Numbered from the stretch's first letter, positions 1 to 64,000 are shown. The stretch: DNA of 64,000 nt from Gemmatimonadota bacterium (GCA_034521595.1 JAXHMG010000003.1:1536001-1600000); one strand, 5' to 3'. Notes: generated from the sequence alone by a model not told the origin. Translations and numbers: made by a program.

Positions 1-471
1 CAGGCGTGCCCTGAACCGGAGCAGCCTCACGAAGCCGGCCGCCACTTCTCCGGTAAAGGCGACGGACGCGAGGAAGCCTTCGAATGCGGAAATGCTTTTT
101 GTGCCGAGCACGGCCAGGAACGACGTCTCCTGGTCCCCGGGATCCAGGTCCGCCTCCGGCACCGCCTCGGCGAGATCGAGGAGCCGCGCGATGTTCTCCG
201 GCAGGCCTTCTTCTCTGAACTCGAGCCCGTGAGCGTCGCAGTAGGTCAGGCCCTGCATCAGAAATGTCAGCAGGCTGCTGTCCCATTCACCCAGCTCCGA
301 GGTGTCGAACCCGATGCCGCGCGCCGTCCGCGTTGCTGCCCCGTCTTCCAGAAGCTGCGCGAAGCGCGGCGTTGGACGGCCCAGTTCCCAATCGCCGGAT
401 AGCCCGGCGATGAGCAGATCGTCCTTCTGGTGGATGTCTACCTGCAAGGGGGGCCGCCTTTGAAGAGGCAC
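1..471 (-). CDS. MlaE-family ABC permease with N-terminal STAS-like domain (partial, runs off window start)
   Basis: Not in the ORF track. Manual minus-strand translation from GTG 471 (or TTG 447): VDIHQKDDLLIAGLSGDW...FDTSELGEWDSSLLTFL...SFLAVLG...AFTGEVAAGFVRLLRFRARL, which resembles STAS-MlaE N-termini. Confidence 0.7.
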   Translation of the reverse strand, partial: MPLQRRPPLQVDIHQKDDLLIAGLSGDWELGRPTPRFAQLLEDGAATRTARGIGFDTSELGEWDSSLLTFLMQGLTYCDAHGLEFREEGLPENIARLLDLAEAVPEADLDPGDQETSFLAVLGTKSISAFEGFLASVAFTGEVAAGFVRLLRFRARL

Positions 472-610
472 GACTGCGTCTCAGGACCGTGTTTTCGCCC
501 CCGGCGAAGGTCCATCATCAACGCAGGTGTCGCTAGTGGGGGCCGAGTGCGTGACGCCGAAGAGAACGGTTTCCCGCGCTCGGCAGAGCCCTCTCCGGAT
601 CCTCTCTACC

Positions 611-1642
611 TCACTGGCCGGGATCGGCCACGAGAAGTCTGAACTCTCCGCGGCGGTTCGCCGCGTCGGCCCGCTCTCCGGGGCCGTCGATCACGAGCTC
701 GTTCTGACCGCGGGTCGCGATCTGAACCCGCGTGGCGGAGACGCCCTTCGAAACCAGGTACGCCTTGGTCGCCTCGGCCCGCCTGAGACCCAGCGCCATG
801 TTGTACGCCGCCGTGCCGGGCTCACTCGTGTACCCGGTGATGACGATCCGCATCGCCGGGTCACTCTGGAAGATGCCGACCTTGCTGTCCAGAATGGCCC
901 GCGCAGCGGCACTCAGCTCCGACGAGTTGTTCGCGAAGTGGATCACTTCGGCCATGGTCGCCGCGTCGGTCGCGGCGCCGGCACCCGCGGCCATCATGGC
1001 CCGGTGCTCGGCTTCGACGGCGCGGAGCCGCGCGGTCTCGGCCGCACTGACGGAATCCGCGCGCTGCGGCGTCGGAGCCGTCGCGGGCGCCTGGACCTGG
1101 ACTTCCCGCGTAACGGTGCGGGTCTCCACCGCCGGGTGACGGTAGATGCTGATGCCGGCGTGGATGGCCCGGTTCCAGCCCCCACCCATGGACATACGAT
1201 CCGTGATGGCGTCCACACGGAGAGCCACGTTGTCGGAGATCGCGTACTTGGCTCCGAGAAGCCCGTGGATCCCGTAGCTGACGTGGAAGTTGGTGTCGAA
1301 GTCATTGACGCCGGCGCCCACGAGGAGCGAAAGCGGGCCCACCTTGACGGGCACTGCGGTCAGCCGTGCGGCGACCATGCCCACGTTCACGTCGGCGAGC
1401 CCGAGCGAACGGCTCGCGCTGCTGCCGCCGCCCTCGAACTCCGCGGACAGCCATGGCACGATGAAGACGCCGATCCGGCCGCCTGCGCCCCAGCCGTTGT
1501 CCATGTTGAGACTGTTGTCGTAGGAGGTGCTGCTGCCGAATCCTCCGACCTCCATCGTCCCGCGTACCTGCGAAGCGGCCGGTGCGGCCGATGCGGCCGC
1601 CACGAGCAGAACGACGCCTATTGTAGTGGTTCTGACGAACAT
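611..1642 (-). CDS. OmpA family outer-membrane protein (beta-barrel plus OmpA_C domain)
   Basis: Signal peptide MFVRTT...AAS; C-terminal IHFANNSSEL, ITGYTS, YNMALGLRRA, ANRR motifs. Start moved to ATG 1642, which follows an AGGAG RBS. Confidence 0.88.
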   Translation of the reverse strand: MFVRTTTIGVVLLVAAASAAPAASQVRGTMEVGGFGSSTSYDNSLNMDNGWGAGGRIGVFIVPWLSAEFEGGGSSASRSLGLADVNVGMVAARLTAVPVKVGPLSLLVGAGVNDFDTNFHVSYGIHGLLGAKYAISDNVALRVDAITDRMSMGGGWNRAIHAGISIYRHPAVETRTVTREVQVQAPATAPTPQRADSVSAAETARLRAVEAEHRAMMAAGAGAATDAATMAEVIHFANNSSELSAAARAILDSKVGIFQSDPAMRIVITGYTSEPGTAAYNMALGLRRAEATKAYLVSKGVSATRVQIATRGQNELVIDGPGERADAANRRGEFRLLVADPGQ

Positions 1643-1747
1643 TGTGATTCTCCTGGAGAAGTTCCTGGTCGCGGGCTGGTTCGCCTGCCTGACGAGGCGT
1701 CCGCTGGAACTCGGTGCGGAGCCGCGGTCCTGTCGTTGGACCATCGT

Positions 1748-1777
1748 GCCGGAGCCGGCCAATTGGCCGGCTCCGGC
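1748..1777. repeat. 30-bp perfect palindrome between the ice-binding gene and the OmpA gene (possible mRNA stability or terminator hairpin)
   Basis: GCCGGAGCCGGCCAA|TTGGCCGGCTCCGGC; no U-tract. Confidence 0.6.
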
Positions 1778-1783
1778 CCCCGG

Positions 1784-3049
1784 TCACGGAAGGGTGATGG
1801 TGTTGTTCGTGCCCAGCGAGACGGCCCCGTTCCTGGCCAGCGCCCTGCCGTTCAGATTCGCGTTGTCCACCAGCGTGATGCTGGTCAGCGCGAGGATGTT
1901 GCCCTGCCACTGCGAGGCGGTGCCGAGCGTGGCGGAGCTGCTGACCTGCCAGTAGACGTTGGCGGCCTGTGCGCCGTTGATCAGCACGACGTCGCCCGCG
2001 GTCGTCAGCGAGGTGCCGGCCTGGAAGATGAAGACCGCGTCCGGATCGCCGCCGCCGTCGAGCGTCAGCGTACCGGTCACGCCGATACCGCTCTCGGTGC
2101 AGTAGACGCCGGCCGGCAATGTGGTGCCGCCCAGGTCGGCCACGATGGCGTTGCTCGGGTCGCAGGGGAGCCCGGCGAGCTGGTCGTACGCGTTGACGAG
2201 GTCGATCTGGGCCTGCTCGGCGACCGCGGTGGCGAGTTCCTGCACACCGGTGATGGTGCACGGCGGGAAACCGGAGACGTCACTGCCCGGGTGGATGCTC
2301 ACGTCGGCGTCGATGGTGCCGAGGTCGATGCAGGTCACTTCCGTGCCCGCGATGATGCCGTTGGGCTCGGCGGCCCCGAGGATCGAAGCCGGATCATTGG
2401 CGGCGACGACCGTGACGGTCGCGAACCCTGACAGGGTGCCGCTGGTGGCCATCACGGTGTTGGTGAAGGTTCCACCCACGCTTCCGGCGGTGAAGACGCC
2501 GGTACTGGCGTCGATGGTGCCTCCACCCGCTTCGACCGACCACGTGGGCGTGACTGTGACGGGATTGCCGCCCGCGTCTTCGGCCGTAGCGGTGAACTCC
2601 TGCACGCTGTTGACGAGCATGGACTGCGGGTCAGGGGAGACGGTCAGGCTCTCGGCCGGCCCGGCGGTCACGGTGACCGTCGCGGAACCGGAAATGGCGC
2701 CGCTCGTGGCGACCACGGTGTTCTCGAAGGTTCCGGTCGTCGTACCCGCGGTGAATATCCCGCTGGCGTCGATGGTGCCTCCACCCGCTTCGACCGACCA
2801 CGTGGGCGTGATCGAAATGGCGTTGCCCGCGCCGTCCACGGCCGTGGCGGTGAACTGCTGGGTGCCGTTGATCTCCATCGTCGTCGCGTCGGGCGTGACG
2901 GTGATCGTGGCGATGTCGCCGGGGCCAGACGGCGAGTGGACGTCACAGGAAGCGGACATCACCGCGACGAGCGCCGCTGCGACGACCCACCGGCCGGTCT
3001 TGAAAGGGGTGTGCGGCGCTCTTGGCGCGCGGTTCGTCGGGATTTTCAC
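1784..3049 (-). CDS. Lipoprotein with two Ig-like (Big_2) repeats and a C-terminal DUF3494 ice-binding-like domain
   Basis: Lipobox MSASC; two ~86-aa repeats (TPTWSVEAGGGTIDAS); DUF3494 motifs TLPAGVY, VFIFQ, NVYWQVSSSATLG, GNILALTSITL, GRALARNGAVSL; GGAG RBS before GTG. Confidence 0.88.
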   Translation of the reverse strand: MKIPTNRAPRAPHTPFKTGRWVVAAALVAVMSASCDVHSPSGPGDIATITVTPDATTMEINGTQQFTATAVDGAGNAISITPTWSVEAGGGTIDASGIFTAGTTTGTFENTVVATSGAISGSATVTVTAGPAESLTVSPDPQSMLVNSVQEFTATAEDAGGNPVTVTPTWSVEAGGGTIDASTGVFTAGSVGGTFTNTVMATSGTLSGFATVTVVAANDPASILGAAEPNGIIAGTEVTCIDLGTIDADVSIHPGSDVSGFPPCTITGVQELATAVAEQAQIDLVNAYDQLAGLPCDPSNAIVADLGGTTLPAGVYCTESGIGVTGTLTLDGGGDPDAVFIFQAGTSLTTAGDVVLINGAQAANVYWQVSSSATLGTASQWQGNILALTSITLVDNANLNGRALARNGAVSLGTNNTITLP

Positions 3050-3262
3050 AGGTACTCTCCTAATGCAGTTTATGCGCTTCTCGAATGTTTCGGGTGCGGA
3101 CCCTTACGGCTGGTCCGCTGATTCCCTGCTTATAAAGATGCCGGCAGCGCCTTCCGCGTACCATCAGCCGATCGGGGGGAAGGAGAGGGATGGCCGGCGG
3201 GTGACCCGGAGTCACCCGAATGGATTAGAGCCGTCGAGGGAGAGGGGGTGGAGGGGAGAGCG

Positions 3263-3607
3263 TCAGCTTCCTTCCGGTTCTACCGCGCCCCCGACCGGTA
3301 CCGGGTCGGTGACCAGAAAGTCGACACCGAGCGCCCTCAGCTCCGTTTCGAGCTTCTGATGGATATCGAGGTCCAGCTCGGGGCTGTCGCTCACGATCAA
3401 CACGTGGGTCACCTGCGGCTCCGTGATCAATCGGGCGGTCCAGGTCCGGGCTTCTCGTTCCGCAACGCCGTGTTCCCCTTCCAGAAGGCCACGAAGTGCC
3501 GCCATACCCTGTTCGCGGTGCGGCGGCATCAGCTCGTACCCATACGCCCACAGAGTGCGTCCGGAGGAGGGTGTCCCATCCTCGGCGACTCGTCTCTTAT
3601 CCACCAT
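3263..3607 (-). CDS. Hypothetical protein (114 aa)
   Basis: GGAGGGG RBS upstream; protein-like composition; co-oriented with the regulator and the ice-binding gene. Confidence 0.65.
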   Translation of the reverse strand: MVDKRRVAEDGTPSSGRTLWAYGYELMPPHREQGMAALRGLLEGEHGVAEREARTWTARLITEPQVTHVLIVSDSPELDLDIHQKLETELRALGVDFLVTDPVPVGGAVEPEGS

Positions 3608-3792
3608 GATGTTATCCCCTCCGGGTAAGCTCGAACCCGCACGTGGCGCCGATTCCAGCTTCAGGGACTCGGGTGCCCGCGGCAGGGATCGGCGACTTGC
3701 GAGCCAGAGCGCTCACGTCTCGATACGGACGCTAGCGGCCCCCCCGGGGGGGAGCCATCCCACGAACGGGGGAGGACCGGGGGACGAAAAGG

Positions 3793-4449
3793 CTACTCTG
3801 CCTCTTCTTCGTCGACGGTCGTCTTGTGGAGGTATGCCGCGATCTGGAGGCGGGTGCGCAGCGCCAGCTTGTCCATGATGTTCCGGACGTGGCTCTTCAC
3901 CGTGTGAGGAGAGATGCCCAGGGTTTTGGCGATGGCCTTGTTGCTCAACCCGTCCCCGATCAGGGCCACCACCTTCCGTTCCCGAGCGGTCAGTTCGGTG
4001 GCCTCGCTCACCTCTTGGAGGTCCCGGGCGACGGCGTTCTCGACGATCTGGGCGAAGAGGGTCGAGGTCATCGCGGGGGGTAGGACGGTCTTTCCCGCGG
4101 CGACCGACCGGATGGTGGTCACCAACTCCTCGAGCGTGGCCTCCTTCAGGATGAATCCCGCAACGCCGACGTTGATGAAGTCGACGAGATCCTCGTGGAC
4201 GGGAAGGAGGTCCATGACGATCACCTCCATCGCCGGAAGCTCGCTCTGTATGCGCTGGGCCAACTCCAGGCTGTCGTCGTCCTCGAGGCCCACGTCCAGG
4301 AGAAGGACATGAGGCTTCGCTGCCGCGAGGCCCTCGAGGCTACCATTCGCGTCGGAATAGGTGACGGCGAGGTCTTCCTGCTCGTTCAGCCTGAGTGTGA
4401 GTCCCTCGCGAACGAGGCGGTTGTCCTCGATGATGGCGATTCTGATCAT
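3793..4449 (-). CDS. NarL/LuxR-family response regulator (REC + HTH)
   Basis: IAIIEDN...LLLDV receiver domain; LTARERKV...GLSNKAIA...SPHTVKSHVRNIMDKL HTH. Start ATG 4449. Confidence 0.92.
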   Translation of the reverse strand: MIRIAIIEDNRLVREGLTLRLNEQEDLAVTYSDANGSLEGLAAAKPHVLLLDVGLEDDDSLELAQRIQSELPAMEVIVMDLLPVHEDLVDFINVGVAGFILKEATLEELVTTIRSVAAGKTVLPPAMTSTLFAQIVENAVARDLQEVSEATELTARERKVVALIGDGLSNKAIAKTLGISPHTVKSHVRNIMDKLALRTRLQIAAYLHKTTVDEEEAE

Positions 4450-4471
4450 GGAGCGTAGGATGGAGGCGGAA

Positions 4472-4760
4472 ATGAGACGACTTACCTTGTTGGGCCTGTT
4501 GTTCGCATCGGCGCTGGCACCAGGAGCCCTGGAGGGCCAGACTCTCACGGGGAACGTGCAGGATCAAGCCACCGGCCAGCCCCTGGCATCCGCTCAGGTC
4601 TACATTGCCGGTCTCGATATCGGGGGGCTGACGCAGGCGAACGGCGACTACCTCCTGCTCAACGTGCCCCCCGGGACGCACGCGGTCACCGTGCAACAGC
4701 TCGGGTACCAGACCCAGAGCCGGGAAGTGACGGTCGCTACCGGCCAGACCGCCGTCCAAG
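4472..4760 (+). pseudogene. 5' fragment of a SusC-like TonB-dependent receptor (signal peptide + CarboxypepD-like domain), interrupted by an IS91-like element
   Basis: GGAGG RBS; MRRLTLLG...LTGNVQDQATGQPLASAQV...YLLLNVPPGTHAVTVQQLGY...TAVQ, similar to the SusC segment at 17.1-17.35 kb. Homology stops at CAAG 4757-4760. Confidence 0.82.
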
Positions 4761-6049
4761 GAGAAGGAAATTCAACCGGGGTCGGTCCCGCCAGAAGGAT
4801 CGTAGTTCGACGGGATTGGGTCCCGCAAGAACGGTTCTCGCACGGGTTTCGATGTCCTGCGGCGGGGTGCCGAGCGCGCGCGGGGTGCAGGCTCCGCACG
4901 GATGGGCGCACGGGTCGCCCTGATGTCTTGCTGGGCGGAGGTCGCGCAGGCGGCGGCTGAGCCCCGAGGCCTGGGCGGCTCAGGCGCTCCAGGTCCCGTC
5001 GTCTCCGGGCAGGCTCTGATCGAAGGGGTCTGGGCCCGCGGCCGCATGGCTTCCCTGATCCCAGGGCGAGGGCGGATCGACAGCGATGAGCTCGGTCTGC
5101 GGCGCGCCTCGGGCGGGCGAGATGGGTGGCGGGTGTTCGGGGATGCGCAGATGCCGGAGGAGGGGGCGTACGACCGCCGGGTCGGTGAGAAAGGCGAGGA
5201 TGCGCATCTGACCGTGACAGGCCGGACAGCGCAGCGGGTCGATCTCGTAGACGCGCGCAAGGAGCTGGGCCCAGCGACGGCGGGGGCCGCGGTCGGGCCC
5301 GCGATCGCACACGGAGCCGGGTGCGGTGGCGTCCCCAGCGGGCTCCGAGCTGGATGCCACCTCCTCCGCGTCCCGCCGCTGGAGGATCGGCGTGAGCGCC
5401 CGTGCACGCTCGGCGTCCAGCCCTACGGCCGAGTGGAACTGAAGCGGAGCGCCCTCCTCGCCGTGCTCCCGCGCGAACAGACCATCGGTGACCGCCACGT
5501 GGAAGTGAGGGTGCGGATTCAGGCCCGACCCGAAGCGGTGCAGGAAGGACACGGCGCCGAGGCGGGCGTCGGACGCGGCGCCTCGGACGGAGTCGCGAAG
5601 CTCGTTCCTTATGACCCGAAGCAGGATGCGCAGCACGGCGCCTGCCAGATCCGAGTTCCGCAGGAGGTGCGGACGCACCCGCTTGGGTACGGACAACACC
5701 CACTGACGTATCGGTACGGCCGGTACCACGCTGTCGCTCAGGTGGGCCGCGACCTCGACCATGCGCCGATTCGTACACGACGGGCAGACACATCTCCCCT
5801 TGCAGCTGAACGCCACCAGCCGCTCCTGCCCGCACTCGGTGCACCGCGCCCGAGCGAAGCCGAACGCCAGAATACCGCACGTGAGGTAGCGGCGGAACTC
5901 GGGCTCGGCCCATGGAGGCAGATGATTGACCTCGCCCTCGTCGACCATCGCGAGGTACGTCTCGAGATGGTGCTGGACCACTTGGTAGAGAGGCGTCTGC
6001 TCCGGGTGCCGCCGTCGGTAGACGGGCGACGGCCAGAACCCCGATCGGG
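4761..6049 (-). mobile_element. Defective IS91/ISCR-like rolling-circle insertion sequence
   Basis: Minus strand ends GGTTGAATTTCCTTCTC|CTTG: an oriIS-like end abutting an IS91-type CTTG target tetranucleotide. Contains a HUH transposase remnant. Confidence 0.8.
4980..6020 (-). pseudogene. IS91-family transposase, 5'-truncated and internally deleted
   Basis: YRRRHPEQTPLYQVVQHHLET, Zn-finger region CGILAFGFARARC..C..SCKGRCVCPSC, HUH motif HPHFH, C-terminal WAQLLARVYEIDPLRCPAC. The catalytic Tyr segment is missing, and there is no start codon upstream of the YRRR motif (in-frame TAA at ~6060). Confidence 0.8.
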
Positions 6050-6069
6050 CTAGGGCCTGTTAACACTAG
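6050..6069. mobile_element. Possible IS5-family terminal scar CTAG-GGCCTGTTAACA-CTAG
   Basis: 12 bp flanked by a CTAG direct repeat, exactly at the IS91/groEL junction. Confidence 0.4.
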
Positions 6070-6089
6070 CGGGGTGATGGGCCATCTTC

Positions 6090-7620
<1,531 letters not shown>

Positions 7621-7730
7621 GCCCCGAGTTGCCTTGCCACCCCATTGCCCTGGGGCGCCCTGGCACGGACACTACACTCGCGGGGGCCACCCCGCACCAA
7701 CCCGAGCCGCGAAGGAAGGAGAGAAGCGAG

Positions 7731-7856
7731 ATGTCCGTCGGACGAGCCCGTACCCGAGTCGTCGGCACGGCCGCGCCCAGAGAGACCGTCCGGGCGGCGG
7801 CGGAGCGCATGACCGAACACGACGTGGGCCCCGGGATCAAGGCGGAAGCCCGATGA
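7731..7856 (+). pseudogene. Truncated CBS-domain protein (N-terminal remnant)
   Basis: AAGGAG RBS; MSVGRARTRVVGTAAPRETVRAAAERMTEHDVG resembles the start of a CBS pair, then stops after 41 aa, overlapping the USP start (ATGA). Confidence 0.6.
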
Positions 7857-8761
7857 AGCAGGTCATGGTCGCCCTGGATGGATCGTCGTTCGCGGAGCAG
7901 GCGCTCGGTCCCGCCATCGACATTGCGAACCGCGCGGGGGGCCGCTTGGACCTCGTCAGCGTCTGCAACCCGGCCGACGCCGGCCCCGCGCTGGCCGACG
8001 TGGAGCTCTCGCTGGAGGAGGAGGTGAGCCGGTACCTGGACGACGTGCGGGAGAAGATCGGTCCGCACGACGATCTGGAGGTGGAGGCCCGCGTATTGAC
8101 GGGCTATCCCGCGGCTGCCCTGGTCGAAGAGGTCGAGGAGCGTCGCGTGGATCTCGCGGTCCTCTCGACCCACGGCCGAGGCCCTGTGAGTCGCGCATGG
8201 CTGGGAAGCGTTGCCGATCGCTTCGTCCGTGAGGCCCCCTGCCCCGTCCTCCTGGTGCGGCCCGACGAGACCGACGGCGCGGCCGACTTCAACGAGCCCT
8301 TCGAAGTCCGGCACGTGGTCGTGCCCATGGACGGATCGGAGGTGGGCGAAGCCGTCCTGGAGCGTGCGGCCGAGATGGCTCGCCTCTTCGGCGCGCGAAT
8401 CACCCTCTTTTCCGCCGTCGGGCGTCGAGAGCTCATCAATCGCGACTTCGTGCCCCACGTCGAGTACGTCACCTACGACCGCCTCCTGAGCGACCGCGTG
8501 GCCCAGGCACGAACCGAGTTGGAGGAGATCCGGGAGCGCCTGCGAACACGAGAGATCACAGCGGACGTCGTCGTCGTCGAGGACTCCAACCCCGCCACGG
8601 CGATTCTGGAGTTCGTGTCCAGTGAGAAGCCGGACCTGGTGGCCATGGGCACCCACGGTCGGAAAGGCATGGCCCGCATGGTCCTCGGGAGCGTCGCGGA
8701 CAAGGTGGTGCGGAGTGCGACCACTCCGGTGCTTCTCGTACGACCTCCGTGGGAGGAGTGA
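7853..8761 (+). CDS. Universal stress protein (tandem USP domains)
   Basis: MKQVMVALDGS...STHGRG...LGSVADRFVREAPCPVLLVR; second domain VVPMDGS...MGTHGRKG...LGSVADKVVRSATTPVLLVRP. Confidence 0.92.
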   Translation: MKQVMVALDGSSFAEQALGPAIDIANRAGGRLDLVSVCNPADAGPALADVELSLEEEVSRYLDDVREKIGPHDDLEVEARVLTGYPAAALVEEVEERRVDLAVLSTHGRGPVSRAWLGSVADRFVREAPCPVLLVRPDETDGAADFNEPFEVRHVVVPMDGSEVGEAVLERAAEMARLFGARITLFSAVGRRELINRDFVPHVEYVTYDRLLSDRVAQARTELEEIRERLRTREITADVVVVEDSNPATAILEFVSSEKPDLVAMGTHGRKGMARMVLGSVADKVVRSATTPVLLVRPPWEE

Positions 8762-8804
8762 GCCGCTCGGACCGGGCGAGCGACCGAGTGCGGGACAACG
8801 AGCC

Positions 8805-10109
8805 ATGACGGACACGCATTGCTGCCCGGCGTTGTTGGTCGCCGCCCCGGCTTCCGGCCATGGCAAGACCACGGTCACCGCGGCGCTGGCGCGTCATCAT
8901 CGCAACCGGGGACGGCGGGTGCGGGTGTTCAAGGTGGGACCGGATTTCATCGATCCCATGATCCACGAATGCGCCGCCGGTACGCCCGTATACCAGTTGG
9001 ATCTGTGGCTGGTCGGCGAAGACGCCTGCCGGCGGCTGTTGTACGAGGCGGCGGCCGACGCCGATTTGATCCTGGTCGAGGGGGTCATGGGCCTGTTCGA
9101 CGGCAACCCGTCCACTGCAGATCTCGCGGAAACACTCGGGTTGCCGGTGTTGGCGGTGATCGATGCAAGCGCCATGGCGCAGACCTTCGGCGCGGTGGCG
9201 CTGGGTTTGGACCGGTACCGGGACGCCGTTCATGTCACGGGCGTGATCGCCAACCGCATCGGAAGTCCCGCTCACGAGCAGATGCTACAACAGGCTCTGC
9301 CGCCGGCCATCGATTACTACGGCAGCCTGCCCCGCGATGAAGCGATCACCCTGCCGGATCGCCACCTCGGCCTGGTGCAGGCGGAGGAGATCGACGACCT
9401 GGATGGACGTCTCGACGCCGCCGCCGAACAGCTCGGCCGGAGCATGGAGGTGGCGCTCCCGGAACCGAGCACATTCCCGCGCCCGAAGGCCTCGGTCGAT
9501 CACGAAGACAGCGGCCAACCGCTGGCCGGCCGGTGCATCGCCGTGGCCCGCGACCGCGCCTTCGCTTTCGTCTATCGGGCCAACCTCGATCTGTTGCAGC
9601 AGTTGGGTGCCGACCTCGCTTATTTCTCACCGGTGAACGGCGAGGACCTGCCTCCGGCCGACGCCGTCTATCTGCCCGGGGGCTATCCGGAACTGCACCT
9701 CGACGCGCTGGCTGCCAACGAACCGCTGAAACAGGCGCTAGCCGCTCATCATGCCGCCGGCAAGCCGTTGGTCGCCGAGTGTGGCGGCATGCTCTACCTG
9801 CTCGAGTCGCTGACCGACAAGCACGGCACAGTAGCGGCCATGGCCGGCCTGCTGCCGGGGACCGCCGTCGTGCAGGAACGGCTGACGGCGCTGGCCTTGC
9901 AAGCGGTGACCTTGCCGGAAGGCACGCTGCGCGGCCATACGTTCCACCACGCACGCATGAACTCACCGCTCGAGGCCATCGCCCGCGGCGAGTGTCCGAA
10001 CCGGAGGAGTACGGCCGAGGCGGTCTATCGTGACGGGCGGCTCACGGCCAGCTACATCCACTTCTATCTGCCATCGAACCCGGCCGCCGCTGCAGCGCTG
10101 TTTCGGTGA
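8805..10109 (+). CDS. cobB: Cobyrinate a,c-diamide synthase
   Basis: APASGHGKTT P-loop, FKVGPDFIDP, EGVMGLFDG, RHLGLV, glutaminase domain YLPGGYPE/AECGGM, SYIHFY. Confidence 0.92.
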   Translation: MTDTHCCPALLVAAPASGHGKTTVTAALARHHRNRGRRVRVFKVGPDFIDPMIHECAAGTPVYQLDLWLVGEDACRRLLYEAAADADLILVEGVMGLFDGNPSTADLAETLGLPVLAVIDASAMAQTFGAVALGLDRYRDAVHVTGVIANRIGSPAHEQMLQQALPPAIDYYGSLPRDEAITLPDRHLGLVQAEEIDDLDGRLDAAAEQLGRSMEVALPEPSTFPRPKASVDHEDSGQPLAGRCIAVARDRAFAFVYRANLDLLQQLGADLAYFSPVNGEDLPPADAVYLPGGYPELHLDALAANEPLKQALAAHHAAGKPLVAECGGMLYLLESLTDKHGTVAAMAGLLPGTAVVQERLTALALQAVTLPEGTLRGHTFHHARMNSPLEAIARGECPNRRSTAEAVYRDGRLTASYIHFYLPSNPAAAAALFR

Positions 10110-10161
10110 GGAGGCGGCGGGGCGTCGTTCGAGGGCTGCGCGAGGGGGGCCGGTCGCCGCT

Positions 10162-10914
10162 TCAGCTCCCTCCACCGTCTCGGGATCCGGTCTCGATCAG
10201 TATGACCCCCGCCGCGGCGAGCGGATACCGGGTGGTAGCCACCGATCCGCGGAGGATCCGGATCCTCGTCACCGATGCCGCCGGAATCTGGTTCAAGGCG
10301 TCGATGGCTCCCGCAGCCCCTCCCTCGTCGATGCGCACACCGTTCAGATAGATCGCCGGGTCGTTCGGCAGGGTCAGAGAGCTCACGCCTCGGAGCCGAA
10401 CCCTGGCGCCCGATCCCACGTCGCCGTCGGTGCGGGACACCGTCAATCCGGGCACCTGCTGCTCGAGGAGGTCGACGGCCGTACCGCTCGCGTCGTCCCG
10501 GCCGGACACGTCGGATTCAACATGCCCTTGCTCGCGATCCGCGTCTCCGGTCACCCGGAGACCCTCCAGCACGGCCGTCACGGGAAGGAGCTCAAATCGT
10601 ACGACCGAGACCTCGCCGGGCAGGACTTCCAATGTTTCCACCAGCGTGCTGTAGCCGTCCCGCTCGATCCGGACGGTCACGTCCCCCTCGCTCACTCCCT
10701 CGATCGAAAACCGTCCGTCCTCTTCGGTGAGCACACCACTCCGGGAATCGGACAGGACGACCGTAGCACCCTCGATGGGCTCGCCGCTCTCTTCATCGAC
10801 GACCGAACCGATCAATGCCCCCTGGGTCTGTGCGCCGACCGCGGCAGCGCCCACGAGCAGAGCGAGCGCCACGATCCCGCCCCGGCCGACGACCTTGGAG
10901 GATGATGAGGACAT
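10162..10914 (-). CDS. Secreted CarboxypepD-like + TonB plug protein with no beta-barrel
   Basis: Signal peptide; GSVVDEESGEPIEGA; plug motifs RVRLRG, PAIYLNGVR, IRILRG, GVILIET, then stop. Confidence 0.8.
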   Translation of the reverse strand: MSSSSSKVVGRGGIVALALLVGAAAVGAQTQGALIGSVVDEESGEPIEGATVVLSDSRSGVLTEEDGRFSIEGVSEGDVTVRIERDGYSTLVETLEVLPGEVSVVRFELLPVTAVLEGLRVTGDADREQGHVESDVSGRDDASGTAVDLLEQQVPGLTVSRTDGDVGSGARVRLRGVSSLTLPNDPAIYLNGVRIDEGGAAGAIDALNQIPAASVTRIRILRGSVATTRYPLAAAGVILIETGSRDGGGS

Positions 10915-10932
10915 GCTGGCTTCGGCTCCCGT

Positions 10933-11802
10933 TCAGGGGTCTGGCTCGGCCCTCCAGGCATCGTAACGCATCCGCAGGGTCACCACCGGGTTGGCGTTCT
11001 CGTCGGAACGGGTATTCTCGTCCGTCACGCTGATGTAGAGCGGGTAGTCGCCATCGTTGAAGCCCTCCTCCTCACGGGCCTCGTCGTCGGCGTCGGCCGC
11101 CATGATGTAGGCCACGTCGGCATGACGATATTCACACGGCGCGTCCGGCGCGGACTCGTCCTCGCAGCTACAACGAGCGTCCCCTCCGGCGCGGTCGGCG
11201 GCTTCCATCGCGGCTATGACCCGGTCCGTGACGGACCCCTCGCTTTCCTCCATGGCCCCCACGGCATCCTGGACCACGGAGTACGACGCCAGAATGTTTC
11301 CCTGGATCGAATAGTAGATCTCGGTGCCGGGGACCCGTCCTTGTACGTCCGACGACGCGGCGCTGGTCTGCGCTCCCGAAAAGCCTGCGAACCGACCTTC
11401 CAGGTCCACGATGCCGAACTGCCGATCCTGGATCTCGGGGTCGGTCATGAGCATCTCGAGGATTCTGGAGGGATGGGTGCCGTCCTCGAGCTGGCGAAAG
11501 ATCAGCTCCTGGTTGGAGCGGTCCCGGTCCACGCCCGCCTGTGCGGCGGCAACCCCCATCCCCGGAACCACGACGGCCTGGATGTCCCTCAGGTCGTCGG
11601 CCGGGAACGTCAGCAGTCTCGCCTGCGGCACGCACGTAGCGGAGGCGATCACGACCTGCCCCGTCGACCGATCCACGGCGATGACCGACCAGGTGGCCGA
11701 CGCCGGTATCGGTAACACGGCCAGAAAGATCGCCGCTGCCGCCGCAACGATGAGGCTCCTCGAAAGCCATCCTTCAGCACGGTGTCGCACCCACTCGCTC
11801 AT
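10933..11802 (-). CDS. DUF1028 (Ntn-hydrolase-like) secreted protein
   Basis: Signal ...ASA|TWSVIAVD, RQFGIVD, SIQGNILA, AMEAADRAGGDAR. Confidence 0.82.
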   Translation of the reverse strand: MSEWVRHRAEGWLSRSLIVAAAAAIFLAVLPIPASATWSVIAVDRSTGQVVIASATCVPQARLLTFPADDLRDIQAVVVPGMGVAAAQAGVDRDRSNQELIFRQLEDGTHPSRILEMLMTDPEIQDRQFGIVDLEGRFAGFSGAQTSAASSDVQGRVPGTEIYYSIQGNILASYSVVQDAVGAMEESEGSVTDRVIAAMEAADRAGGDARCSCEDESAPDAPCEYRHADVAYIMAADADDEAREEEGFNDGDYPLYISVTDENTRSDENANPVVTLRMRYDAWRAEPDP

Positions 11803-12842
11803 CGTTCCCTCCTCGGATCGATCAGTTCCGCGAAGCCGGAGTTGCTTCGAATGGAATCGAAATCGCTGTCCTCTGCGGCACGCTCCCGGTACCGCTCCTC
11901 ACGCTCAATGGCCTCGGCCAAGGCTCGAACCGCCTCGTCACCCTCCCCGGCCCGTGCGTGAAGCTCGGCGAGCCCGTAGTAGTAGCGCGCGTTCTCCGGC
12001 TGGAGCTCGATGGCCCGCCTCTGAGCCCGAAAGGCCTCGGTGTGGCGCCCTTCGGTGGCCAACGCGTCCGCGCGGCGCGAATGATTCCGAGCCACGGCCA
12101 TCCCCAGGAGTCTGCGCATCTCCACGAACGGCTCCGGATGGTCGTCCACCCGGATGTCCACCCACAGGTCGTCGTCCCGGGACGGATCATCGCCAATCGG
12201 CTTCACGACGAAGATGCCACCCGCTTGCTTCCCTCGGGCGTCCCCGCCAGCCGCCTGCCCGGCGTCCAACGCGTCCATCATCCGCTCCGCCAGCGTTCCG
12301 TCGGACGCTTCGAAGGTTCGGGCCATCGCCTGCACCACCTCTTCGCCGGCGAGGATGTTCCCTTGGACCGAATAGTTCTCGCCTTCGATATGTCCGTTCC
12401 AATCACTGGTTTCCGAGCCGGTGTACGCCTTGACTCGGCCTCGCGCGTCGATGACCGCGAGCTGCCGACTGGCCCCGCCCACGTCGTTCGTCGTCAGCCG
12501 CCGCACGACTTCCGCGGGCGAAGCGCCCTGGGACAGGAGCCGAAGCCCTTCCGGGCCATAGGCCTCGTTTGCGGAGGCCTGGGTGGCGATGGCACCCAAG
12601 CCGGCCTTCGCGAAGGGCACGATAGCACCGGCGCGGAAGGCCCGGGACTGGATTCCCACCCCGAGCTCGCCCGTCTCCGGGTCGAACGCGACGATGGAGA
12701 ACGTGGAGACCGGCTCGTCGCCGACGCCTTCCGTCTCCTCCCACGGGGTCTGCGCCGCCGCCCCGTTGGACAACGACACCGACAAAGCCAGCGCGAGGAG
12801 AAGGGGGCCGCCCGTGTTCATCAATCTGCTACCATCCGTCAT
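11799..12842 (-). CDS. DUF1028 protein with C-terminal TPR domain
   Basis: STFSIVAFDPETGELGV, ATQA, RQLAVID, SVQGNIL, GGDARGKQ, DIRVDDHPEP, TPR tail. GGAGAGG RBS before ATG 12842. Confidence 0.88.
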   Translation of the reverse strand: MTDGSRLMNTGGPLLLALALSVSLSNGAAAQTPWEETEGVGDEPVSTFSIVAFDPETGELGVGIQSRAFRAGAIVPFAKAGLGAIATQASANEAYGPEGLRLLSQGASPAEVVRRLTTNDVGGASRQLAVIDARGRVKAYTGSETSDWNGHIEGENYSVQGNILAGEEVVQAMARTFEASDGTLAERMMDALDAGQAAGGDARGKQAGGIFVVKPIGDDPSRDDDLWVDIRVDDHPEPFVEMRRLLGMAVARNHSRRADALATEGRHTEAFRAQRRAIELQPENARYYYGLAELHARAGEGDEAVRALAEAIEREERYRERAAEDSDFDSIRSNSGFAELIDPRRER

Positions 12843-12946
12843 AACTACCTCTCCGGAGCTATGTGTCGTGGGCGGGAAGTTCACGAACCGCCCACCAGTT
12901 GCTGGAACTCCGAGTCCTCATGGACCGAACCTCCCCGGTCCCCCCA

Positions 12947-14260
12947 TCACGTGCTCTCGATGTTCGGGACCGGATAACAGGTCGTCGTGCCGTAGGGCTG
13001 TCCGTAGTCGTTCGTCCCATCGGGGTGGTCGGATCCCGGCTCACCGAGGAACGGGACTTCATACGGGGTTCCCCGCCACCGCAGGTGGTCTCGCAGTCGG
13101 TGTCCTCCTTCGACGAACAGCTCCCGCTTCCGCTCTTCGATGACGTGCTCGATCACCGCATCCTGGGTCGGCAGATCATCTTCCGTTACGGTCGGGATGC
13201 CGGCCTCGTCGTGAAGGTCCTGGAGAATGCCGATCGCCCGGTCGAGGTCGTTCGTCATAGCGGCAGCTTCGGCCAGGAAGAGCCGGGCCTCGCGATACGA
13301 AGCGATCAGACGGTCGTCGCCCTGAGTCTCGACCTTGTCGTGACGCCAGATGATGCTGGCGTTGTCGTGCCCGACGAAGCCCGTATTCACGACATTCACC
13401 CGTGGGTCCTCCTCCCCCTTCCACCGCAGGTCACGGAAGCTCGGGGCGACGGTTCCGCTCCGGTTGGACTCCAGACGATTGATGGACTCGAGGGTGTTCT
13501 GGCGGCGAGAGGGCTGCGCTTCACGCGTCGCCATCACCTCGAAGCCTTCGGTGACCAGCTCCGCATCCGAGATCGCGTCTTCGTAGTTTTCCAAGTCGAG
13601 ATTGGCTCGAGCTCGTCCCACCCGGGCCATGTCCACCAGATCGGCGTTGCCTGCCTGCTGCGCCAGGTCGAGCGCGTCGGTGAAACGGCTGACGGCAATG
13701 TCGAGCAACTGCTCGGGGGTCAGAATCTCGTCGCCGGCGTCTATCGGGGTGCCGCAGTATCCTTCACCGAACGCCACGTACGTGAAGCCCGCGTACGCGC
13801 GCATCTCGGCCATGTACTGCTGGCGCTCCGGCACCTCCTCGTCCGTGAATCCTTGGAGGCGGTCGTAATGCGACTCGAGCATGAACCGCGCCGTGTGCAT
13901 GGGCGTGAAGATACCGGTCCATCCCGCGCAGGAGCCCTGAGCGTAGGCGGTGAAGTCGGGGGTGATCTGCCGCAGCATGGAGCGCTGCGCGGTGATGTTC
14001 CCCGAGGCCGGCAGGTACTCGTCGGAATGGAGCGCCGACTGGGTGACGTAGCTGTCCCATACGCACTCGAAGTCCCCGATGGCCGAGTTACGCATTACCG
14101 TGGCCATGGCGGGGGCCTCTACGTCGTCAGCCTCGACATTACCGGGTAGATCCACGTCCAGCAGCCCCTCCGTGTCGCAGGCGGAGGACAGCAGCGTGAG
14201 GAGGGCCAAGGGAAGCAGCCTCGACCCCAGGAGGCGCGTAATCCAGGTGGTGATAGGCAT
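12947..14260 (-). CDS. RagB/SusD family lipoprotein
   Basis: Lipobox LSSAC; ARVGRARANL, EARLFLAEA, EERKRELFVEGGHRLRD. Directly downstream of susC. Confidence 0.88.
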   Translation of the reverse strand: MPITTWITRLLGSRLLPLALLTLLSSACDTEGLLDVDLPGNVEADDVEAPAMATVMRNSAIGDFECVWDSYVTQSALHSDEYLPASGNITAQRSMLRQITPDFTAYAQGSCAGWTGIFTPMHTARFMLESHYDRLQGFTDEEVPERQQYMAEMRAYAGFTYVAFGEGYCGTPIDAGDEILTPEQLLDIAVSRFTDALDLAQQAGNADLVDMARVGRARANLDLENYEDAISDAELVTEGFEVMATREAQPSRRQNTLESINRLESNRSGTVAPSFRDLRWKGEEDPRVNVVNTGFVGHDNASIIWRHDKVETQGDDRLIASYREARLFLAEAAAMTNDLDRAIGILQDLHDEAGIPTVTEDDLPTQDAVIEHVIEERKRELFVEGGHRLRDHLRWRGTPYEVPFLGEPGSDHPDGTNDYGQPYGTTTCYPVPNIEST

Positions 14261-14322
14261 GGAATGTCTCTCTGAGCAGGAATCTGTGTGCATTCGGGCG
14301 CGTGTCGGCTCGTCGATACGCA

Positions 14323-17300
14323 TCAGAACGTCACCCGTAGCGTCGCGTTGAACCGTTTGTGGGTCGGCCAGACATCCTGGAAGTACGCGGTTAGCCCCCC
14401 GGGTCCGTACCCGACGCCCCGGTGTATCGCAGCTCCGGGTCCACGATCTTACGGCCGAAGCCCTCTTCCTGGGCGCGCCACGGCATCCAGAGGTTCTGGC
14501 CCGAGACGCTGAGCGTGGCCGTGCTGGCGCCGATGCTGGCCGCCAGGCCTTCGGGCAACGTGTAACTCGCGGACACCGTCCGGAGCCGAGCGAAGCTGGC
14601 GTCGAAGAGGCCCGGTTGGTTCGTTCCCAGATCTGCCAGGGCCTCGTAGCCGAGGAGGATCGGGTCGTCACGCTCCTCGATCTCCCGGGTGTTGCGGAAG
14701 AACGTGTGTGCCGCGGCCACGTGCCCGTCAATCAGATGATGTCCCCCTTCGTAGTCCAACTGAGCGTACAGACGCAGATCGTTGAAGAGGGTCACGGTCG
14801 CCGTGAATCCTACCTCGCGGGTGGGTATGGGCTGGCCCCAGAAGACTTCAGGCGCGTCCTCACTGTCGCACGGCACCGGATCACCTCCCCCACGGGTGAG
14901 GTTCGTGCCGGGTACGGCGATGGGGCCGCTCTCACACATCACGTTCACGGCACGCGCGTCGAGCCCGTCTCCCACGATGTCCGCCGAGACGACTCGGGGT
15001 CCGAAGATGGCGCCCACCGGGAATCCTTCGGCAAAGCGCTGCCGCGACCAACCCGTGGAAGGGTTGGAGGCCGTGAGCGGCAAGGGGCCGATCCCCCCCA
15101 TGTCGGTGATCTCGTTGTCGTTCAAGTGGAGGGACGTACCGAGATGGACGTTCACGTCCTGGCCACGGTACGCATCCCACTCGAGACCGATCTCGTAGCC
15201 CGTGTTCCGGATTTCACCCAGGTTACGGAACTGAGTGCCCGGAAAGCCCGTGGAGGGCCGCACGGGGACGTTGATGAGGGCGTTCCTCCGATTCTGGTTG
15301 TAACGGGTGAACTCGACCGCCAGGCGATCGTCGAAGAGCCCGGCATCGAACCCGAGCTCGATCTCCTCGCCCACCTCCGGCTCCACCGCCTCGTTGCCGA
15401 CCGTGGCAGGGGTCACACCCGGCTGGCCCTGGAAGGAGGTCACCGGCTCGTACAGCCGCGCTGCCGCGAAGATATCGGGCTGCTGACCCGCTTCGCCCCA
15501 CGCCCCACGAAGCCGCAAGGAAGTGAGCCAATCCACATCGCTGAGCATGGCCTCCTCCGACACGACCCAGCTCGCGCTCAGCTTCGGATAGACAACGAAG
15601 TCGAAGTCCCGCCCGAACGCCGAGTTGTCGTCACCCCTTCCGGCGACGGTCACGAAGAGCCGATTCTCCCAGGAGAACTGCTCCTGGACGTACACCCCGA
15701 ACGTCTTGTTCTGGATGAAGAAATCGCTCGTGCTGCGTTCCGCGCCCGCCGAGATGCTCTCGAGCGTGGGGACGGGGAAATTCTCTCCCTCACTCTGCAC
15801 GGACTCGACGGTCTTGTCGTAGTACTGGACGCCGGTCGACGTGGCCAGCTCCAGCCCGGAGATGGGCTCCCAGTTGGCCGTGGCCCCGTAGTCGAGGCTG
15901 ACGTACTCGGTGGTCTGATATTCCACCTCGCGCATACCCTGGCGGGGACTGGCGCCCACCCCACCCTGGAGGTGCTTCAGGAGGTGGTGATTCCTGGTTT
16001 CGGTCAGATCGAAGCCGACGATGAGCCGATGGTCGAGCCAGTCGAAGGGCTGATGGTTGGTGGTCAAATTGTACGTGTTGCGGATCACGTCCTGCCCGCC
16101 CCGGACATTCTCCTCGTAGACCTCGGGGAGATAGGCGATGTAGCCCCGGAAGGGACCGTCCAACGCATTCGGCTGCCCCGATCCCTCCTCACAGCCCGCG
16201 CCCGGACACGCCCAGTGGAAGGCGACCGTGATCGGCTGTTCGGCGGACGCGGACGAGAACTCCGATCGGACGAGCCCCAGTCCCAACGACACGGTCAGGT
16301 CGTCACGTGGCGCCCAATCCAGGTTGCCTCGACCATTGAGCTGGTTCTTCCAGTTATAGGGGACCGCACCCTCGTCGTGATCCCAGCCCAGGCTGAAGTG
16401 GTAGCGGAGACCGTTGCCTCCGCCCGAGACCGCGCCACTGAGCCCGTAAGGCATGCCGACACGGAAGTGGTTCATTCCGTGTCGCTCCCAGTCCTCCTGG
16501 AAGACGTTCACCCCGACGATCTCACCCGGCGTGCAGCTCCCATCCCCGATCCCCTGGCAGGTGAAGTAGGCGCTGGGCCAGTGCTTTCGGGGATCCGGGT
16601 ACCAGCTCTGTCCCACTTTGCTGGTGAGCGTGAACTGGGGCTCCCCCTCCACCCCTTTCTTCGTGATGATCTGGATCACGCCGTTGGACGCCTCGGTACC
16701 GTACAACGTCGCTGCGGCGGGCCCCTTGATGACCTCGATGGATTCGATCATCTCGGGATCGATATCATTCAAGCGCGTCGGCGCGCCCGTGCCGTCCACA
16801 CCCACCGAGCTCCCGTATTGGTCACCCGCCTCGTTGTTCACCCGGACGCCGTCGATATACACGAGCGGGTTCGAAGAGAGGACCAACGAGCCCGCTCCAC
16901 GAATCCGCATCGTGGCTCCGACTCCGACTTCTCCGCTGCCCAGATCCACGTTCGAGACCTGCGACATTGCCTCTGAGGAGGTTGTCCATGTTGGCCTGAG
17001 GAGCAGCGCGCTGGACCTCACCGACGTCGAACTCCCCGACCACGTTACCCAGGGACCGCGCCTGCTGTGCACCGGCCGTTCCCGTCACCACGAGCTCGTC
17101 CAACGCCAGCGCCTGCTGCCGCAGTTCGAAGTTCAGGGCTACCGTTTCACCTTCGACAACGGTCACCTCCTGGCTGGCACTCTGATACCCGATGAGCTCG
17201 GCGCGCACCGTGTGCGTTCCGGTGGGCACGTTCAGCATCAGGTACCGGCCGCTGGCCTGAGTGAGCGCACCCACCTCCGAGTCGGCAACGTAGACCTGGA

Positions 17301-17868
17301 CACCGGGCAAGGGCTCTCGGCTGCTCGCATCCACCACCTGCCCCGCGATGCTCCCTTGGAGGTCACGGCGCTCGATCGGGGCCCCCAGGCCGAGAGCCGC
17401 CATCTGGGAGCGCATGTCACGGGCGAACCGTACGGCCGGTATATGCACGTCCCGGGCCTCACTCCTCGCTTCGGGCTTGCGAACGACGAGTTGGCCGGCC
17501 GTTATCGAGAGCTCGAAGGGAATGCCGTCCAGGAGCGTGGCCAACGCGTCCTCGACGCTCACGTCACGGCACGAGCACGTCACCGCACGAGTCACGGGAA
17601 ACGCGGCGGGGCTGTAGGCCAAGAACACGCCCGAGGTCTTCTGCAGGGCCTGGAGAGCCTCACCGAGTGGGACGTCTTCCACATGGAGGTGGGCCGTGCG
17701 AGCCGTGAGCACGACGGCGGAGCCGGCCTGAGCCACCGAGGTGCGTGCGCCAGCAGCGTCGGCCAGGACATCTTGTCCCGTGGCCCCGCTGGGTGCGGAT
17801 AGACCGAACAATGCCGCGACGGCCAGGCTGCCGAGCCGACGGAGGGTTCGAACGCGTGGAACATGCAT
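14323..17868 (-). CDS. SusC/RagA TonB-dependent transporter with N-terminal signalling (STN) domain; two apparent frameshifts (~16953 and ~14398)
   Basis: Joins track ORFs 16822-17964 and 14391-17072. Plug motifs PLVYIDGVR and IESIEVIKGPAAATLYGTEASNGVIQIITKKG. Adding one G to the G6 run at 14395-14400 restores the C-terminus LTAYFQDVWPTHKRFNATLRVTF*. Confidence 0.85.
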
Positions 17869-17994
17869 AGGTTCCTCCGAACCGAAGGAAAAAGGATGGC
17901 GAGCCGTGAAGGCCAGCCACGTGTTCACCGGTCGGTCGGACCGGACGATGGATTCATGGTTCATGTGATCCTTCTCCTTGACGCGAACGCGTCA

Positions 17995-19047
17995 TCAGCC
18001 GCTCGATTCGGAGGTTCCGATCCGGAAATAGCTTCGGCTGGGGTCCCGCTGACACCCGGCCTTGACGATCTCGCAGAGCACGAGGATCACGTCGTCGGCG
18101 GAGCGGTTCGTGAACGTGGCCGTGATCGGAACGTCTTGGAACTGCGGAGCGTCGAGGGTCACGGCGACCCCGAAGTGCCTTCGCACCTCCTCCACCACCC
18201 GCGCGAGGGGAGTCGCGCGGAAGACGAGGTGGTTGCCCATCCACTCGAGTTGGTCATGGATGTCGGAGGCCCGTCTCTTCGACAACGGCCGACCCGGCTC
18301 CTTGTCGCTCATCTCTCCCTCGACGAGCTCGACTTCCAACTCCTCGGAAGTCACTCCGACCTTCCCCTCCACGACCGTGACCCGGAAGCGCTCCGGCTTG
18401 GAACGCACCTCGAAGCGGGTACCGAAAACGGCCACTCGTCCTTGCTCGGTCTCGACGATGAAGCGTCGGTCGTCGTCTTCCGCCACACCGAAAAAGGCTC
18501 GTCCTTCCAGGCGCACCGTGCGATTCCGCCCCGTGCCGGTGAAGGTGAGCTCGCTCTCGGGTCCGACCCGGACGTCGGACCCGTCGGCGAGGGTCACCGT
18601 GACCACCTCCCCCGGCCCCGTCGCGACCGTCCGAGCAGCCAGCGGCTCCGGCAAAAAGCCCATTCCGTCCGCGAGCACCGCCAGGCCGAATCCCAAGGCG
18701 GCCACACCTGCGGCCACCAAACCGGCCCGGAGGCCCGTCAGCGAGCCGGAGGCGGCCGAGCGTCGCACGTTTCGGACTTGGTCGCCGGCCTCATCCTCTC
18801 GCGCGGTTGCCGATGCGTCGTGTCCCGGAACGCAGATCCGACCTTCGGCCCGTTCGATCAGGGCCTGCGGGTCCGGAGACGGAACCTCCTGGACATCTGT
18901 CTCCGCGAACGAAGTGATCGCCCACACACGTTGCAGGGCGCGGAATCGGTCCTCGTTCGCCGGGTCGAGTGCTCGCCACCGTTGGAGGCGGCGCAACTCA
19001 CCGGCCACGGCGCGTCCCTGCAAGACCCGAATGATGAGGTCGTCCAT
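17995..19047 (-). CDS. FecR-family anti-sigma factor
   Basis: N-terminal WRALDPANE, one TM helix, LADGSDVRVGPESEL, LEGRAFFGV, VFGTRFEV, LVFRATPL. Confidence 0.9.
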   Translation of the reverse strand: MDDLIIRVLQGRAVAGELRRLQRWRALDPANEDRFRALQRVWAITSFAETDVQEVPSPDPQALIERAEGRICVPGHDASATAREDEAGDQVRNVRRSAASGSLTGLRAGLVAAGVAALGFGLAVLADGMGFLPEPLAARTVATGPGEVVTVTLADGSDVRVGPESELTFTGTGRNRTVRLEGRAFFGVAEDDDRRFIVETEQGRVAVFGTRFEVRSKPERFRVTVVEGKVGVTSEELEVELVEGEMSDKEPGRPLSKRRASDIHDQLEWMGNHLVFRATPLARVVEEVRRHFGVAVTLDAPQFQDVPITATFTNRSADDVILVLCEIVKAGCQRDPSRSYFRIGTSESSG

Positions 19048-19285
19048 GCTCGTCTTCAGCTCGTTTCAACTCCCCCGCGGAGGATTCCGGACGCGGCCGC
19101 GGCCTCGGGAGGGTAGGCCGACCGGGGATCCACCTCTCTAACCGGTTTGAACACGAGCAGCGAGAAAAAGTACTATCGGCTTCGGGGAAACGGGTCGCTG
19201 AGGGCCATGGCGAGGCTCCCTACCCCCGGAAGGAGAAAGGCTGCGCTGACGACGTCAGTGGCGTCTCGGAAGGGAGCGCCGGTGG

Positions 19286-19927
19286 TCAGCTCGGGGTTCG
19301 GACACCGGACAGTTGGTCACGGAGGGACGCGAGTGCGGCGCTCATCTGGTTAGCCACCGTCTGCCGTGAGATTTCCAAGGCTTCCGCGATCTCGCCGTAA
19401 CTCAGACGGTGAAAGCGAGCCAGGACGAACACCTCGCGGCGCCGCTCCGGAAGGGACGCGATGGCGGCCTCCACCTCACGGCGGAGCGCATTGTCGTGAA
19501 ACACGATGTCGGGATCCCGCGGTGGGCGTGGCCCGGAGGCCGCGGCTTCCGGATTGCGCCGCAGACTCGCGCCCGACTTCCTCTCCCGTTCCGAGTTGAG
19601 CGCCAGGTTACGGGTGATTCGATAGAGGTAGGCGCTCACCGTGCCGCGCGGTTCCCACGTCGACCGATTTTGCCAGACTCGCACGAATGCTTCCTGAACC
19701 ACATCCTGCGCGCGGTCCCGTCCACCCACGATCGTATCGGCATAGCGGATCAGCCGGGGCCAGTAACGCCGAAGCAGCGTGGAAAACGCTTCGTGAGAGC
19801 CCCGATGGATTTCCCACATGACCGCCAGGTCATCGTCGGGCCGGGCAGCACGGGCATCCGAAGGAACATCGGCATCGTCCACTCCTCGACGATTCGCGTC
19901 GAGTGGAATCACGTCCCCGAGTGCCAT
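19286..19927 (-). CDS. ECF sigma-70 factor
   Basis: AQDVVQEAFVRVW, YLYRITRNLALN, LPERRREVFVL..LSYGEIAEALEIS. GAAGGAGG RBS before ATG 19927. Confidence 0.9.
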   Translation of the reverse strand: MALGDVIPLDANRRGVDDADVPSDARAARPDDDLAVMWEIHRGSHEAFSTLLRRYWPRLIRYADTIVGGRDRAQDVVQEAFVRVWQNRSTWEPRGTVSAYLYRITRNLALNSERERKSGASLRRNPEAAASGPRPPRDPDIVFHDNALRREVEAAIASLPERRREVFVLARFHRLSYGEIAEALEISRQTVANQMSAALASLRDQLSGVRTPS

Positions 19928-20313
19928 GCCCCCTCCTTCCAGGTCCTGACGGCGTCCCCACCGCCACCATATGGGGCGTGAGCACCGCGCCGCAAGCGAG
20001 ACCGGAGGCGAACGAAGCTTGACCGAAACACGGACCGAAGCGACGGTGCCCGACCCCGAGTCGCCCGACCATGTCGGCGAACCAGTTGAGCATGACCCGC
20101 GTCCCTCCACGACGTCGCATACGGCTGCTCCCACCCCGGCCGGCTGATCGAGCTTCGCGAGGAAGGGACGACCTTTGACGTGCCCGCCGGCGAGATTCCC
20201 TGGTCGAACGTCAATGGGGGGCACCCGGCCGACTTGGATCGTGGACCTGCTCTCAGCCGCAGTCCGCCGGGTTCACGGGGGACGAGAACCCGAGGGCTCG
20301 CTTTCCGTCCAGG

Positions 20314-21162
20314 TCAGAGGAGGAGCTCGAGGCCCAAGACGAGCCCGCCCACGAGGACGAACAAGACTCCCAGGACCCGTTCCATCAGGGAGGACGGGAC
20401 GTGCTGCGCGACCTGGCTTCCGAGGGTGCTCCCCACCAGCACTCCGGGGACGCTCCACACCACCACGCCCCACGCGGATTCGGCCACCAAGGCGTGAATC
20501 GCGGCGCCGACCACCGCCGTGATGGCCAACGTGAATACGCTGGTGGCGATCGCCACGCGGGGAGGGATGCGACACCGAAGAATGAGCTGAGTGGTCGAGA
20601 TCTCGGGAAGTCCCGCGCTGATGAGCCCCGTGAGGCCGCCTCCGATCGCGGCCAAGAAGACACCCGGCAGCCGCGAGCACGTCGGATACTCGAACACGGT
20701 GCCGTCTCGCGCCCGGATCGTCGTCGTGCCTTTTCCACTGGCACGGCCGCGAAGGAGCGTGCCCTCTCGGGCACCGGGCTCACAATCCTCCGGTGCCGGT
20801 ACGAAGATCAGCAAGGTGGCCAGGATCATCAGCGCGACCCCGAAGATGATCTTCAGCGTCGAGTCCGGGACGCGGTGCGCGAGCGCGGCCCCGACCACCA
20901 CCGTCGGGATCGCTCCGATCAGGAGCGTGCGGGCCGTGGCGTAATCGACCAGTCGCTGACGCACATAGGACCGGAGCCCGTTGCCCATCCCGAACACCTC
21001 GGTCAGGAGGCCGGCGCCGATCGCTTGTGCCGGGGTGAGCCCCACGACGAGCATGAAGAACGGGCTGAAGAAGAGGGCGCCCGAGACGCCGGACCCGACC
21101 GCCACGGTCGAGAATCCGACGGCCGCGGGTAAGACCCACCACAAGCTCCAAACGGGTTCCAT
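20314..21162 (-). CDS. TauE/SafE (TSUP) family membrane transporter
   Basis: About 8 TM helices; GSGVSGALFFSP, AIATSVF, GSTLGSQVA; GAGG RBS. Confidence 0.85.
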   Translation of the reverse strand: MEPVWSLWWVLPAAVGFSTVAVGSGVSGALFFSPFFMLVVGLTPAQAIGAGLLTEVFGMGNGLRSYVRQRLVDYATARTLLIGAIPTVVVGAALAHRVPDSTLKIIFGVALMILATLLIFVPAPEDCEPGAREGTLLRGRASGKGTTTIRARDGTVFEYPTCSRLPGVFLAAIGGGLTGLISAGLPEISTTQLILRCRIPPRVAIATSVFTLAITAVVGAAIHALVAESAWGVVVWSVPGVLVGSTLGSQVAQHVPSSLMERVLGVLFVLVGGLVLGLELLL

Positions 21163-21594
21163 GCTCTCCTCTTCCGAGGCGTGTGTCCCGGGCCCTCCGT
21201 CTCCAGCGAGCCATCCGAGGACCGAATAAGCCGACGATCCAGAGGGTTCCCGGGTCGGTGCTCGGTCCGTCGCCGCAGGCTAATGCCTGATCCGCGCCCG
21301 GAACCGCTCCCGGACGTCACCGGTTCGGACGTGCGTTCGGGCCGACTCGAACGCACGGGAAAAGCACCACACGGAACGGAACCACACATGAACCTCCTCT
21401 CGCGACTCAGGTGCGCGCTCTTCGGCAGCAGCGCGCAGGCTGCCCGACATTCGGCGACCTGGATGTAGTCTGGCGCGCCTCCCACACGGGAGGTTCGCGC
21501 GGGCGCGATCCTAGCCGAGCTTCAGAGCCTGGACGGCACCAGTCCTACCAGCGCTGGACAGCACCCACATCCCAATGACACCCACTGATCGACC

Positions 21595-22680
21595 TTGCTT
21601 GATACGCCCACGAGCCGCCGCGTCACTACGTGCCCGGACCCCCGACCTCGACGCCTTCCTCCTTCGCGCTCCGCTCGGCCCGCGATCGCCTTCAATGCTC
21701 TCATCTTGGTCGCCGCAGCGGTCGTACTATTGGCCGTTCCCGCTCCGTCCCGGGCGCAGAAGCCCGACGACACCTCATCCGGCACGGCGTTCGGCCTGCG
21801 CATCGACAACGACACACTCGCAGGGACCGACCGTTGCTATACCGGCGGCCTCACGCTCCACTGGGTGCAATCACCGGAAAGACCTGAGGCAGGCGGAATT
21901 CGGAACTTCCTCGCAGGGGGAGACCCTGACGCCGAAGCGGGTCTTCACATCACCCTCTCGCAGGCGATCTACACCCCGGACAACATCCGCCGAAGCGATG
22001 TCATTCCCGACGATCGACCCTACGCGGGACTCCTTATGCTCAGGGTGGCGGTCCCGGTGATTCGGGAAACACGTGCCGACCTTTACACCGTATCCGTCGG
22101 CGTCGCCGGGCCCGCGTCGGGAGCCGAGCAGACACAAACGTGGATCCACCGGGCGACCGGAAACGTGGACCCGGCAGGATGGCAACATCAGCTCGGTAAC
22201 GAACCCGTTGTCCAGCTACGATGGGACCGGCGCTGGCAAGGGCTCGCGTTGGGAGGGGGCGAAGGATTCGGAGTTCGGCTCACACCCCATGTCGATGTCG
22301 GGCTCGGCACGTTGTCGATGGATGCCGGGCTCGGGGGGACGGTACGCGCCGGCTGGAACGTGGCGCCGGATCCAGGGTGGCGAAGCATCCGTCCTGGTGG
22401 TGGTCGGGCGCCAGGGAGCCGGTCGGCGCGGCGCCTTCGAGTGGAGCTCCACGCGACGGTGGGCGGGCGTCTCGTAGCCAGGAACCTCCTTCTCGACGGC
22501 AACAACTTCCGCGACAGTCACAGTGTGGAGCGCAGCCCCGCCACCGCCGATGCCGTCTTCGGAGCCGAGGTCGGCCTCGGACGCGTCAACCTCCTGTACG
22601 AGCTCGTCTTCTGGACGCGTAAGTTCGAGACCGAGTCCCGGAACCAAGCGTATTCGTCGATCGCCTTGCGCTTGAACTGA
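21595..22680 (+). CDS. Lipid A 3'-O-deacylase LpxR family (DUF2219) outer-membrane protein; start uncertain
   Basis: DND..TDRCYTGG, QAIYTP, DRPYAG, GWQHQLGNE, RNLLLDGN. Confidence 0.85.
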   Translation: MLDTPTSRRVTTCPDPRPRRLPPSRSARPAIAFNALILVAAAVVLLAVPAPSRAQKPDDTSSGTAFGLRIDNDTLAGTDRCYTGGLTLHWVQSPERPEAGGIRNFLAGGDPDAEAGLHITLSQAIYTPDNIRRSDVIPDDRPYAGLLMLRVAVPVIRETRADLYTVSVGVAGPASGAEQTQTWIHRATGNVDPAGWQHQLGNEPVVQLRWDRRWQGLALGGGEGFGVRLTPHVDVGLGTLSMDAGLGGTVRAGWNVAPDPGWRSIRPGGGRAPGSRSARRLRVELHATVGGRLVARNLLLDGNNFRDSHSVERSPATADAVFGAEVGLGRVNLLYELVFWTRKFETESRNQAYSSIALRLN

Positions 22681-22718
22681 GGACGTGGCAGCCGCCCTTG
22701 GGCTACCGAGCGAGCACC

Positions 22719-23780
22719 TCACCGCCCATCGTGGTCCAAGCATCCGGCGGTCCGGCCCCCTCGGGTGCCGTCATCACCCCGCGCGGATTTCACATGGGCC
22801 GAGAGCCACGTCACCAGAATCTCCAGAGCCGCATCCGAGAACACGTGGCGCGTCCGGCCCGGCACCACACATACCGTCCCATCCGCGGTCTCCGCAGACG
22901 CCAAGCCCTGCCGCACCACTTCGAGGTAGTCCTCCAGGCGCGTGTTCGGGTCTTCGGTGCCGATGAGCACGAGCGCGGGGGACCGGAGACGAGCCAGCGT
23001 GGATCCCGGATCGAACGCGAGCTTGTCGTGCCAGAAGCGGCTCGCGAAGAACCGCATCTGGCGCTCGTCCGCAGGGAAGGAAGCGTTCCTGGGCAGCTCC
23101 ACGCTCGAGCGCGCGCGAACGCCCTCGAGCCGAGACCGTCGCTCGTACGGTCCCTCCACGTTCAACGCCACATCGGCGATCTCCCGCACATATGCGTCCA
23201 ACGCTTCGATGTCCGACGGATCTGCGCCCTGACGCTCTGCGATCCAGCGCTGCTCCAGCCGGAACGCCTCGACGCCCGGATACGCGGGCGGTGCCATGAG
23301 GACCAGCGGGATCGCGCGTTCTGCGTCCACGGCGTGGAGCATCGCCGGGGGCGCGTTGTCGCCCTGGGCCACGAGGGCGAGCGCATCCGCGTCGATGACG
23401 GCGAGCGAGCTCAGATACGTGAAGGCGGCGGCGAGGTCCCTCGCCAGGTCGGAGAACGTCGCCCGCAGGAGCGGCTCGACCGCAGCGAAGCCACGGAGCT
23501 CCGGAGTCAGGACCGCGTACCCCTCGGCCACGAGTCGCTCGATAGCCGGATCCGTCCCGGCGACCGACGTCAGGACGACGGCCGGATGCGGTCCCTGCCC
23601 GGGCGGCACGGTGAGGCCCGCGGAGAGCTCGGTCCCGTCACGCGGGTTCACGTAGGACACGCGCTCCGTGTCGTAGTCGCCCGTGACCTGGGCCACGGCA
23701 GGCGCTGCGACGAGCGTGGCCCCGAAGGCGGTGAGCAGAGCCACGGAGCGCGTCCACCGGAACCGAGCGTTCGAGATCAT
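22719..23780 (-). CDS. Secreted alpha/beta-hydrolase-fold protein, nucleophile Ser apparently absent
   Basis: Signal peptide; LTVPPGQGPHPAVVL, GYAVLTPELRG; elbow reads ALVAQGDNA; IGTEDP; RHVF. Confidence 0.75.
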   Translation of the reverse strand: MISNARFRWTRSVALLTAFGATLVAAPAVAQVTGDYDTERVSYVNPRDGTELSAGLTVPPGQGPHPAVVLTSVAGTDPAIERLVAEGYAVLTPELRGFAAVEPLLRATFSDLARDLAAAFTYLSSLAVIDADALALVAQGDNAPPAMLHAVDAERAIPLVLMAPPAYPGVEAFRLEQRWIAERQGADPSDIEALDAYVREIADVALNVEGPYERRSRLEGVRARSSVELPRNASFPADERQMRFFASRFWHDKLAFDPGSTLARLRSPALVLIGTEDPNTRLEDYLEVVRQGLASAETADGTVCVVPGRTRHVFSDAALEILVTWLSAHVKSARGDDGTRGGRTAGCLDHDGR

Positions 23781-23943
23781 CGTGGGTCGACGGTTGAAGG
23801 GGAACATGACCCGTTCTCTCACCCGTTGACCACGCGCGTGGTTCCCTGCCGCTGGACGCACCGCCCGCCTCCGAGGATATTCCTCCCTTTTCGGACGACA
23901 ATCGTAACCACACGTCTTTTTCCACGATCTCCATACCCGGCAC

Positions 23944-25605
23944 ATGCCCAAACCCATACGAGTCTTCGGCCACCGCAACCCGGACGCCGACGCGATCTGT
24001 TCGGCGCTCGCGTACGCGGACTTCAAGAACCGCACCGGCGAGGGGGAGTATCTGCCCGCGCGATGCGGCAACTCGAACCCGCGGATCGACGCCGTGCTCG
24101 ATCACTTCGGAGTCGAGCTCCCGGCGTTCGTCGGTGACGTGACGCCACGGCTGCACGAGGTGATGGCCAGCGACCTGGTCACGGTGGGATCGGACGCGAC
24201 TTGCGCCGAGGCGTTGGAGCTCATCGAGCAGCGCGACATCCAGGTGCTTCCCGTCGTGGACGGGCGGGACCATCTCGAAGGACTCGTCTCCATCTTCCAC
24301 CTCGGACACTACTTCGTGCCGAGGCTCGGACGCGTGAGGGACATGCGGTGGGTCGACACCTCGATCGAGAGCGTCGTGCGGGCGCTTCACGCCGAGGTCC
24401 TCCATCTGGAGGACGGCGCCCGCGCCGAGCCGCTCTACGTGCGTGTCGGAGCCATGGATCTCGGCTCCTTCGAGACCTTCGCGACCGAGGACACGGCCGA
24501 CCTGCGGCGGACGGCGATCGTGGTCGGGGACCGCCGCAACATTCAGGAGCGCTCGATCGAGCTCGGCGTCCGGCTCCTCGTGATCTCGGGCGACCTCGAG
24601 GTCGCGCCGGAAGTCGTGGACGAAGCGCGACGGAAGGGTGTGAGCATCATCGTAAGCCCCTACGACTCGGCGACGACCGCGTGGACGATCCGCGCAGCGA
24701 CCCGTGTCGGCAAAGTGATGTCGAAGGAATACACCGCCTTCCGGCCCGACGAGGCCGTGGAGGCGGTGCGGCGCAAGACCGGAACGCTCGACCCCGCGGT
24801 CTTCATGGTGACGAACGACGGGGGACGGCTGCTCGGCGTCTTCACCCGCCGCGACATTCTGCGGCCCAGCGACACGAAGATCATTCTGGTCGACCACAAC
24901 GAGCTCAGCCAGGCGGTTCCGGGCGCGGACGAGGTCGACATCGTCGAGGTGGTGGACCACCACCGGCTCGGCGACCTCCGCACCCAGGACCCGATCCTGT
25001 TCCTGAACCGGCCGGTCGGCTCGACCTGCACGATCGTGGCCGACCTCTACCGGCAGGCGGAGCTCACCCCGACGCGGGAGATCGCCGGCGTGCTCATGGG
25101 CGGGCTGATCTCGGATACCCTGAACCTTCAGAGTCCGACGACGACCCAGACCGACGCGGACGTGCTCTCCTGGCTCGAGGAGATCGCCGGCATCACGGGA
25201 AGCGAGCTCGCCGACATCATCTTCTCCTCCGGATCGGTCGTGGCGAATCGCAGCGCCGAGGAGGTCATCGAGCTCGACCGGAAAGTGTACGAGGAAGGCG
25301 ACTTCCACTTCGCCATCTCCCAGGTCGAGGAGGTTAGCTTCGAGGAGTTCTGGGATCAGTGCCTGCCACTCTCGGAAGCGCTCGAGCAGAGCCGCACGCA
25401 AGAGGGCCTCGACTTCGCGGCGCTCCTCGTCACCGACGTGAAGAGCCAGGATTCCCTGCTCCTCGTCTCCGGAAGCCCGCTGTTGGTCGAAGCGATCACG
25501 TACACGCCCATCTACCCCGGCGAGATCTACAGTCTCCCGGGTGTCGTGAGCCGCAAGAAGCAACTCCTCCCCTTCCTGACGGGGACGCTACAGCGATTGG
25601 GCTGA
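23944..25605 (+). CDS. ppaC: Mn-dependent inorganic pyrophosphatase (family II) with CBS-DRTGG insert
   Basis: GHRNPDADAICSA, LVDHNE, VDHHR, PVGSTCTI, ISDTL, SRKKQ; CBS domains and DRTGG-like VGDRR. Confidence 0.92.
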   Translation: MPKPIRVFGHRNPDADAICSALAYADFKNRTGEGEYLPARCGNSNPRIDAVLDHFGVELPAFVGDVTPRLHEVMASDLVTVGSDATCAEALELIEQRDIQVLPVVDGRDHLEGLVSIFHLGHYFVPRLGRVRDMRWVDTSIESVVRALHAEVLHLEDGARAEPLYVRVGAMDLGSFETFATEDTADLRRTAIVVGDRRNIQERSIELGVRLLVISGDLEVAPEVVDEARRKGVSIIVSPYDSATTAWTIRAATRVGKVMSKEYTAFRPDEAVEAVRRKTGTLDPAVFMVTNDGGRLLGVFTRRDILRPSDTKIILVDHNELSQAVPGADEVDIVEVVDHHRLGDLRTQDPILFLNRPVGSTCTIVADLYRQAELTPTREIAGVLMGGLISDTLNLQSPTTTQTDADVLSWLEEIAGITGSELADIIFSSGSVVANRSAEEVIELDRKVYEEGDFHFAISQVEEVSFEEFWDQCLPLSEALEQSRTQEGLDFAALLVTDVKSQDSLLLVSGSPLLVEAITYTPIYPGEIYSLPGVVSRKKQLLPFLTGTLQRLG

Positions 25606-25643
25606 GGGAACCGGGCGCGGCCTCGCGCGCTACCGGACGCAGG

Positions 25644-27941
25644 TCATTCAGTCGCCCCCGCCCGGGCTTCGCCTGGTTCGTTCCCGGACGCCGCCAGCAC
25701 CGCGGCGTAAAACCGGACCACCTCTTCGGCGAACGGCTCGATGCCGTGCTCCTCGGCGAACGACTGCGCGTTGCGGGCGAGCTCCCGGCGGAGCGCGTCG
25801 TCGCCGAGAACCTCCTCGACCCTCGCGATCCACTGGCCTATGTCTTCCCGGGTCTTGAAACCGTTGAAACCGTCGTGGACCAGGTCGTCGATACCACTCG
25901 AGCGCACCACGACGACGGGTAGGCCGGCGGCCATGGCTTCGAGCACGACCATGCCCTGCGTCTCCGTCGTCGACGCGAAGAGAAACACGTCGCCGAGCGC
26001 GTAGTACCGCGGCATCTCCTCGGACGGAACGGCGCCGGGCATGAGCACCACGTCCTCGAGCCCGAGCTCCGCGATACGAGCCTGCAAGCGTGCGCGATCG
26101 GGACCGTCACCGATGAGCACGAACCGGAAGCGAGCGCCCCGTCGTGCGAGGTCACCCACGGCCTCGATCAGAAAATCGATGTTCTTCTCTCGGCTCACGC
26201 GCGATGCGCTCACGAGAACCGGCTCGTCGTCGAGATCCAGCCGACGCCGCAGCGCGTCCACCGCCTCGGCATCCACGTCGCGGAACGCCCGGTGCTCGAT
26301 GCCCGTGGGCTGAACGAGGATCCGGGTCGTGACCCCCAGGGTCCGGAGGTACTCGCGAGCCGACGGGGTGGGTACCACGACCCCCGAGCAGCGGTTGGCG
26401 AACCGCTTGATCAGGTAGTGCGATATGAGGTTCTTGAAGAGGCGACCCGGCACGGGCACGAAGTGGGCGTAGTGCTCGAAGCGCGTGTGGTACGTGTAGA
26501 CCGCCGGCACGCCCAGGCGGCGGGCCAACCAGAGTCCGAGCGAGCCCACCCAGAAGGGATGGTGCACGTGGACCACGTCGGGCCTGAACGACTTCACCTC
26601 GCGAAACACGCGCGGCGAGAAGATGTTCGCCAATCGGAAATCGGAACCCTTTCCGAAGGCCACCGACGGGAGCCGGAGGACGCTCTCCTCGTCCGACGCG
26701 TCCGCTCCACCCTGCCCCGGCGCCACGACCAGCACCTCGTGACCGAGCGCGGCGAGCCCCCGGCGCAACCGCTCGATGGAGATCGGCACCCCCCCGATGA
26801 ACGGCAGGTAGTTGTTCGTGAACATCGCGACCCGGAGGGGGCGTCCGAGGAATGCGTCCGGATCGACGTCGAACGAGGGGTAGTAGTCCTTCTCTTCGAA
26901 GACGAGCCGGTGCAGCTTGACCGCCACGAACACGAGCGCGGAGAGGAGGAGCAGGAAGTTCAGGTACCCCACGAAGAAGAGCGAGTGGACGAACAACCAC
27001 AGGCTCTCGAGCGTCCGGGCGACCGGATGCTGGCCGACATCCAGACGCCGCGCCTGGATCGACAAATCATCCTCCGATACGGTCACCATGGTGAAGTGGT
27101 GAAAGCTCGCCTCGTCGGCGACCACCAGACCGCCGGCACCGCCGGTGGTGACGAACCGAGTGCCGTTCCACTCGTGGTGGTCGAAAAGTGGAAGCCCGCT
27201 CGCGAACACCGCATCCACGTCGTGGCGCTCGACGAGCTCGAGCAGTCCACTCCGGAAGGACGGGGGGGCGAGGTAGTCTTCTTCGTCGACGAACACGGGC
27301 TCCCGTGCCGGACGCCGCAGAGGGCGGCCCGTGAAGAGGAAAGTGCGCTCGGCTTCCTCTCGGGCAAGCTCTTCCTCCAGCCACCGGAGCTGCCACTCCG
27401 GCGAGGTCTCGCCGGCTCCGTCCAGAAACAGGAAACGCGTGTCCCCCGCTGTGAACGCGAAGAAGTAGGGCCCGAACTGGCGATAGAAGCGGAAGGCGCC
27501 GAACCTGCTGGCCTCGTTCTCCGCGAACGTCAGCAGATACGGTACCTCGAGGCGGTCGAGCGTGCCCCGCAGCGCACGGTACTTGTCCTCACCTCCGTCA
27601 CTGACGGCGTTTCCGGCCGAAACGACGAACTCCGCGCCGGAAGCGTTGAGCATGGGAACGATGCGCCGCTCGAACACCCCGATCGAGTTGTTCGCGTTGC
27701 CGACCACCGCGAACCGGAAGGTATCGGCTTCGGCGACGCGCTCCTGGATCGTCTCCACGTGATCGGCATGGACGGATTCGAGCTCCACGTCGAAGAAGTC
27801 GAGGTGCAGCCGGTAACCCACGACGACGACCAGGATCACCAGGCTGAGGTGTTGGATGGCCCGCGACCACCGGCGTCTCGACACTGGAGCGGTCCGGCTA
27901 GGAATGCGCGCCGCGCGAGGCGGCGGCGGGGTCCGAAACAT
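25644..27941 (-). CDS. Fusion: degenerate metallophosphoesterase-fold domain + TM helices + GT4 glycosyltransferase (diacylglycerol glucosyltransferase-like)
   Basis: GT4 part: MFTNNYLPFIGGV, HVHHPF, YTYHTR, SRVSREKN, FASTTETQGMVVLEAMAAGLP. N-terminal FAVVGN/VSAGNA/FLFLD pattern of the phosphoesterase fold. Confidence 0.85.
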   Translation of the reverse strand: MFRTPPPPRAARIPSRTAPVSRRRWSRAIQHLSLVILVVVVGYRLHLDFFDVELESVHADHVETIQERVAEADTFRFAVVGNANNSIGVFERRIVPMLNASGAEFVVSAGNAVSDGGEDKYRALRGTLDRLEVPYLLTFAENEASRFGAFRFYRQFGPYFFAFTAGDTRFLFLDGAGETSPEWQLRWLEEELAREEAERTFLFTGRPLRRPAREPVFVDEEDYLAPPSFRSGLLELVERHDVDAVFASGLPLFDHHEWNGTRFVTTGGAGGLVVADEASFHHFTMVTVSEDDLSIQARRLDVGQHPVARTLESLWLFVHSLFFVGYLNFLLLLSALVFVAVKLHRLVFEEKDYYPSFDVDPDAFLGRPLRVAMFTNNYLPFIGGVPISIERLRRGLAALGHEVLVVAPGQGGADASDEESVLRLPSVAFGKGSDFRLANIFSPRVFREVKSFRPDVVHVHHPFWVGSLGLWLARRLGVPAVYTYHTRFEHYAHFVPVPGRLFKNLISHYLIKRFANRCSGVVVPTPSAREYLRTLGVTTRILVQPTGIEHRAFRDVDAEAVDALRRRLDLDDEPVLVSASRVSREKNIDFLIEAVGDLARRGARFRFVLIGDGPDRARLQARIAELGLEDVVLMPGAVPSEEMPRYYALGDVFLFASTTETQGMVVLEAMAAGLPVVVVRSSGIDDLVHDGFNGFKTREDIGQWIARVEEVLGDDALRRELARNAQSFAEEHGIEPFAEEVVRFYAAVLAASGNEPGEARAGATE

Positions 27942-30264
27942 CGACGCGGACCCTGGACGCGCCCGGATCGCACGAAACGTGTCGATACCCGGGCAGGCGG
28001 ACCTCCATCACCGGCGGCGTCTCGCGCCACGCACCGCTCCACTCCACGAGCGCGCCGCCTTCCTCGCCGCCCACCCGTACCGTCACGGGTCCGTACGGCG
28101 TCGGTGTAGGACCGAACTCCGTCTCCTCTCCGGCCCGAATCCAGTCGCCGGGAATGCCCGAGGCCAGAATCAACCGGTCCTGCTCTTCACGGACGAACCA
28201 GTTCCGGATCATGAGCACCCATTCGGCGGCCGCCCAGATGTGCTGCCCGTCCCCCATGCATCCCCCTCCCGTACGGGGGTGCACCGCCTCCGGCCACTGG
28301 CCGGTACCCGACGCGAGCTCGGCGACGGTGCGGACGAGCGTTTCCTGCCGCGGGTCGTCGGCACGAAGGAGAACCTGGGCGAGGTGCAAGGTCAGGTAGG
28401 CGTTGAGGCCCGAATGCATCATGTCCTGAAAGAACGCGCCCGCGACCGTGTGATGTTCGAGGAGATGCTCGACCGTCGCCAGCAACCGTTCGTCCCGTGC
28501 GCCCCACAGCCCGAGCGGATACCCCGCGCAGAGCGATCCGACGGCTCCAGCGTCCATGCGGCGATACGGGGACGCGGGAATCGCCCCACCTCGGCGGTGA
28601 CCCACGCTCACGTCGACACTCCGGTCCACGGCCGCGAGGAGATCGTCCGCTTCGCGCTCCCACCGGTCCGCCGCCTGCTCGCCTTCCCCTACGTCGCGCA
28701 GGAGGCGGGCGGCCGAGCGCAGTCCCGCGGCGCACCAGAAGTCGTCCCAGTAAAAGTAGTCGTTCGGTCCCAGGTGCTCGGCGCTGAAGCCCGCGGGAAG
28801 AAGGCCGGCGTGGGGGGCGTCGAGGTTCGCATCGAGACGCTTCTTCGCGACCCACCCGGCCGCCTTCGCCACCGTATCCATGCATCCCTCCGGCAACGGC
28901 TCACCACTCAGCCTCCGGTACCGATCCATGGCCCACAGAGCGGCTCCATTCGCATCCCACTCCCCTTCCTGCGAGCGAAAATACCCGGAGCCGTCCTGCC
29001 GGTCCGGGTATCGCGACAGAGCATCGCGGGCCCGTCCCACGAGCCCCGCCGAACAGAGCGCGTCGACGATGAACGCCGCGTCCCGAAACCAGAAACGCTT
29101 GTACGTATAGGGTCCGGGGTACACGTCGCCCGGCGCGTGCAGAACGAGGCTCCGCACGGCCGCGTCGTACAACGTCCGGAAGCGCGGCTCCGGGGTCGCG
29201 AGGCGGGCGGTGTCCTCCAACGCGACGCGCCACGCCTCCGCACCGGCGGCTCGGCCCGGGTCGGCCGATCCGTCACGATCGGTCCGGACGACCCCTGCGG
29301 GGGGGCCGGACACGTCCGCTCCCGGCTCGGAGCGAGATCCGGCCGTCAGGGAAACCCGCGCCGACACCTCCGCCCTGCCGTGCTCATCCAGCCGAAAGAG
29401 CGCTGCGGCGGTCGCGAGGCCCGAGGAGCACGACACCTCGTCCCTTTCGTCTGTTTCCGCGCGGACGGCCCACAATACGTCACCCGAACGGTACTCGGAC
29501 ATGTGCACCCGGTCCGGTACGGGGCTGAAGCGCACGTCGTGCTCTCCGTTCACCCGCAACGCGGCCGGCTCCGGGCGCGTCACCTCGTCGATGCACGACA
29601 CGCCCTCCGGATTCGCAGGCCGCAGCGCCAGCGCGAGCCATCCCGGTCCCTTCCCGGTGGCCCGCACGGTGACGCGAACGGACGGGCCCTCGTCCCAGAC
29701 GACCTCGACGTCCTCGACCAGTGATCCCGCGGCAGCACGGACCCGTGTTTCCACGTGCGGTCCGGAGCCGGTCGGGCCCTCTGGCCCGACCTCGAGATCC
29801 TGCACGGCAACGTCGGCACGCGAAGGGAGGAGTGGCGGGCCTTCGTCGGGAAGAAGCCAGGCATCGAGGGACCAGTCGTCGTACAGGGGCGTGACCAGAC
29901 CCCGCGGATCCACGACCGGGTGGCGGTCGACGTCCGGCAGACCCACCGCCGTCCAGTTGCGGTGGGTCAGGTTCACGTGGGTGAGTGAGAACGCCCTGGG
30001 GATGAACGCCTCGCTCCCGGCGTCGTACTGTTGCTCGACCCAATACGGCCAGACCCAATCGAGGTTGTACTGGATGACTCGAGCGTTCAGCAGCCCTCGC
30101 ACGTGGAAGAGGAAGCCGGCCCGCAGCAGCTCGATGGGCGCCGCCACTTCAGAAGGTTGGGCCAGCCGCTCGAGCCGCGCGAGGAGCGGGACCGGATCCA
30201 GAAACCCCGTCGCACGAGCCGTCTTGGACAGGACCCAGCGGAGCAGATGCCATCGGGTCCACAC
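27898..30264 (-). CDS. Six-hairpin (alpha/alpha)6 glycosidase-like protein
   Basis: YPGPYTYKRFWFRDA, EWDANG, GFSAEH, YWDDFW, GQWPEAVHP, MGDGQHIWAAAEW. GAAGGGAG RBS before GTG 30264. Confidence 0.72.
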   Translation of the reverse strand: MWTRWHLLRWVLSKTARATGFLDPVPLLARLERLAQPSEVAAPIELLRAGFLFHVRGLLNARVIQYNLDWVWPYWVEQQYDAGSEAFIPRAFSLTHVNLTHRNWTAVGLPDVDRHPVVDPRGLVTPLYDDWSLDAWLLPDEGPPLLPSRADVAVQDLEVGPEGPTGSGPHVETRVRAAAGSLVEDVEVVWDEGPSVRVTVRATGKGPGWLALALRPANPEGVSCIDEVTRPEPAALRVNGEHDVRFSPVPDRVHMSEYRSGDVLWAVRAETDERDEVSCSSGLATAAALFRLDEHGRAEVSARVSLTAGSRSEPGADVSGPPAGVVRTDRDGSADPGRAAGAEAWRVALEDTARLATPEPRFRTLYDAAVRSLVLHAPGDVYPGPYTYKRFWFRDAAFIVDALCSAGLVGRARDALSRYPDRQDGSGYFRSQEGEWDANGAALWAMDRYRRLSGEPLPEGCMDTVAKAAGWVAKKRLDANLDAPHAGLLPAGFSAEHLGPNDYFYWDDFWCAAGLRSAARLLRDVGEGEQAADRWEREADDLLAAVDRSVDVSVGHRRGGAIPASPYRRMDAGAVGSLCAGYPLGLWGARDERLLATVEHLLEHHTVAGAFFQDMMHSGLNAYLTLHLAQVLLRADDPRQETLVRTVAELASGTGQWPEAVHPRTGGGCMGDGQHIWAAAEWVLMIRNWFVREEQDRLILASGIPGDWIRAGEETEFGPTPTPYGPVTVRVGGEEGGALVEWSGAWRETPPVMEVRLPGYRHVSCDPGASRVRVDVSDPAAASRGAHS

Positions 30265-30490
30265 GCTCCCTTCACTCCTGTTCGGAGTCGTAGTCGCTCG
30301 AACGGCCTTCCGCGGACCCTCGTCTCGCGAAGCACGGACGCCCCCTATCGGCGGGGCGGAAGGACGAGCTTCAGGGAAGGCGACAGGACTGTTATAACCG
30401 TCGCGCCCCGTCGGGATCCGCTCGTGAGAGTCGCGGGCGGCCGCGCTCCGCACGGGTGGTCACGCCCTCCGGGTGCTTCTAGGATTGTAC

Positions 30491-31576
30491 GTGAGCCCAC
30501 GTTCGGAAGGGAGTCCAACGCTGCAACGCGCCTTCACACGTCTGGCCGGGTTCACTCTGCTGTTTCTCGCGCTGAGTGGCGCCGGCACGTACGTCGTCCA
30601 CGACCAGGTCGCGGGACGCGGCGTCGCTCTGGATCCGGCCCTCCTCTCTCTGCCGGTCGTCAGCGCGGTCGGGGGACTGCTGCTCGTGTATTTCACCGCG
30701 GACGGTCTCCGCCTCTACTTCACGCTGCGCGCGCTGGGGCACCACCTGCCGCTGCGCGCGATCGCCCGGCTGGTCTTCATCAACCTCTTTTTCTCGAACG
30801 TGACGCCCATGGCGACAGGCGGCGGCCTGGCACAGATCTGGTACCTCAGGAGGCGAGGGGTGCCGCTGGGTCGGGCCACGGCCGCGACGACGATCCGCAC
30901 CGTCCTGGCGATGATCTTCATTTTCTCGACCGCTCCCGCCTTCCTGTTCGCCGGCTCAGGGCTCCGTGGCGTGCCCTCGGATGCGCCCCTCGCACTGTCC
31001 ATCTCGCTCATGGTGAGCGGGTACGCGCTGTTCTTCGCCGTGGTGCTGCTTCGGCCGCGCTGGCTCGCGATGGCCGTGACGGGTGGCGTTCGCGGGCTGC
31101 GCGTGTTCCGACTCATCAACGAGCAGCGGGCGCAACGTTGGCGCTTCGCGGGCAAGCGGGAGCTTCTGACCTTCGCCCGGAGCTTCGGTCGCTACCTGAG
31201 TGGCCCGAGGGTCGATGTCGCGCTCTCCATCGTCTTCACCGTGCTGTTTCTGGTGAGCCTCTTCTCCTTTCCCGCACTCCTTCTCTGGGGCCTCGACTAC
31301 GAGATCCCCTACCTCCAGATCCTCGGCCTGCTCGTGGTCACCACCTTCGTCATGTACTTCGCGCCCACGCCCGGTGCATCCGGGATCGCAGAGGGTGCGT
31401 TCGGCTACGCGTTCGCCGGCCTCGTGGCCGGCGGGCATCTCGTGCTGGTGACGCTCGCCTGGCGCTTCCTGACCGTCTACCTGGGGATGCTGGTGGGCGT
31501 GGCCGTGACCTTGCGCGAGGTCGCGCTTCCGGTTGCCGCTGGACCCACGGCGGCCTATCCTGCTCGGTCCCGATGA
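30491..31576 (+). CDS. Lysylphosphatidylglycerol-synthase TM / flippase-like (UPF0104) membrane protein
   Basis: FFSNVTPMATGG, FAPTPGASGIAE, LAWRFLTVYL; multiple TM helices. Confidence 0.85.
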   Translation: MSPRSEGSPTLQRAFTRLAGFTLLFLALSGAGTYVVHDQVAGRGVALDPALLSLPVVSAVGGLLLVYFTADGLRLYFTLRALGHHLPLRAIARLVFINLFFSNVTPMATGGGLAQIWYLRRRGVPLGRATAATTIRTVLAMIFIFSTAPAFLFAGSGLRGVPSDAPLALSISLMVSGYALFFAVVLLRPRWLAMAVTGGVRGLRVFRLINEQRAQRWRFAGKRELLTFARSFGRYLSGPRVDVALSIVFTVLFLVSLFSFPALLLWGLDYEIPYLQILGLLVVTTFVMYFAPTPGASGIAEGAFGYAFAGLVAGGHLVLVTLAWRFLTVYLGMLVGVAVTLREVALPVAAGPTAAYPARSR

Positions 31577-31643
31577 GCCCCTGGTCCCAGATCGTCACGG
31601 CCCGCACTCCTCAACCGTGCGCGTGAGCCGTCGACATGCCCCG

Positions 31644-32456
31644 ATGCCACGAATGACGACGCCCTCCATCTCGCGCCGGCTATCGGCGCTCGTGTTCATG
31701 CTCGTTGCCCTGCTCGGGCCGATGTCGCCCGAGGACAGCGCGGCCCAGACCATCCTGAACGTGGAGCGTCTGCAGCCCGGCGACGTTACGGGCTGGCACT
31801 GGGGTCTGCAGGGTGAGCTCAGCCTCAGCCGCGGCAATAGCGATTACGTGGACGCGCTCGCGGGCGTGGCCACCGGCCACCGGTGGAGCGATCACTGGCT
31901 GCGGCTCTTCCTGGGTCTCGACTATCGCTCGGAAACCGGAGCGGCGGTCCAGAATGACCGGTACGTGCACGTGCGGTACAACCGTTGGCTCGCCCCCCGA
32001 TGGCAGACCTTCCACTTCATTCAAATCCAGGCGAGCCGGCGGAATCTCCTGCAACGGCGCACCCTCTTCGGGAGCGGCCTCCGGCACCGGCTCGTGGACG
32101 GACGCACGACGTTCGACCTGGGCACGGGCGTGATGCACGAGCGGGAAAACCTAGACCAAGGGAGAATCGTGGATGGGCACTCCGCCCGCGCCAGAGTGTG
32201 GCGGATGGCGAACCTGATCGTGGGAACCCAGCGACTCAGCGAATCGCTTCGGCTCGTCGGAGTCTCCTATATCCAGCCGGCCTTCTCCGACTTCGGTGAC
32301 CTGCGCACGCTCACCGACCTCTCGCTCCAAATCGCGCTGACGACACAGGTGGACCTGACCATCCACGGAGAATGGCGCCACGACAGTCGGCCTCCGAGCG
32401 GAGTGGACAGGGACGATTTCCTCCTGAGCACGGGGTTCGCCTTCACGCTCAGGTGA
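31644..32456 (+). CDS. DUF481 outer-membrane beta-barrel protein
   Basis: Signal peptide, QTILNVE, SRGNSD, GSGLRHRL, YIQPAFSDFGDLR, amphipathic strands. Confidence 0.75.
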   Translation: MPRMTTPSISRRLSALVFMLVALLGPMSPEDSAAQTILNVERLQPGDVTGWHWGLQGELSLSRGNSDYVDALAGVATGHRWSDHWLRLFLGLDYRSETGAAVQNDRYVHVRYNRWLAPRWQTFHFIQIQASRRNLLQRRTLFGSGLRHRLVDGRTTFDLGTGVMHERENLDQGRIVDGHSARARVWRMANLIVGTQRLSESLRLVGVSYIQPAFSDFGDLRTLTDLSLQIALTTQVDLTIHGEWRHDSRPPSGVDRDDFLLSTGFAFTLR

Positions 32457-32461
32457 CCCCG

Positions 32462-33271
32462 TCACAACAGCTCGTTTCTCCTCAGAAAGTCCAGCACCTC
32501 GTCCACGGCCTCCGGCCACACCGAGAGGCAGTCGTTGTGTCCGCAGGCGAGCGGCACCACGTCGAGCCCTTCCCGTGCAGCCGCGATTCGCTCGGCGTGC
32601 CGGTACGGCAGGACTTCATCACGGATCCCGTGCATGAGGAGCACAGGGCCGGGGTAGCGGCGGACGGCACTCTGGTTGTCGAAGTCGTCCCGCACCACCG
32701 GGGAGGGAACCTTGAACGAGCGCCAAGCGATGTCGGCCGCCGAGCTGAACGTGGACATGAGCACGAGCGCGTCCACGGGCCGTGACAGCGCGAGATCTGC
32801 GGCCGCACCGCCGCCGAGCGAGCGCCCCATGGCCACGATCGGCGCACCGTCACGGCCCGGACCGTCCCGCAACCAGTCGAATGCTTTCTCGAATGCGTCC
32901 TTGATCGTGCGACGCGACGGACGTCCCTCGGAGCGCCCGTACCCCGGAAGCTCGACGAGAAGCACGGAGACGCCCGCCTGCCGGAATCGCTCCATCGGAA
33001 CGCCCCAATCGTCGATCAGCTCGGCGTTCCCGTGCGCGAAAATCACGGTCGGCGACGACGGAGAGGCCTCGAGCAGCCATGCTTCGACCCTTCCTGAAGA
33101 AGCGTTCAGCCAGGTCCGCTCAATTCCGGCCGGCGGGGGATCGGTGGCGGCTCGCGGGGGCTCCAACGCCGCTCCCGGGAACACCATGACGCGCTGCAGC
33201 AGAAAGACCACCACGAGGTACCCGACGTAGCCCAGAACGGCGAGGCGTGCGAGCACCCAGAGGGTCTGCAT
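32462..33271 (-). CDS. Alpha/beta hydrolase (ABHD13/Bem46-like)
   Basis: HGNAE, PGYGRSEG, GRSLGG, HGIRDEV, GHND. Confidence 0.88.
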   Translation of the reverse strand: MQTLWVLARLAVLGYVGYLVVVFLLQRVMVFPGAALEPPRAATDPPPAGIERTWLNASSGRVEAWLLEASPSSPTVIFAHGNAELIDDWGVPMERFRQAGVSVLLVELPGYGRSEGRPSRRTIKDAFEKAFDWLRDGPGRDGAPIVAMGRSLGGGAAADLALSRPVDALVLMSTFSSAADIAWRSFKVPSPVVRDDFDNQSAVRRYPGPVLLMHGIRDEVLPYRHAERIAAAREGLDVVPLACGHNDCLSVWPEAVDEVLDFLRRNELL

Positions 33272-33315
33272 CGAGATTCTCCTTGGTGTTCGGGACGGAA
33301 TGCTAAGATTACCCC

Positions 33316-33972
33316 ATGAAACCCGAACGCTTCCACCGCCTCCGCGAAGTCCTCAGGCGTCGCCAACCCGATCTCACGGTCCTCATGGACCGGGTGCACA
33401 AGCCCCACAACGTGTCCGCGATCCTGCGCAACTGCGACGCCACCGGCGTGCTCGACGTGCACGTGGTCCCGCCCGACGGTGGCCTCGACCTGCACCACCA
33501 CACGTCCGCCGGGACGAAGAAATGGGTCGGCGTGCAGCGCCATCCTCACATCGGCGAGGCCAGCCGACATCTCGAGGGCAGCGGCTTCCACCTCGTCGCG
33601 GCGCATCCAGGACCGAACGCCGTGGACTTTCGAGCGTTCGACTTCACCGTCCCCACGGCGATCGTCATGGGCGCGGAGCTCCACGGCGTCTCCGATGAAG
33701 CGCTCGAGGCGGCCGATACGCACGTGGTCATTCCCATGCTCGGCATGGTCCACTCACTCAACGTCTCGGTGGCCACCGCGCTCCTCCTCTACGAAGCGAT
33801 GCGGCAGCGCGAGGTGGCGGGCATGTACGAGGAAAGCAGGCTCGGCCCGGATGCGTTTCGGACGCGGCTCTTCGAGTGGGCCTATCCCGGCATCGCGCGC
33901 CGTCTCCGCGAGGCCGGCCGAACCTACCCGGCCCTGGACGAAGACGGGACGATTCTGCGCGACCGCGGCTAA
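33316..33972 (+). CDS. trmH: tRNA (Gm18) 2'-O-methyltransferase
   Basis: RRQPDLTV, HKPHNVSAILR, GAELHGVS, IPMLGMVHSLNVSVA, LYEAMRQR. Confidence 0.92.
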   Translation: MKPERFHRLREVLRRRQPDLTVLMDRVHKPHNVSAILRNCDATGVLDVHVVPPDGGLDLHHHTSAGTKKWVGVQRHPHIGEASRHLEGSGFHLVAAHPGPNAVDFRAFDFTVPTAIVMGAELHGVSDEALEAADTHVVIPMLGMVHSLNVSVATALLLYEAMRQREVAGMYEESRLGPDAFRTRLFEWAYPGIARRLREAGRTYPALDEDGTILRDRG

Positions 33973-33990
33973 CCGCCCTACTGGATCCTG

Positions 33991-35376
33991 TTAACGCTCC
34001 GTCCCGCGTCCGAGCTGGAAGCGGAGCGACTCTTCGAGCCCTTCGAAGGCGAATCGGAAGCCGCGCTCGCTCAGTTTCCCGGGGAGCACACGCTGTCCGT
34101 GCAGCAGCAGCTCCTCGGCCATCTCGCCGAACGCGGCTTTGAGGGCCAAGGCCGGTACAGGGATGAAGGTCGGCCTCCCGAGTACGCGCCCCAGCGTCGA
34201 CGTGAAGGTCGCGTTGGTGACCGGGTTGGGCGCCGTCGCGTTGACCGGCCCGCTCAATCCCTCGTCGTGCAGGGCATGAACGATCGCTGCCACGTGATCG
34301 TCGAGGTCGATCCAACTCATGTACTGGGATCCGGTGCCGAGCCGCCCCCCCACCCCCAGCTTGAACGGGAGGAGCATCTGGCCGAGCGCACCTCCAGCGG
34401 GCGAGAGCACCATGCCGGTGCGGAGGCGCACGACGCGAACACCGGTCCGTTCCGCGGGACGTGCGGCGGCCTCCCATTGCCGGCACACCTCGGCCATGAA
34501 GCCCTCACCGGTCGAGGCACCTTCGCGGAGGAGCTCCGTGCCCCGGCTGCCGTAGAAGTGCACCCCGGAAGCCGATACCAGAGTACGCGGTCCCTCGTTC
34601 ATCTCCGCAAGCGCTTCCGCCAGGAGTCGGGTGCCGTGGACACGGCTCTCGAGGATCGATCGCTTCCGGGCCTCGCTCCAGCGCCCTGGCGCCACCGGGG
34701 CGCCCGCGAGGTGCACGACGGCATCGGCGCGCGCGAGTCCCTCCCGATCGATCTCTCCCTCGCTCGGATTCCAGTAGACCGTCCCTTCCTCGACCTCTTC
34801 CTCCCGGCGGACCAAGCGAATCACGCGATGTCCTCCGGTCGTGAGGAAGTGAGCGAGGTTCGATCCAATGAGACCGGAGGCCCCGGATATGGCCACGGTC
34901 AGTCGTGGGCCTCCCACGTGCTCCGCGTGCCGCGCCAGGTCTTCCGCGAGACGCCGGTAACGAAACGCGAAGAGGCGGTCGAGCTCCCGCTCGACCATGG
35001 AGGGGAGCACCGTTTCTCCCGCGACGCCCAGAGGCGGCTCCATCTCGATCTCGTCTTCCAGCACGGTCCCGCCCGTTTCATCGGGACGGAACCGGTGGAT
35101 GTGCCGCCAGCGCTTCATCGGTCCCGCGACCTGTTCGTCCGTGAATTGGCGGCCCTCGAGGAAGTCGGTGTGTCGGAGGTGCCACCCGACGCGCGTGGGG
35201 CCCTTGCGGATCTCGAGCTCGACCTCACCGCCTTCCTCGATTCCCCCTCGCCGACGTACGACCCGCGCGTCGACCCAGGGGGGCGTGAGACGCTCGAGAG
35301 CTCCCGGGCGCTGGTGCCACGCGAATACTTCCTCGGGGGAACGCTCCGGCAGGGTCGAACGGTAGGTGAGCTTCAT
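33991..35376 (-). CDS. SRPBCC domain fused to a TIGR01777 (YfcH-like) NAD-dependent epimerase-family domain
   Basis: FAWHQRPGALERLTPPW, FTDEQVAGP; ISGASGLIG, VHLAG, SWIDLDD, GPVNATAP. Confidence 0.88.
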   Translation of the reverse strand: MKLTYRSTLPERSPEEVFAWHQRPGALERLTPPWVDARVVRRRGGIEEGGEVELEIRKGPTRVGWHLRHTDFLEGRQFTDEQVAGPMKRWRHIHRFRPDETGGTVLEDEIEMEPPLGVAGETVLPSMVERELDRLFAFRYRRLAEDLARHAEHVGGPRLTVAISGASGLIGSNLAHFLTTGGHRVIRLVRREEEVEEGTVYWNPSEGEIDREGLARADAVVHLAGAPVAPGRWSEARKRSILESRVHGTRLLAEALAEMNEGPRTLVSASGVHFYGSRGTELLREGASTGEGFMAEVCRQWEAAARPAERTGVRVVRLRTGMVLSPAGGALGQMLLPFKLGVGGRLGTGSQYMSWIDLDDHVAAIVHALHDEGLSGPVNATAPNPVTNATFTSTLGRVLGRPTFIPVPALALKAAFGEMAEELLLHGQRVLPGKLSERGFRFAFEGLEESLRFQLGRGTER

Positions 35377-38300
35377 CGACCGGCTTCCTCGATATCGAAG
35401 GAGGGAAAGATCTTTTCGAGCACGGCCCCGAGCTGCTCGTGGAGCGCCTGTTCGGGCACCACGACCGTGGACAGGCTCTCGAGCTCCGCACGCACCTGGG
35501 GCGGCACTCCCGGTCCGGCCCAAGCGATGACGGGCAAGCCCTGATGCGCGCGGTCTTCCCGGATCCGCTTCAGCATCTTGACCGCTCCGACGCGTGGCGA
35601 GGTCGCGTCGAGGAGCATCGCGTCCGGCACTTCGAGCCGAAGCTCCTCGAGTGCCTCGGGGCCGTCGGGCGTGGTGAACACCTCGAGACCCTTGTCCTTC
35701 AAGAAGTGCGTCACGCGGTCTCGTCGCTCACCCGGCTCCGCTACGACGAGGACGCGTCCGCCGGCCTTGCGCACCAGATGACGCCAGACGACCCGCAGCA
35801 AGTCGTCCCGTTCGAACGGCTTGGTGATAAGGTCCACGGCGCCCAGCAGCCGGCCCCGCTCCTCGCTCGCCACGACGCTGATGATCACCACCGGAATCCG
35901 CCGTAGGTCCGGATCGGCCTTGAGCTGCTTCAAGGTCTCCCAGCCGTTCAGGCCCGGCATGAGGAGATCCAGAGTGATGAGATCCGGCCGGTGTTCCCGC
36001 GCGGCCGCGAGCCCCTCTTCACCGCCGGAGGCGGTGAGGACCTCGCAGCCGAATTCTTCCAGATAGTGATGCGCCAGCACCCGTGAATCGCGCTCGTCGT
36101 CCACGACGAGGACCTTGAACCCCCGCAAGGCAGCCGACTTCGTGGCCGCTCCGTCCCCGACCGCCTCGTGGCGCGACGGACCTTCCGGACGCTGCTGTCC
36201 GGCCGCGGCGGCCGCGAAGTCCTCCGCGGTCGCTGGCGCTTCCTCGGCCGCGAGCTGCTCCGACTCCGGCTCGGGCTCGTCCTCGCGCACCGGCTTCTCG
36301 GCCCGCTCACCGAGCACGATGCGGAACGTCGATCCCTCACCGACCTCCGATTCGACGATGAGATCGTAGCCCATGAGCAGACAGATCGAACGGGAGAGCG
36401 CCAACCCGAGCCCCGTGCCTCCGTACTTCCGAGACGTTCCGGCCTGCGCCTGCTGGAAGGCCTGAAAGATCGCCTCGAGCCGGTCGTCGGGAATACCGAT
36501 GCCCGTGTCCACGACCGCGATCCCGGTCGGCGTACGCCCGTCCGGGGCCGTTTCGAGACGGACCGTGACGGATCCTTCCTCGGTGAATTTCAGGGCATTG
36601 CCGATCAGGTTGATGATCACCTGTTTCAGCTTGGCCGAGTCGGTGCTCACCCGCTCGACCTCGTCGGGCACGTCCGTGAGCAAACGCACTGCCCCTTCTT
36701 TGGTCTTCGCCTGTCCTTCGAGCTGCTGGACGGTCTCGACGCAGAGCTCCGAGAGGTCGACGTCCTCGATGACCAGCTCCATCCGGCCCGCCTCGACCTT
36801 GGCGAGATCCAGGACCTCGTTGATCAGCGCGAGTAGGTGGGTCCCGTTCGAGAGGACGCGTTGAAGGAAGCCGATATCCTTCTCACTGAGATGACCGTCC
36901 TTGTTCTTCAGGAGGATGTTGGTGAACCCGATCACGGAGTTGAGCGGCGTCCGAAGCTCGTGGCTCATATTCGCCAGAAAGTCGCTCTTGGCCTTGTTCG
37001 CGGCCTCCGCTTCGTCCTTGGCCACCCGCAAGGCTTCCTCGGCCCGCACGCGCGGAGTGACGTCCTTCCCGAAGAACACCGCGCCCGACACTCCTTCGAG
37101 GGACTGGATCGGGTTCGCGTACAGCTCGAAGTAGCGGAGCTGTCCGTCCACCTCGTCGGTACGCAGCGCGACGTGACGCTCGCCGGAGAGGGTGCGCTCG
37201 TAGAGCGCCTCGTACCAGGTGAGATCCTCCTCGGGAAAGAGCTCCTCCGGGAGCCTCCCGACTTCGGGCTCCTGCCCGCTCCGGGCTTCCATGGCGAGCG
37301 CGAAGGCGGAGTTGTAGGTGATCAACCGGTGATCCCGATCCACCGACCAGATGGAGTCTCCGGTGTTCTCGACGAGCGCGCCCAGGTTCGCTCGGGACTC
37401 GGCGAGCTGTCGCTCCGCGAGTCGTTGTTCCGTGACGTCCCGCAGGATGCCCTGGGTCGCGACCGGCTCACCGTCCACGAGCTGCGCCTGTGCGCTCCCC
37501 GAAAGGATCACGACCCGCCCGTCGGCCGCGAAGTACTCCACGTTGAACCTCTGCGACGGCTCCCCGTTCAACACCCGATCGAACTCCTCACGCAGGGCAT
37601 CACGGTGCTCGGGCCGCACGATTTCGAAGAGGTCGAGCCTGTCGAGCGCATCGTCGTCGTAACCGAGGACCCGCTTCCACGCGCTGTTCACGTAGAGGAT
37701 GCGCCCTTCACGCGTGACGCTCTGGATCAGGTCGTTGGCGTTGTCGAGGAATTCCTGGAGTCGTTGGTTGCTCTCGGTGACCGCCTGCTCGGTGCGAGCC
37801 CGCTCCGCGATCTCACGTGCGAGGGCCTTGTTGCTCTCCGTGAAGGCACCGAGCACCTGCCCCTCGCGCCGGAACGTCACGTACACACTGGAGAGGAGGC
37901 CCGTGAGGATGGCCACGTGCGACGCGATCTTGAGCAGATGGGCCGCATCGTACATCGCGTCGAAGCGCTGGTACGAGAACGCCATGAATCCCGCGTGCAC
38001 CAGCGCCGAGATCAGAAGCGAGACGAGCAACCAGTGATCGAAGACGTCGCGCCGCCAACTCTTCTTGCCCAGGAACCCGACGAAGGCCAGCACGAAGAAG
38101 AGCGCGGGGAGGAACTCCCCCGGGCGCGTGATCAACCGATTCGGGAACGTCAGCGACGACAGGGGAACGTTCTCGAAGAACAACAAGTTGAGGAGCGTGA
38201 GCGCGAGCGCGCTCCCGTATACCGAGACCTCGTTTATGGCCAGATCCGCGGTGTCGTCCTCTTCCGAGCGCACCTCCTGACGCCACGCCAACAGGCTCAC

Positions 38301-38735
38301 GAACAGAAACAGCGACAGGAACACGCGCTCGGCGGTCCAACTCCACGCGAACAGAGTCGTCTCGTTCACGCCCGGGTGGCGGCCCGCGAGGGTGTCGATC
38401 AGGGCCTCGCTCGTGATGAGCGTATGGTTGAGGTTCAGGATCGCCGCCCCGAGGAACCCCGTGCCGATGAGCAGGAAGGTCGCCTGCTTGCGGCTGTAAT
38501 AACGGACCAGCGCCAACCCGCCGATGATCGCGGCGAGCACGGTCGAGATCGACTCCATGACCGTGTGTGCCGTCGGACCGGTGGCCCAAACCAGGTTCTC
38601 GCGTAGCAGGAACGCCCCGGCGAGGAGTAGCCCGAACAGCAGGGCATACAAACGGACCCGCTCGCGACCCCGGTCGGGGCCCGCGAGGCTGTCCTCGGTG
38701 ATCGGGGACGCGGCCGTCGCGCCTTCCCCGGTCAC
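35373..38735 (-). CDS. Hybrid sensor histidine kinase (MASE3-like membrane domain, 2 PAS, HisKA, HATPase, REC, degenerate REC)
   Basis: FLANMSHELRTPLN, NLIGNALKFT, DTGIGI, GGTGLGL, LITLDLLMP. Confidence 0.92.
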   Translation of the reverse strand: MTGEGATAASPITEDSLAGPDRGRERVRLYALLFGLLLAGAFLLRENLVWATGPTAHTVMESISTVLAAIIGGLALVRYYSRKQATFLLIGTGFLGAAILNLNHTLITSEALIDTLAGRHPGVNETTLFAWSWTAERVFLSLFLFVSLLAWRQEVRSEEDDTADLAINEVSVYGSALALTLLNLLFFENVPLSSLTFPNRLITRPGEFLPALFFVLAFVGFLGKKSWRRDVFDHWLLVSLLISALVHAGFMAFSYQRFDAMYDAAHLLKIASHVAILTGLLSSVYVTFRREGQVLGAFTESNKALAREIAERARTEQAVTESNQRLQEFLDNANDLIQSVTREGRILYVNSAWKRVLGYDDDALDRLDLFEIVRPEHRDALREEFDRVLNGEPSQRFNVEYFAADGRVVILSGSAQAQLVDGEPVATQGILRDVTEQRLAERQLAESRANLGALVENTGDSIWSVDRDHRLITYNSAFALAMEARSGQEPEVGRLPEELFPEEDLTWYEALYERTLSGERHVALRTDEVDGQLRYFELYANPIQSLEGVSGAVFFGKDVTPRVRAEEALRVAKDEAEAANKAKSDFLANMSHELRTPLNSVIGFTNILLKNKDGHLSEKDIGFLQRVLSNGTHLLALINEVLDLAKVEAGRMELVIEDVDLSELCVETVQQLEGQAKTKEGAVRLLTDVPDEVERVSTDSAKLKQVIINLIGNALKFTEEGSVTVRLETAPDGRTPTGIAVVDTGIGIPDDRLEAIFQAFQQAQAGTSRKYGGTGLGLALSRSICLLMGYDLIVESEVGEGSTFRIVLGERAEKPVREDEPEPESEQLAAEEAPATAEDFAAAAAGQQRPEGPSRHEAVGDGAATKSAALRGFKVLVVDDERDSRVLAHHYLEEFGCEVLTASGGEEGLAAAREHRPDLITLDLLMPGLNGWETLKQLKADPDLRRIPVVIISVVASEERGRLLGAVDLITKPFERDDLLRVVWRHLVRKAGGRVLVVAEPGERRDRVTHFLKDKGLEVFTTPDGPEALEELRLEVPDAMLLDATSPRVGAVKMLKRIREDRAHQGLPVIAWAGPGVPPQVRAELESLSTVVVPEQALHEQLGAVLEKIFPSFDIEEAGR

Positions 38736-38743
38736 ATCGGGCG

Positions 38744-39118
38744 TCAGTCGGTCGGGGTCAGCCAACGTTCGATGGCCGCGATGAGCACGTCCTCGTCGAC
38801 GATCGGCTTCGTCACGTAATCGTTGAAGCCCGCCGCGAGGTACTTCTCGCGGTCTCCGGCCATGGCGTGAGCGGTCAGCGCGATGACCGGGACGCTCTCG
38901 AGCCCGTCTTGCTCGCGGATCCACGCGAGCACCTCGGTCCCGTCCATCTCCGGAAGAGAGATATCGAGCAGGATGAGGTCGGGTCCATCGTCCACGAGCC
39001 CTTCGACCGCCTGCACGCCCGACTCGTACTCCGAAATCTCGTACTGGTCCTCGAGCAGGGCCTGCACGAGCATGCGGTTGTCGGGGTTGTCCTCGACGAC
39101 GGCCACTTTACGACTCAT
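38744..39118 (-). CDS. Single-domain response regulator (DivK/CheY-like)
   Basis: VVEDNPDN, LLDISLP, ALTAHAM, YVTKP. Confidence 0.9.
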   Translation of the reverse strand: MSRKVAVVEDNPDNRMLVQALLEDQYEISEYESGVQAVEGLVDDGPDLILLDISLPEMDGTEVLAWIREQDGLESVPVIALTAHAMAGDREKYLAAGFNDYVTKPIVDEDVLIAAIERWLTPTD

Positions 39119-39473
39119 TCGAAATTCCTCGTTCAATCGATTCAAGTTCTTCTACGGCCGCCGCGAACGCCACCTCGAGCTCGGGTAGCTGGTCGACCAC
39201 GGGCTCCATCTCTCCGTTCGCCGCCGCCGATTCGATCGCCGCGGCCAGCGCCCGCACCCGCTCGGCTCCGAGATTCGCGGCGCTGGACTTGAGGGAGTGC
39301 GCCCCCATCTCGGCCTCTCGCACTTCCTCACCGCTCACTCCGGTCCGGATCTGTTCGACACGCTCCCCGGCGTTGGAGATGAACAGGCGGATCATCTGCG
39401 CCACCAGCTTGTCTCCACCCCACTCCCGCAGACGGTCGAGCGCTTGTGGGTCGATCGTCGTTGCCTGGCTCAT
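39108..39473 (-). CDS. Hpt phosphotransfer protein
   Basis: C-terminal part of track ORF 39108-40151: MSQATTIDPQAL...AHSLKSSAANLGA; ATGA overlap with rpe. Confidence 0.88.
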   Translation of the reverse strand: MSQATTIDPQALDRLREWGGDKLVAQMIRLFISNAGERVEQIRTGVSGEEVREAEMGAHSLKSSAANLGAERVRALAAAIESAAANGEMEPVVDQLPELEVAFAAAVEELESIERGISNES

Positions 39474-40126
39474 CGTTCCCTCGTGTTTCGGATGGCTTGG
39501 ATGCCGGCAGCCGGCCCCTGCGCGTGCCCGTACACCGCGGACCCCGCGACGAGCACGGACGCGCCGGCGCGAACGAGCGCTCCCGCGTTCGAAGCGTCGA
39601 CCCCGCCGTCCACTTCGACGTACGCCGTGGACTGCGCTGCTTCGAGCATGCGTCGGGCCCTCGTGACCTTGTCGATGCTTCGGGGAATGAAGGCCTGACC
39701 CCCGAATCCGGGATTCACGGACATCACGAGCAACAAATCGATGTCCTCCGCCACTTCCTCGACAGCCCCGAGCGGTGTGGCCGGGTTCAGCGCGACTCCC
39801 GCCTTCACGCCGAGTTGGCGGATGCGTTGGAGGGTCCGGTGCAGGTGGGTGCAGGCTTCCGCATGGACCGTGAGCACGTCGGCGCCCGCTTCGACGAAGG
39901 CCTCGAGGTAACGATCCGGGTCCTCGATCATCAGATGCACATCGAGCGGGAGGGTCGTGGCCGCGCGAGCCCCCGCGACGACGACCGGTCCGATCGTGAG
40001 GTTGGGCACGAAGTGACCGTCCATCACGTCCACGTGGATCCAGTCGGCCCCACCGTCCTCGGCGGCGCCGACCTCGTCGGCGAGACGACCGAAGTCGCTC
40101 GAGAGAATCGACGGCGCGATCTTCAC
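39470..40126 (-). CDS. rpe: Ribulose-phosphate 3-epimerase
   Basis: IAPSILS, HVDVMDGHFVPN, MSVNPGFGGQ, VDGG. Confidence 0.96.
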   Translation of the reverse strand: MKIAPSILSSDFGRLADEVGAAEDGGADWIHVDVMDGHFVPNLTIGPVVVAGARAATTLPLDVHLMIEDPDRYLEAFVEAGADVLTVHAEACTHLHRTLQRIRQLGVKAGVALNPATPLGAVEEVAEDIDLLLVMSVNPGFGGQAFIPRSIDKVTRARRMLEAAQSTAYVEVDGGVDASNAGALVRAGASVLVAGSAVYGHAQGPAAGIQAIRNTRER

Positions 40127-40827
40127 GGGGTCCTCCGAAGAACCCGCACACCGTCCGCGGACGCGATCATGGCTTCATCCGCGATGCCGAGAAAGAGTCC
40201 CGTGTCGACGATGCCGGCCCGGCTTTGGAGGGCCGCTTCGATCCCCGCCGGATCCTCGATTCCGTCCGCGAAAACACAGTCCAGGATCAGGTGTCCGTTG
40301 TCGCTCGAGAACGACGTACCGTCGGGCCCGGCGCGCACGGACACGCGCGCACCCATCGACTCGAGCACGCGCACGTGCGACTCGTGCCCCCACCCGACGA
40401 CCTCGACCGGAAGCGGCGAGCGAGTTCCGAGCCGGGACACCTCCTTGCCGTCATCCACGATGATGAGCACGTGCCGGGCGGCCTGGGCAACCATCTTTTC
40501 GCGCAGGAGCGCTCCGCCCATCCCCTTCACGAGGTTCACGGCGGGATCGACCTCGTCCGCGCCGTCCACGGCCAGATCCAGCGTGGCTTGGGCCGCGAGC
40601 GTCGTGAGCGGGATCCCCAATCGTCCCGCTTGGGCTTCGGTCCAACGCGACGTCGGAACCCCCGATACGTCGTCGAGGGCGCCCGAGGCGATGCGTCGGC
40701 CGAGCAGCTCGAGGAAGTGCGCGACGGTGCTTCCGGTGCCGAGACCGAGCACCATGCCGCTCTGCACACGGTCGACCGCGTGCTCTGCGGCCCTCCGCTT
40801 CAAATCTTCGGCCATGACGGGATCCAT
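40123..40827 (-). CDS. rpiA: Ribose-5-phosphate isomerase A
   Basis: GLGTGST, DGADEVD, KGMGGALLREK, SDNGH. Start 40827 or 40815. Confidence 0.95.
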   Translation of the reverse strand: MDPVMAEDLKRRAAEHAVDRVQSGMVLGLGTGSTVAHFLELLGRRIASGALDDVSGVPTSRWTEAQAGRLGIPLTTLAAQATLDLAVDGADEVDPAVNLVKGMGGALLREKMVAQAARHVLIIVDDGKEVSRLGTRSPLPVEVVGWGHESHVRVLESMGARVSVRAGPDGTSFSSDNGHLILDCVFADGIEDPAGIEAALQSRAGIVDTGLFLGIADEAMIASADGVRVLRRTP

Positions 40828-40991
40828 AGGTCGGGCGAACTCCCCGGAAATATCGAGAATGGTGGAGCCACGCCGCACTCCCACCGCCAGGCGGGAATCG
40901 ACGCATGAAACCTCGCAATGTACCGACGTGTCCCGAGGCTTTCCAGCCGACGCGAACAGTCCCTCCGTCGTCGGGACCATCCGGCGCGGTC

Positions 40992-41021
40992 TTGACACGG
41001 GTACAGGCGTCCGGCGATGAT
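40992..41021 (+). promoter_or_regulatory. Putative sigma70 promoter of the aroF leader
   Basis: TTGACA-N18-GATGAT, 6 nt before the leader ATG. An alternative extended -10, TGaTAGCAT, overlaps it. Confidence 0.5.
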
Positions 41022-41027
41022 AGCATT

Positions 41028-41087
41028 ATGAATCGCGCACATCGGACCGGTTACTGGTATTATCCGCTGCCCCCATCCTGGGAGTAG
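41028..41087 (+). CDS. aroF leader peptide MNRAHRTGYWYYPLPPSWE
   Basis: TAC TGG TAT TAT cluster; lies upstream of a terminator and of DAHP synthase. Confidence 0.8.
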   Translation: MNRAHRTGYWYYPLPPSWE

Positions 41088-41132
41088 GCGGTTTCGTGCG
41101 CGACTGATCCACAGTCTTCCACAGAAGCCTCG

Positions 41133-41162
41133 AAGCTCCCGACCTCGTCGGGGGCTTTTTTT
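41133..41162 (+). terminator. Attenuator terminator upstream of aroF
   Basis: AAGCTCCCGAC-CTC-GTCGGGGGCTT followed by TTTTT. Confidence 0.85.
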
Positions 41163-41210
41163 GTGCTCCCATCGGGGCCGGAATCGTGGCCAACTCATCC
41201 GGATAAATCC

Positions 41211-42269
41211 ATGATCATCGTGACCTCCAGCGGCGCCACCGACGCCCAGATCGACCACATCCGCGAGCGGGTCGAAGCGGCGGGCCTTCGCACGCACCTA
41301 TCCCGTGGCGAGCACCGAACCGTCATCGGCTGCGTGGGTGACGAATCGCTCCTGCAAAGCCTTCCGCTCCTCTCGATTCCCGGGGTGGAAACCGTCCACC
41401 CGGTCCTGAAGCCCTACAAGCTGGCCTCGCGCGAGTTCGCGGCCGAGATGACGCGCATCCCCCTCGGCTCGGCCGAGTTGGGCGGACCCGAGATCGTCGT
41501 GATCGCAGGACCGTGTTCCGTGGAGGGCCCCGAAATGTTGGCGGAGACGGCCGAGCGGGTGAGCAAGGCTGGCGCTCGGGCTCTGCGGGGAGGCGCGTTC
41601 AAGCCCCGGACCTCCCCCTACTCTTTCCAGGGACTGGGAGAGCAAGGACTCGAGATCCTCGCGGACGTGCGCAAGCAGACCGGCCTGCCGGTCGTCACGG
41701 AGGTCATGGACCCGCGTCAGGTCGAGGTCGTGGCCTCGCACGCCGACGTGCTGCAGATCGGCGCACGCAACATGCAGAACTTTCCGCTCCTCTCCGAAGT
41801 CGGCCGACTCCGTCGGCCCGTGCTCCTCAAGCGCGGCCTGTCCGCCACGCTCAAGGACCTGTTGCTCGCGGCCGAGTACGTGATGAGCCAGGGGAACCCG
41901 AACGTCATCCTGTGCGAGCGAGGCATCCGGACGTTCGGGACCGACACCCGCAATACCTTCGATGTCGCCGCCATACCGGTGCTCAAGGAGGAAACGCACC
42001 TGCCGGTCATCGCGGACCCGTCACACGCCGCCGGGCGAAGCCATCTCGTGCCCGCGCTGAGCTACGCGGCCGTGGCGGCCGGGGCGGACGGACTCATGAT
42101 CGAGGTGCACCCCGATCCGGAGAACGCGGTCTCGGACGGAGAACAGTCGCTGGACTTCGACGCGTTCGACTCGTTGATGGAAGGGTTGCGTCCGTTCGTG
42201 GACGCCGCGGGACGCGTATTCGCCGAAGGCGCCGAGTCCGGGCGCTCGTCCGTATCCTCATCCTCCTGA
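41211..42269 (+). CDS. aroF: DAHP synthase type I-beta with N-terminal regulatory domain
   Basis: [49 protein letters not shown]. Confidence 0.95.
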
Positions 42270-42299
42270 CCGCCGGCCGGAGGACGCGGCCTACCGGCC

Positions 42300-43754
42300 T
42301 CACGCCACACCGAAGGCCGGCCACCAGGTGGCGAGCGCGAAGCCCACCAGGACGAGAGCGAGGACGACCATCAGGGAGGCCATGAGCCCCATGACGGCCA
42401 TCGTTTTCAGATTGATGCCGAAACCGGCCGCGATGGCGGGGCCGCCGGACGAAGACGGAAGAATGAAGCCGCAGTTTCCGATGGCCGTCACGATATAGAC
42501 GAACGGAACGGGGTTCAGCCCGAGCGTCTCGAACGTGCTGATGGTGATGGGAACCACGATGGCGATCGCGGCCGTGTTGCTCGTCACCTGCGTCAGCACC
42601 GTGGTCAACGTCGCGAAGACGACCACCGCCACGAGGCCCCCGCCGCCCGCGTAGGGGACCAGCATGCCCGCGAACGCTTCGGCGGCTCCGGACGCGTCGA
42701 GGATCCTTCCCAGCGCGATACCTCCGGCGAACAGGTAGAAGAGGCCCCAGTACATGTTCGCCTGGGCGAACGGCCAACTGATGAGGGGCCCCCTCCTCGT
42801 ACGAATGGCGAAGCTCAGCACGGCCATCGTCACGAAGGCGAAGGCGGGCGTGAGTCCGGGAATCAGCTGTGCATAGAAAGGCCGAGCGAAGGCGAGGACC
42901 GCTGCGGCGGCGAAGAGCCCGAGGCCCCACCGCTCTTCCAGCTTCATGGGCCCGAGCTTGTCCAGGGCGTCCCGAACGTAGTCCTTGGAGCCCGGCAACG
43001 CCGCCACGTCGGCCCGCATCGCGTAGCGAAGGAACAGGGCCATCAGCACCACCACCACCAAAGTGAGCGGCACCATCCGCACCACCCAGGTCAGGAACAG
43101 GAACTCCCGGCCCGTGATGGACTCCTCGATGAAGCCGACCGTGAGCAGGTTGGGGGCTCCGCCGATCGGTGTCGCGGCCCCACCCGCGCTGGTCCCCCAC
43201 GCGACCGCGAGCACCAGGAGCGTCCCGATCCGGCTGTCCCATAGATCCTCGATGCCGATGGAGCGCAGCATGGCGACCACGATCGGTATCATGGTCGCGG
43301 CCACGATCGTGTTGGGCAGGATTCCCGACAAGCCGGCCGCCACGAGGAACCAGACCAGGACCTGACGCGTGGTGCTCGTGCCCACACCCAACAGCGACGC
43401 CAGCCCTACACGCTGATCGAGCCCCCACCGCACCCATACGCTCGTCAGGATGTTCGCCCCGAGGAGCAGAAGGATCGTGTCCTGCGCATAGGACGTCGCC
43501 ACGCGGTCCATGGGCGCCAACCCGAACACCGCCGCGACCGGAATCGGGAGGAGCCCCGTCACCGCCAGATGCACCGGGCGCGTGATCCACCACCAGGCCA
43601 TCCAGACCAGGAGCCCCATCGCCCCACGCACCTCGAGCGGGAGATCTCCGAAGGGAAGGGCCGCCAGGATCAAGAAGGCGAACGGCGCCCCGAGCAGGTG
43701 CACGGCGCTCACGCGCTCGGTGAGGTCTTCGGGGGTCTCCTCGCGCTCGTTCAC
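42300..43754 (-). CDS. SLC13/DASS family transporter
   Basis: WWITRPVHLAVT, GGAATPIGGAPN, SNTAA, FILPSS; GGAGG RBS before GTG 43754. Confidence 0.88.
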   Translation of the reverse strand: MNEREETPEDLTERVSAVHLLGAPFAFLILAALPFGDLPLEVRGAMGLLVWMAWWWITRPVHLAVTGLLPIPVAAVFGLAPMDRVATSYAQDTILLLLGANILTSVWVRWGLDQRVGLASLLGVGTSTTRQVLVWFLVAAGLSGILPNTIVAATMIPIVVAMLRSIGIEDLWDSRIGTLLVLAVAWGTSAGGAATPIGGAPNLLTVGFIEESITGREFLFLTWVVRMVPLTLVVVVLMALFLRYAMRADVAALPGSKDYVRDALDKLGPMKLEERWGLGLFAAAAVLAFARPFYAQLIPGLTPAFAFVTMAVLSFAIRTRRGPLISWPFAQANMYWGLFYLFAGGIALGRILDASGAAEAFAGMLVPYAGGGGLVAVVVFATLTTVLTQVTSNTAAIAIVVPITISTFETLGLNPVPFVYIVTAIGNCGFILPSSSGGPAIAAGFGINLKTMAVMGLMASLMVVLALVLVGFALATWWPAFGVA

Positions 43755-43918
43755 ACCCAACCTCCATCGCGGAGCGATTCCGTGTCCGGCCGGCCGTGAG
43801 CGGCTGACGCGGCTGCAGGGACGACGCGGTCAGGATAGGGGACGCGACAGGCCCGGGAAAGCGTCACGGTGTGCCGTGCCGCGGGAGGCCGTCTCCATTC
43901 GGTCCCGGGGACGCACCG

Positions 43919-45367
43919 TCAGCGGGACGGGGTGGCGCCTCCCCGCTCTGCCCGCGCGGCTTCGATCTGCGCCCGAGCCCGGTCGAGTTGCTCCAGCACG
44001 GCCCGCTTCGACGATCCTCCCCGACCATCGCGCGACTCGAGCGAAGCATCCCAGTCGAGAGACGGCGGGTCGGTGGCGAACCGTTCGTCCGCGTCCCGCA
44101 GCTCGGCAGGAGACAGCTCGGAGAGCGCAGCGCCCCTCTCCTCGGCCGTCCGGACGAGGCGCCCGACCGTCTCGTGCGCCTCGCGGAAGGGCACGCCCCG
44201 ACGGACGAGGTGGTCCGCGAGATCGGTGGCGAGCATCGCGGGATCGAGGGCGGCGCGCATGGCGTCGGGGCGGAACTCCGCGCTTCCCAGGGCCCCCTTC
44301 ATCGCAGGCAGCGTCAGGAGCAGCGTATCGACGGTGTCGAACAAGGGGACCTTGTCCTCCTGAAGGTCCCGGTTGTACCCCGTGGGCAAACCTTTCAGCA
44401 GCGTGAGCAACGTCGTGGCCGCGCCGATCAATCGGGCGCTCTTGCCCCGCGCGAGCTCAGCCACGTCCGGGTTGCGCTTCTGGGGCATGAGGCTCGATCC
44501 GGTGCTGTACGCATCGTCCAATCGGAGAAAGCCGAACTCGGCACTCGTGAAGAGAACGAGATCTTCGGCCAACCGGGACAGATGCACCCCGATCATGGCG
44601 CCGGCGTGGACGAAGTCACACATCCAGTCCCGGTCCGAAACGGCGTCGAGCGCGTTCTCGCTCACACGCCGGAACCCGAGCGCCCGGGCGAGCTCGTCCC
44701 GATCCACGGGGAACGGACACCCGCTCAACGCACCGGAGCCGAGGGGAAGCGTCGACGCCGCTTCGGCCGCCGCGTCGACGCGGTCCAGGTCACGAAGCAG
44801 CGCGAACAAGTGCGCGAGCGCCCACTGCGCGGCCCGCACCGGTTGGGCTCGCTGCAGGTGGGTGTAGCCCGGCATGACGTGATCGACCCCCGAGGCGGCG
44901 AGCTCGTGGAGGCCGGCACATAGGTCGAGCAACTCCTCGCGCACCTGACCGATCGCTTCCATCCCGTAAAGGCGCACGTCGGTGGCCGACTGGTCGTTCC
45001 GGGACCGTCCGGTGTGCAGCTTTCCGGAAACGGCGCCCACCTCCTCGCCGAGCATCCGCTCGACCACCGAATGGATGTCCTCCTCCGGAGCGTCGTCCAA
45101 CCCGTCCCGCTCGATCCGAGCGGCCACGCGACCCAGCCCGTCGAGGAGCGTGCGGACCTCCTCCTCGGTGAGCACCCCCGCACCACCCAGGGCCCGGGCC
45201 CATGCCTCGCTTCCGTGGATGTCTTCCCGCCAGAGTCGGCGGTCCACGTTCAGGCTCAGGTTGAGTCGCTCCATGGCGGGGGCCATTCCCCGCTCGAACC
45301 GGCCGCCCCATAGAGGAGCGTCCTCGACCGGCCGACGGTCCGCCCCTTCCCCGCGCCCGGAGCTCAT
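43919..45367 (-). CDS. argH: Argininosuccinate lyase
   Basis: LWGGRF, HTGRSRNDQ, PGYTHLQ, STGSSLMPQKRNPD, YNRDLQEDK. Confidence 0.96.
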   Translation of the reverse strand: MSSGRGEGADRRPVEDAPLWGGRFERGMAPAMERLNLSLNVDRRLWREDIHGSEAWARALGGAGVLTEEEVRTLLDGLGRVAARIERDGLDDAPEEDIHSVVERMLGEEVGAVSGKLHTGRSRNDQSATDVRLYGMEAIGQVREELLDLCAGLHELAASGVDHVMPGYTHLQRAQPVRAAQWALAHLFALLRDLDRVDAAAEAASTLPLGSGALSGCPFPVDRDELARALGFRRVSENALDAVSDRDWMCDFVHAGAMIGVHLSRLAEDLVLFTSAEFGFLRLDDAYSTGSSLMPQKRNPDVAELARGKSARLIGAATTLLTLLKGLPTGYNRDLQEDKVPLFDTVDTLLLTLPAMKGALGSAEFRPDAMRAALDPAMLATDLADHLVRRGVPFREAHETVGRLVRTAEERGAALSELSPAELRDADERFATDPPSLDWDASLESRDGRGGSSKRAVLEQLDRARAQIEAARAERGGATPSR

Positions 45368-46620
45368 TCCGTCCCCGTCGACGTCGGGCGTGCTTCCGAC
45401 GACGGACGGCCCGTTCCGGGATCCCGGGAGGACGCGTCCCGGTCGGCGGCTGCCCGGGTCGGCAACGAGAAGAGTCTGATGAACCCGCTCGCGTCCGCGT
45501 GGTCGTAGGTGGCCGCGGACTCGAAGCTCGCCAGGTCCTCCCGATACAACGATTCGGGGCTCCAGCGGCTCACGGGTCTAGCCGCTCCCTTGTAGAGCTT
45601 GAGGCGAACCGTGCCGGTCACGGATCGCATGAGCCGGTCCGTCATGTCGCTGATCGCTTCACGCTCCGGGGTCCACCACCGTCCTTCATAAAGGAGATCT
45701 GCCCAACGCTCCGCCATCTCGTCCTTCAGAGCCTCCGCCCTTCGGTCCAACGTGACGGACTCGAGGTCACGCAGGGCGGTGTGGAGGAGCGTGCCTCCCG
45801 GTGTCTCGTACACCCCACGGGACTTCATCCCGACCAGGCGGTTCTCCACCAGGTCCGCCCGCCCTACGCCGTGCCTCACCCCCACGTCGTTGAGACGCTT
45901 GAGGAGCGCGACCGCATCGAGCGGCTCTCCATCCACCGTCACCGGCGTGCCGGCCTCGAAGCCGACCTCCACGCGCTCGGGGGTGTCGGGCGCTTCCTCG
46001 GGAGCCGTCGTCCAGGTGAACAGATCGTTGCCGGGCTCGAACGCGGGGTCCTCGAGCGGTCCACCTTCGTGGGAGACGTGCCAGAGGTTCTCGTCGCGGG
46101 AATACAACTTTTCCTCGTCCACGTCACCCAGCGGAATCTCACGCGCCTTGGCGTAGGCGAGGGCGTCCGCCCGGGAGTGGATCTCCCACTCGCGCCAGGG
46201 AGCGATGACCCGCAGATCGGGCGCGAGAGCGGCGTAGGTGAGCTCGAAGCGCACCTGATCATTGCCCTTTCCCGTGCACCCGTGCGCCAGGGCGTCGGCT
46301 CCCACACTGCGGGCCACCTCGACCTGAGCCTTGGCCAGCAGAGGTCGCGCCATGGCCGTGCCCAACAGATACGTGCGTCCGTAGACCGCACCCACCCGCA
46401 GGGTCGGCCATACGTAGTCCTCGACGAACGCTCTCCGAAGATCCACTCCGTGAAACCCGCTCGCGCCGGACGCCGCCGCCTTTCCAGCCAACTCGTCGAC
46501 GCCGCCGCGCTGGCCCACGTCGCCGGCCATGCACACGACCTCGGCGCCGTACCGTTCACGGAGCCACGGGACGATCACCGAAGTGTCGAGCCCGCCGGAG
46601 TATCCCAGCACCACTTTCAT
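45364..46620 (-). CDS. argG: Argininosuccinate synthase
   Basis: YSGGLDTS, HGCTGKGNDQVRF, YSRDENLWH, ENRLVGMKSRGVYETPG. Confidence 0.96.
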   Translation of the reverse strand: MKVVLGYSGGLDTSVIVPWLRERYGAEVVCMAGDVGQRGGVDELAGKAAASGASGFHGVDLRRAFVEDYVWPTLRVGAVYGRTYLLGTAMARPLLAKAQVEVARSVGADALAHGCTGKGNDQVRFELTYAALAPDLRVIAPWREWEIHSRADALAYAKAREIPLGDVDEEKLYSRDENLWHVSHEGGPLEDPAFEPGNDLFTWTTAPEEAPDTPERVEVGFEAGTPVTVDGEPLDAVALLKRLNDVGVRHGVGRADLVENRLVGMKSRGVYETPGGTLLHTALRDLESVTLDRRAEALKDEMAERWADLLYEGRWWTPEREAISDMTDRLMRSVTGTVRLKLYKGAARPVSRWSPESLYREDLASFESAATYDHADASGFIRLFSLPTRAAADRDASSRDPGTGRPSSEARPTSTGTE

Positions 46621-46680
46621 ATCGTATCCCCGGGCTTCGGATGCGCCGGCATGAAACCGGCCTTCGGACGCACCGGCACG

Positions 46681-46740
46681 AAAAAAGAGGCCCGGGGGTC
46701 GGAAGACCGGTCACTTCCCGCCAAAGTGCCAGGGGGCCTC
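46681..46740 (-). terminator. Terminator-like hairpin with U6 tract in the argG leader
   Basis: Minus strand GAGGCCC...GGAAG...CTTCC...GGGCCTC-TTTTTT, about 60 nt upstream of the argG ATG. Confidence 0.65.
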
Positions 46741-46812
46741 ATGCCCCGAACTCCCGCCCCCGGTCCCCTTTCGTGGTCCCGTGGCGTGGCGTCGATGCCG
46801 ATGACGACGCGC

Positions 46813-46851
46813 GTTGGATAAATATGCACACTTCCTGCATTACGTCAACCC
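46813..46851 (-). promoter_or_regulatory. Tandem ARG boxes overlapping a putative argG promoter
   Basis: tgTGCATATTTATCCAac matches TGAAT-W4-ATTCA. A weaker box (ggGTTGACGTAATGCAgg) lies 3 bp upstream. TTGACG-N16-CATATT; argR is adjacent. Confidence 0.7.
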
Positions 46852-46852
46852 G

Positions 46853-47299
46853 TCAGCGGGCCATCCGCTCGATTCGCTCCCGCACCGTGGTGAGGAACTC
46901 CTTCGAGCGCAGCACCAGCAGGATCGTGTCGTCCCCCGCCAACGTCCCCAACACCTCGGGCCATTCTTCCCAATCGATCCCGGCCGCCACCGTCTGCGCC
47001 CCCCCCTTCATGGTGCGGATGACGAGCAGGTGGTCGACCCCTTCGGCGCTGTGGAAGAGCGCCGGAAGCAACGACTCGAGGGGTGGCGTGCCTTCCCAGT
47101 CCTCCGGGAGCGCGTAGTGCGGCATGCCGTCCGCACCCGGAACCTTCACGAGACGCAATTCGCGGATGTCCCGGGACAGGGTGGCCTGCGTGACTTCGGT
47201 GCCACGCTCCAGAAGGAGCGCCCGCAAGCCTTCCTGGCTATTGACGCGGCGTTCCCTCAGGATCTGGAGGATCTCTTGATGGCGGTCGCGCTTGCTCAC
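46853..47299 (-). CDS. argR: Arginine repressor
   Basis: SQEGL, VTQATLSRDIREL, GTLAGDDTI. Confidence 0.95.
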   Translation of the reverse strand: MSKRDRHQEILQILRERRVNSQEGLRALLLERGTEVTQATLSRDIRELRLVKVPGADGMPHYALPEDWEGTPPLESLLPALFHSAEGVDHLLVIRTMKGGAQTVAAGIDWEEWPEVLGTLAGDDTILLVLRSKEFLTTVRERIERMAR

Positions 47300-47745
47300 G
47301 CGACGGCTTTCGCGGCCAGAGTCCTCAGCCGATCCGGCTCGAATCCCAGGCTACGCTCGGCCTCTTCGCCGTCCTCGAACAGGATGAGCGTCGGGATGCT
47401 GCGGATGCCGTAGCGCTCCGCCACCGCGGGTGCCTGATCCGTGTCGATCTTCACGACGAGCATCTTCCCCAGGTGCTCGTGCGCGAGCTCGTCCATCAAC
47501 GGCGCCACCATCTTGCACGGTGCGCACCAATCCGCGTAGAAATCGACCAGAACCGGTGCGTCGGCGGCGAGCACCGTCCGGTCGAAGTCGTCCTGCGTCA
47601 CCTTCACGGGCCGATCGAGGAGCATGGGCTTGCCACACTCCCCGCAGTGCGGACGGTCGGCGGCCCGGCCGATATCGATCTGGTTGAGCTTTCCGCAGAA
47701 ACCACACCGGACCTGGATTTCCTTACCGGATTCCTTCGTGGACAT
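47296..47745 (-). CDS. trxC: Thioredoxin with N-terminal Zn finger (TrxC-like)
   Basis: CGFC...CGEC; DFYADWCAPC; IRSIPTL. Confidence 0.85.
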   Translation of the reverse strand: MSTKESGKEIQVRCGFCGKLNQIDIGRAADRPHCGECGKPMLLDRPVKVTQDDFDRTVLAADAPVLVDFYADWCAPCKMVAPLMDELAHEHLGKMLVVKIDTDQAPAVAERYGIRSIPTLILFEDGEEAERSLGFEPDRLRTLAAKAVA

Positions 47746-47854
47746 CGTCGTTCCTCGTCATTGTCGTCGTCATCGGCGGGCGCCTCCGGGGTCAAGTCCC
47801 GCCCCGGATCGCGATCCCGCTAATATGGCGGACCTCTCCTCCCGCGCTCGAGCC

Positions 47855-50644
47855 TCAGAAGAGCTCGTACCGAAGCCGTAGCATCGTCATTCGCCCCATC
47901 GTCGGGACCCCGACGAACGACCGGTAACCGGTATCGAACACATTGTTCACCGAGAGCTGAACGGTCGCGCGCGTGCCCGGAAGCTGGTAGCCCAGATTGA
48001 GGTCGAAGATCGCGTAGGCGTCCACGCAGGGCTCCTCGAACAGCCCTCCGGGTGCATCCGGGATACACGCCGTCCCGACGTACCCGGCGGATTCGGCGGG
48101 AAATCCGCTGGAGAACCGCGCGCGACCATTCGCCGTCAGCCCGGTCCGCACATCACGGTAGGCGAGTCCCAACGTGCCCTTGTGCTTGGGCGCGTTGAGG
48201 GCGATCGGCGCGCCACCCTCGATCTCGAAGTAGTCGTCGCTCACGAGCGAGTAGCTGCCGTTCAGCGTCCACCGGTCGGTCATGAACGCCTGCACCGCCA
48301 GATCCCCACCCCATAGGTCGAGGTCACCGACGTTCCGGTAGGTCACGATGAGGTCGGCGCCCCGCGCGGCCACTTCGTCGGACGAAACCACCCCGAGCGG
48401 GATCCGGGCCATGCCCTCGGCGAGCTGCTCGGCGGTGGCCTGTGCCGTGGCCGGATCCATCCCGCTCGCGATGAGCTGTGTGGCGATGTAGCTGCCCGTG
48501 TCTTCACCGTTGAGGTGCAGCAGGGGCGTCTGGACCTGGAGGGGAGACACGAAGTCGTTCCGGCGCATGTAGTATGCGTCGGCGGACACCTTGACCCGGC
48601 CGTCGAGCACGCCCGTCCAACCGACCTCGAAGGTCTCCGTATTGCTTTCCGCGATGCCGGGCACGTCCGGGATGCGCGTGCTCGAAAGCGGGGTCAGCTC
48701 CTGGGTGCTCACGTCGAACAACATGCGCTCGATATCTCCGTTCGACGGATCCATGTCACGCAAACTGGCCGCCGTCCCGGGATCGATCGCGCCCTGCGCT
48801 TCCAGCGCGCCGACCGCGAGCTGCCACATGACGGGGACGTCGGCATCGAGAAGCTGTGAAGCGCCCCCCAGCGCGGACGGCGTGAACGGCGAGCGCATGC
48901 CCCGAAGCGTCCCGTCCGGGTCCTGGAAGGAGTATCCGTCCTTGCCGGTGCCGTACGCGCGCGTGGTGTAGCCCAGCGAGCCGAGCGGCGACGGCGCCGC
49001 CCCACCCGAGATGTCCAGGAAGAAGTTGAGGCTCGAGGGGGTCGAGAACGCCCGGTTGTAGGTGAGGCGGAAGCTCTGCTCCTCGGCGGGGCTGAACACG
49101 AGCGCGGCCCGGGGCGAAAAGACGTCGTCGTCGAGCAGCGAGTGGGAGTCGAGCCGGGCCGCCAGGACGAGCTCGAGCATGTCCGTGAGACCGGTCTTCG
49201 ACTGCACGTAGGCACCCCACTCGTCGATGTCGTCCTCGTCCTCGTACGAGCCGTTGATGCTGCCCTCGGTGTCGGGACGGGTCGCGAAGTAGTCCAATCC
49301 GAAGGTGAAGTCCTGACGTCCATCGGCGAGCTCGAAGCCGTGTTGCACCTGGCTCACGAAGAGCGTCGACTTGTCGATGAGCGGAACGCCGTCACGGAGC
49401 AGATAGGTATCGCCGGCGTCACTCCGGTTGTAGTAGGCTTGCGTGAAGAAGCGCCCCTTGTTGAGTCGTGCCTGGAAGAAGTCGTAGACCCAGTCCCGGG
49501 TCTGTCCCGCCCCGAGGCCCGTCAGCTCGATGCCCGTCGCGCTGGTGCGCCCGTAGGTCCCGACCACCGTGCCGTCGTCGGCGAAGCGCCAGTCGGCGCG
49601 TGCTTCCAAGCCGTAGCGCTCGATGTCGAAATCGCGCACACCCACCCGGTTGCACGCTTCCTGAGCCTCGGCCGCGTCGAAGCCGCGGATCGCCTTATCG
49701 GTGAGACACGCGTCCGGGTTCTCGTCGGCCTGCCGGCGGGCGGCCTCCTCCGTGGGATCGGTATAGGGCCACTCGGTGCCCCGGAGGTACTGCCCTGAAA
49801 CCTTGAGCCCGACGTCATCGGACAGGAGGAACGCCGACCGGAACGTACCCTGGAAGAGGTCCCGCTCCCCACCCGCGACGGTCGCGGTGGTGCCCTGATG
49901 GTCGAGGGGCGACTTGGTCAGGATGTGCACGACGCCGTTCGCGGTGTTCGGACCGTAGAGCGCGGAGCCCGGCCCGAGCACGACCTCCATGCGGTCGACG
50001 TCCTCGTCGTTCGACGGAATGAAGTGCATGAGGTTCACGCGCAGGGACGGCACTCCCGCGAGCCGGTGGTCCGTGAGCATGTGCAACGAGCCCGAGAAGA
50101 TGTTGTTGAAGCCACGCACCACGACGTTCGTCGCCTGAACCCCCTGGTTGATCATGTCCACGCCCGGCGCGCCCTTGAGATGGTCGGCGAGCGTGGCGGC
50201 GGGCCGCTCGGTGATCTCGGTCGAGCTCACGTTGTAGGTCGTCGCGGGGGCCTCGGTCGATTTCTCGGGGGTCCCGCGCGAGGCCGTGATGACGAGCGCG
50301 TCGAGCTCCTGGGCTTGGGAGAGCAGGCTCATGTCCTGCTCCGTGGTCTCCCCCGCGATCACGGTCACGTCGTCGAACCGCGTCGTTCGGTACCCGACCA
50401 CCGTGACGACGAGGTCGTAGGACCCTTCGGCAAGCTCCAGTCGGTACCGCCCCTGATCATTGCTCAACGTACCCGTCGTCTGGGCGTCTCCGAGCACCTG
50501 GATCTGCGCGGCGGAGATGGGCGCACCCGTCTCCTGGTTGGTGACCACCCCGGTTAGCGTGCCTTGTTGAGCGGCGACAGGAGCGGCAGCTCCGAGAACC
50601 GCTGTCAGGACGAGCGCGAGACGTGGTGCCGTGAAGAAGGACAT
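47855..50644 (-). CDS. TonB-dependent receptor
   Basis: Signal peptide, CarboxypepD-like domain, plug MEVVLGPGSALYGPNTANGVV, C-terminal ...LRYELF. Confidence 0.92.
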   Translation of the reverse strand: MSFFTAPRLALVLTAVLGAAAPVAAQQGTLTGVVTNQETGAPISAAQIQVLGDAQTTGTLSNDQGRYRLELAEGSYDLVVTVVGYRTTRFDDVTVIAGETTEQDMSLLSQAQELDALVITASRGTPEKSTEAPATTYNVSSTEITERPAATLADHLKGAPGVDMINQGVQATNVVVRGFNNIFSGSLHMLTDHRLAGVPSLRVNLMHFIPSNDEDVDRMEVVLGPGSALYGPNTANGVVHILTKSPLDHQGTTATVAGGERDLFQGTFRSAFLLSDDVGLKVSGQYLRGTEWPYTDPTEEAARRQADENPDACLTDKAIRGFDAAEAQEACNRVGVRDFDIERYGLEARADWRFADDGTVVGTYGRTSATGIELTGLGAGQTRDWVYDFFQARLNKGRFFTQAYYNRSDAGDTYLLRDGVPLIDKSTLFVSQVQHGFELADGRQDFTFGLDYFATRPDTEGSINGSYEDEDDIDEWGAYVQSKTGLTDMLELVLAARLDSHSLLDDDVFSPRAALVFSPAEEQSFRLTYNRAFSTPSSLNFFLDISGGAAPSPLGSLGYTTRAYGTGKDGYSFQDPDGTLRGMRSPFTPSALGGASQLLDADVPVMWQLAVGALEAQGAIDPGTAASLRDMDPSNGDIERMLFDVSTQELTPLSSTRIPDVPGIAESNTETFEVGWTGVLDGRVKVSADAYYMRRNDFVSPLQVQTPLLHLNGEDTGSYIATQLIASGMDPATAQATAEQLAEGMARIPLGVVSSDEVAARGADLIVTYRNVGDLDLWGGDLAVQAFMTDRWTLNGSYSLVSDDYFEIEGGAPIALNAPKHKGTLGLAYRDVRTGLTANGRARFSSGFPAESAGYVGTACIPDAPGGLFEEPCVDAYAIFDLNLGYQLPGTRATVQLSVNNVFDTGYRSFVGVPTMGRMTMLRLRYELF

Positions 50645-50790
50645 GGCGGGCCTCTGACCTGGTGGGTGACGCGGATATGCTCAGGAGAAAGCTGCTGGAA
50701 GCTAGTGCGCGACAGGGCCGGTGAGCAATCGGCTCGGTGCCGTCGCCGACGGGCTGGTCTCGTCGCCGTTCGTACGACATCATCCGGGGC

Positions 50791-51762
50791 ATGATCACCC
50801 AACCCTTCACGCTCGAGAACCTCCGCGCGGCGCATGCGCGTATCGCGGACGCGGTGCACCGCACCCCGCTCATCCACTCCCGAACGCTCTCCGAGCGCGT
50901 CGGGACTCCGGTTCATCTCAAGTGCGAAAACCTCCAGAAGACCGGCTCCTTCAAGGTACGGGGCGCACTCAACCGAATCGGCGCCCTCACGCGGGAGGAG
51001 CGGGACCGAGGCGTGATCACCATCTCGGCGGGCAACCACGCTCAGGCGGTGGCCTGGGCTGCCGACGCGGCGGGCGTCCGGAGCACCGTCGTCATGCCGG
51101 AGCGGGCGTCACCCACGAAGGTGCGGGCCAGCAGGGAGTACGGGGCCGAGGTCATCTTGCACGGGAACGCCGGGGCCGCGTTCCGCCGAGCGTTCGAGAT
51201 CGCGGACGAGCGGGGACTGGTGTTCGTGCACCCATTCGACGATCCGGACGTGGTCGCAGGCCATGCGAGCTGCATGCTCGAGATCCTCGATGCGCTCCCC
51301 GACGCGGCGAGCGTGGTGGTGCCCGTCGGGGGAGGTGGCCTCGCGTCCGGCATCGCCGTGGCCACGGCCGCGGCGGCCCCGAACGTCGGCGTGTGGGGCG
51401 TGGAGCCCGAGGGGGCGGCCGCCATGCACGCCAGCTTGGAAGCCGGCGAGCCCCTTCACCTCGATTCAGTGGATACCGTGGCGGACGGGCTCGGGGCGCC
51501 GATGGCCGGCCGGCTCAACTTCGAGATTCTGAGCGCGCACGCCCGAGGGGTCGTGCTCGTGAACGACGACGAGATCATCCATGCGATGCGCATGCTTCTG
51601 GAACGGACCAAGCTCCTCGCCGAGCCGGCCGGGGCGGCGGGCCTCGCGGCGCTCTTGGCAGGCCGCGTCCCCGTGCCCGAAGGACCGGTAGTCGTCGTCC
51701 TGAGCGGCGGGAACGTGGATCTCGAGCAGCTGGGCTCGATCCTGGTCTCCGAGACCTCCTGA
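50791..51762 (+). CDS. PLP-dependent threonine/serine dehydratase (short form, no ACT domain)
   Basis: KCENLQKTGSFKVRGA, SAGNHAQ, PVGGGGL, EPAGA, SGGN. Confidence 0.9.
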   Translation: MITQPFTLENLRAAHARIADAVHRTPLIHSRTLSERVGTPVHLKCENLQKTGSFKVRGALNRIGALTREERDRGVITISAGNHAQAVAWAADAAGVRSTVVMPERASPTKVRASREYGAEVILHGNAGAAFRRAFEIADERGLVFVHPFDDPDVVAGHASCMLEILDALPDAASVVVPVGGGGLASGIAVATAAAAPNVGVWGVEPEGAAAMHASLEAGEPLHLDSVDTVADGLGAPMAGRLNFEILSAHARGVVLVNDDEIIHAMRMLLERTKLLAEPAGAAGLAALLAGRVPVPEGPVVVVLSGGNVDLEQLGSILVSETS

Positions 51763-51841
51763 ACACCACCACCCCGGCGGCGCGAACGCGGGCTCGGTCG
51801 GTCCGGGACACGGCGGACCGCTGGAGACCGCCCGAGCCGCG

Positions 51842-52339
51842 CTACGACTCGTCCGGCTCGGGAACCACCACCTCGACGAGCTCGAGATCGAAGACCAGGA
51901 TGCCTTGCGATCCCCGAACCCCGTAGGCCAGCTCGGGCGGGATGACGATCTTACGCTCCCCTCCGACGCGCATGCCGAGCACGCCTTCGTCGAACCCGTC
52001 GATCACCTCGTCGTTGTCGACGGTGAACGTGAACGGGTCACCTACCTCGGTCGAATCGAAGGGCTCGCCGTTCCGTAGCCGTCCGAGGTAGTGGAGGGTG
52101 ACTTCCGCGCCCGAGGTGGCCTCGGCGCCGTCGCCTTCGACCAGATCCTGGTAGTAGAGACCGGACTCGGTTTCCGTCATCTGATCGAGATCGACCCCGA
52201 GCGACTCGTGGAACTCCACCTCCTCGATGACCTCGAAGGGAGGCGGCTCGGTCGGTGAGTCTCCGCATGCCGCCGTGGCCATGACCGCGGTCAACACCAC
52301 GGCGAACGGGCGTGACGCCCGTTTCGACATCGTCTGCAT
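51842..52339 (-). CDS. FKBP-type peptidyl-prolyl isomerase, lipoprotein
   Basis: Lipobox TAAC; HYLGRL, FDS, VIDGFDEG, IPPELAYG, LVFDLEL. Confidence 0.9.
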   Translation of the reverse strand: MQTMSKRASRPFAVVLTAVMATAACGDSPTEPPPFEVIEEVEFHESLGVDLDQMTETESGLYYQDLVEGDGAEATSGAEVTLHYLGRLRNGEPFDSTEVGDPFTFTVDNDEVIDGFDEGVLGMRVGGERKIVIPPELAYGVRGSQGILVFDLELVEVVVPEPDES

Positions 52340-52407
52340 GCGTCCGGCGCTCCTCGTAGGGGGAGTCTCTGGAACCCGGACACCACTCCGAAGGTCCGTG
52401 CTCATGC

Positions 52408-53976
52408 TCAGCCGCCCGCCGCACCGGCAAGGATCCGATCCAGCACGGCGGGATCGCCCTGAACCGCCGTGCGGCGCTGGTACAGGCGCAGCCCCGAGAG
52501 TCCGCCCAGCTCGGCGCCGTTTCCGGCGCGCCCCGGTCCTCCGTGCAGGAGGCCGGGCATGACCATTCCGGAACCCATCGCCGCGTCGGTCACGCCGCTC
52601 GAGCCCAGATAGATGCGACCGTTCCACTGCGCGAAGCCGGTGACCACGCGCTCGAGCCAGTCGGGATCATCTCCGTAGGCGCTCGCGACCAAGCTCCCCC
52701 GACCCATCGCGACGATCTCCGTAGCCTCCTCGGGCGTTCCGTCGTAGGGAAGGATCGAAGACACCGGGCCGAACACCTCGCGCTCGTGCGCGACCTTCGC
52801 GGACCGCGCGTCGTCGAAGCGCACCAGGGTGGGGCGCACGAAGTACCCTTTCCCTTCCGGCGCGCCGACGCCGTCCATCGGCTCCGAGCCGCCCAGCAAC
52901 AAGGTCCCCTCGGCCGCGAGCGCGTCGATGCCGGCACGCGTGTCGCGCAGCTGACGAGCACTGGTCACGGGCCCCATCTGAACGGAGGAATCGGCCGTAT
53001 TCCCGACCACCACCTGCTCCAACTCGCTGGTCAGATCAGCCGCCACCCGCTCCACCGCATCGGCGGGCACGAGGATCCGGCGCACGGCGGTGCACTTCTG
53101 GCCGGTCTTCTGCGTGATCTCCCGAACCACGTCTTTCAGGAAGAGCCGATACAAATCGGAATCGGGGTCGACCCCCGGCGCCAACACGGCGCTGTTCAAG
53201 GAGTCCGCCTCCACGTTCACCGTCACGTTGCGCTCGAGGATCTCGGGCGCGGAGCGCAGTTGAAGGCCCGTGTCCGCCGAGCCGGTGAACGCCAGCACGT
53301 CCCGCTCGTCCAGGTGGTTCAACAGGTCTCCCGCGGATCCGGCCACGAGCTGGACGGCACCCTCGGGAATCACGTCGGCCTCGTCGAGGATCTCCATCAT
53401 GCGCCAGGTCACGAGCGCCGTGCTGGTCGCCGGCTTCACGATGACCGGCATTCCGGCCAGAAGGGCGCAAGCCGCCTTTTCCCCGAAGCCCCAGGCGGGG
53501 AAGTTGAACGCGTTCACCAGAACCGCCACGCCTTCTTTCGGAGCGAGCACGTGCCGGCCCACCCAGTCCCCGTCACGGGAAAGGGGAACCGAGTCCCCGT
53601 CGAGCATCAGGCGTGCGTCACCCAGTCCCTTCCCGAAGTGCGCGTACGCGGCGAGCGTCCCGGTCGCACCGTCCACGTCGAACTTCGCGTCCCCCTTGGT
53701 GTTCCCGCCGTCCTCCTTGGCCAGGTCGAGGAGCTCGTCCCTGTGCTCGCCCAGCGCCTTGGACATCGCCTTCAGCATCGCCGCGCGCTCTCCGAGGGTG
53801 AGCTCCCGGAGCGAAGGCCCGCCCACCTCACGGGCGTAGCGTACCGCCCCCGCGAAATCGAGTCCTTCGGTCGAAGTCTCGGCGACGGGCTCTTCCGTCG
53901 ACGGGTTCACCAGGACGGAGGGCTTTCCGGAGCCCTTCTGCCAGCGTCCGTTCACGAAGCTCTTCAGCGTGATCAT
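52408..53976 (-). CDS. PaaZ/BoxD-like acyl-CoA semialdehyde dehydrogenase (ALDH domain only)
   Basis: NAFNFPAWG, KPAT, FTGSA, VEADSLN, GQKCTAVRR, HGGPGRAG; no MaoC domain. Confidence 0.85.
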   Translation of the reverse strand: MITLKSFVNGRWQKGSGKPSVLVNPSTEEPVAETSTEGLDFAGAVRYAREVGGPSLRELTLGERAAMLKAMSKALGEHRDELLDLAKEDGGNTKGDAKFDVDGATGTLAAYAHFGKGLGDARLMLDGDSVPLSRDGDWVGRHVLAPKEGVAVLVNAFNFPAWGFGEKAACALLAGMPVIVKPATSTALVTWRMMEILDEADVIPEGAVQLVAGSAGDLLNHLDERDVLAFTGSADTGLQLRSAPEILERNVTVNVEADSLNSAVLAPGVDPDSDLYRLFLKDVVREITQKTGQKCTAVRRILVPADAVERVAADLTSELEQVVVGNTADSSVQMGPVTSARQLRDTRAGIDALAAEGTLLLGGSEPMDGVGAPEGKGYFVRPTLVRFDDARSAKVAHEREVFGPVSSILPYDGTPEEATEIVAMGRGSLVASAYGDDPDWLERVVTGFAQWNGRIYLGSSGVTDAAMGSGMVMPGLLHGGPGRAGNGAELGGLSGLRLYQRRTAVQGDPAVLDRILAGAAGG

Positions 53977-54074
53977 ATCTCAGGTCCAGTCCGGGATGTG
54001 CGGTTCGAGCACCCGAACAGTAGGCACAGCGGGAAGGCGGACAAGGGGGTGGTAGCCAGGACCAGGCCGGCCGG

Positions 54075-54275
54075 GTGGCCGCGCTGCGAGAGCGGAGCGC
54101 GAGCGCGCACCGGATCTTCCTGGGCAGCGAGGACGGGACCGCCACGCTCACGCTCGAGGACACGTCGGGCCGCCCGCGCATCCGCATGTACGTGGACTCG
54201 ACCGACCCGGCCCGGCTCGAGTTCCCGGACGAGGCGGGCGAGGTGGTGAGTGCGTATCCGTCGGCGGGTGAGTGA
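54075..54275 (+). pseudogene. Probable C-terminal remnant of a conserved hypothetical protein
   Basis: RIFLGSEDGTATLTLEDTSGRPRIRMYVD...LEFPDEAGEVV is protein-like, but there is no credible start or RBS. Confidence 0.4.
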
Positions 54276-54302
54276 AGGCGGATTCGGTCGTCCGCCGGCC
54301 AC

Positions 54303-55610
54303 TCACTCCAGATCGAGCGCGAATATCGGTCCGTCGGTCGTGAGCGCTCGGCACGCGTCCAACAGCGCTCGCGCCCGCGCCTCGTCGAACTCCGCCCACC
54401 GGAAGAGCCCGTCCACCTTCGCGTCGAGCGCGTCGTCATCGAGCGGACGGTCGGGGTCCCCGGTCGCGGTCTCACGCAGGACGCGGTGGCGCCCTCCATC
54501 GCCGGTCTCGACCGTGATCGCGGCGCCCCAGCGGTCCGGGTAGGCCTGAGCCAGGTCGGAGCTCGTCCGCACCGCGACGTGCGGCAGCAGGGTGCGCACG
54601 GCCGAATCCTCCAGCGCGTCCGGCTCGAAAGCCTCCAGGCCGGGCCGGCCGTGGAGAAGCGTCCGCGCCACCGCGTACTGCATGCTGAAGCGCGCCTCGT
54701 GGGGCGTGCGTGGGTCCGGTCGATCGGTCACGTCCAACGCCGCCGGATAGCTCTCGACCTGGATGCTCGCCGGGTCGCCCGGGTTCGGGCCGAGCACGTC
54801 GCGTAGCTCCAGCGCGGCGTCGATGGCGGGGTGGACGTGGCGGCAGCAAGGATAGGGCTTCATGGACGTCTCGGGGAGCTTCCATCCGGAGCCCTCGGCC
54901 AGCACGGCTTCGGGCCGAGCATCCGGGCACAGCGCACGGAAAAGCCCCTTCTCGCCCTCCAGAATCCGCTCGGCACCCGTGAAGCCGCGGGCCGCCAGGA
55001 GCGCCGCACGGAGGCCGGCGGCCGCGGCGTGGCCGGCGTGCAGCGGCTTGCTCATCGCCCCCTCTTCGTTGAACTGCCACAGCCCGGCCGCCTGGGTTCC
55101 CGCGCTCCCGAGCGCCCACACCCAACCGTCCTCGTCGAGATCCAGGAGGGACGCCGCCGCGGCCGCCGCCCCGAAGACGCCGGCCGTCGCCGTGTTGTGG
55201 AAGGTCCGGTAGTGCGCGGGTCCGAGCGCCTCCCCGATGCGGGTCATGACCTCGTAGCCGGCGAGCGTGGCGCGGAGCGCCGCGTGCCCGCCCGCCCGCT
55301 GCTCCGCGCCGAGGAGGAGCGCGACCGGCACCACGACACACCCCGGGTGGGTCACGGAGGTCCGGTGCAGATCGTCCGTCTCGGTCACGTGGGAGAAGGC
55401 GGCGGCCAGAAACACGCGGCCCTCCAGCTGCCTCGCCTCGGCGCCGTAGGCACTCAGGATTCGGCCCGTCGGCGCTGCACGACCCGCGACGAACGATCCG
55501 AGCCAATCCCGCACGAACCGCTCCGCGTGCGCCCGGTCTTCGGGCTGCACGTCACGGGCACGGACCAGCCGCGTCAGCCCTCTCGTGAGGCTCTCAGCGG
55601 GCCCGGTCAC
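54303..55610 (-). CDS. MmgE/PrpD family protein
   Basis: HVTETDDLH, HPGCVV, FHNTAT, KPLHAG, KPYPCCRHVHP, ARFSMQY; GTGA overlap with the CoA-transferase gene. Confidence 0.9.
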   Translation of the reverse strand: MTGPAESLTRGLTRLVRARDVQPEDRAHAERFVRDWLGSFVAGRAAPTGRILSAYGAEARQLEGRVFLAAAFSHVTETDDLHRTSVTHPGCVVVPVALLLGAEQRAGGHAALRATLAGYEVMTRIGEALGPAHYRTFHNTATAGVFGAAAAAASLLDLDEDGWVWALGSAGTQAAGLWQFNEEGAMSKPLHAGHAAAAGLRAALLAARGFTGAERILEGEKGLFRALCPDARPEAVLAEGSGWKLPETSMKPYPCCRHVHPAIDAALELRDVLGPNPGDPASIQVESYPAALDVTDRPDPRTPHEARFSMQYAVARTLLHGRPGLEAFEPDALEDSAVRTLLPHVAVRTSSDLAQAYPDRWGAAITVETGDGGRHRVLRETATGDPDRPLDDDALDAKVDGLFRWAEFDEARARALLDACRALTTDGPIFALDLE

Positions 55611-56752
55611 GAGCCGAACTCCGTCCGTAGAGCCGCGCCGTCCGCGTCGAGGTCGGGAACCCGGACCGGCTCCTCCTTCTCCGCTCCACGGTCCCCTTCC
55701 CGTTCCCGCCACGCGACCGGATCGCCGGGGACCCGCACCCGCCCGTTCGGCGTCTCGATCTCGGTCAACGCGAGCTGCGGATGGGCGGCGAAGTCCTCCA
55801 CCGAGCGCACGCGTCCGAACGCAATGCTCGCTTCCGAGAGCCGTCCGCCGAGCTCGTCGGTGGAAAGCCTGCCCATGGCATCCTGAAGCTCCGCCACGAG
55901 CGCGTTCCGGTGCTCGACCCGGCCGGGGTTGTCGGTGAAGCGCGGATCGATCGCGAGCTCGGGACGGTCGAGGACGCGCTCGCACAGGCGGACCCACTCC
56001 CGCTCGTTTTGCACGGCCACGAGCACGGTGTCCCCGTCCCTCGAATCGAACGGCCCGTACGGGGCGATGCTCGGGTGCCGGAGCCCCGTCCGCTCGGGCG
56101 CTCGGCCGCCGTAGACCTGGTGGAGGTAGGGCACCGACATCCAGTCGGCGATCGCGCTGAAGAGCGACACCTCGAGGGCCGCCCCCTCACCGGAGCGGTC
56201 ACGGACGCGCAAAGCCTCGAGCACGCCCGTGTACACGTGCATGCCGGCCGCGATGTCGCAAACCGAGATCCCCACCCGCGCCGGGCTCTCGGGCGTCCCG
56301 GTCACCGCGTGAAGTCCCGCTTCACCCTGGACGAGGCTGTCGTAGGCCTTCATCTCCGCATAAGGACCGCGCTCACCGTAGCCCGAGACGTCACACGTGA
56401 TCAGCCGCGGATGAGCGTTCCGGAGGTCCTCGGAGCCGAACCCGGCCCGCGCCGCGGCTCCCGGCGCCAGGTTTTGCACGAACACGTCGGCCCGCGACAC
56501 CATCCGCCGCAGAAGCGCCGCGCCGTCGGGGTCCTTCAGGTCGATCACCACCGACTCTTTCCCCCGATTCAGCCAGACGAAGTAGGCGCTACCTCCATCC
56601 ACGACCCGGTCGTACCCGCGCGCGAAGTCGCCTCCGGGCCGCTCGACCTTGATCACCCGCGCGCCCGCATCGGCCATCTTGCGGGTGGCCAGCGGCACGG
56701 CGACGGCTTGCTCGACGCTCACCACGAGGACGCCCTCGAGGGGACGGGTCAT
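55607..56752 (-). CDS. CaiB/BaiF (family III) CoA-transferase
   Basis: PLEGVLVV, ADAGARVIKVERP, NRGKES, SGYGERGP, DIAAG. Confidence 0.92.
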   Translation of the reverse strand: MTRPLEGVLVVSVEQAVAVPLATRKMADAGARVIKVERPGGDFARGYDRVVDGGSAYFVWLNRGKESVVIDLKDPDGAALLRRMVSRADVFVQNLAPGAAARAGFGSEDLRNAHPRLITCDVSGYGERGPYAEMKAYDSLVQGEAGLHAVTGTPESPARVGISVCDIAAGMHVYTGVLEALRVRDRSGEGAALEVSLFSAIADWMSVPYLHQVYGGRAPERTGLRHPSIAPYGPFDSRDGDTVLVAVQNEREWVRLCERVLDRPELAIDPRFTDNPGRVEHRNALVAELQDAMGRLSTDELGGRLSEASIAFGRVRSVEDFAAHPQLALTEIETPNGRVRVPGDPVAWREREGDRGAEKEEPVRVPDLDADGAALRTEFGS

Positions 56753-56791
56753 CGGACGAACCGGGGATCAGGGCTCATGTCGGGCCTTCCT

Positions 56792-57814
56792 TCAGTAGGC
56801 AGCGAGCCAGCGGGCGGCCGTGACGATGTCGTCCACCTGCGGCAAAAAGTAGTCCTCCAGGGTCGGTGCGTAGGGGATCGGCGTGTCGATGGCGGTCACC
56901 CGCGCGATGGGCGCGTCGAGCCATTCGAACGCGCGCTCGTTCACCCGCATCGAGATCTCCCCGGCGATCCCTCCGGTCCGCGTGTCCTCGTGCACCACGA
57001 GCAGGCGGCTCGTCCGGCGCACGCTCTCCGCGACCGCCTCCACATCGAGGGGCAGCAACGTCCGCAAATCGAGGATCTCCACGTCCAACCCGTCCTCTTC
57101 CTCGAGACGCTCCACGGCCTCGGCGGCCAAGTGCACCATCCTTCCGTACGTCACCATCGTCAGGTCCCGGCCCTCGCGCACCGTGCGCGCCTTCCCGATC
57201 GGGACCACGAAGTCCTCCGACGGGAGCACCTCACGCAGCTTCGGATCCCGGTAGAGGAGCTTGTGCTCCTCGAAGATCACCGGATTGTCGTCGCGGATGG
57301 CCGCCTTGATCAACCCCTTCGCGTCCCGGGGCGTCGAGGGATACACGATCTTCAGCCCCGGCGTGTGGAAGAAGGCCATCTCCACGCTCTGGGCATGGAA
57401 GGCTCCACTCCGTGCGCCGGCGCCGACCGGTCCCCGGATGACCACGGGCATCGGGCCGGAGCCCCGCCACAGCGACGTGGCGAGATAGTTGGTGACCACG
57501 TTGTACGCCGAGGAGATGAAGTCCATGAACTGCATCTCCACCACCGGCCGGAGCCCCATGTGCGCCGCCCCGGCGGCGGCGCCGGTGAAGCCCGCTTCGC
57601 TGATGGGCGTGTCGAACACGCGCCCGGCGCCGAAGTGCGCGCGAAAGCCCGCCGTGAGCTTGAACGCGCCGCCGTATACCCCCACGTCCTCGCCGAGCAG
57701 CACCACACGCTCGTCGTCCTCCATCTCCTCGAACAGGCCCTCGGCGATGGCGTCCAGAAAGCCGACCGGCTCCCCGCGCGCGGAGCCGCTGACGTGCTCG
57801 GGCTCAGACGTCAT
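56792..57814 (-). CDS. 2-oxoacid dehydrogenase E1 beta subunit
   Basis: GEDVG..GGAF, DTPISE, EMQFMDF, HAQS, DLRTLLPLD. Confidence 0.92.
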   Translation of the reverse strand: MTSEPEHVSGSARGEPVGFLDAIAEGLFEEMEDDERVVLLGEDVGVYGGAFKLTAGFRAHFGAGRVFDTPISEAGFTGAAAGAAHMGLRPVVEMQFMDFISSAYNVVTNYLATSLWRGSGPMPVVIRGPVGAGARSGAFHAQSVEMAFFHTPGLKIVYPSTPRDAKGLIKAAIRDDNPVIFEEHKLLYRDPKLREVLPSEDFVVPIGKARTVREGRDLTMVTYGRMVHLAAEAVERLEEEDGLDVEILDLRTLLPLDVEAVAESVRRTSRLLVVHEDTRTGGIAGEISMRVNERAFEWLDAPIARVTAIDTPIPYAPTLEDYFLPQVDDIVTAARWLAAY

Positions 57815-58871
57815 GCGGATCCGGACGCGCGAGCCTCGTCCACGGACGGGGCAGCGTCACGTCCGTGTAGATCCGGTCGAGCGCCGTGGCCCCCTCGGGC
57901 AGAGGCTCGGCGAGCGCCTCGTCCGCGGCCCGCTCCGCCTCCGTCCGGGCACCGGCGGCCACGTCCTCCAACTCGTCCGGCGTGGCCCACTCCTCGCTGA
58001 GGAGCCGCTGCTCGAACAGATCGATCGGGTCGCGCGACGCCCAGTGCTCGAGCTCCTCGGGCGGCACGTAGTCCTGCGCGTCGTGCTGCGCGTGCCCCCG
58101 CCGCCGGTAGGTCACCACCTCGAGCAGGCTCGCCCCGTGCCCGGCCCGGGCGCGGGCCACGGCACGGGCGGCGGCCTCGTAGCAGGCCACGACATCGTTG
58201 CCGTCGACGCTCTCCCCCGGAATGCCGTACCCGACGGCCTTGTCCGCCAGCCGTTTCGCGCGGGTCTGCTTCCGGGTCGGCGTCGAGAAGGCATAGCCGT
58301 TCGCTTCGAGCACCATGACCATCGGGCACTCCTGCACCGCCGCGAAGTTGAGGCCCTCGTGGAACTCCCCCGTCGAGCTGCCACCGTCCCCGAGATACGC
58401 CATCCCGACGCGATCCTCACCCCGCAGCCGGAAGGCCCACGTCATACCGGCCATCACCTCGACCATGGTTCCCAGGTGGGAAATCGGCCCGACGAGACCC
58501 CGATCGAAATCGGTGAAGTGGACGCCCGTCTCACGGCCACGGGAAAGGCTCGTCGCGCGTGCGAGGTAATGGCGGAGGTAGTCGATCGGCTCCCCACCGT
58601 GCGTGAAGATGGCCCCGGTGTCACGGATCAGGTATGTCATCACGTCGCCCGTGCCGTCCGAGCGCGCCCTGAGCGCGAAGGCCGTCCCGACCGCCGCGCC
58701 CTCTTGGCCGAGGGACCGGTAGACGCCTCCGTGCACGTGGCCCTGGCGGAACAGGAGCTCGAGCCGCTCCTCCGTGGCGCGCGCGAGATGCATGAGCCGG
58801 CACATCTCGAGGAGCTGCGCCCGGCTCGGTTCCGGGGTCACCTGCGTGGCGGAAGCATCGCTGGAGCACAT
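57804..58871 (-). CDS. 2-oxoacid dehydrogenase E1 alpha subunit (ThDP-dependent)
   Basis: GQEG, GDGGSSTGEFHEGLNFAAV...N, VDGND, TYRRRGHAQHD. Confidence 0.9.
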   Translation of the reverse strand: MCSSDASATQVTPEPSRAQLLEMCRLMHLARATEERLELLFRQGHVHGGVYRSLGQEGAAVGTAFALRARSDGTGDVMTYLIRDTGAIFTHGGEPIDYLRHYLARATSLSRGRETGVHFTDFDRGLVGPISHLGTMVEVMAGMTWAFRLRGEDRVGMAYLGDGGSSTGEFHEGLNFAAVQECPMVMVLEANGYAFSTPTRKQTRAKRLADKAVGYGIPGESVDGNDVVACYEAAARAVARARAGHGASLLEVVTYRRRGHAQHDAQDYVPPEELEHWASRDPIDLFEQRLLSEEWATPDELEDVAAGARTEAERAADEALAEPLPEGATALDRIYTDVTLPRPWTRLARPDPHDV

Positions 58872-58995
58872 GGTCGTCGTCACCCGAATCACCCGTTCTC
58901 TCGTGGATCGGGCGCCACCATAACTCCGGTGCTTCACCCCTCGCAATTCGGAGGCCTTTCCACGCCACGACCGGAATCGACCCGCGCGGGCCCGA

Positions 58996-59703
58996 TCACC
59001 GCAAGGACGACGAGCCCGCGGTCGAGTGCGACGCGCGACGCACGTTGTAGCGGTATCCGACCCAGATGAGCACCAAGCCGACGAGCTCGGTCATGTAGAG
59101 CACCTCCGTGGCGCCCATGCGAGCCGCCGTTCCCCCGATCCCCGGCAGGACCGCGCCCATCGCGATGTAGACGTTGCCGAGGAAGCGGTGACGCAGGCCC
59201 GGATCTCCGCGGTACCGAAGCGCTGAAACCACGGCCCCTCCCGCCAGCAGGACGAGGGCGTAGGTGTTGATGAACGGGCTGAACATGCGGGCCTCGGGCC
59301 AGGCGAGCGCGGCCCCCGTCAGTCCGTACGGCTCCACGGCCGCGAGATCGATCGGCGAGCGGATCACGACAGTCGCGGCGACCGCCACCAGGAGGCCGAG
59401 CGCGGCCGTCAGCCCATGCGCCACCCGCCGCTGGAGCATGAGGTAGGCGGTCCCTTGAGCCAGCGGCGCGGCACCGAGCAACGCCCCGCTCACATACCAA
59501 GCGCGGAAGACCGGCTCGCTCCAGCCGAACAACGTCGTCACCGACTCGGTCAGGGTGCCGAATCCGTAGCACACCACCCCGATCCCCCACCAGAAGAGAT
59601 GCGGTGCCGGACGCTTGCGGCTCCAGCGACCGAGAACCGCGGGCGCGAACCCGGCCGCGACGAGCGTCGTCGCGAGAGGCAGGTAGTGGATGAGTTCGGA
59701 CAC
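58996..59703 (-). CDS. Hypothetical integral membrane protein (about 6-7 TM)
   Basis: Hydrophobic helices; WWGIG..YG, FRAWYVSGA, LAQGTAYL. Confidence 0.75.
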   Translation of the reverse strand: MSELIHYLPLATTLVAAGFAPAVLGRWSRKRPAPHLFWWGIGVVCYGFGTLTESVTTLFGWSEPVFRAWYVSGALLGAAPLAQGTAYLMLQRRVAHGLTAALGLLVAVAATVVIRSPIDLAAVEPYGLTGAALAWPEARMFSPFINTYALVLLAGGAVVSALRYRGDPGLRHRFLGNVYIAMGAVLPGIGGTAARMGATEVLYMTELVGLVLIWVGYRYNVRRASHSTAGSSSLR

Positions 59704-59784
59704 GGGCAGGCGGCGATCTCGGAAAGGGATGGGCGCAACGTACGGAACGCCCCCACCCTCGCCAAGCGTGAGCTCCACCGGGGA

Positions 59785-59833
59785 AGAACGACGAAGCCCC
59801 GGAGGCCGCAAAGCCTTCCGGGGCGTTCGTTCT
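59785..59833 (-). terminator. Hairpin downstream of tRNA-Asn (probable terminator)
   Basis: Minus strand GAACGAACGCCCCGGAAGGC-TTTGCG-GCCTCCGGGGCTTCGTCGTTCTT; weak U-tract. Confidence 0.6.
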
Positions 59834-59838
59834 CTTCA

Positions 59839-59911
59839 CTGGGGCGGCAGGGTTCGAACCTGCAACCTCCTGGTTAACAGCCAGGCGCTCTGCCGATTGA
59901 GCTACACCCCA
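59839..59911 (-). tRNA. tRNA-Asn(GTT), CCA not encoded
   Basis: TGGGGTGTAGCTCAATCGGCAGAGCGCCTGGCTGTTAACCAGGAGGTTGCAGGTTCGAACCCTGCCGCCCCAG: cloverleaf, anticodon GTT, U1-A72, G73. Confidence 0.96.
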
Positions 59912-59974
59912 TCGGCTGGAGGAGGGTCACACCGCAGACCCCCGCCGTACGGCGCTCCCCCACCAACCCTACGC

Positions 59975-60010
59975 AAAACGGCCGCGATCCCGGTCGGGGA
60001 TCGCGGCCGT
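59975..60010 (-). terminator. Attenuator terminator between the Asn leader and tRNA-Asn
   Basis: 14-bp perfect stem ACGGCCGCGATCCC/GGGATCGCGGCCGT, 5-nt loop, then TTTGCG. Confidence 0.8.
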
Positions 60011-60032
60011 CTCGTCCTTCCGAGTCGTTCGG

Positions 60033-60110
60033 CTACGCGATCCCGCGGTCGCAGTCCCGATTGGGATTACGATTCGGATTGGGATTCGAGTTGCCGCGCG
60101 AGATCGTCAT
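60033..60110 (-). CDS. Asn-rich leader peptide MTISRGNSNPNPNRNPNRDCDRGIA
   Basis: 25 sense codons; 6 Asn in codons 7-17 (AAC, then 5x AAT); 3' end complementary to the 5' arm of the terminator. Confidence 0.8.
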   Translation of the reverse strand: MTISRGNSNPNPNRNPNRDCDRGIA

Positions 60111-60228
60111 GTACCAACCTTCACAAGATACGGGCGATCCGTCAACCGGTCAGCTCACCGTGCGCACCCGCACTTGGTCCTGCCCCGTTCTTCTGGAACG
60201 ATTCCGTTCTTGGTGTTACACTCGATTC

Positions 60229-60687
60229 ATGAACGAGTTTGCGGAGGACCTTCGAGCGGCACTCCGGGAGGCGGGCCTTCGGGTCACGGCCCAACGTCTC
60301 GCCATCTTGGGCGTGCTCCGAGACACACCCGGTCATTTGTCCGTCGACCGGGTGACCGAGCAAGTGCGGTCGCGGCTGGGCACGGTATCCCAGCAGGCCG
60401 TCTACGACGCGCTCGGGGTGCTCTCGGGTCTCGGCCTCGCTCGCCGCATCGAGCCCGCGGGGAGCCCCGCGCTCTTCGAGGCCCGCACCGGTGACAACCA
60501 TCACCACGTGGTGTGCCGGCGATGCGGTGCGGTCGAGGACATCGACTGCGCGGTCGGGACCGCCCCCTGCCTCGAAGCCTCCGAGACGCACGGATTCCAG
60601 TTGGATGAGGCGGAAATCACCTTCTGGGGCCTCTGCCCCGGCTGTCAGATGCCTCCCGACCGAGCCGTCGCCCCCACCCCGGGTTGA
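60229..60687 (+). CDS. Fur-family peroxide-responsive regulator (FurA/CatR/PerR-like)
   Basis: GLRVTAQRLAIL, SQQAVYDAL, DNHHHVVCRRC, GLCPGC; upstream of catalase. Extended -10 TGtTACACT lies 6 nt before the ATG. Confidence 0.9.
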   Translation: MNEFAEDLRAALREAGLRVTAQRLAILGVLRDTPGHLSVDRVTEQVRSRLGTVSQQAVYDALGVLSGLGLARRIEPAGSPALFEARTGDNHHHVVCRRCGAVEDIDCAVGTAPCLEASETHGFQLDEAEITFWGLCPGCQMPPDRAVAPTPG

Positions 60688-60735
60688 ACTCGATTCGACC
60701 ATCTCGCGCAGTTACCGACAGGGAGGATGTCAGAC

Positions 60736-62196
60736 ATGGCCAAGGACGACGAAAAGCCGAAAAACACGACCACCGATGCGGGGATCCCCGTATCGAGCGA
60801 CGAGCATTCGCTCACGGTGGGACCCGATGGCCCGATTCTGCTCCACGACCACTACCTCATCGAGCAGATGGCCAACTTCAACCGGGAGCGCATCCCGGAA
60901 CGCCAGCCGCACGCCAAAGGCGCGGGCGCGTTCGGACATTTCGAGGTCACGCAGGACGTGAGCGCCTACACCAAGGCGGCCGTCTTTCAACCCGGGACGA
61001 AGACGGACACCGTGATCCGGTTCTCGTCGGTGGCCGGTGAGCGCGGAAGCCCCGACACCTGGCGGGATCCTCGAGGCTTCGCCCTCAAGTTCTACACCTC
61101 CGAGGGCAACTTCGACATGGTCGGCAACAACACGCCGGTCTTCTTCGTTCGCGATCCGCTCAAGTTCCAGCACTTCATCCGGTCGCAGAAGCGCCGCGCG
61201 GACAGCGGCCTCCGCGATCACGACATGCAGTGGGACTTCTGGACGCTGTCACCGGAATCCGCACATCAGGTCGCCTGGCTCATGGGCGACCGGGGCATCC
61301 CGAAGACGTGGCGGCACATGAACGGCTATTCGAGCCACACGTACATGTGGGTCAATGCCGACGGCGATCGCTTCTGGGTCAAGTATCACTTCAAGACCGA
61401 CCAGGGCATCGACTTCCTCACCCAGGAAGAAGCCGACCGCATCGCGGGCGAAGACGGGGACTACCACCGGCGCGACCTTTTCGAGGCCATCGAGGCGGGG
61501 AACCATCCGAGTTGGACGCTCAAGGTTCAGATCATGCCGTTCGAGGAGGCCAAGACCTACCGATTCAACCCGTTCGATCTGACCAAGGTGTGGCCGCACG
61601 CGGACTACCCGCTGCACGAGGTCGGCAGGCTGACCCTGAATCGCAACCCGACCGACTTCCACACCGAGATCGAGCAGGCGGCCTTCGAGCCGAACAACCT
61701 GGTGCCCGGCACCGGCATCAGCCCGGACAAGATGCTCTTGGGCCGGGTCTTCTCTTACGCGGACGCCCACCGCGCGCGGATGGGCGTCAACTACAAGCAG
61801 ATCCCCGTCAACAAGCCCAAATGTCCCGTACACAACTACAGCAAGGACGGGACGATGCGCGTGGAGAAAGTTTCGGATCCGGTCTACGCCCCGAACTCGA
61901 AGGGGGGGCCAGCCGCCGATCCCGACAAGCATCCCGAAATGGCGACGTGGTACGCAGACGGTGAGTTCGTGCGTGCCGCGTACACGCTTCGCGAAGACGA
62001 CGACGATTGGGGTCAGGCGGGCACGTTGGTCCGCGAGGTGATGGACGACGACGCCAGGGCACGGCTGGTCTCGAACGTGGTCGGTCACCTCTCGGACGGG
62101 GTGTCCGAGCCCGTGCTCGAGCGGGCGGTCCAGTATTGGCGGAACATCGACCAGGACGTGGGAGACCGCATCGCCAAGGGCGTGGGCAAGGGTTGA
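60736..62196 (+). CDS. katA: Monofunctional heme catalase (small subunit)
   Basis: [51 protein letters not shown]. Confidence 0.95.
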
Positions 62197-62259
62197 GCTG
62201 AGCCTTCGGCAGACGAAACACCGAAGGGTCGGACGCCCACGCGGGAGGGCTCCAACGAC

Positions 62260-62295
62260 GAAGCCGGCCACCGGGACGTCCCGGTGGCCGGCTTC
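62260..62295. terminator. 36-bp perfect palindrome between convergent katA and mdh (bidirectional terminator candidate)
   Basis: GAAGCCGGCCACCGGGAC|GTCCCGGTGGCCGGCTTC. Confidence 0.7.
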
Positions 62296-62329
62296 TCGTC
62301 ATTTCAACCGCTGAGCGGGTCGGACGCGG

Positions 62330-63268
62330 TCAGGTGATCGCTTCCAGCGCTGCCACGGTCTCACGGACATGCTCGGCGCTGGTCTCGAGCGACTTGCGCT
62401 CGTCGTCCTTCAGCTCGACCTCGACCACCTTCTTCAGGCCGCCCTCCCCGAGGAGGCAGGGCACACCGAGGTAGAGGTCCTTCATGCCGTACTCGCCCTG
62501 GAGCCAGGCGGCGCACGGGAGGATGCGGCGCTTGTCCTTCACGATCGCCTCGGCCATCTGGACGGCGGCCGCGGCCGGAGCGTAGTACGCGCTTCCGGTC
62601 TTGAGGTAGCCGACGATCTCCCCGCCACCCTTTCGGGTCCGCTCGACGAGCGCGTCGATGCGGTCCTGCGGCAGGAGCTGCGAGATCGGGATGCCGCTCA
62701 CGGACGTATAGCTCTGCAGCGGCACCATGGTGTCGCCGTGCCCCCCGAGCACGAGGGCCTGGATGTCCTCGACGCTGACATCGAGCTCCTCGGCAATGAA
62801 CGAGCGGTAACGGGCCGTGTCGAGCACGCCGGCCATCCCGATGACGCGCTCACGCGGGAAGCCGCTCGTCTCGAGCGCGACCTGCGCCATGACGTCGAGC
62901 GGGTTCGTGATCATGATGATGATCGCGTCCGGAGCGACCCGCTTGATCTCGTTGGTCACCGACTGGATGACGCCTTTGTTCGTCTTGAGCAGGTCGTCCC
63001 GGCTCATGCCCGGCTTCCGTGCGATGCCGGCCGTGACGATGAAGATCTCCGAGTCGGCGGAAAGGCTGTAGTCGTTCGCACCCTTCACCTGGGAGTCGAA
63101 TCCCTCCACGGGCGCGCTCTCCCACTGATCGAGCGCCTTGCCCTGAGGAATGCCCTCGGCGATGTCGACGAGGATCACCTCGCGCGCGAGCTCCTTGATG
63201 GCGAGGAGGTGGGCGCAGGTCGCCCCGACGTGTCCGGCTCCGACGACGGTAATCTTCTTGGTGCTCAT
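62330..63268 (-). CDS. mdh: Malate dehydrogenase (LDH-like)
   Basis: GAGHVG, TAGIARKPGMSRDDL, NPLD, LDTAR, GGHGD, GSAYYAP. Confidence 0.95.
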   Translation of the reverse strand: MSTKKITVVGAGHVGATCAHLLAIKELAREVILVDIAEGIPQGKALDQWESAPVEGFDSQVKGANDYSLSADSEIFIVTAGIARKPGMSRDDLLKTNKGVIQSVTNEIKRVAPDAIIIMITNPLDVMAQVALETSGFPRERVIGMAGVLDTARYRSFIAEELDVSVEDIQALVLGGHGDTMVPLQSYTSVSGIPISQLLPQDRIDALVERTRKGGGEIVGYLKTGSAYYAPAAAAVQMAEAIVKDKRRILPCAAWLQGEYGMKDLYLGVPCLLGEGGLKKVVEVELKDDERKSLETSAEHVRETVAALEAIT

Positions 63269-63363
63269 GGAAAGGTATCCGCTCCGCGGGTGGGTTTCAC
63301 TGGATTCGAACGGGTGGTCGTTCGGCGGGAGATCCGGAGTGTACGAAACCCGCCGGCCGAGGT

Positions 63364-64000
63364 CTACCCGCCGGTCTGCGAAAGTGCCACGAGCCCGCCG
63401 GAGCCCACGTCGCTGCCCTGCACGAGCTGGTGTCGCTCGGGCTTGGTACGGAGCGTCTCCTCGATGTGCGGCCGGATGTCCTCGCCCGCCCGGAGCGGAT
63501 CACGCAGGTTCGTCTGGAGCGAGCCGAAGAGGCAGGGACGGAGCTGACCGTCGGCCGTGAGCCGCATGCGGTTGCAGCGGTCGCAGTAGTTGTGGCTCAT
63601 GGGGGTGATCACCCCGACCGTGCCGGGCGCCCCGGGGAAGCGGTGGTAGCGCGCCGGACCGTTGCCGAAGGGGCCTTCCACCGGCTCGAGCGCGTCGATC
63701 GACCGCACGCGTCGAAGCGCCTCCGCACAGGAGACGAAGCCGCCTTCGTTGAGCTCGAGGTTCGAGCCCGTGGGCATCATCTCGATGAAGCGCACGTGCC
63801 AGGGACGCTCCCGCGTGATCTCGGCGAAATCCTCGATCTCGTCGTCGTTCTGGCCCCGGATGAGCACGACGTTGAGCTTGATGGGCGCGAAGCCCGCCTC
63901 CTCGGCCGCCCGAAGCCCCTCCATGATCTTCGGGTACGACCCTGGCCGACGCGCGATCGCGTCGACCCGCTCGGGCTGGAGCGAATCGAGCGACACGTTC
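63364..64000 (-). CDS. moaA: GTP 3',8-cyclase MoaA (partial, 5' end outside window)
   Basis: SLDSL, IKLNVV, RFIEMMP, CDRCNRMRLTADGQLRPCLF, C-terminal GG. Confidence 0.93.
   Translation of the reverse strand, partial: NVSLDSLQPERVDAIARRPGSYPKIMEGLRAAEEAGFAPIKLNVVLIRGQNDDEIEDFAEITRERPWHVRFIEMMPTGSNLELNEGGFVSCAEALRRVRSIDALEPVEGPFGNGPARYHRFPGAPGTVGVITPMSHNYCDRCNRMRLTADGQLRPCLFGSLQTNLRDPLRAGEDIRPHIEETLRTKPERHQLVQGSDVGSGGLVALSQTGG

Follow-up and report, generated by a model that had tools for sequence, protein, structure and literature searches.

Leader-peptide attenuation is the textbook coupling of amino acid supply to the expression of enzyme genes. Its classical examples are the attenuators of the enterobacterial amino acid operons, trpL, hisL, leuL, pheL, thrL, and ilvL; the leu leader uses rare codons. 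In E. coli, a leader peptide, PheM, also precedes aminoacyl-tRNA synthetase genes (pheM-pheST). T-box riboswitches bind uncharged tRNA directly, without a ribosome. Leaderless leader peptides associated with synthetase genes (leuL-leuS, trpL-trpS, and alaL-alaS) are described for Streptomyces lividans in the available part of one report (PMC8079986), and the available part of another presents leaderless, polycysteine-encoding short open reading frames (ORFs) of mycobacteria as Cys-responsive attenuators (bioRxiv 10.1101/834739).

In the 64,000-nucleotide stretch of Gemmatimonadota DNA analyzed here (the window), the same device appears to gate a tRNA. We put at roughly 0.75 the probability that a ribosome-mediated attenuator at this locus senses the decoding of Asn codons and sets transcription of a second tRNA-Asn gene. 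With the classical attenuators, the locus shares a short ORF rich in the codons that would be sensed, four regions able to form 1:2, 2:3, and 3:4 helices, a stop codon in or next to region 2, and a predicted intrinsic terminator before the regulated gene, and with the leu leader it shares the use of rare codons. It differs in its output, which is a tRNA gene rather than enzymes, in the amino acid that would be sensed (Asn), in the arrangement of the codons, which alternate instead of forming a run, and in an mRNA that looks leaderless. As in T-box regulation, the charging state of one tRNA species would feed back on genes that decode the same amino acid; however, the reading-frame features of the Asn leader point to translation, and the T-box model (specifier loop plus T-box sequence) found no match in 59300..60700 at E values up to 10. 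The synthetase leaders (pheM-pheST and those of S. lividans) likewise control a component of the decoding machinery for the amino acid concerned, and the S. lividans leaders are leaderless in the available part of that report (PMC8079986), as is predicted for the Asn leader. Their outputs are protein genes, whereas that of the Asn leader is a tRNA, so that the sensor would read its own product class. The mycobacterial ORFs, as far as the available text describes them, also control downstream expression through a leaderless short ORF with codons for one amino acid, but they belong to another phylum, use another amino acid, and have protein-coding operons as output.

A full-text literature search that covered few subscription journals and no supplements found neither a leader-peptide attenuator of a tRNA gene nor an Asn leader peptide, which agrees with an earlier note on this DNA that knew of no described attenuator with a tRNA as output. 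The type of attenuator is known for amino acid genes; a tRNA gene as its output appears to be new. Ribosome speed on a codon would here set the supply of the tRNA that reads that codon, a direct feedback on decoding capacity.

The elements of the locus, all on the minus strand, are as follows.

60140..60145 (-): -35-like hexamer TTGACG of the putative leader promoter, recognized by its sequence and by the conservation of TTGAY upstream of the ATG
60117..60122 (-): -10-like hexamer GAAGGT, separated by 17 nt from the -35 hexamer and by 6 nt from the ATG
60033..60110 (-): leader ORF of 25 codons plus TAG, encoding MTISRGNSNPNPNRNPNRDCDRGIA, frame conserved in 49 distinct sequences
60060..60092 (-): six alternating Asn codons (AAC, then five AAT), the putative sensing codons
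60071..60063 (-): region 1, the 3' half of the Asn run (CGT AAT CCC), pairing with region 2
60030..60058 (-): region 2, with the stop codon inside, partner of region 1 or of the terminator 5' arm
60058..60048 (-): part of region 2 in the conserved register, GGGACTGCGAC
60044..60030 (-): lineage-specific part of region 2, GGGATCGCG-TA-GCCG
59997..60010 (-): region 3, the terminator 5' arm, ACGGCCGCGATCCC
59975..59991 (-): region 4, the terminator 3' arm, GGGATCGCGGCCGT, followed by TTTT
59914..59968 (-): long spacer hairpin between terminator and tRNA, restricted to the genus
59839..59911 (-): tRNA-Asn(GTT), the "type A" isodecoder and putative regulated gene (Rfam tRNA, 72.4 bits)
59784..59830 (-): post-tRNA hairpin, its tail poor in U, where the transcription unit likely ends (terminator-like site at 59816..59794)

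The main parts of this layout are as the earlier note had described them. The ATG at 60110 opens an Asn-rich ORF on the minus strand, with its six Asn at codons 7, 9, 11, 13, 15, and 17. The 14-bp GC hairpin with a short U-tract at 60010-59975 is present as ACGGCCGCGATCCC-CGACC-GGGATCGCGGCCGT (60010..59978; -30.2 kcal/mol), with TTTT running to 59975, and the distance from the U-tract to the tRNA, given as about 64 nt, is 63 nt. The fold of the 219-nt leader beats all 200 shuffled sequences (z, -4.37). An Rfam cmscan of 59300..60700 with E values up to 10 returned only the tRNA and chance-level matches; in the same interval and at the same threshold, the Rfam leader families (Trp, His, Thr, Leu, and Leu/Phe) gave no match.

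Related leaders were collected in several ways. BLAST against 40 relatives located the leader in the window's genus and in a single further genus, with the Asn codons of the ORF kept and other codons changed. Of 151 genomes of the family searched with a covariance model built on 6 sequences, 16 contained full-length matches; these 16 represent 7 genera, and every one of them carries an Asn-rich ORF of 22 to 25 codons with alternating Asn; the 11 weaker family matches examined were bare hairpins without a tRNA. A second model (R2) was used for wider samples. In the order-level sample (151 genomes from three families, 50 genomes per family), the window's genome gave the only true match, and none of the 27 loci with weak matches had a tRNA; in the phylum-level sample (151 genomes, 12 families), only the window's genome matched at an E value of ≤1e-7. 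Among the genomes searched, the element is confined to part of one family. The leader-bearing contigs are labeled Longimicrobiales, Gemmatimonadales, or Gemmatimonadota. Metagenomes were searched with a pattern of three alternating Asn codons plus both hairpin arms that did not require a tRNA, and this search gave 43 loci. The 16 family genomes and 43 metagenome contigs together provide 49 distinct sequences encoding 41 distinct peptides; 43 of the 60 alignment rows were chosen by the metagenome pattern, in which three Asn codons and the two terminator arms are fixed. A terminator-only scan of genome contigs (at least 120 stretches) yielded 4 useful loci, 3 of them from contigs already in the set. 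That scan was dominated by a GC hairpin of the form GGCCGYGRYYC...GRRYCGCGRYCRTTT that is shared by dozens of Collinsella genomes (L090-L209, among the matches listed), at one match for each contig retrieved.

Conservation of the Asn-rich ORF, on which the earlier note had made its proposal depend, extends through all 49 distinct sequences. The ORF is 22 to 25 codons long in each, ends in TAG (46 sequences) or TAA (3 sequences), and stops 25 to 30 nt upstream of the GGCCGYG core of the 5' arm without exception. The 41 peptides have 3 to 8 Asn each, in an N-x-N-x-N run that begins at codon 6 to 11; 14 different residues occupy the x positions, and the peptide varies freely outside the Asn positions. 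Asn makes up 20.2% of leader residues versus 2.07% of codons genome-wide (852 long ORFs), and arithmetic from the latter figure puts the chance of three alternating Asn in a 25-codon frame at about 2 in 10,000. The leader ORF of the window, with 6 Asn codons in 25, is enriched in the codons that would be sensed. AAT and AAC occur at 171:63 in the leaders, and AAT fills 5 of the 6 Asn positions in the window; genome-wide, AAT accounts for 12.5% of Asn codons (852 long ORFs). Because the Asn codons lie within paired regions, part of their conservation and of the AAT preference may stem from RNA structure.

Of 43 distinct upstream sequences, 42 have TTGAY 35 to 38 nt ahead of the ATG, at a distance of 35 nt in 32 sequences, 36 nt in 9, and 38 nt in 1. 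At the -10 position, A2 and T6 are each present in 42/42 sequences and A4 is present in 34/42; the GAAGGT of the window matches TATAAT at 2 of 6 positions, and relatives carry GATAAT or GAGAAT. The ATG follows the -10 hexamer by 6 to 7 nt in 41 of the 43 upstream sequences and by 10 nt in one more. This geometry places the predicted transcription start on or next to the AUG, so the leader mRNA looks leaderless, with its 5' end at, or one base from, the start codon, and no room would be left for a Shine-Dalgarno sequence. We know of no demonstration of leaderless translation in this phylum.

These observations bear on a very unlikely alternative, in which the leader is a structured RNA that works independently of translation, as a pre-tRNA processing or stability element or as a switch to which a protein or, through the AAU/AAC triplets of the leader, uncharged tRNA-Asn would bind, and the frame is a by-product. 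The missing Shine-Dalgarno sequence is in keeping with it, as are the Asn codons lying in helices, where pairing alone would constrain them. However, a leader of this kind would not account for an ATG held at a nearly fixed distance from the -10 hexamer or for an in-frame stop held 25 to 30 nt before the 5' arm in 49/49 sequences. Length changes within the ORF are of whole codons, while the distance from stop to arm shifts by single bases, and AAT and AAC interchange with each other while the remaining codons change the amino acid encoded. The T-box and other Rfam families, moreover, gave no match to the leader at E values up to 10.

The tRNA gene is the only conserved neighbor of the leader. 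Complete tRNA-Asn(gtt) genes lie downstream in 15 of the 16 family genomes, and the contig of the sixteenth ends inside the tRNA. Among the 43 metagenome loci, a complete tRNA-Asn(gtt) lies 6 to 76 nt downstream in 40, one has a tRNA-Asn with a replaced 3' end, and two are cut by the end of the contig. Wherever a locus reaches far enough downstream, tRNA-Asn follows the hairpin (56/56 loci; complete in 55), and the flanking genes differ among loci. The tRNA is always type A, with 19 variants in the metagenome loci that are identical to the window's tRNA at 65 to 72 of 73 bases. In the locus with the replaced end (L241, about 76 to 142 nt past the hairpin), tRNA-Asn is intact for 66 nt, after which unrelated sequence replaces the 3' acceptor strand; this could reflect an element integrated at the 3' end of the tRNA or an assembly chimera.

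The spacing of the two parts is informative as well. The tRNA begins 6 to 14 nt after the 3' arm in 8 of 40 metagenome copies and about 13 nt after the hairpin in one genome contig (L155), which leaves no room for a promoter, so the tRNA in these loci must arise by read-through. Spacers elsewhere are longer (28 to 92 nt; 63 nt in the window) and could hide a second promoter. A shared GATACT-like motif, CCGATACT, lies about 13 nt before the tRNA in ten loci (G064, G115, L211, L214, L219, L230, L236, L243, L245, and L251) and 37 nt before it in the spacer of G096, and it may serve a secondary promoter as a weak -10 hexamer. The earlier note had seen no separate promoter in the gap of the window. 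A simple sigma-70 scan of 59300..60700, spacer included, agrees in that it found 0 promoter-like sites, but it bears out the claim only in part, since it also missed the weak -10 of the leader. In the window, the spacer itself is largely taken up by a hairpin (59914..59968; -36.4 kcal/mol) that adjoins the tRNA, has no U-run after it, and may act in processing, pausing, or stability. Its stability ranges from -31.6 to -36.4 kcal/mol in five genomes of the window's genus, with compensatory changes, and is -22.4 kcal/mol in a related contig (L212); the other leader-bearing lineages examined lack this long spacer hairpin.

On these data, it is highly improbable that the short ORF and the terminator after it form a separate gene for a small peptide, in which the Asn residues serve the peptide and tRNA-Asn is transcribed separately. 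The ORF with its promoter and terminator would make a complete unit, and the 63 nt between U-run and tRNA in the window and the GATACT-like motif in the spacer of some lineages would suit a separate tRNA promoter. Against this stand the constant tRNA-Asn after the hairpin amid differing flanking genes, the eight metagenome loci in which the tRNA follows within 6 to 14 nt, and a peptide that is free to vary outside the Asn positions while its nucleotides keep three alternative helices. That ORF, Asn codons, stop position, terminator, and tRNA travel together in the 49 sequences fits an attenuator with tRNA-Asn as output.

The alternative helices were then compared across the alignment. In the consensus fold, helix 1:2 joins the Asn run to the 3' part of the ORF, and the terminator (3:4) forms; the full-length minimum-energy fold of the window leader consists of the same two structures. 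Over the 49 distinct sequences, 85.2% of cells are paired in 1:2 plus terminator versus 35 to 45% with slid partners, and 22 pairs are changed on both sides, a result reached by 0/500 shuffles, in an alignment that was fitted to this structure and leans toward it. The two helices of region 1:2 (columns 20-31:67-77 and 36-49:54-66) reach 82.3% and 79.5% paired cells, and two-sided changes occur at 9 of their pairs in the alignment fitted to the structure. Region 1 thus defined contains or adjoins the putative sensing codons. The earlier note had instead taken codons 2 to 5 (CGATCTCGCG) as region 1, pairing with CGCGGGATCG. This pairing is possible in the window, but codons 2 to 5 are not conserved, and we rejected the assignment because the minimum-energy and consensus folds pair the Asn run itself.

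The terminator helix, regions 3:4 in the earlier note as here, is paired in 92.6% of cells in the 49 sequences and has 7 pairs with changes on both sides. Stems of 12 to 18 pairs (13 to 18 base pairs; -21 to -36.5 kcal/mol), each with a T-rich run after it, occur in 16/16 genomes, which places a predicted intrinsic terminator between ORF and tRNA. We defined the antiterminator as columns 54-64 paired with columns 114-124 of the 5' arm, plus a short helix that closes the stop-codon hairpin; it combines the 5' arm with a segment that a ribosome at the stop codon could cover. Columns 54-64:114-124 pair in 90.4% of cells, and the whole antiterminator is paired in 89.8% of cells versus 40 to 50% when slid (49 distinct sequences), with a covariation score that was reached by 0/500 shuffles. 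In the 16 distinct genome-derived sequences, which stand outside the pattern selection, pairing is 87.2% for the antiterminator, 82.3% for 1:2, and 94.4% for the terminator, and 30 to 56% with the partners slid.

Regions 1/2/3/4 share one register (CGCAATCCC / GGGATCGCG / CGCGATCCC / GGGATCGCG), and the letters of the four regions at one position change together (TATA in 22, TGCG in 6, CGTA in 5, and CGCG in 1). The window forms its antiterminator with a lineage-specific copy of region 2 (-26.9 kcal/mol; z, -3.46). Pairing of GGGATCGCG-TA-GCCG with the 5' arm, as the earlier note had it, is real in the window, where 13 of 14 arm bases are paired, but in relatives the partner lies further upstream, in columns 54-64. 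Antiterminator energies are below those of shuffled sequences (z, -1.2 to -3.5); the count of 5'-arm bases paired upstream is not above that of shuffles in most sequences. The least probable of the alternatives weighed, a constitutive leaky terminator or pause site that gives low, fixed tRNA expression with inconsequential alternative pairings, can draw on a terminator more stable than the antiterminator in the window (-30.2 versus -26.9 kcal/mol) and on short U-runs (UUUU in the window, CUUC- or CUCUUC-like in some relatives) but leaves unexplained the conserved Asn codons, the fixed stop position, and the single register, with its two-sided changes, that regions 1 to 4 have in common. All three alternative helices (1:2, 2:3, and 3:4) are kept with compensatory changes, and this fits an attenuator. 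Every sequence-level feature of an attenuator that was looked for is apparently present, and the comparative data, computational throughout, support the earlier note's proposal of an attenuator with tRNA-Asn as its output.

From the anatomy, the conservation, the linkage to tRNA, and the alternative pairings, which the computation establishes, we infer the following course of transcription start, ORF translation, stalling, termination, and response to Asn. Transcription from the promoter would begin at the AUG of the 25-codon ORF or one base away from it. When Asn-tRNA(Asn) is plentiful, the ribosome would run to the TAG inside region 2 and cover that region; region 3 would then pair with region 4, and RNA polymerase would stop at the U-run before the tRNA. 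When Asn-tRNA(Asn) is scarce, the ribosome would stall on the alternating, mostly rare AAU codons and hold region 1 open, leaving region 2 available to region 3. The resulting 2:3 pairing would block the terminator, and polymerase would read on into the tRNA, giving a pre-tRNA with a long 5' leader that RNase P would cut off. In the absence of translation, regions 1 and 2 would pair and the terminator would form. The capacity to decode Asn would in this way feed back negatively on how much of an inducible tRNA-Asn isodecoder is supplied, while the housekeeping tRNA-Asn encoded elsewhere in the genome would be made from its own promoter. Since the element is small, its predictions are clear, and 49 natural variants are at hand, the idea is directly testable.

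Two tRNA-Asn(GTT) genes, with only about 75% identity to each other, are present in the genome. The "type B" gene lies outside the window (G000:C3:2934111-2934184, locus L262); it has no leader, is preceded by a strong promoter-like site (TTGACA ... TATTAG), and is 97 to 100% conserved in five other leader-bearing genomes. Type A is also found without the leader in other genera. Given the second, promoter-bearing copy, the putative attenuator would govern an extra, inducible isodecoder and not the sole tRNA-Asn, and bacteria could thus keep an inducible isodecoder beside a constitutive one. ARAGORN lists 49 tRNAs in the genome, including a tRNA-SeC(tca).

The genome also encodes asnS (463 bits) and gatB (536 bits), and no asnA or asnB was found over threshold in the genome (93% complete). 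With AsnRS and GatB present and no AsnA or AsnB found, Asn may be made only by conversion of Asp-tRNA(Asn) to Asn-tRNA(Asn), and the element bears on how organisms lacking asparagine synthetase handle Asn. It is possible, though doubtful, that the regulated isodecoder is an inducible scaffold for tRNA-dependent Asn synthesis; if so, the attenuator would in effect be that of an "asn operon," with the tRNA as the biosynthetic gene that is switched on. In the 151-genome family sample, genomes without an AsnB-family gene (E value of ≤1e-30) number 10 among the 16 with the leader and 39 among the 135 others; related genomes are not independent in this comparison, and some members of the AsnB family are paralogues that serve other roles. 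The remaining six genomes with the leader do encode an AsnB-family homologue, and the link between leader presence and a missing AsnB is suggestive only.

Public RNA data touch the locus lightly. Each of 13 runs contained at most 0.11 of the sampled words of the stretch, and in the RNA contigs from four runs, coverage falls mostly on the tRNA. In relatives, two short RNA-library contigs link a hairpin and the tRNA; DNA may be their source, and they do not demonstrate a single transcript.

Downstream of the tRNA, a 301-codon ORF (58934-59839, minus strand) matches no Pfam family and may be miscalled or novel. Upstream, on the other strand, lie genes for a Fur-family regulator (60232-60687, plus strand; PF01475, 80.9 bits) and a catalase (60727-62196, plus strand; PF00199, 626.6 bits), so that no minus-strand gene feeds into the leader-tRNA unit. 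The 86-nt gap between the Fur/catalase genes and the -35 hexamer of the leader contains a near-palindrome, GGAACGATTCC, and a repeated AGAACGG (at about 60165-60200), which may form an operator of the Fur-family regulator.
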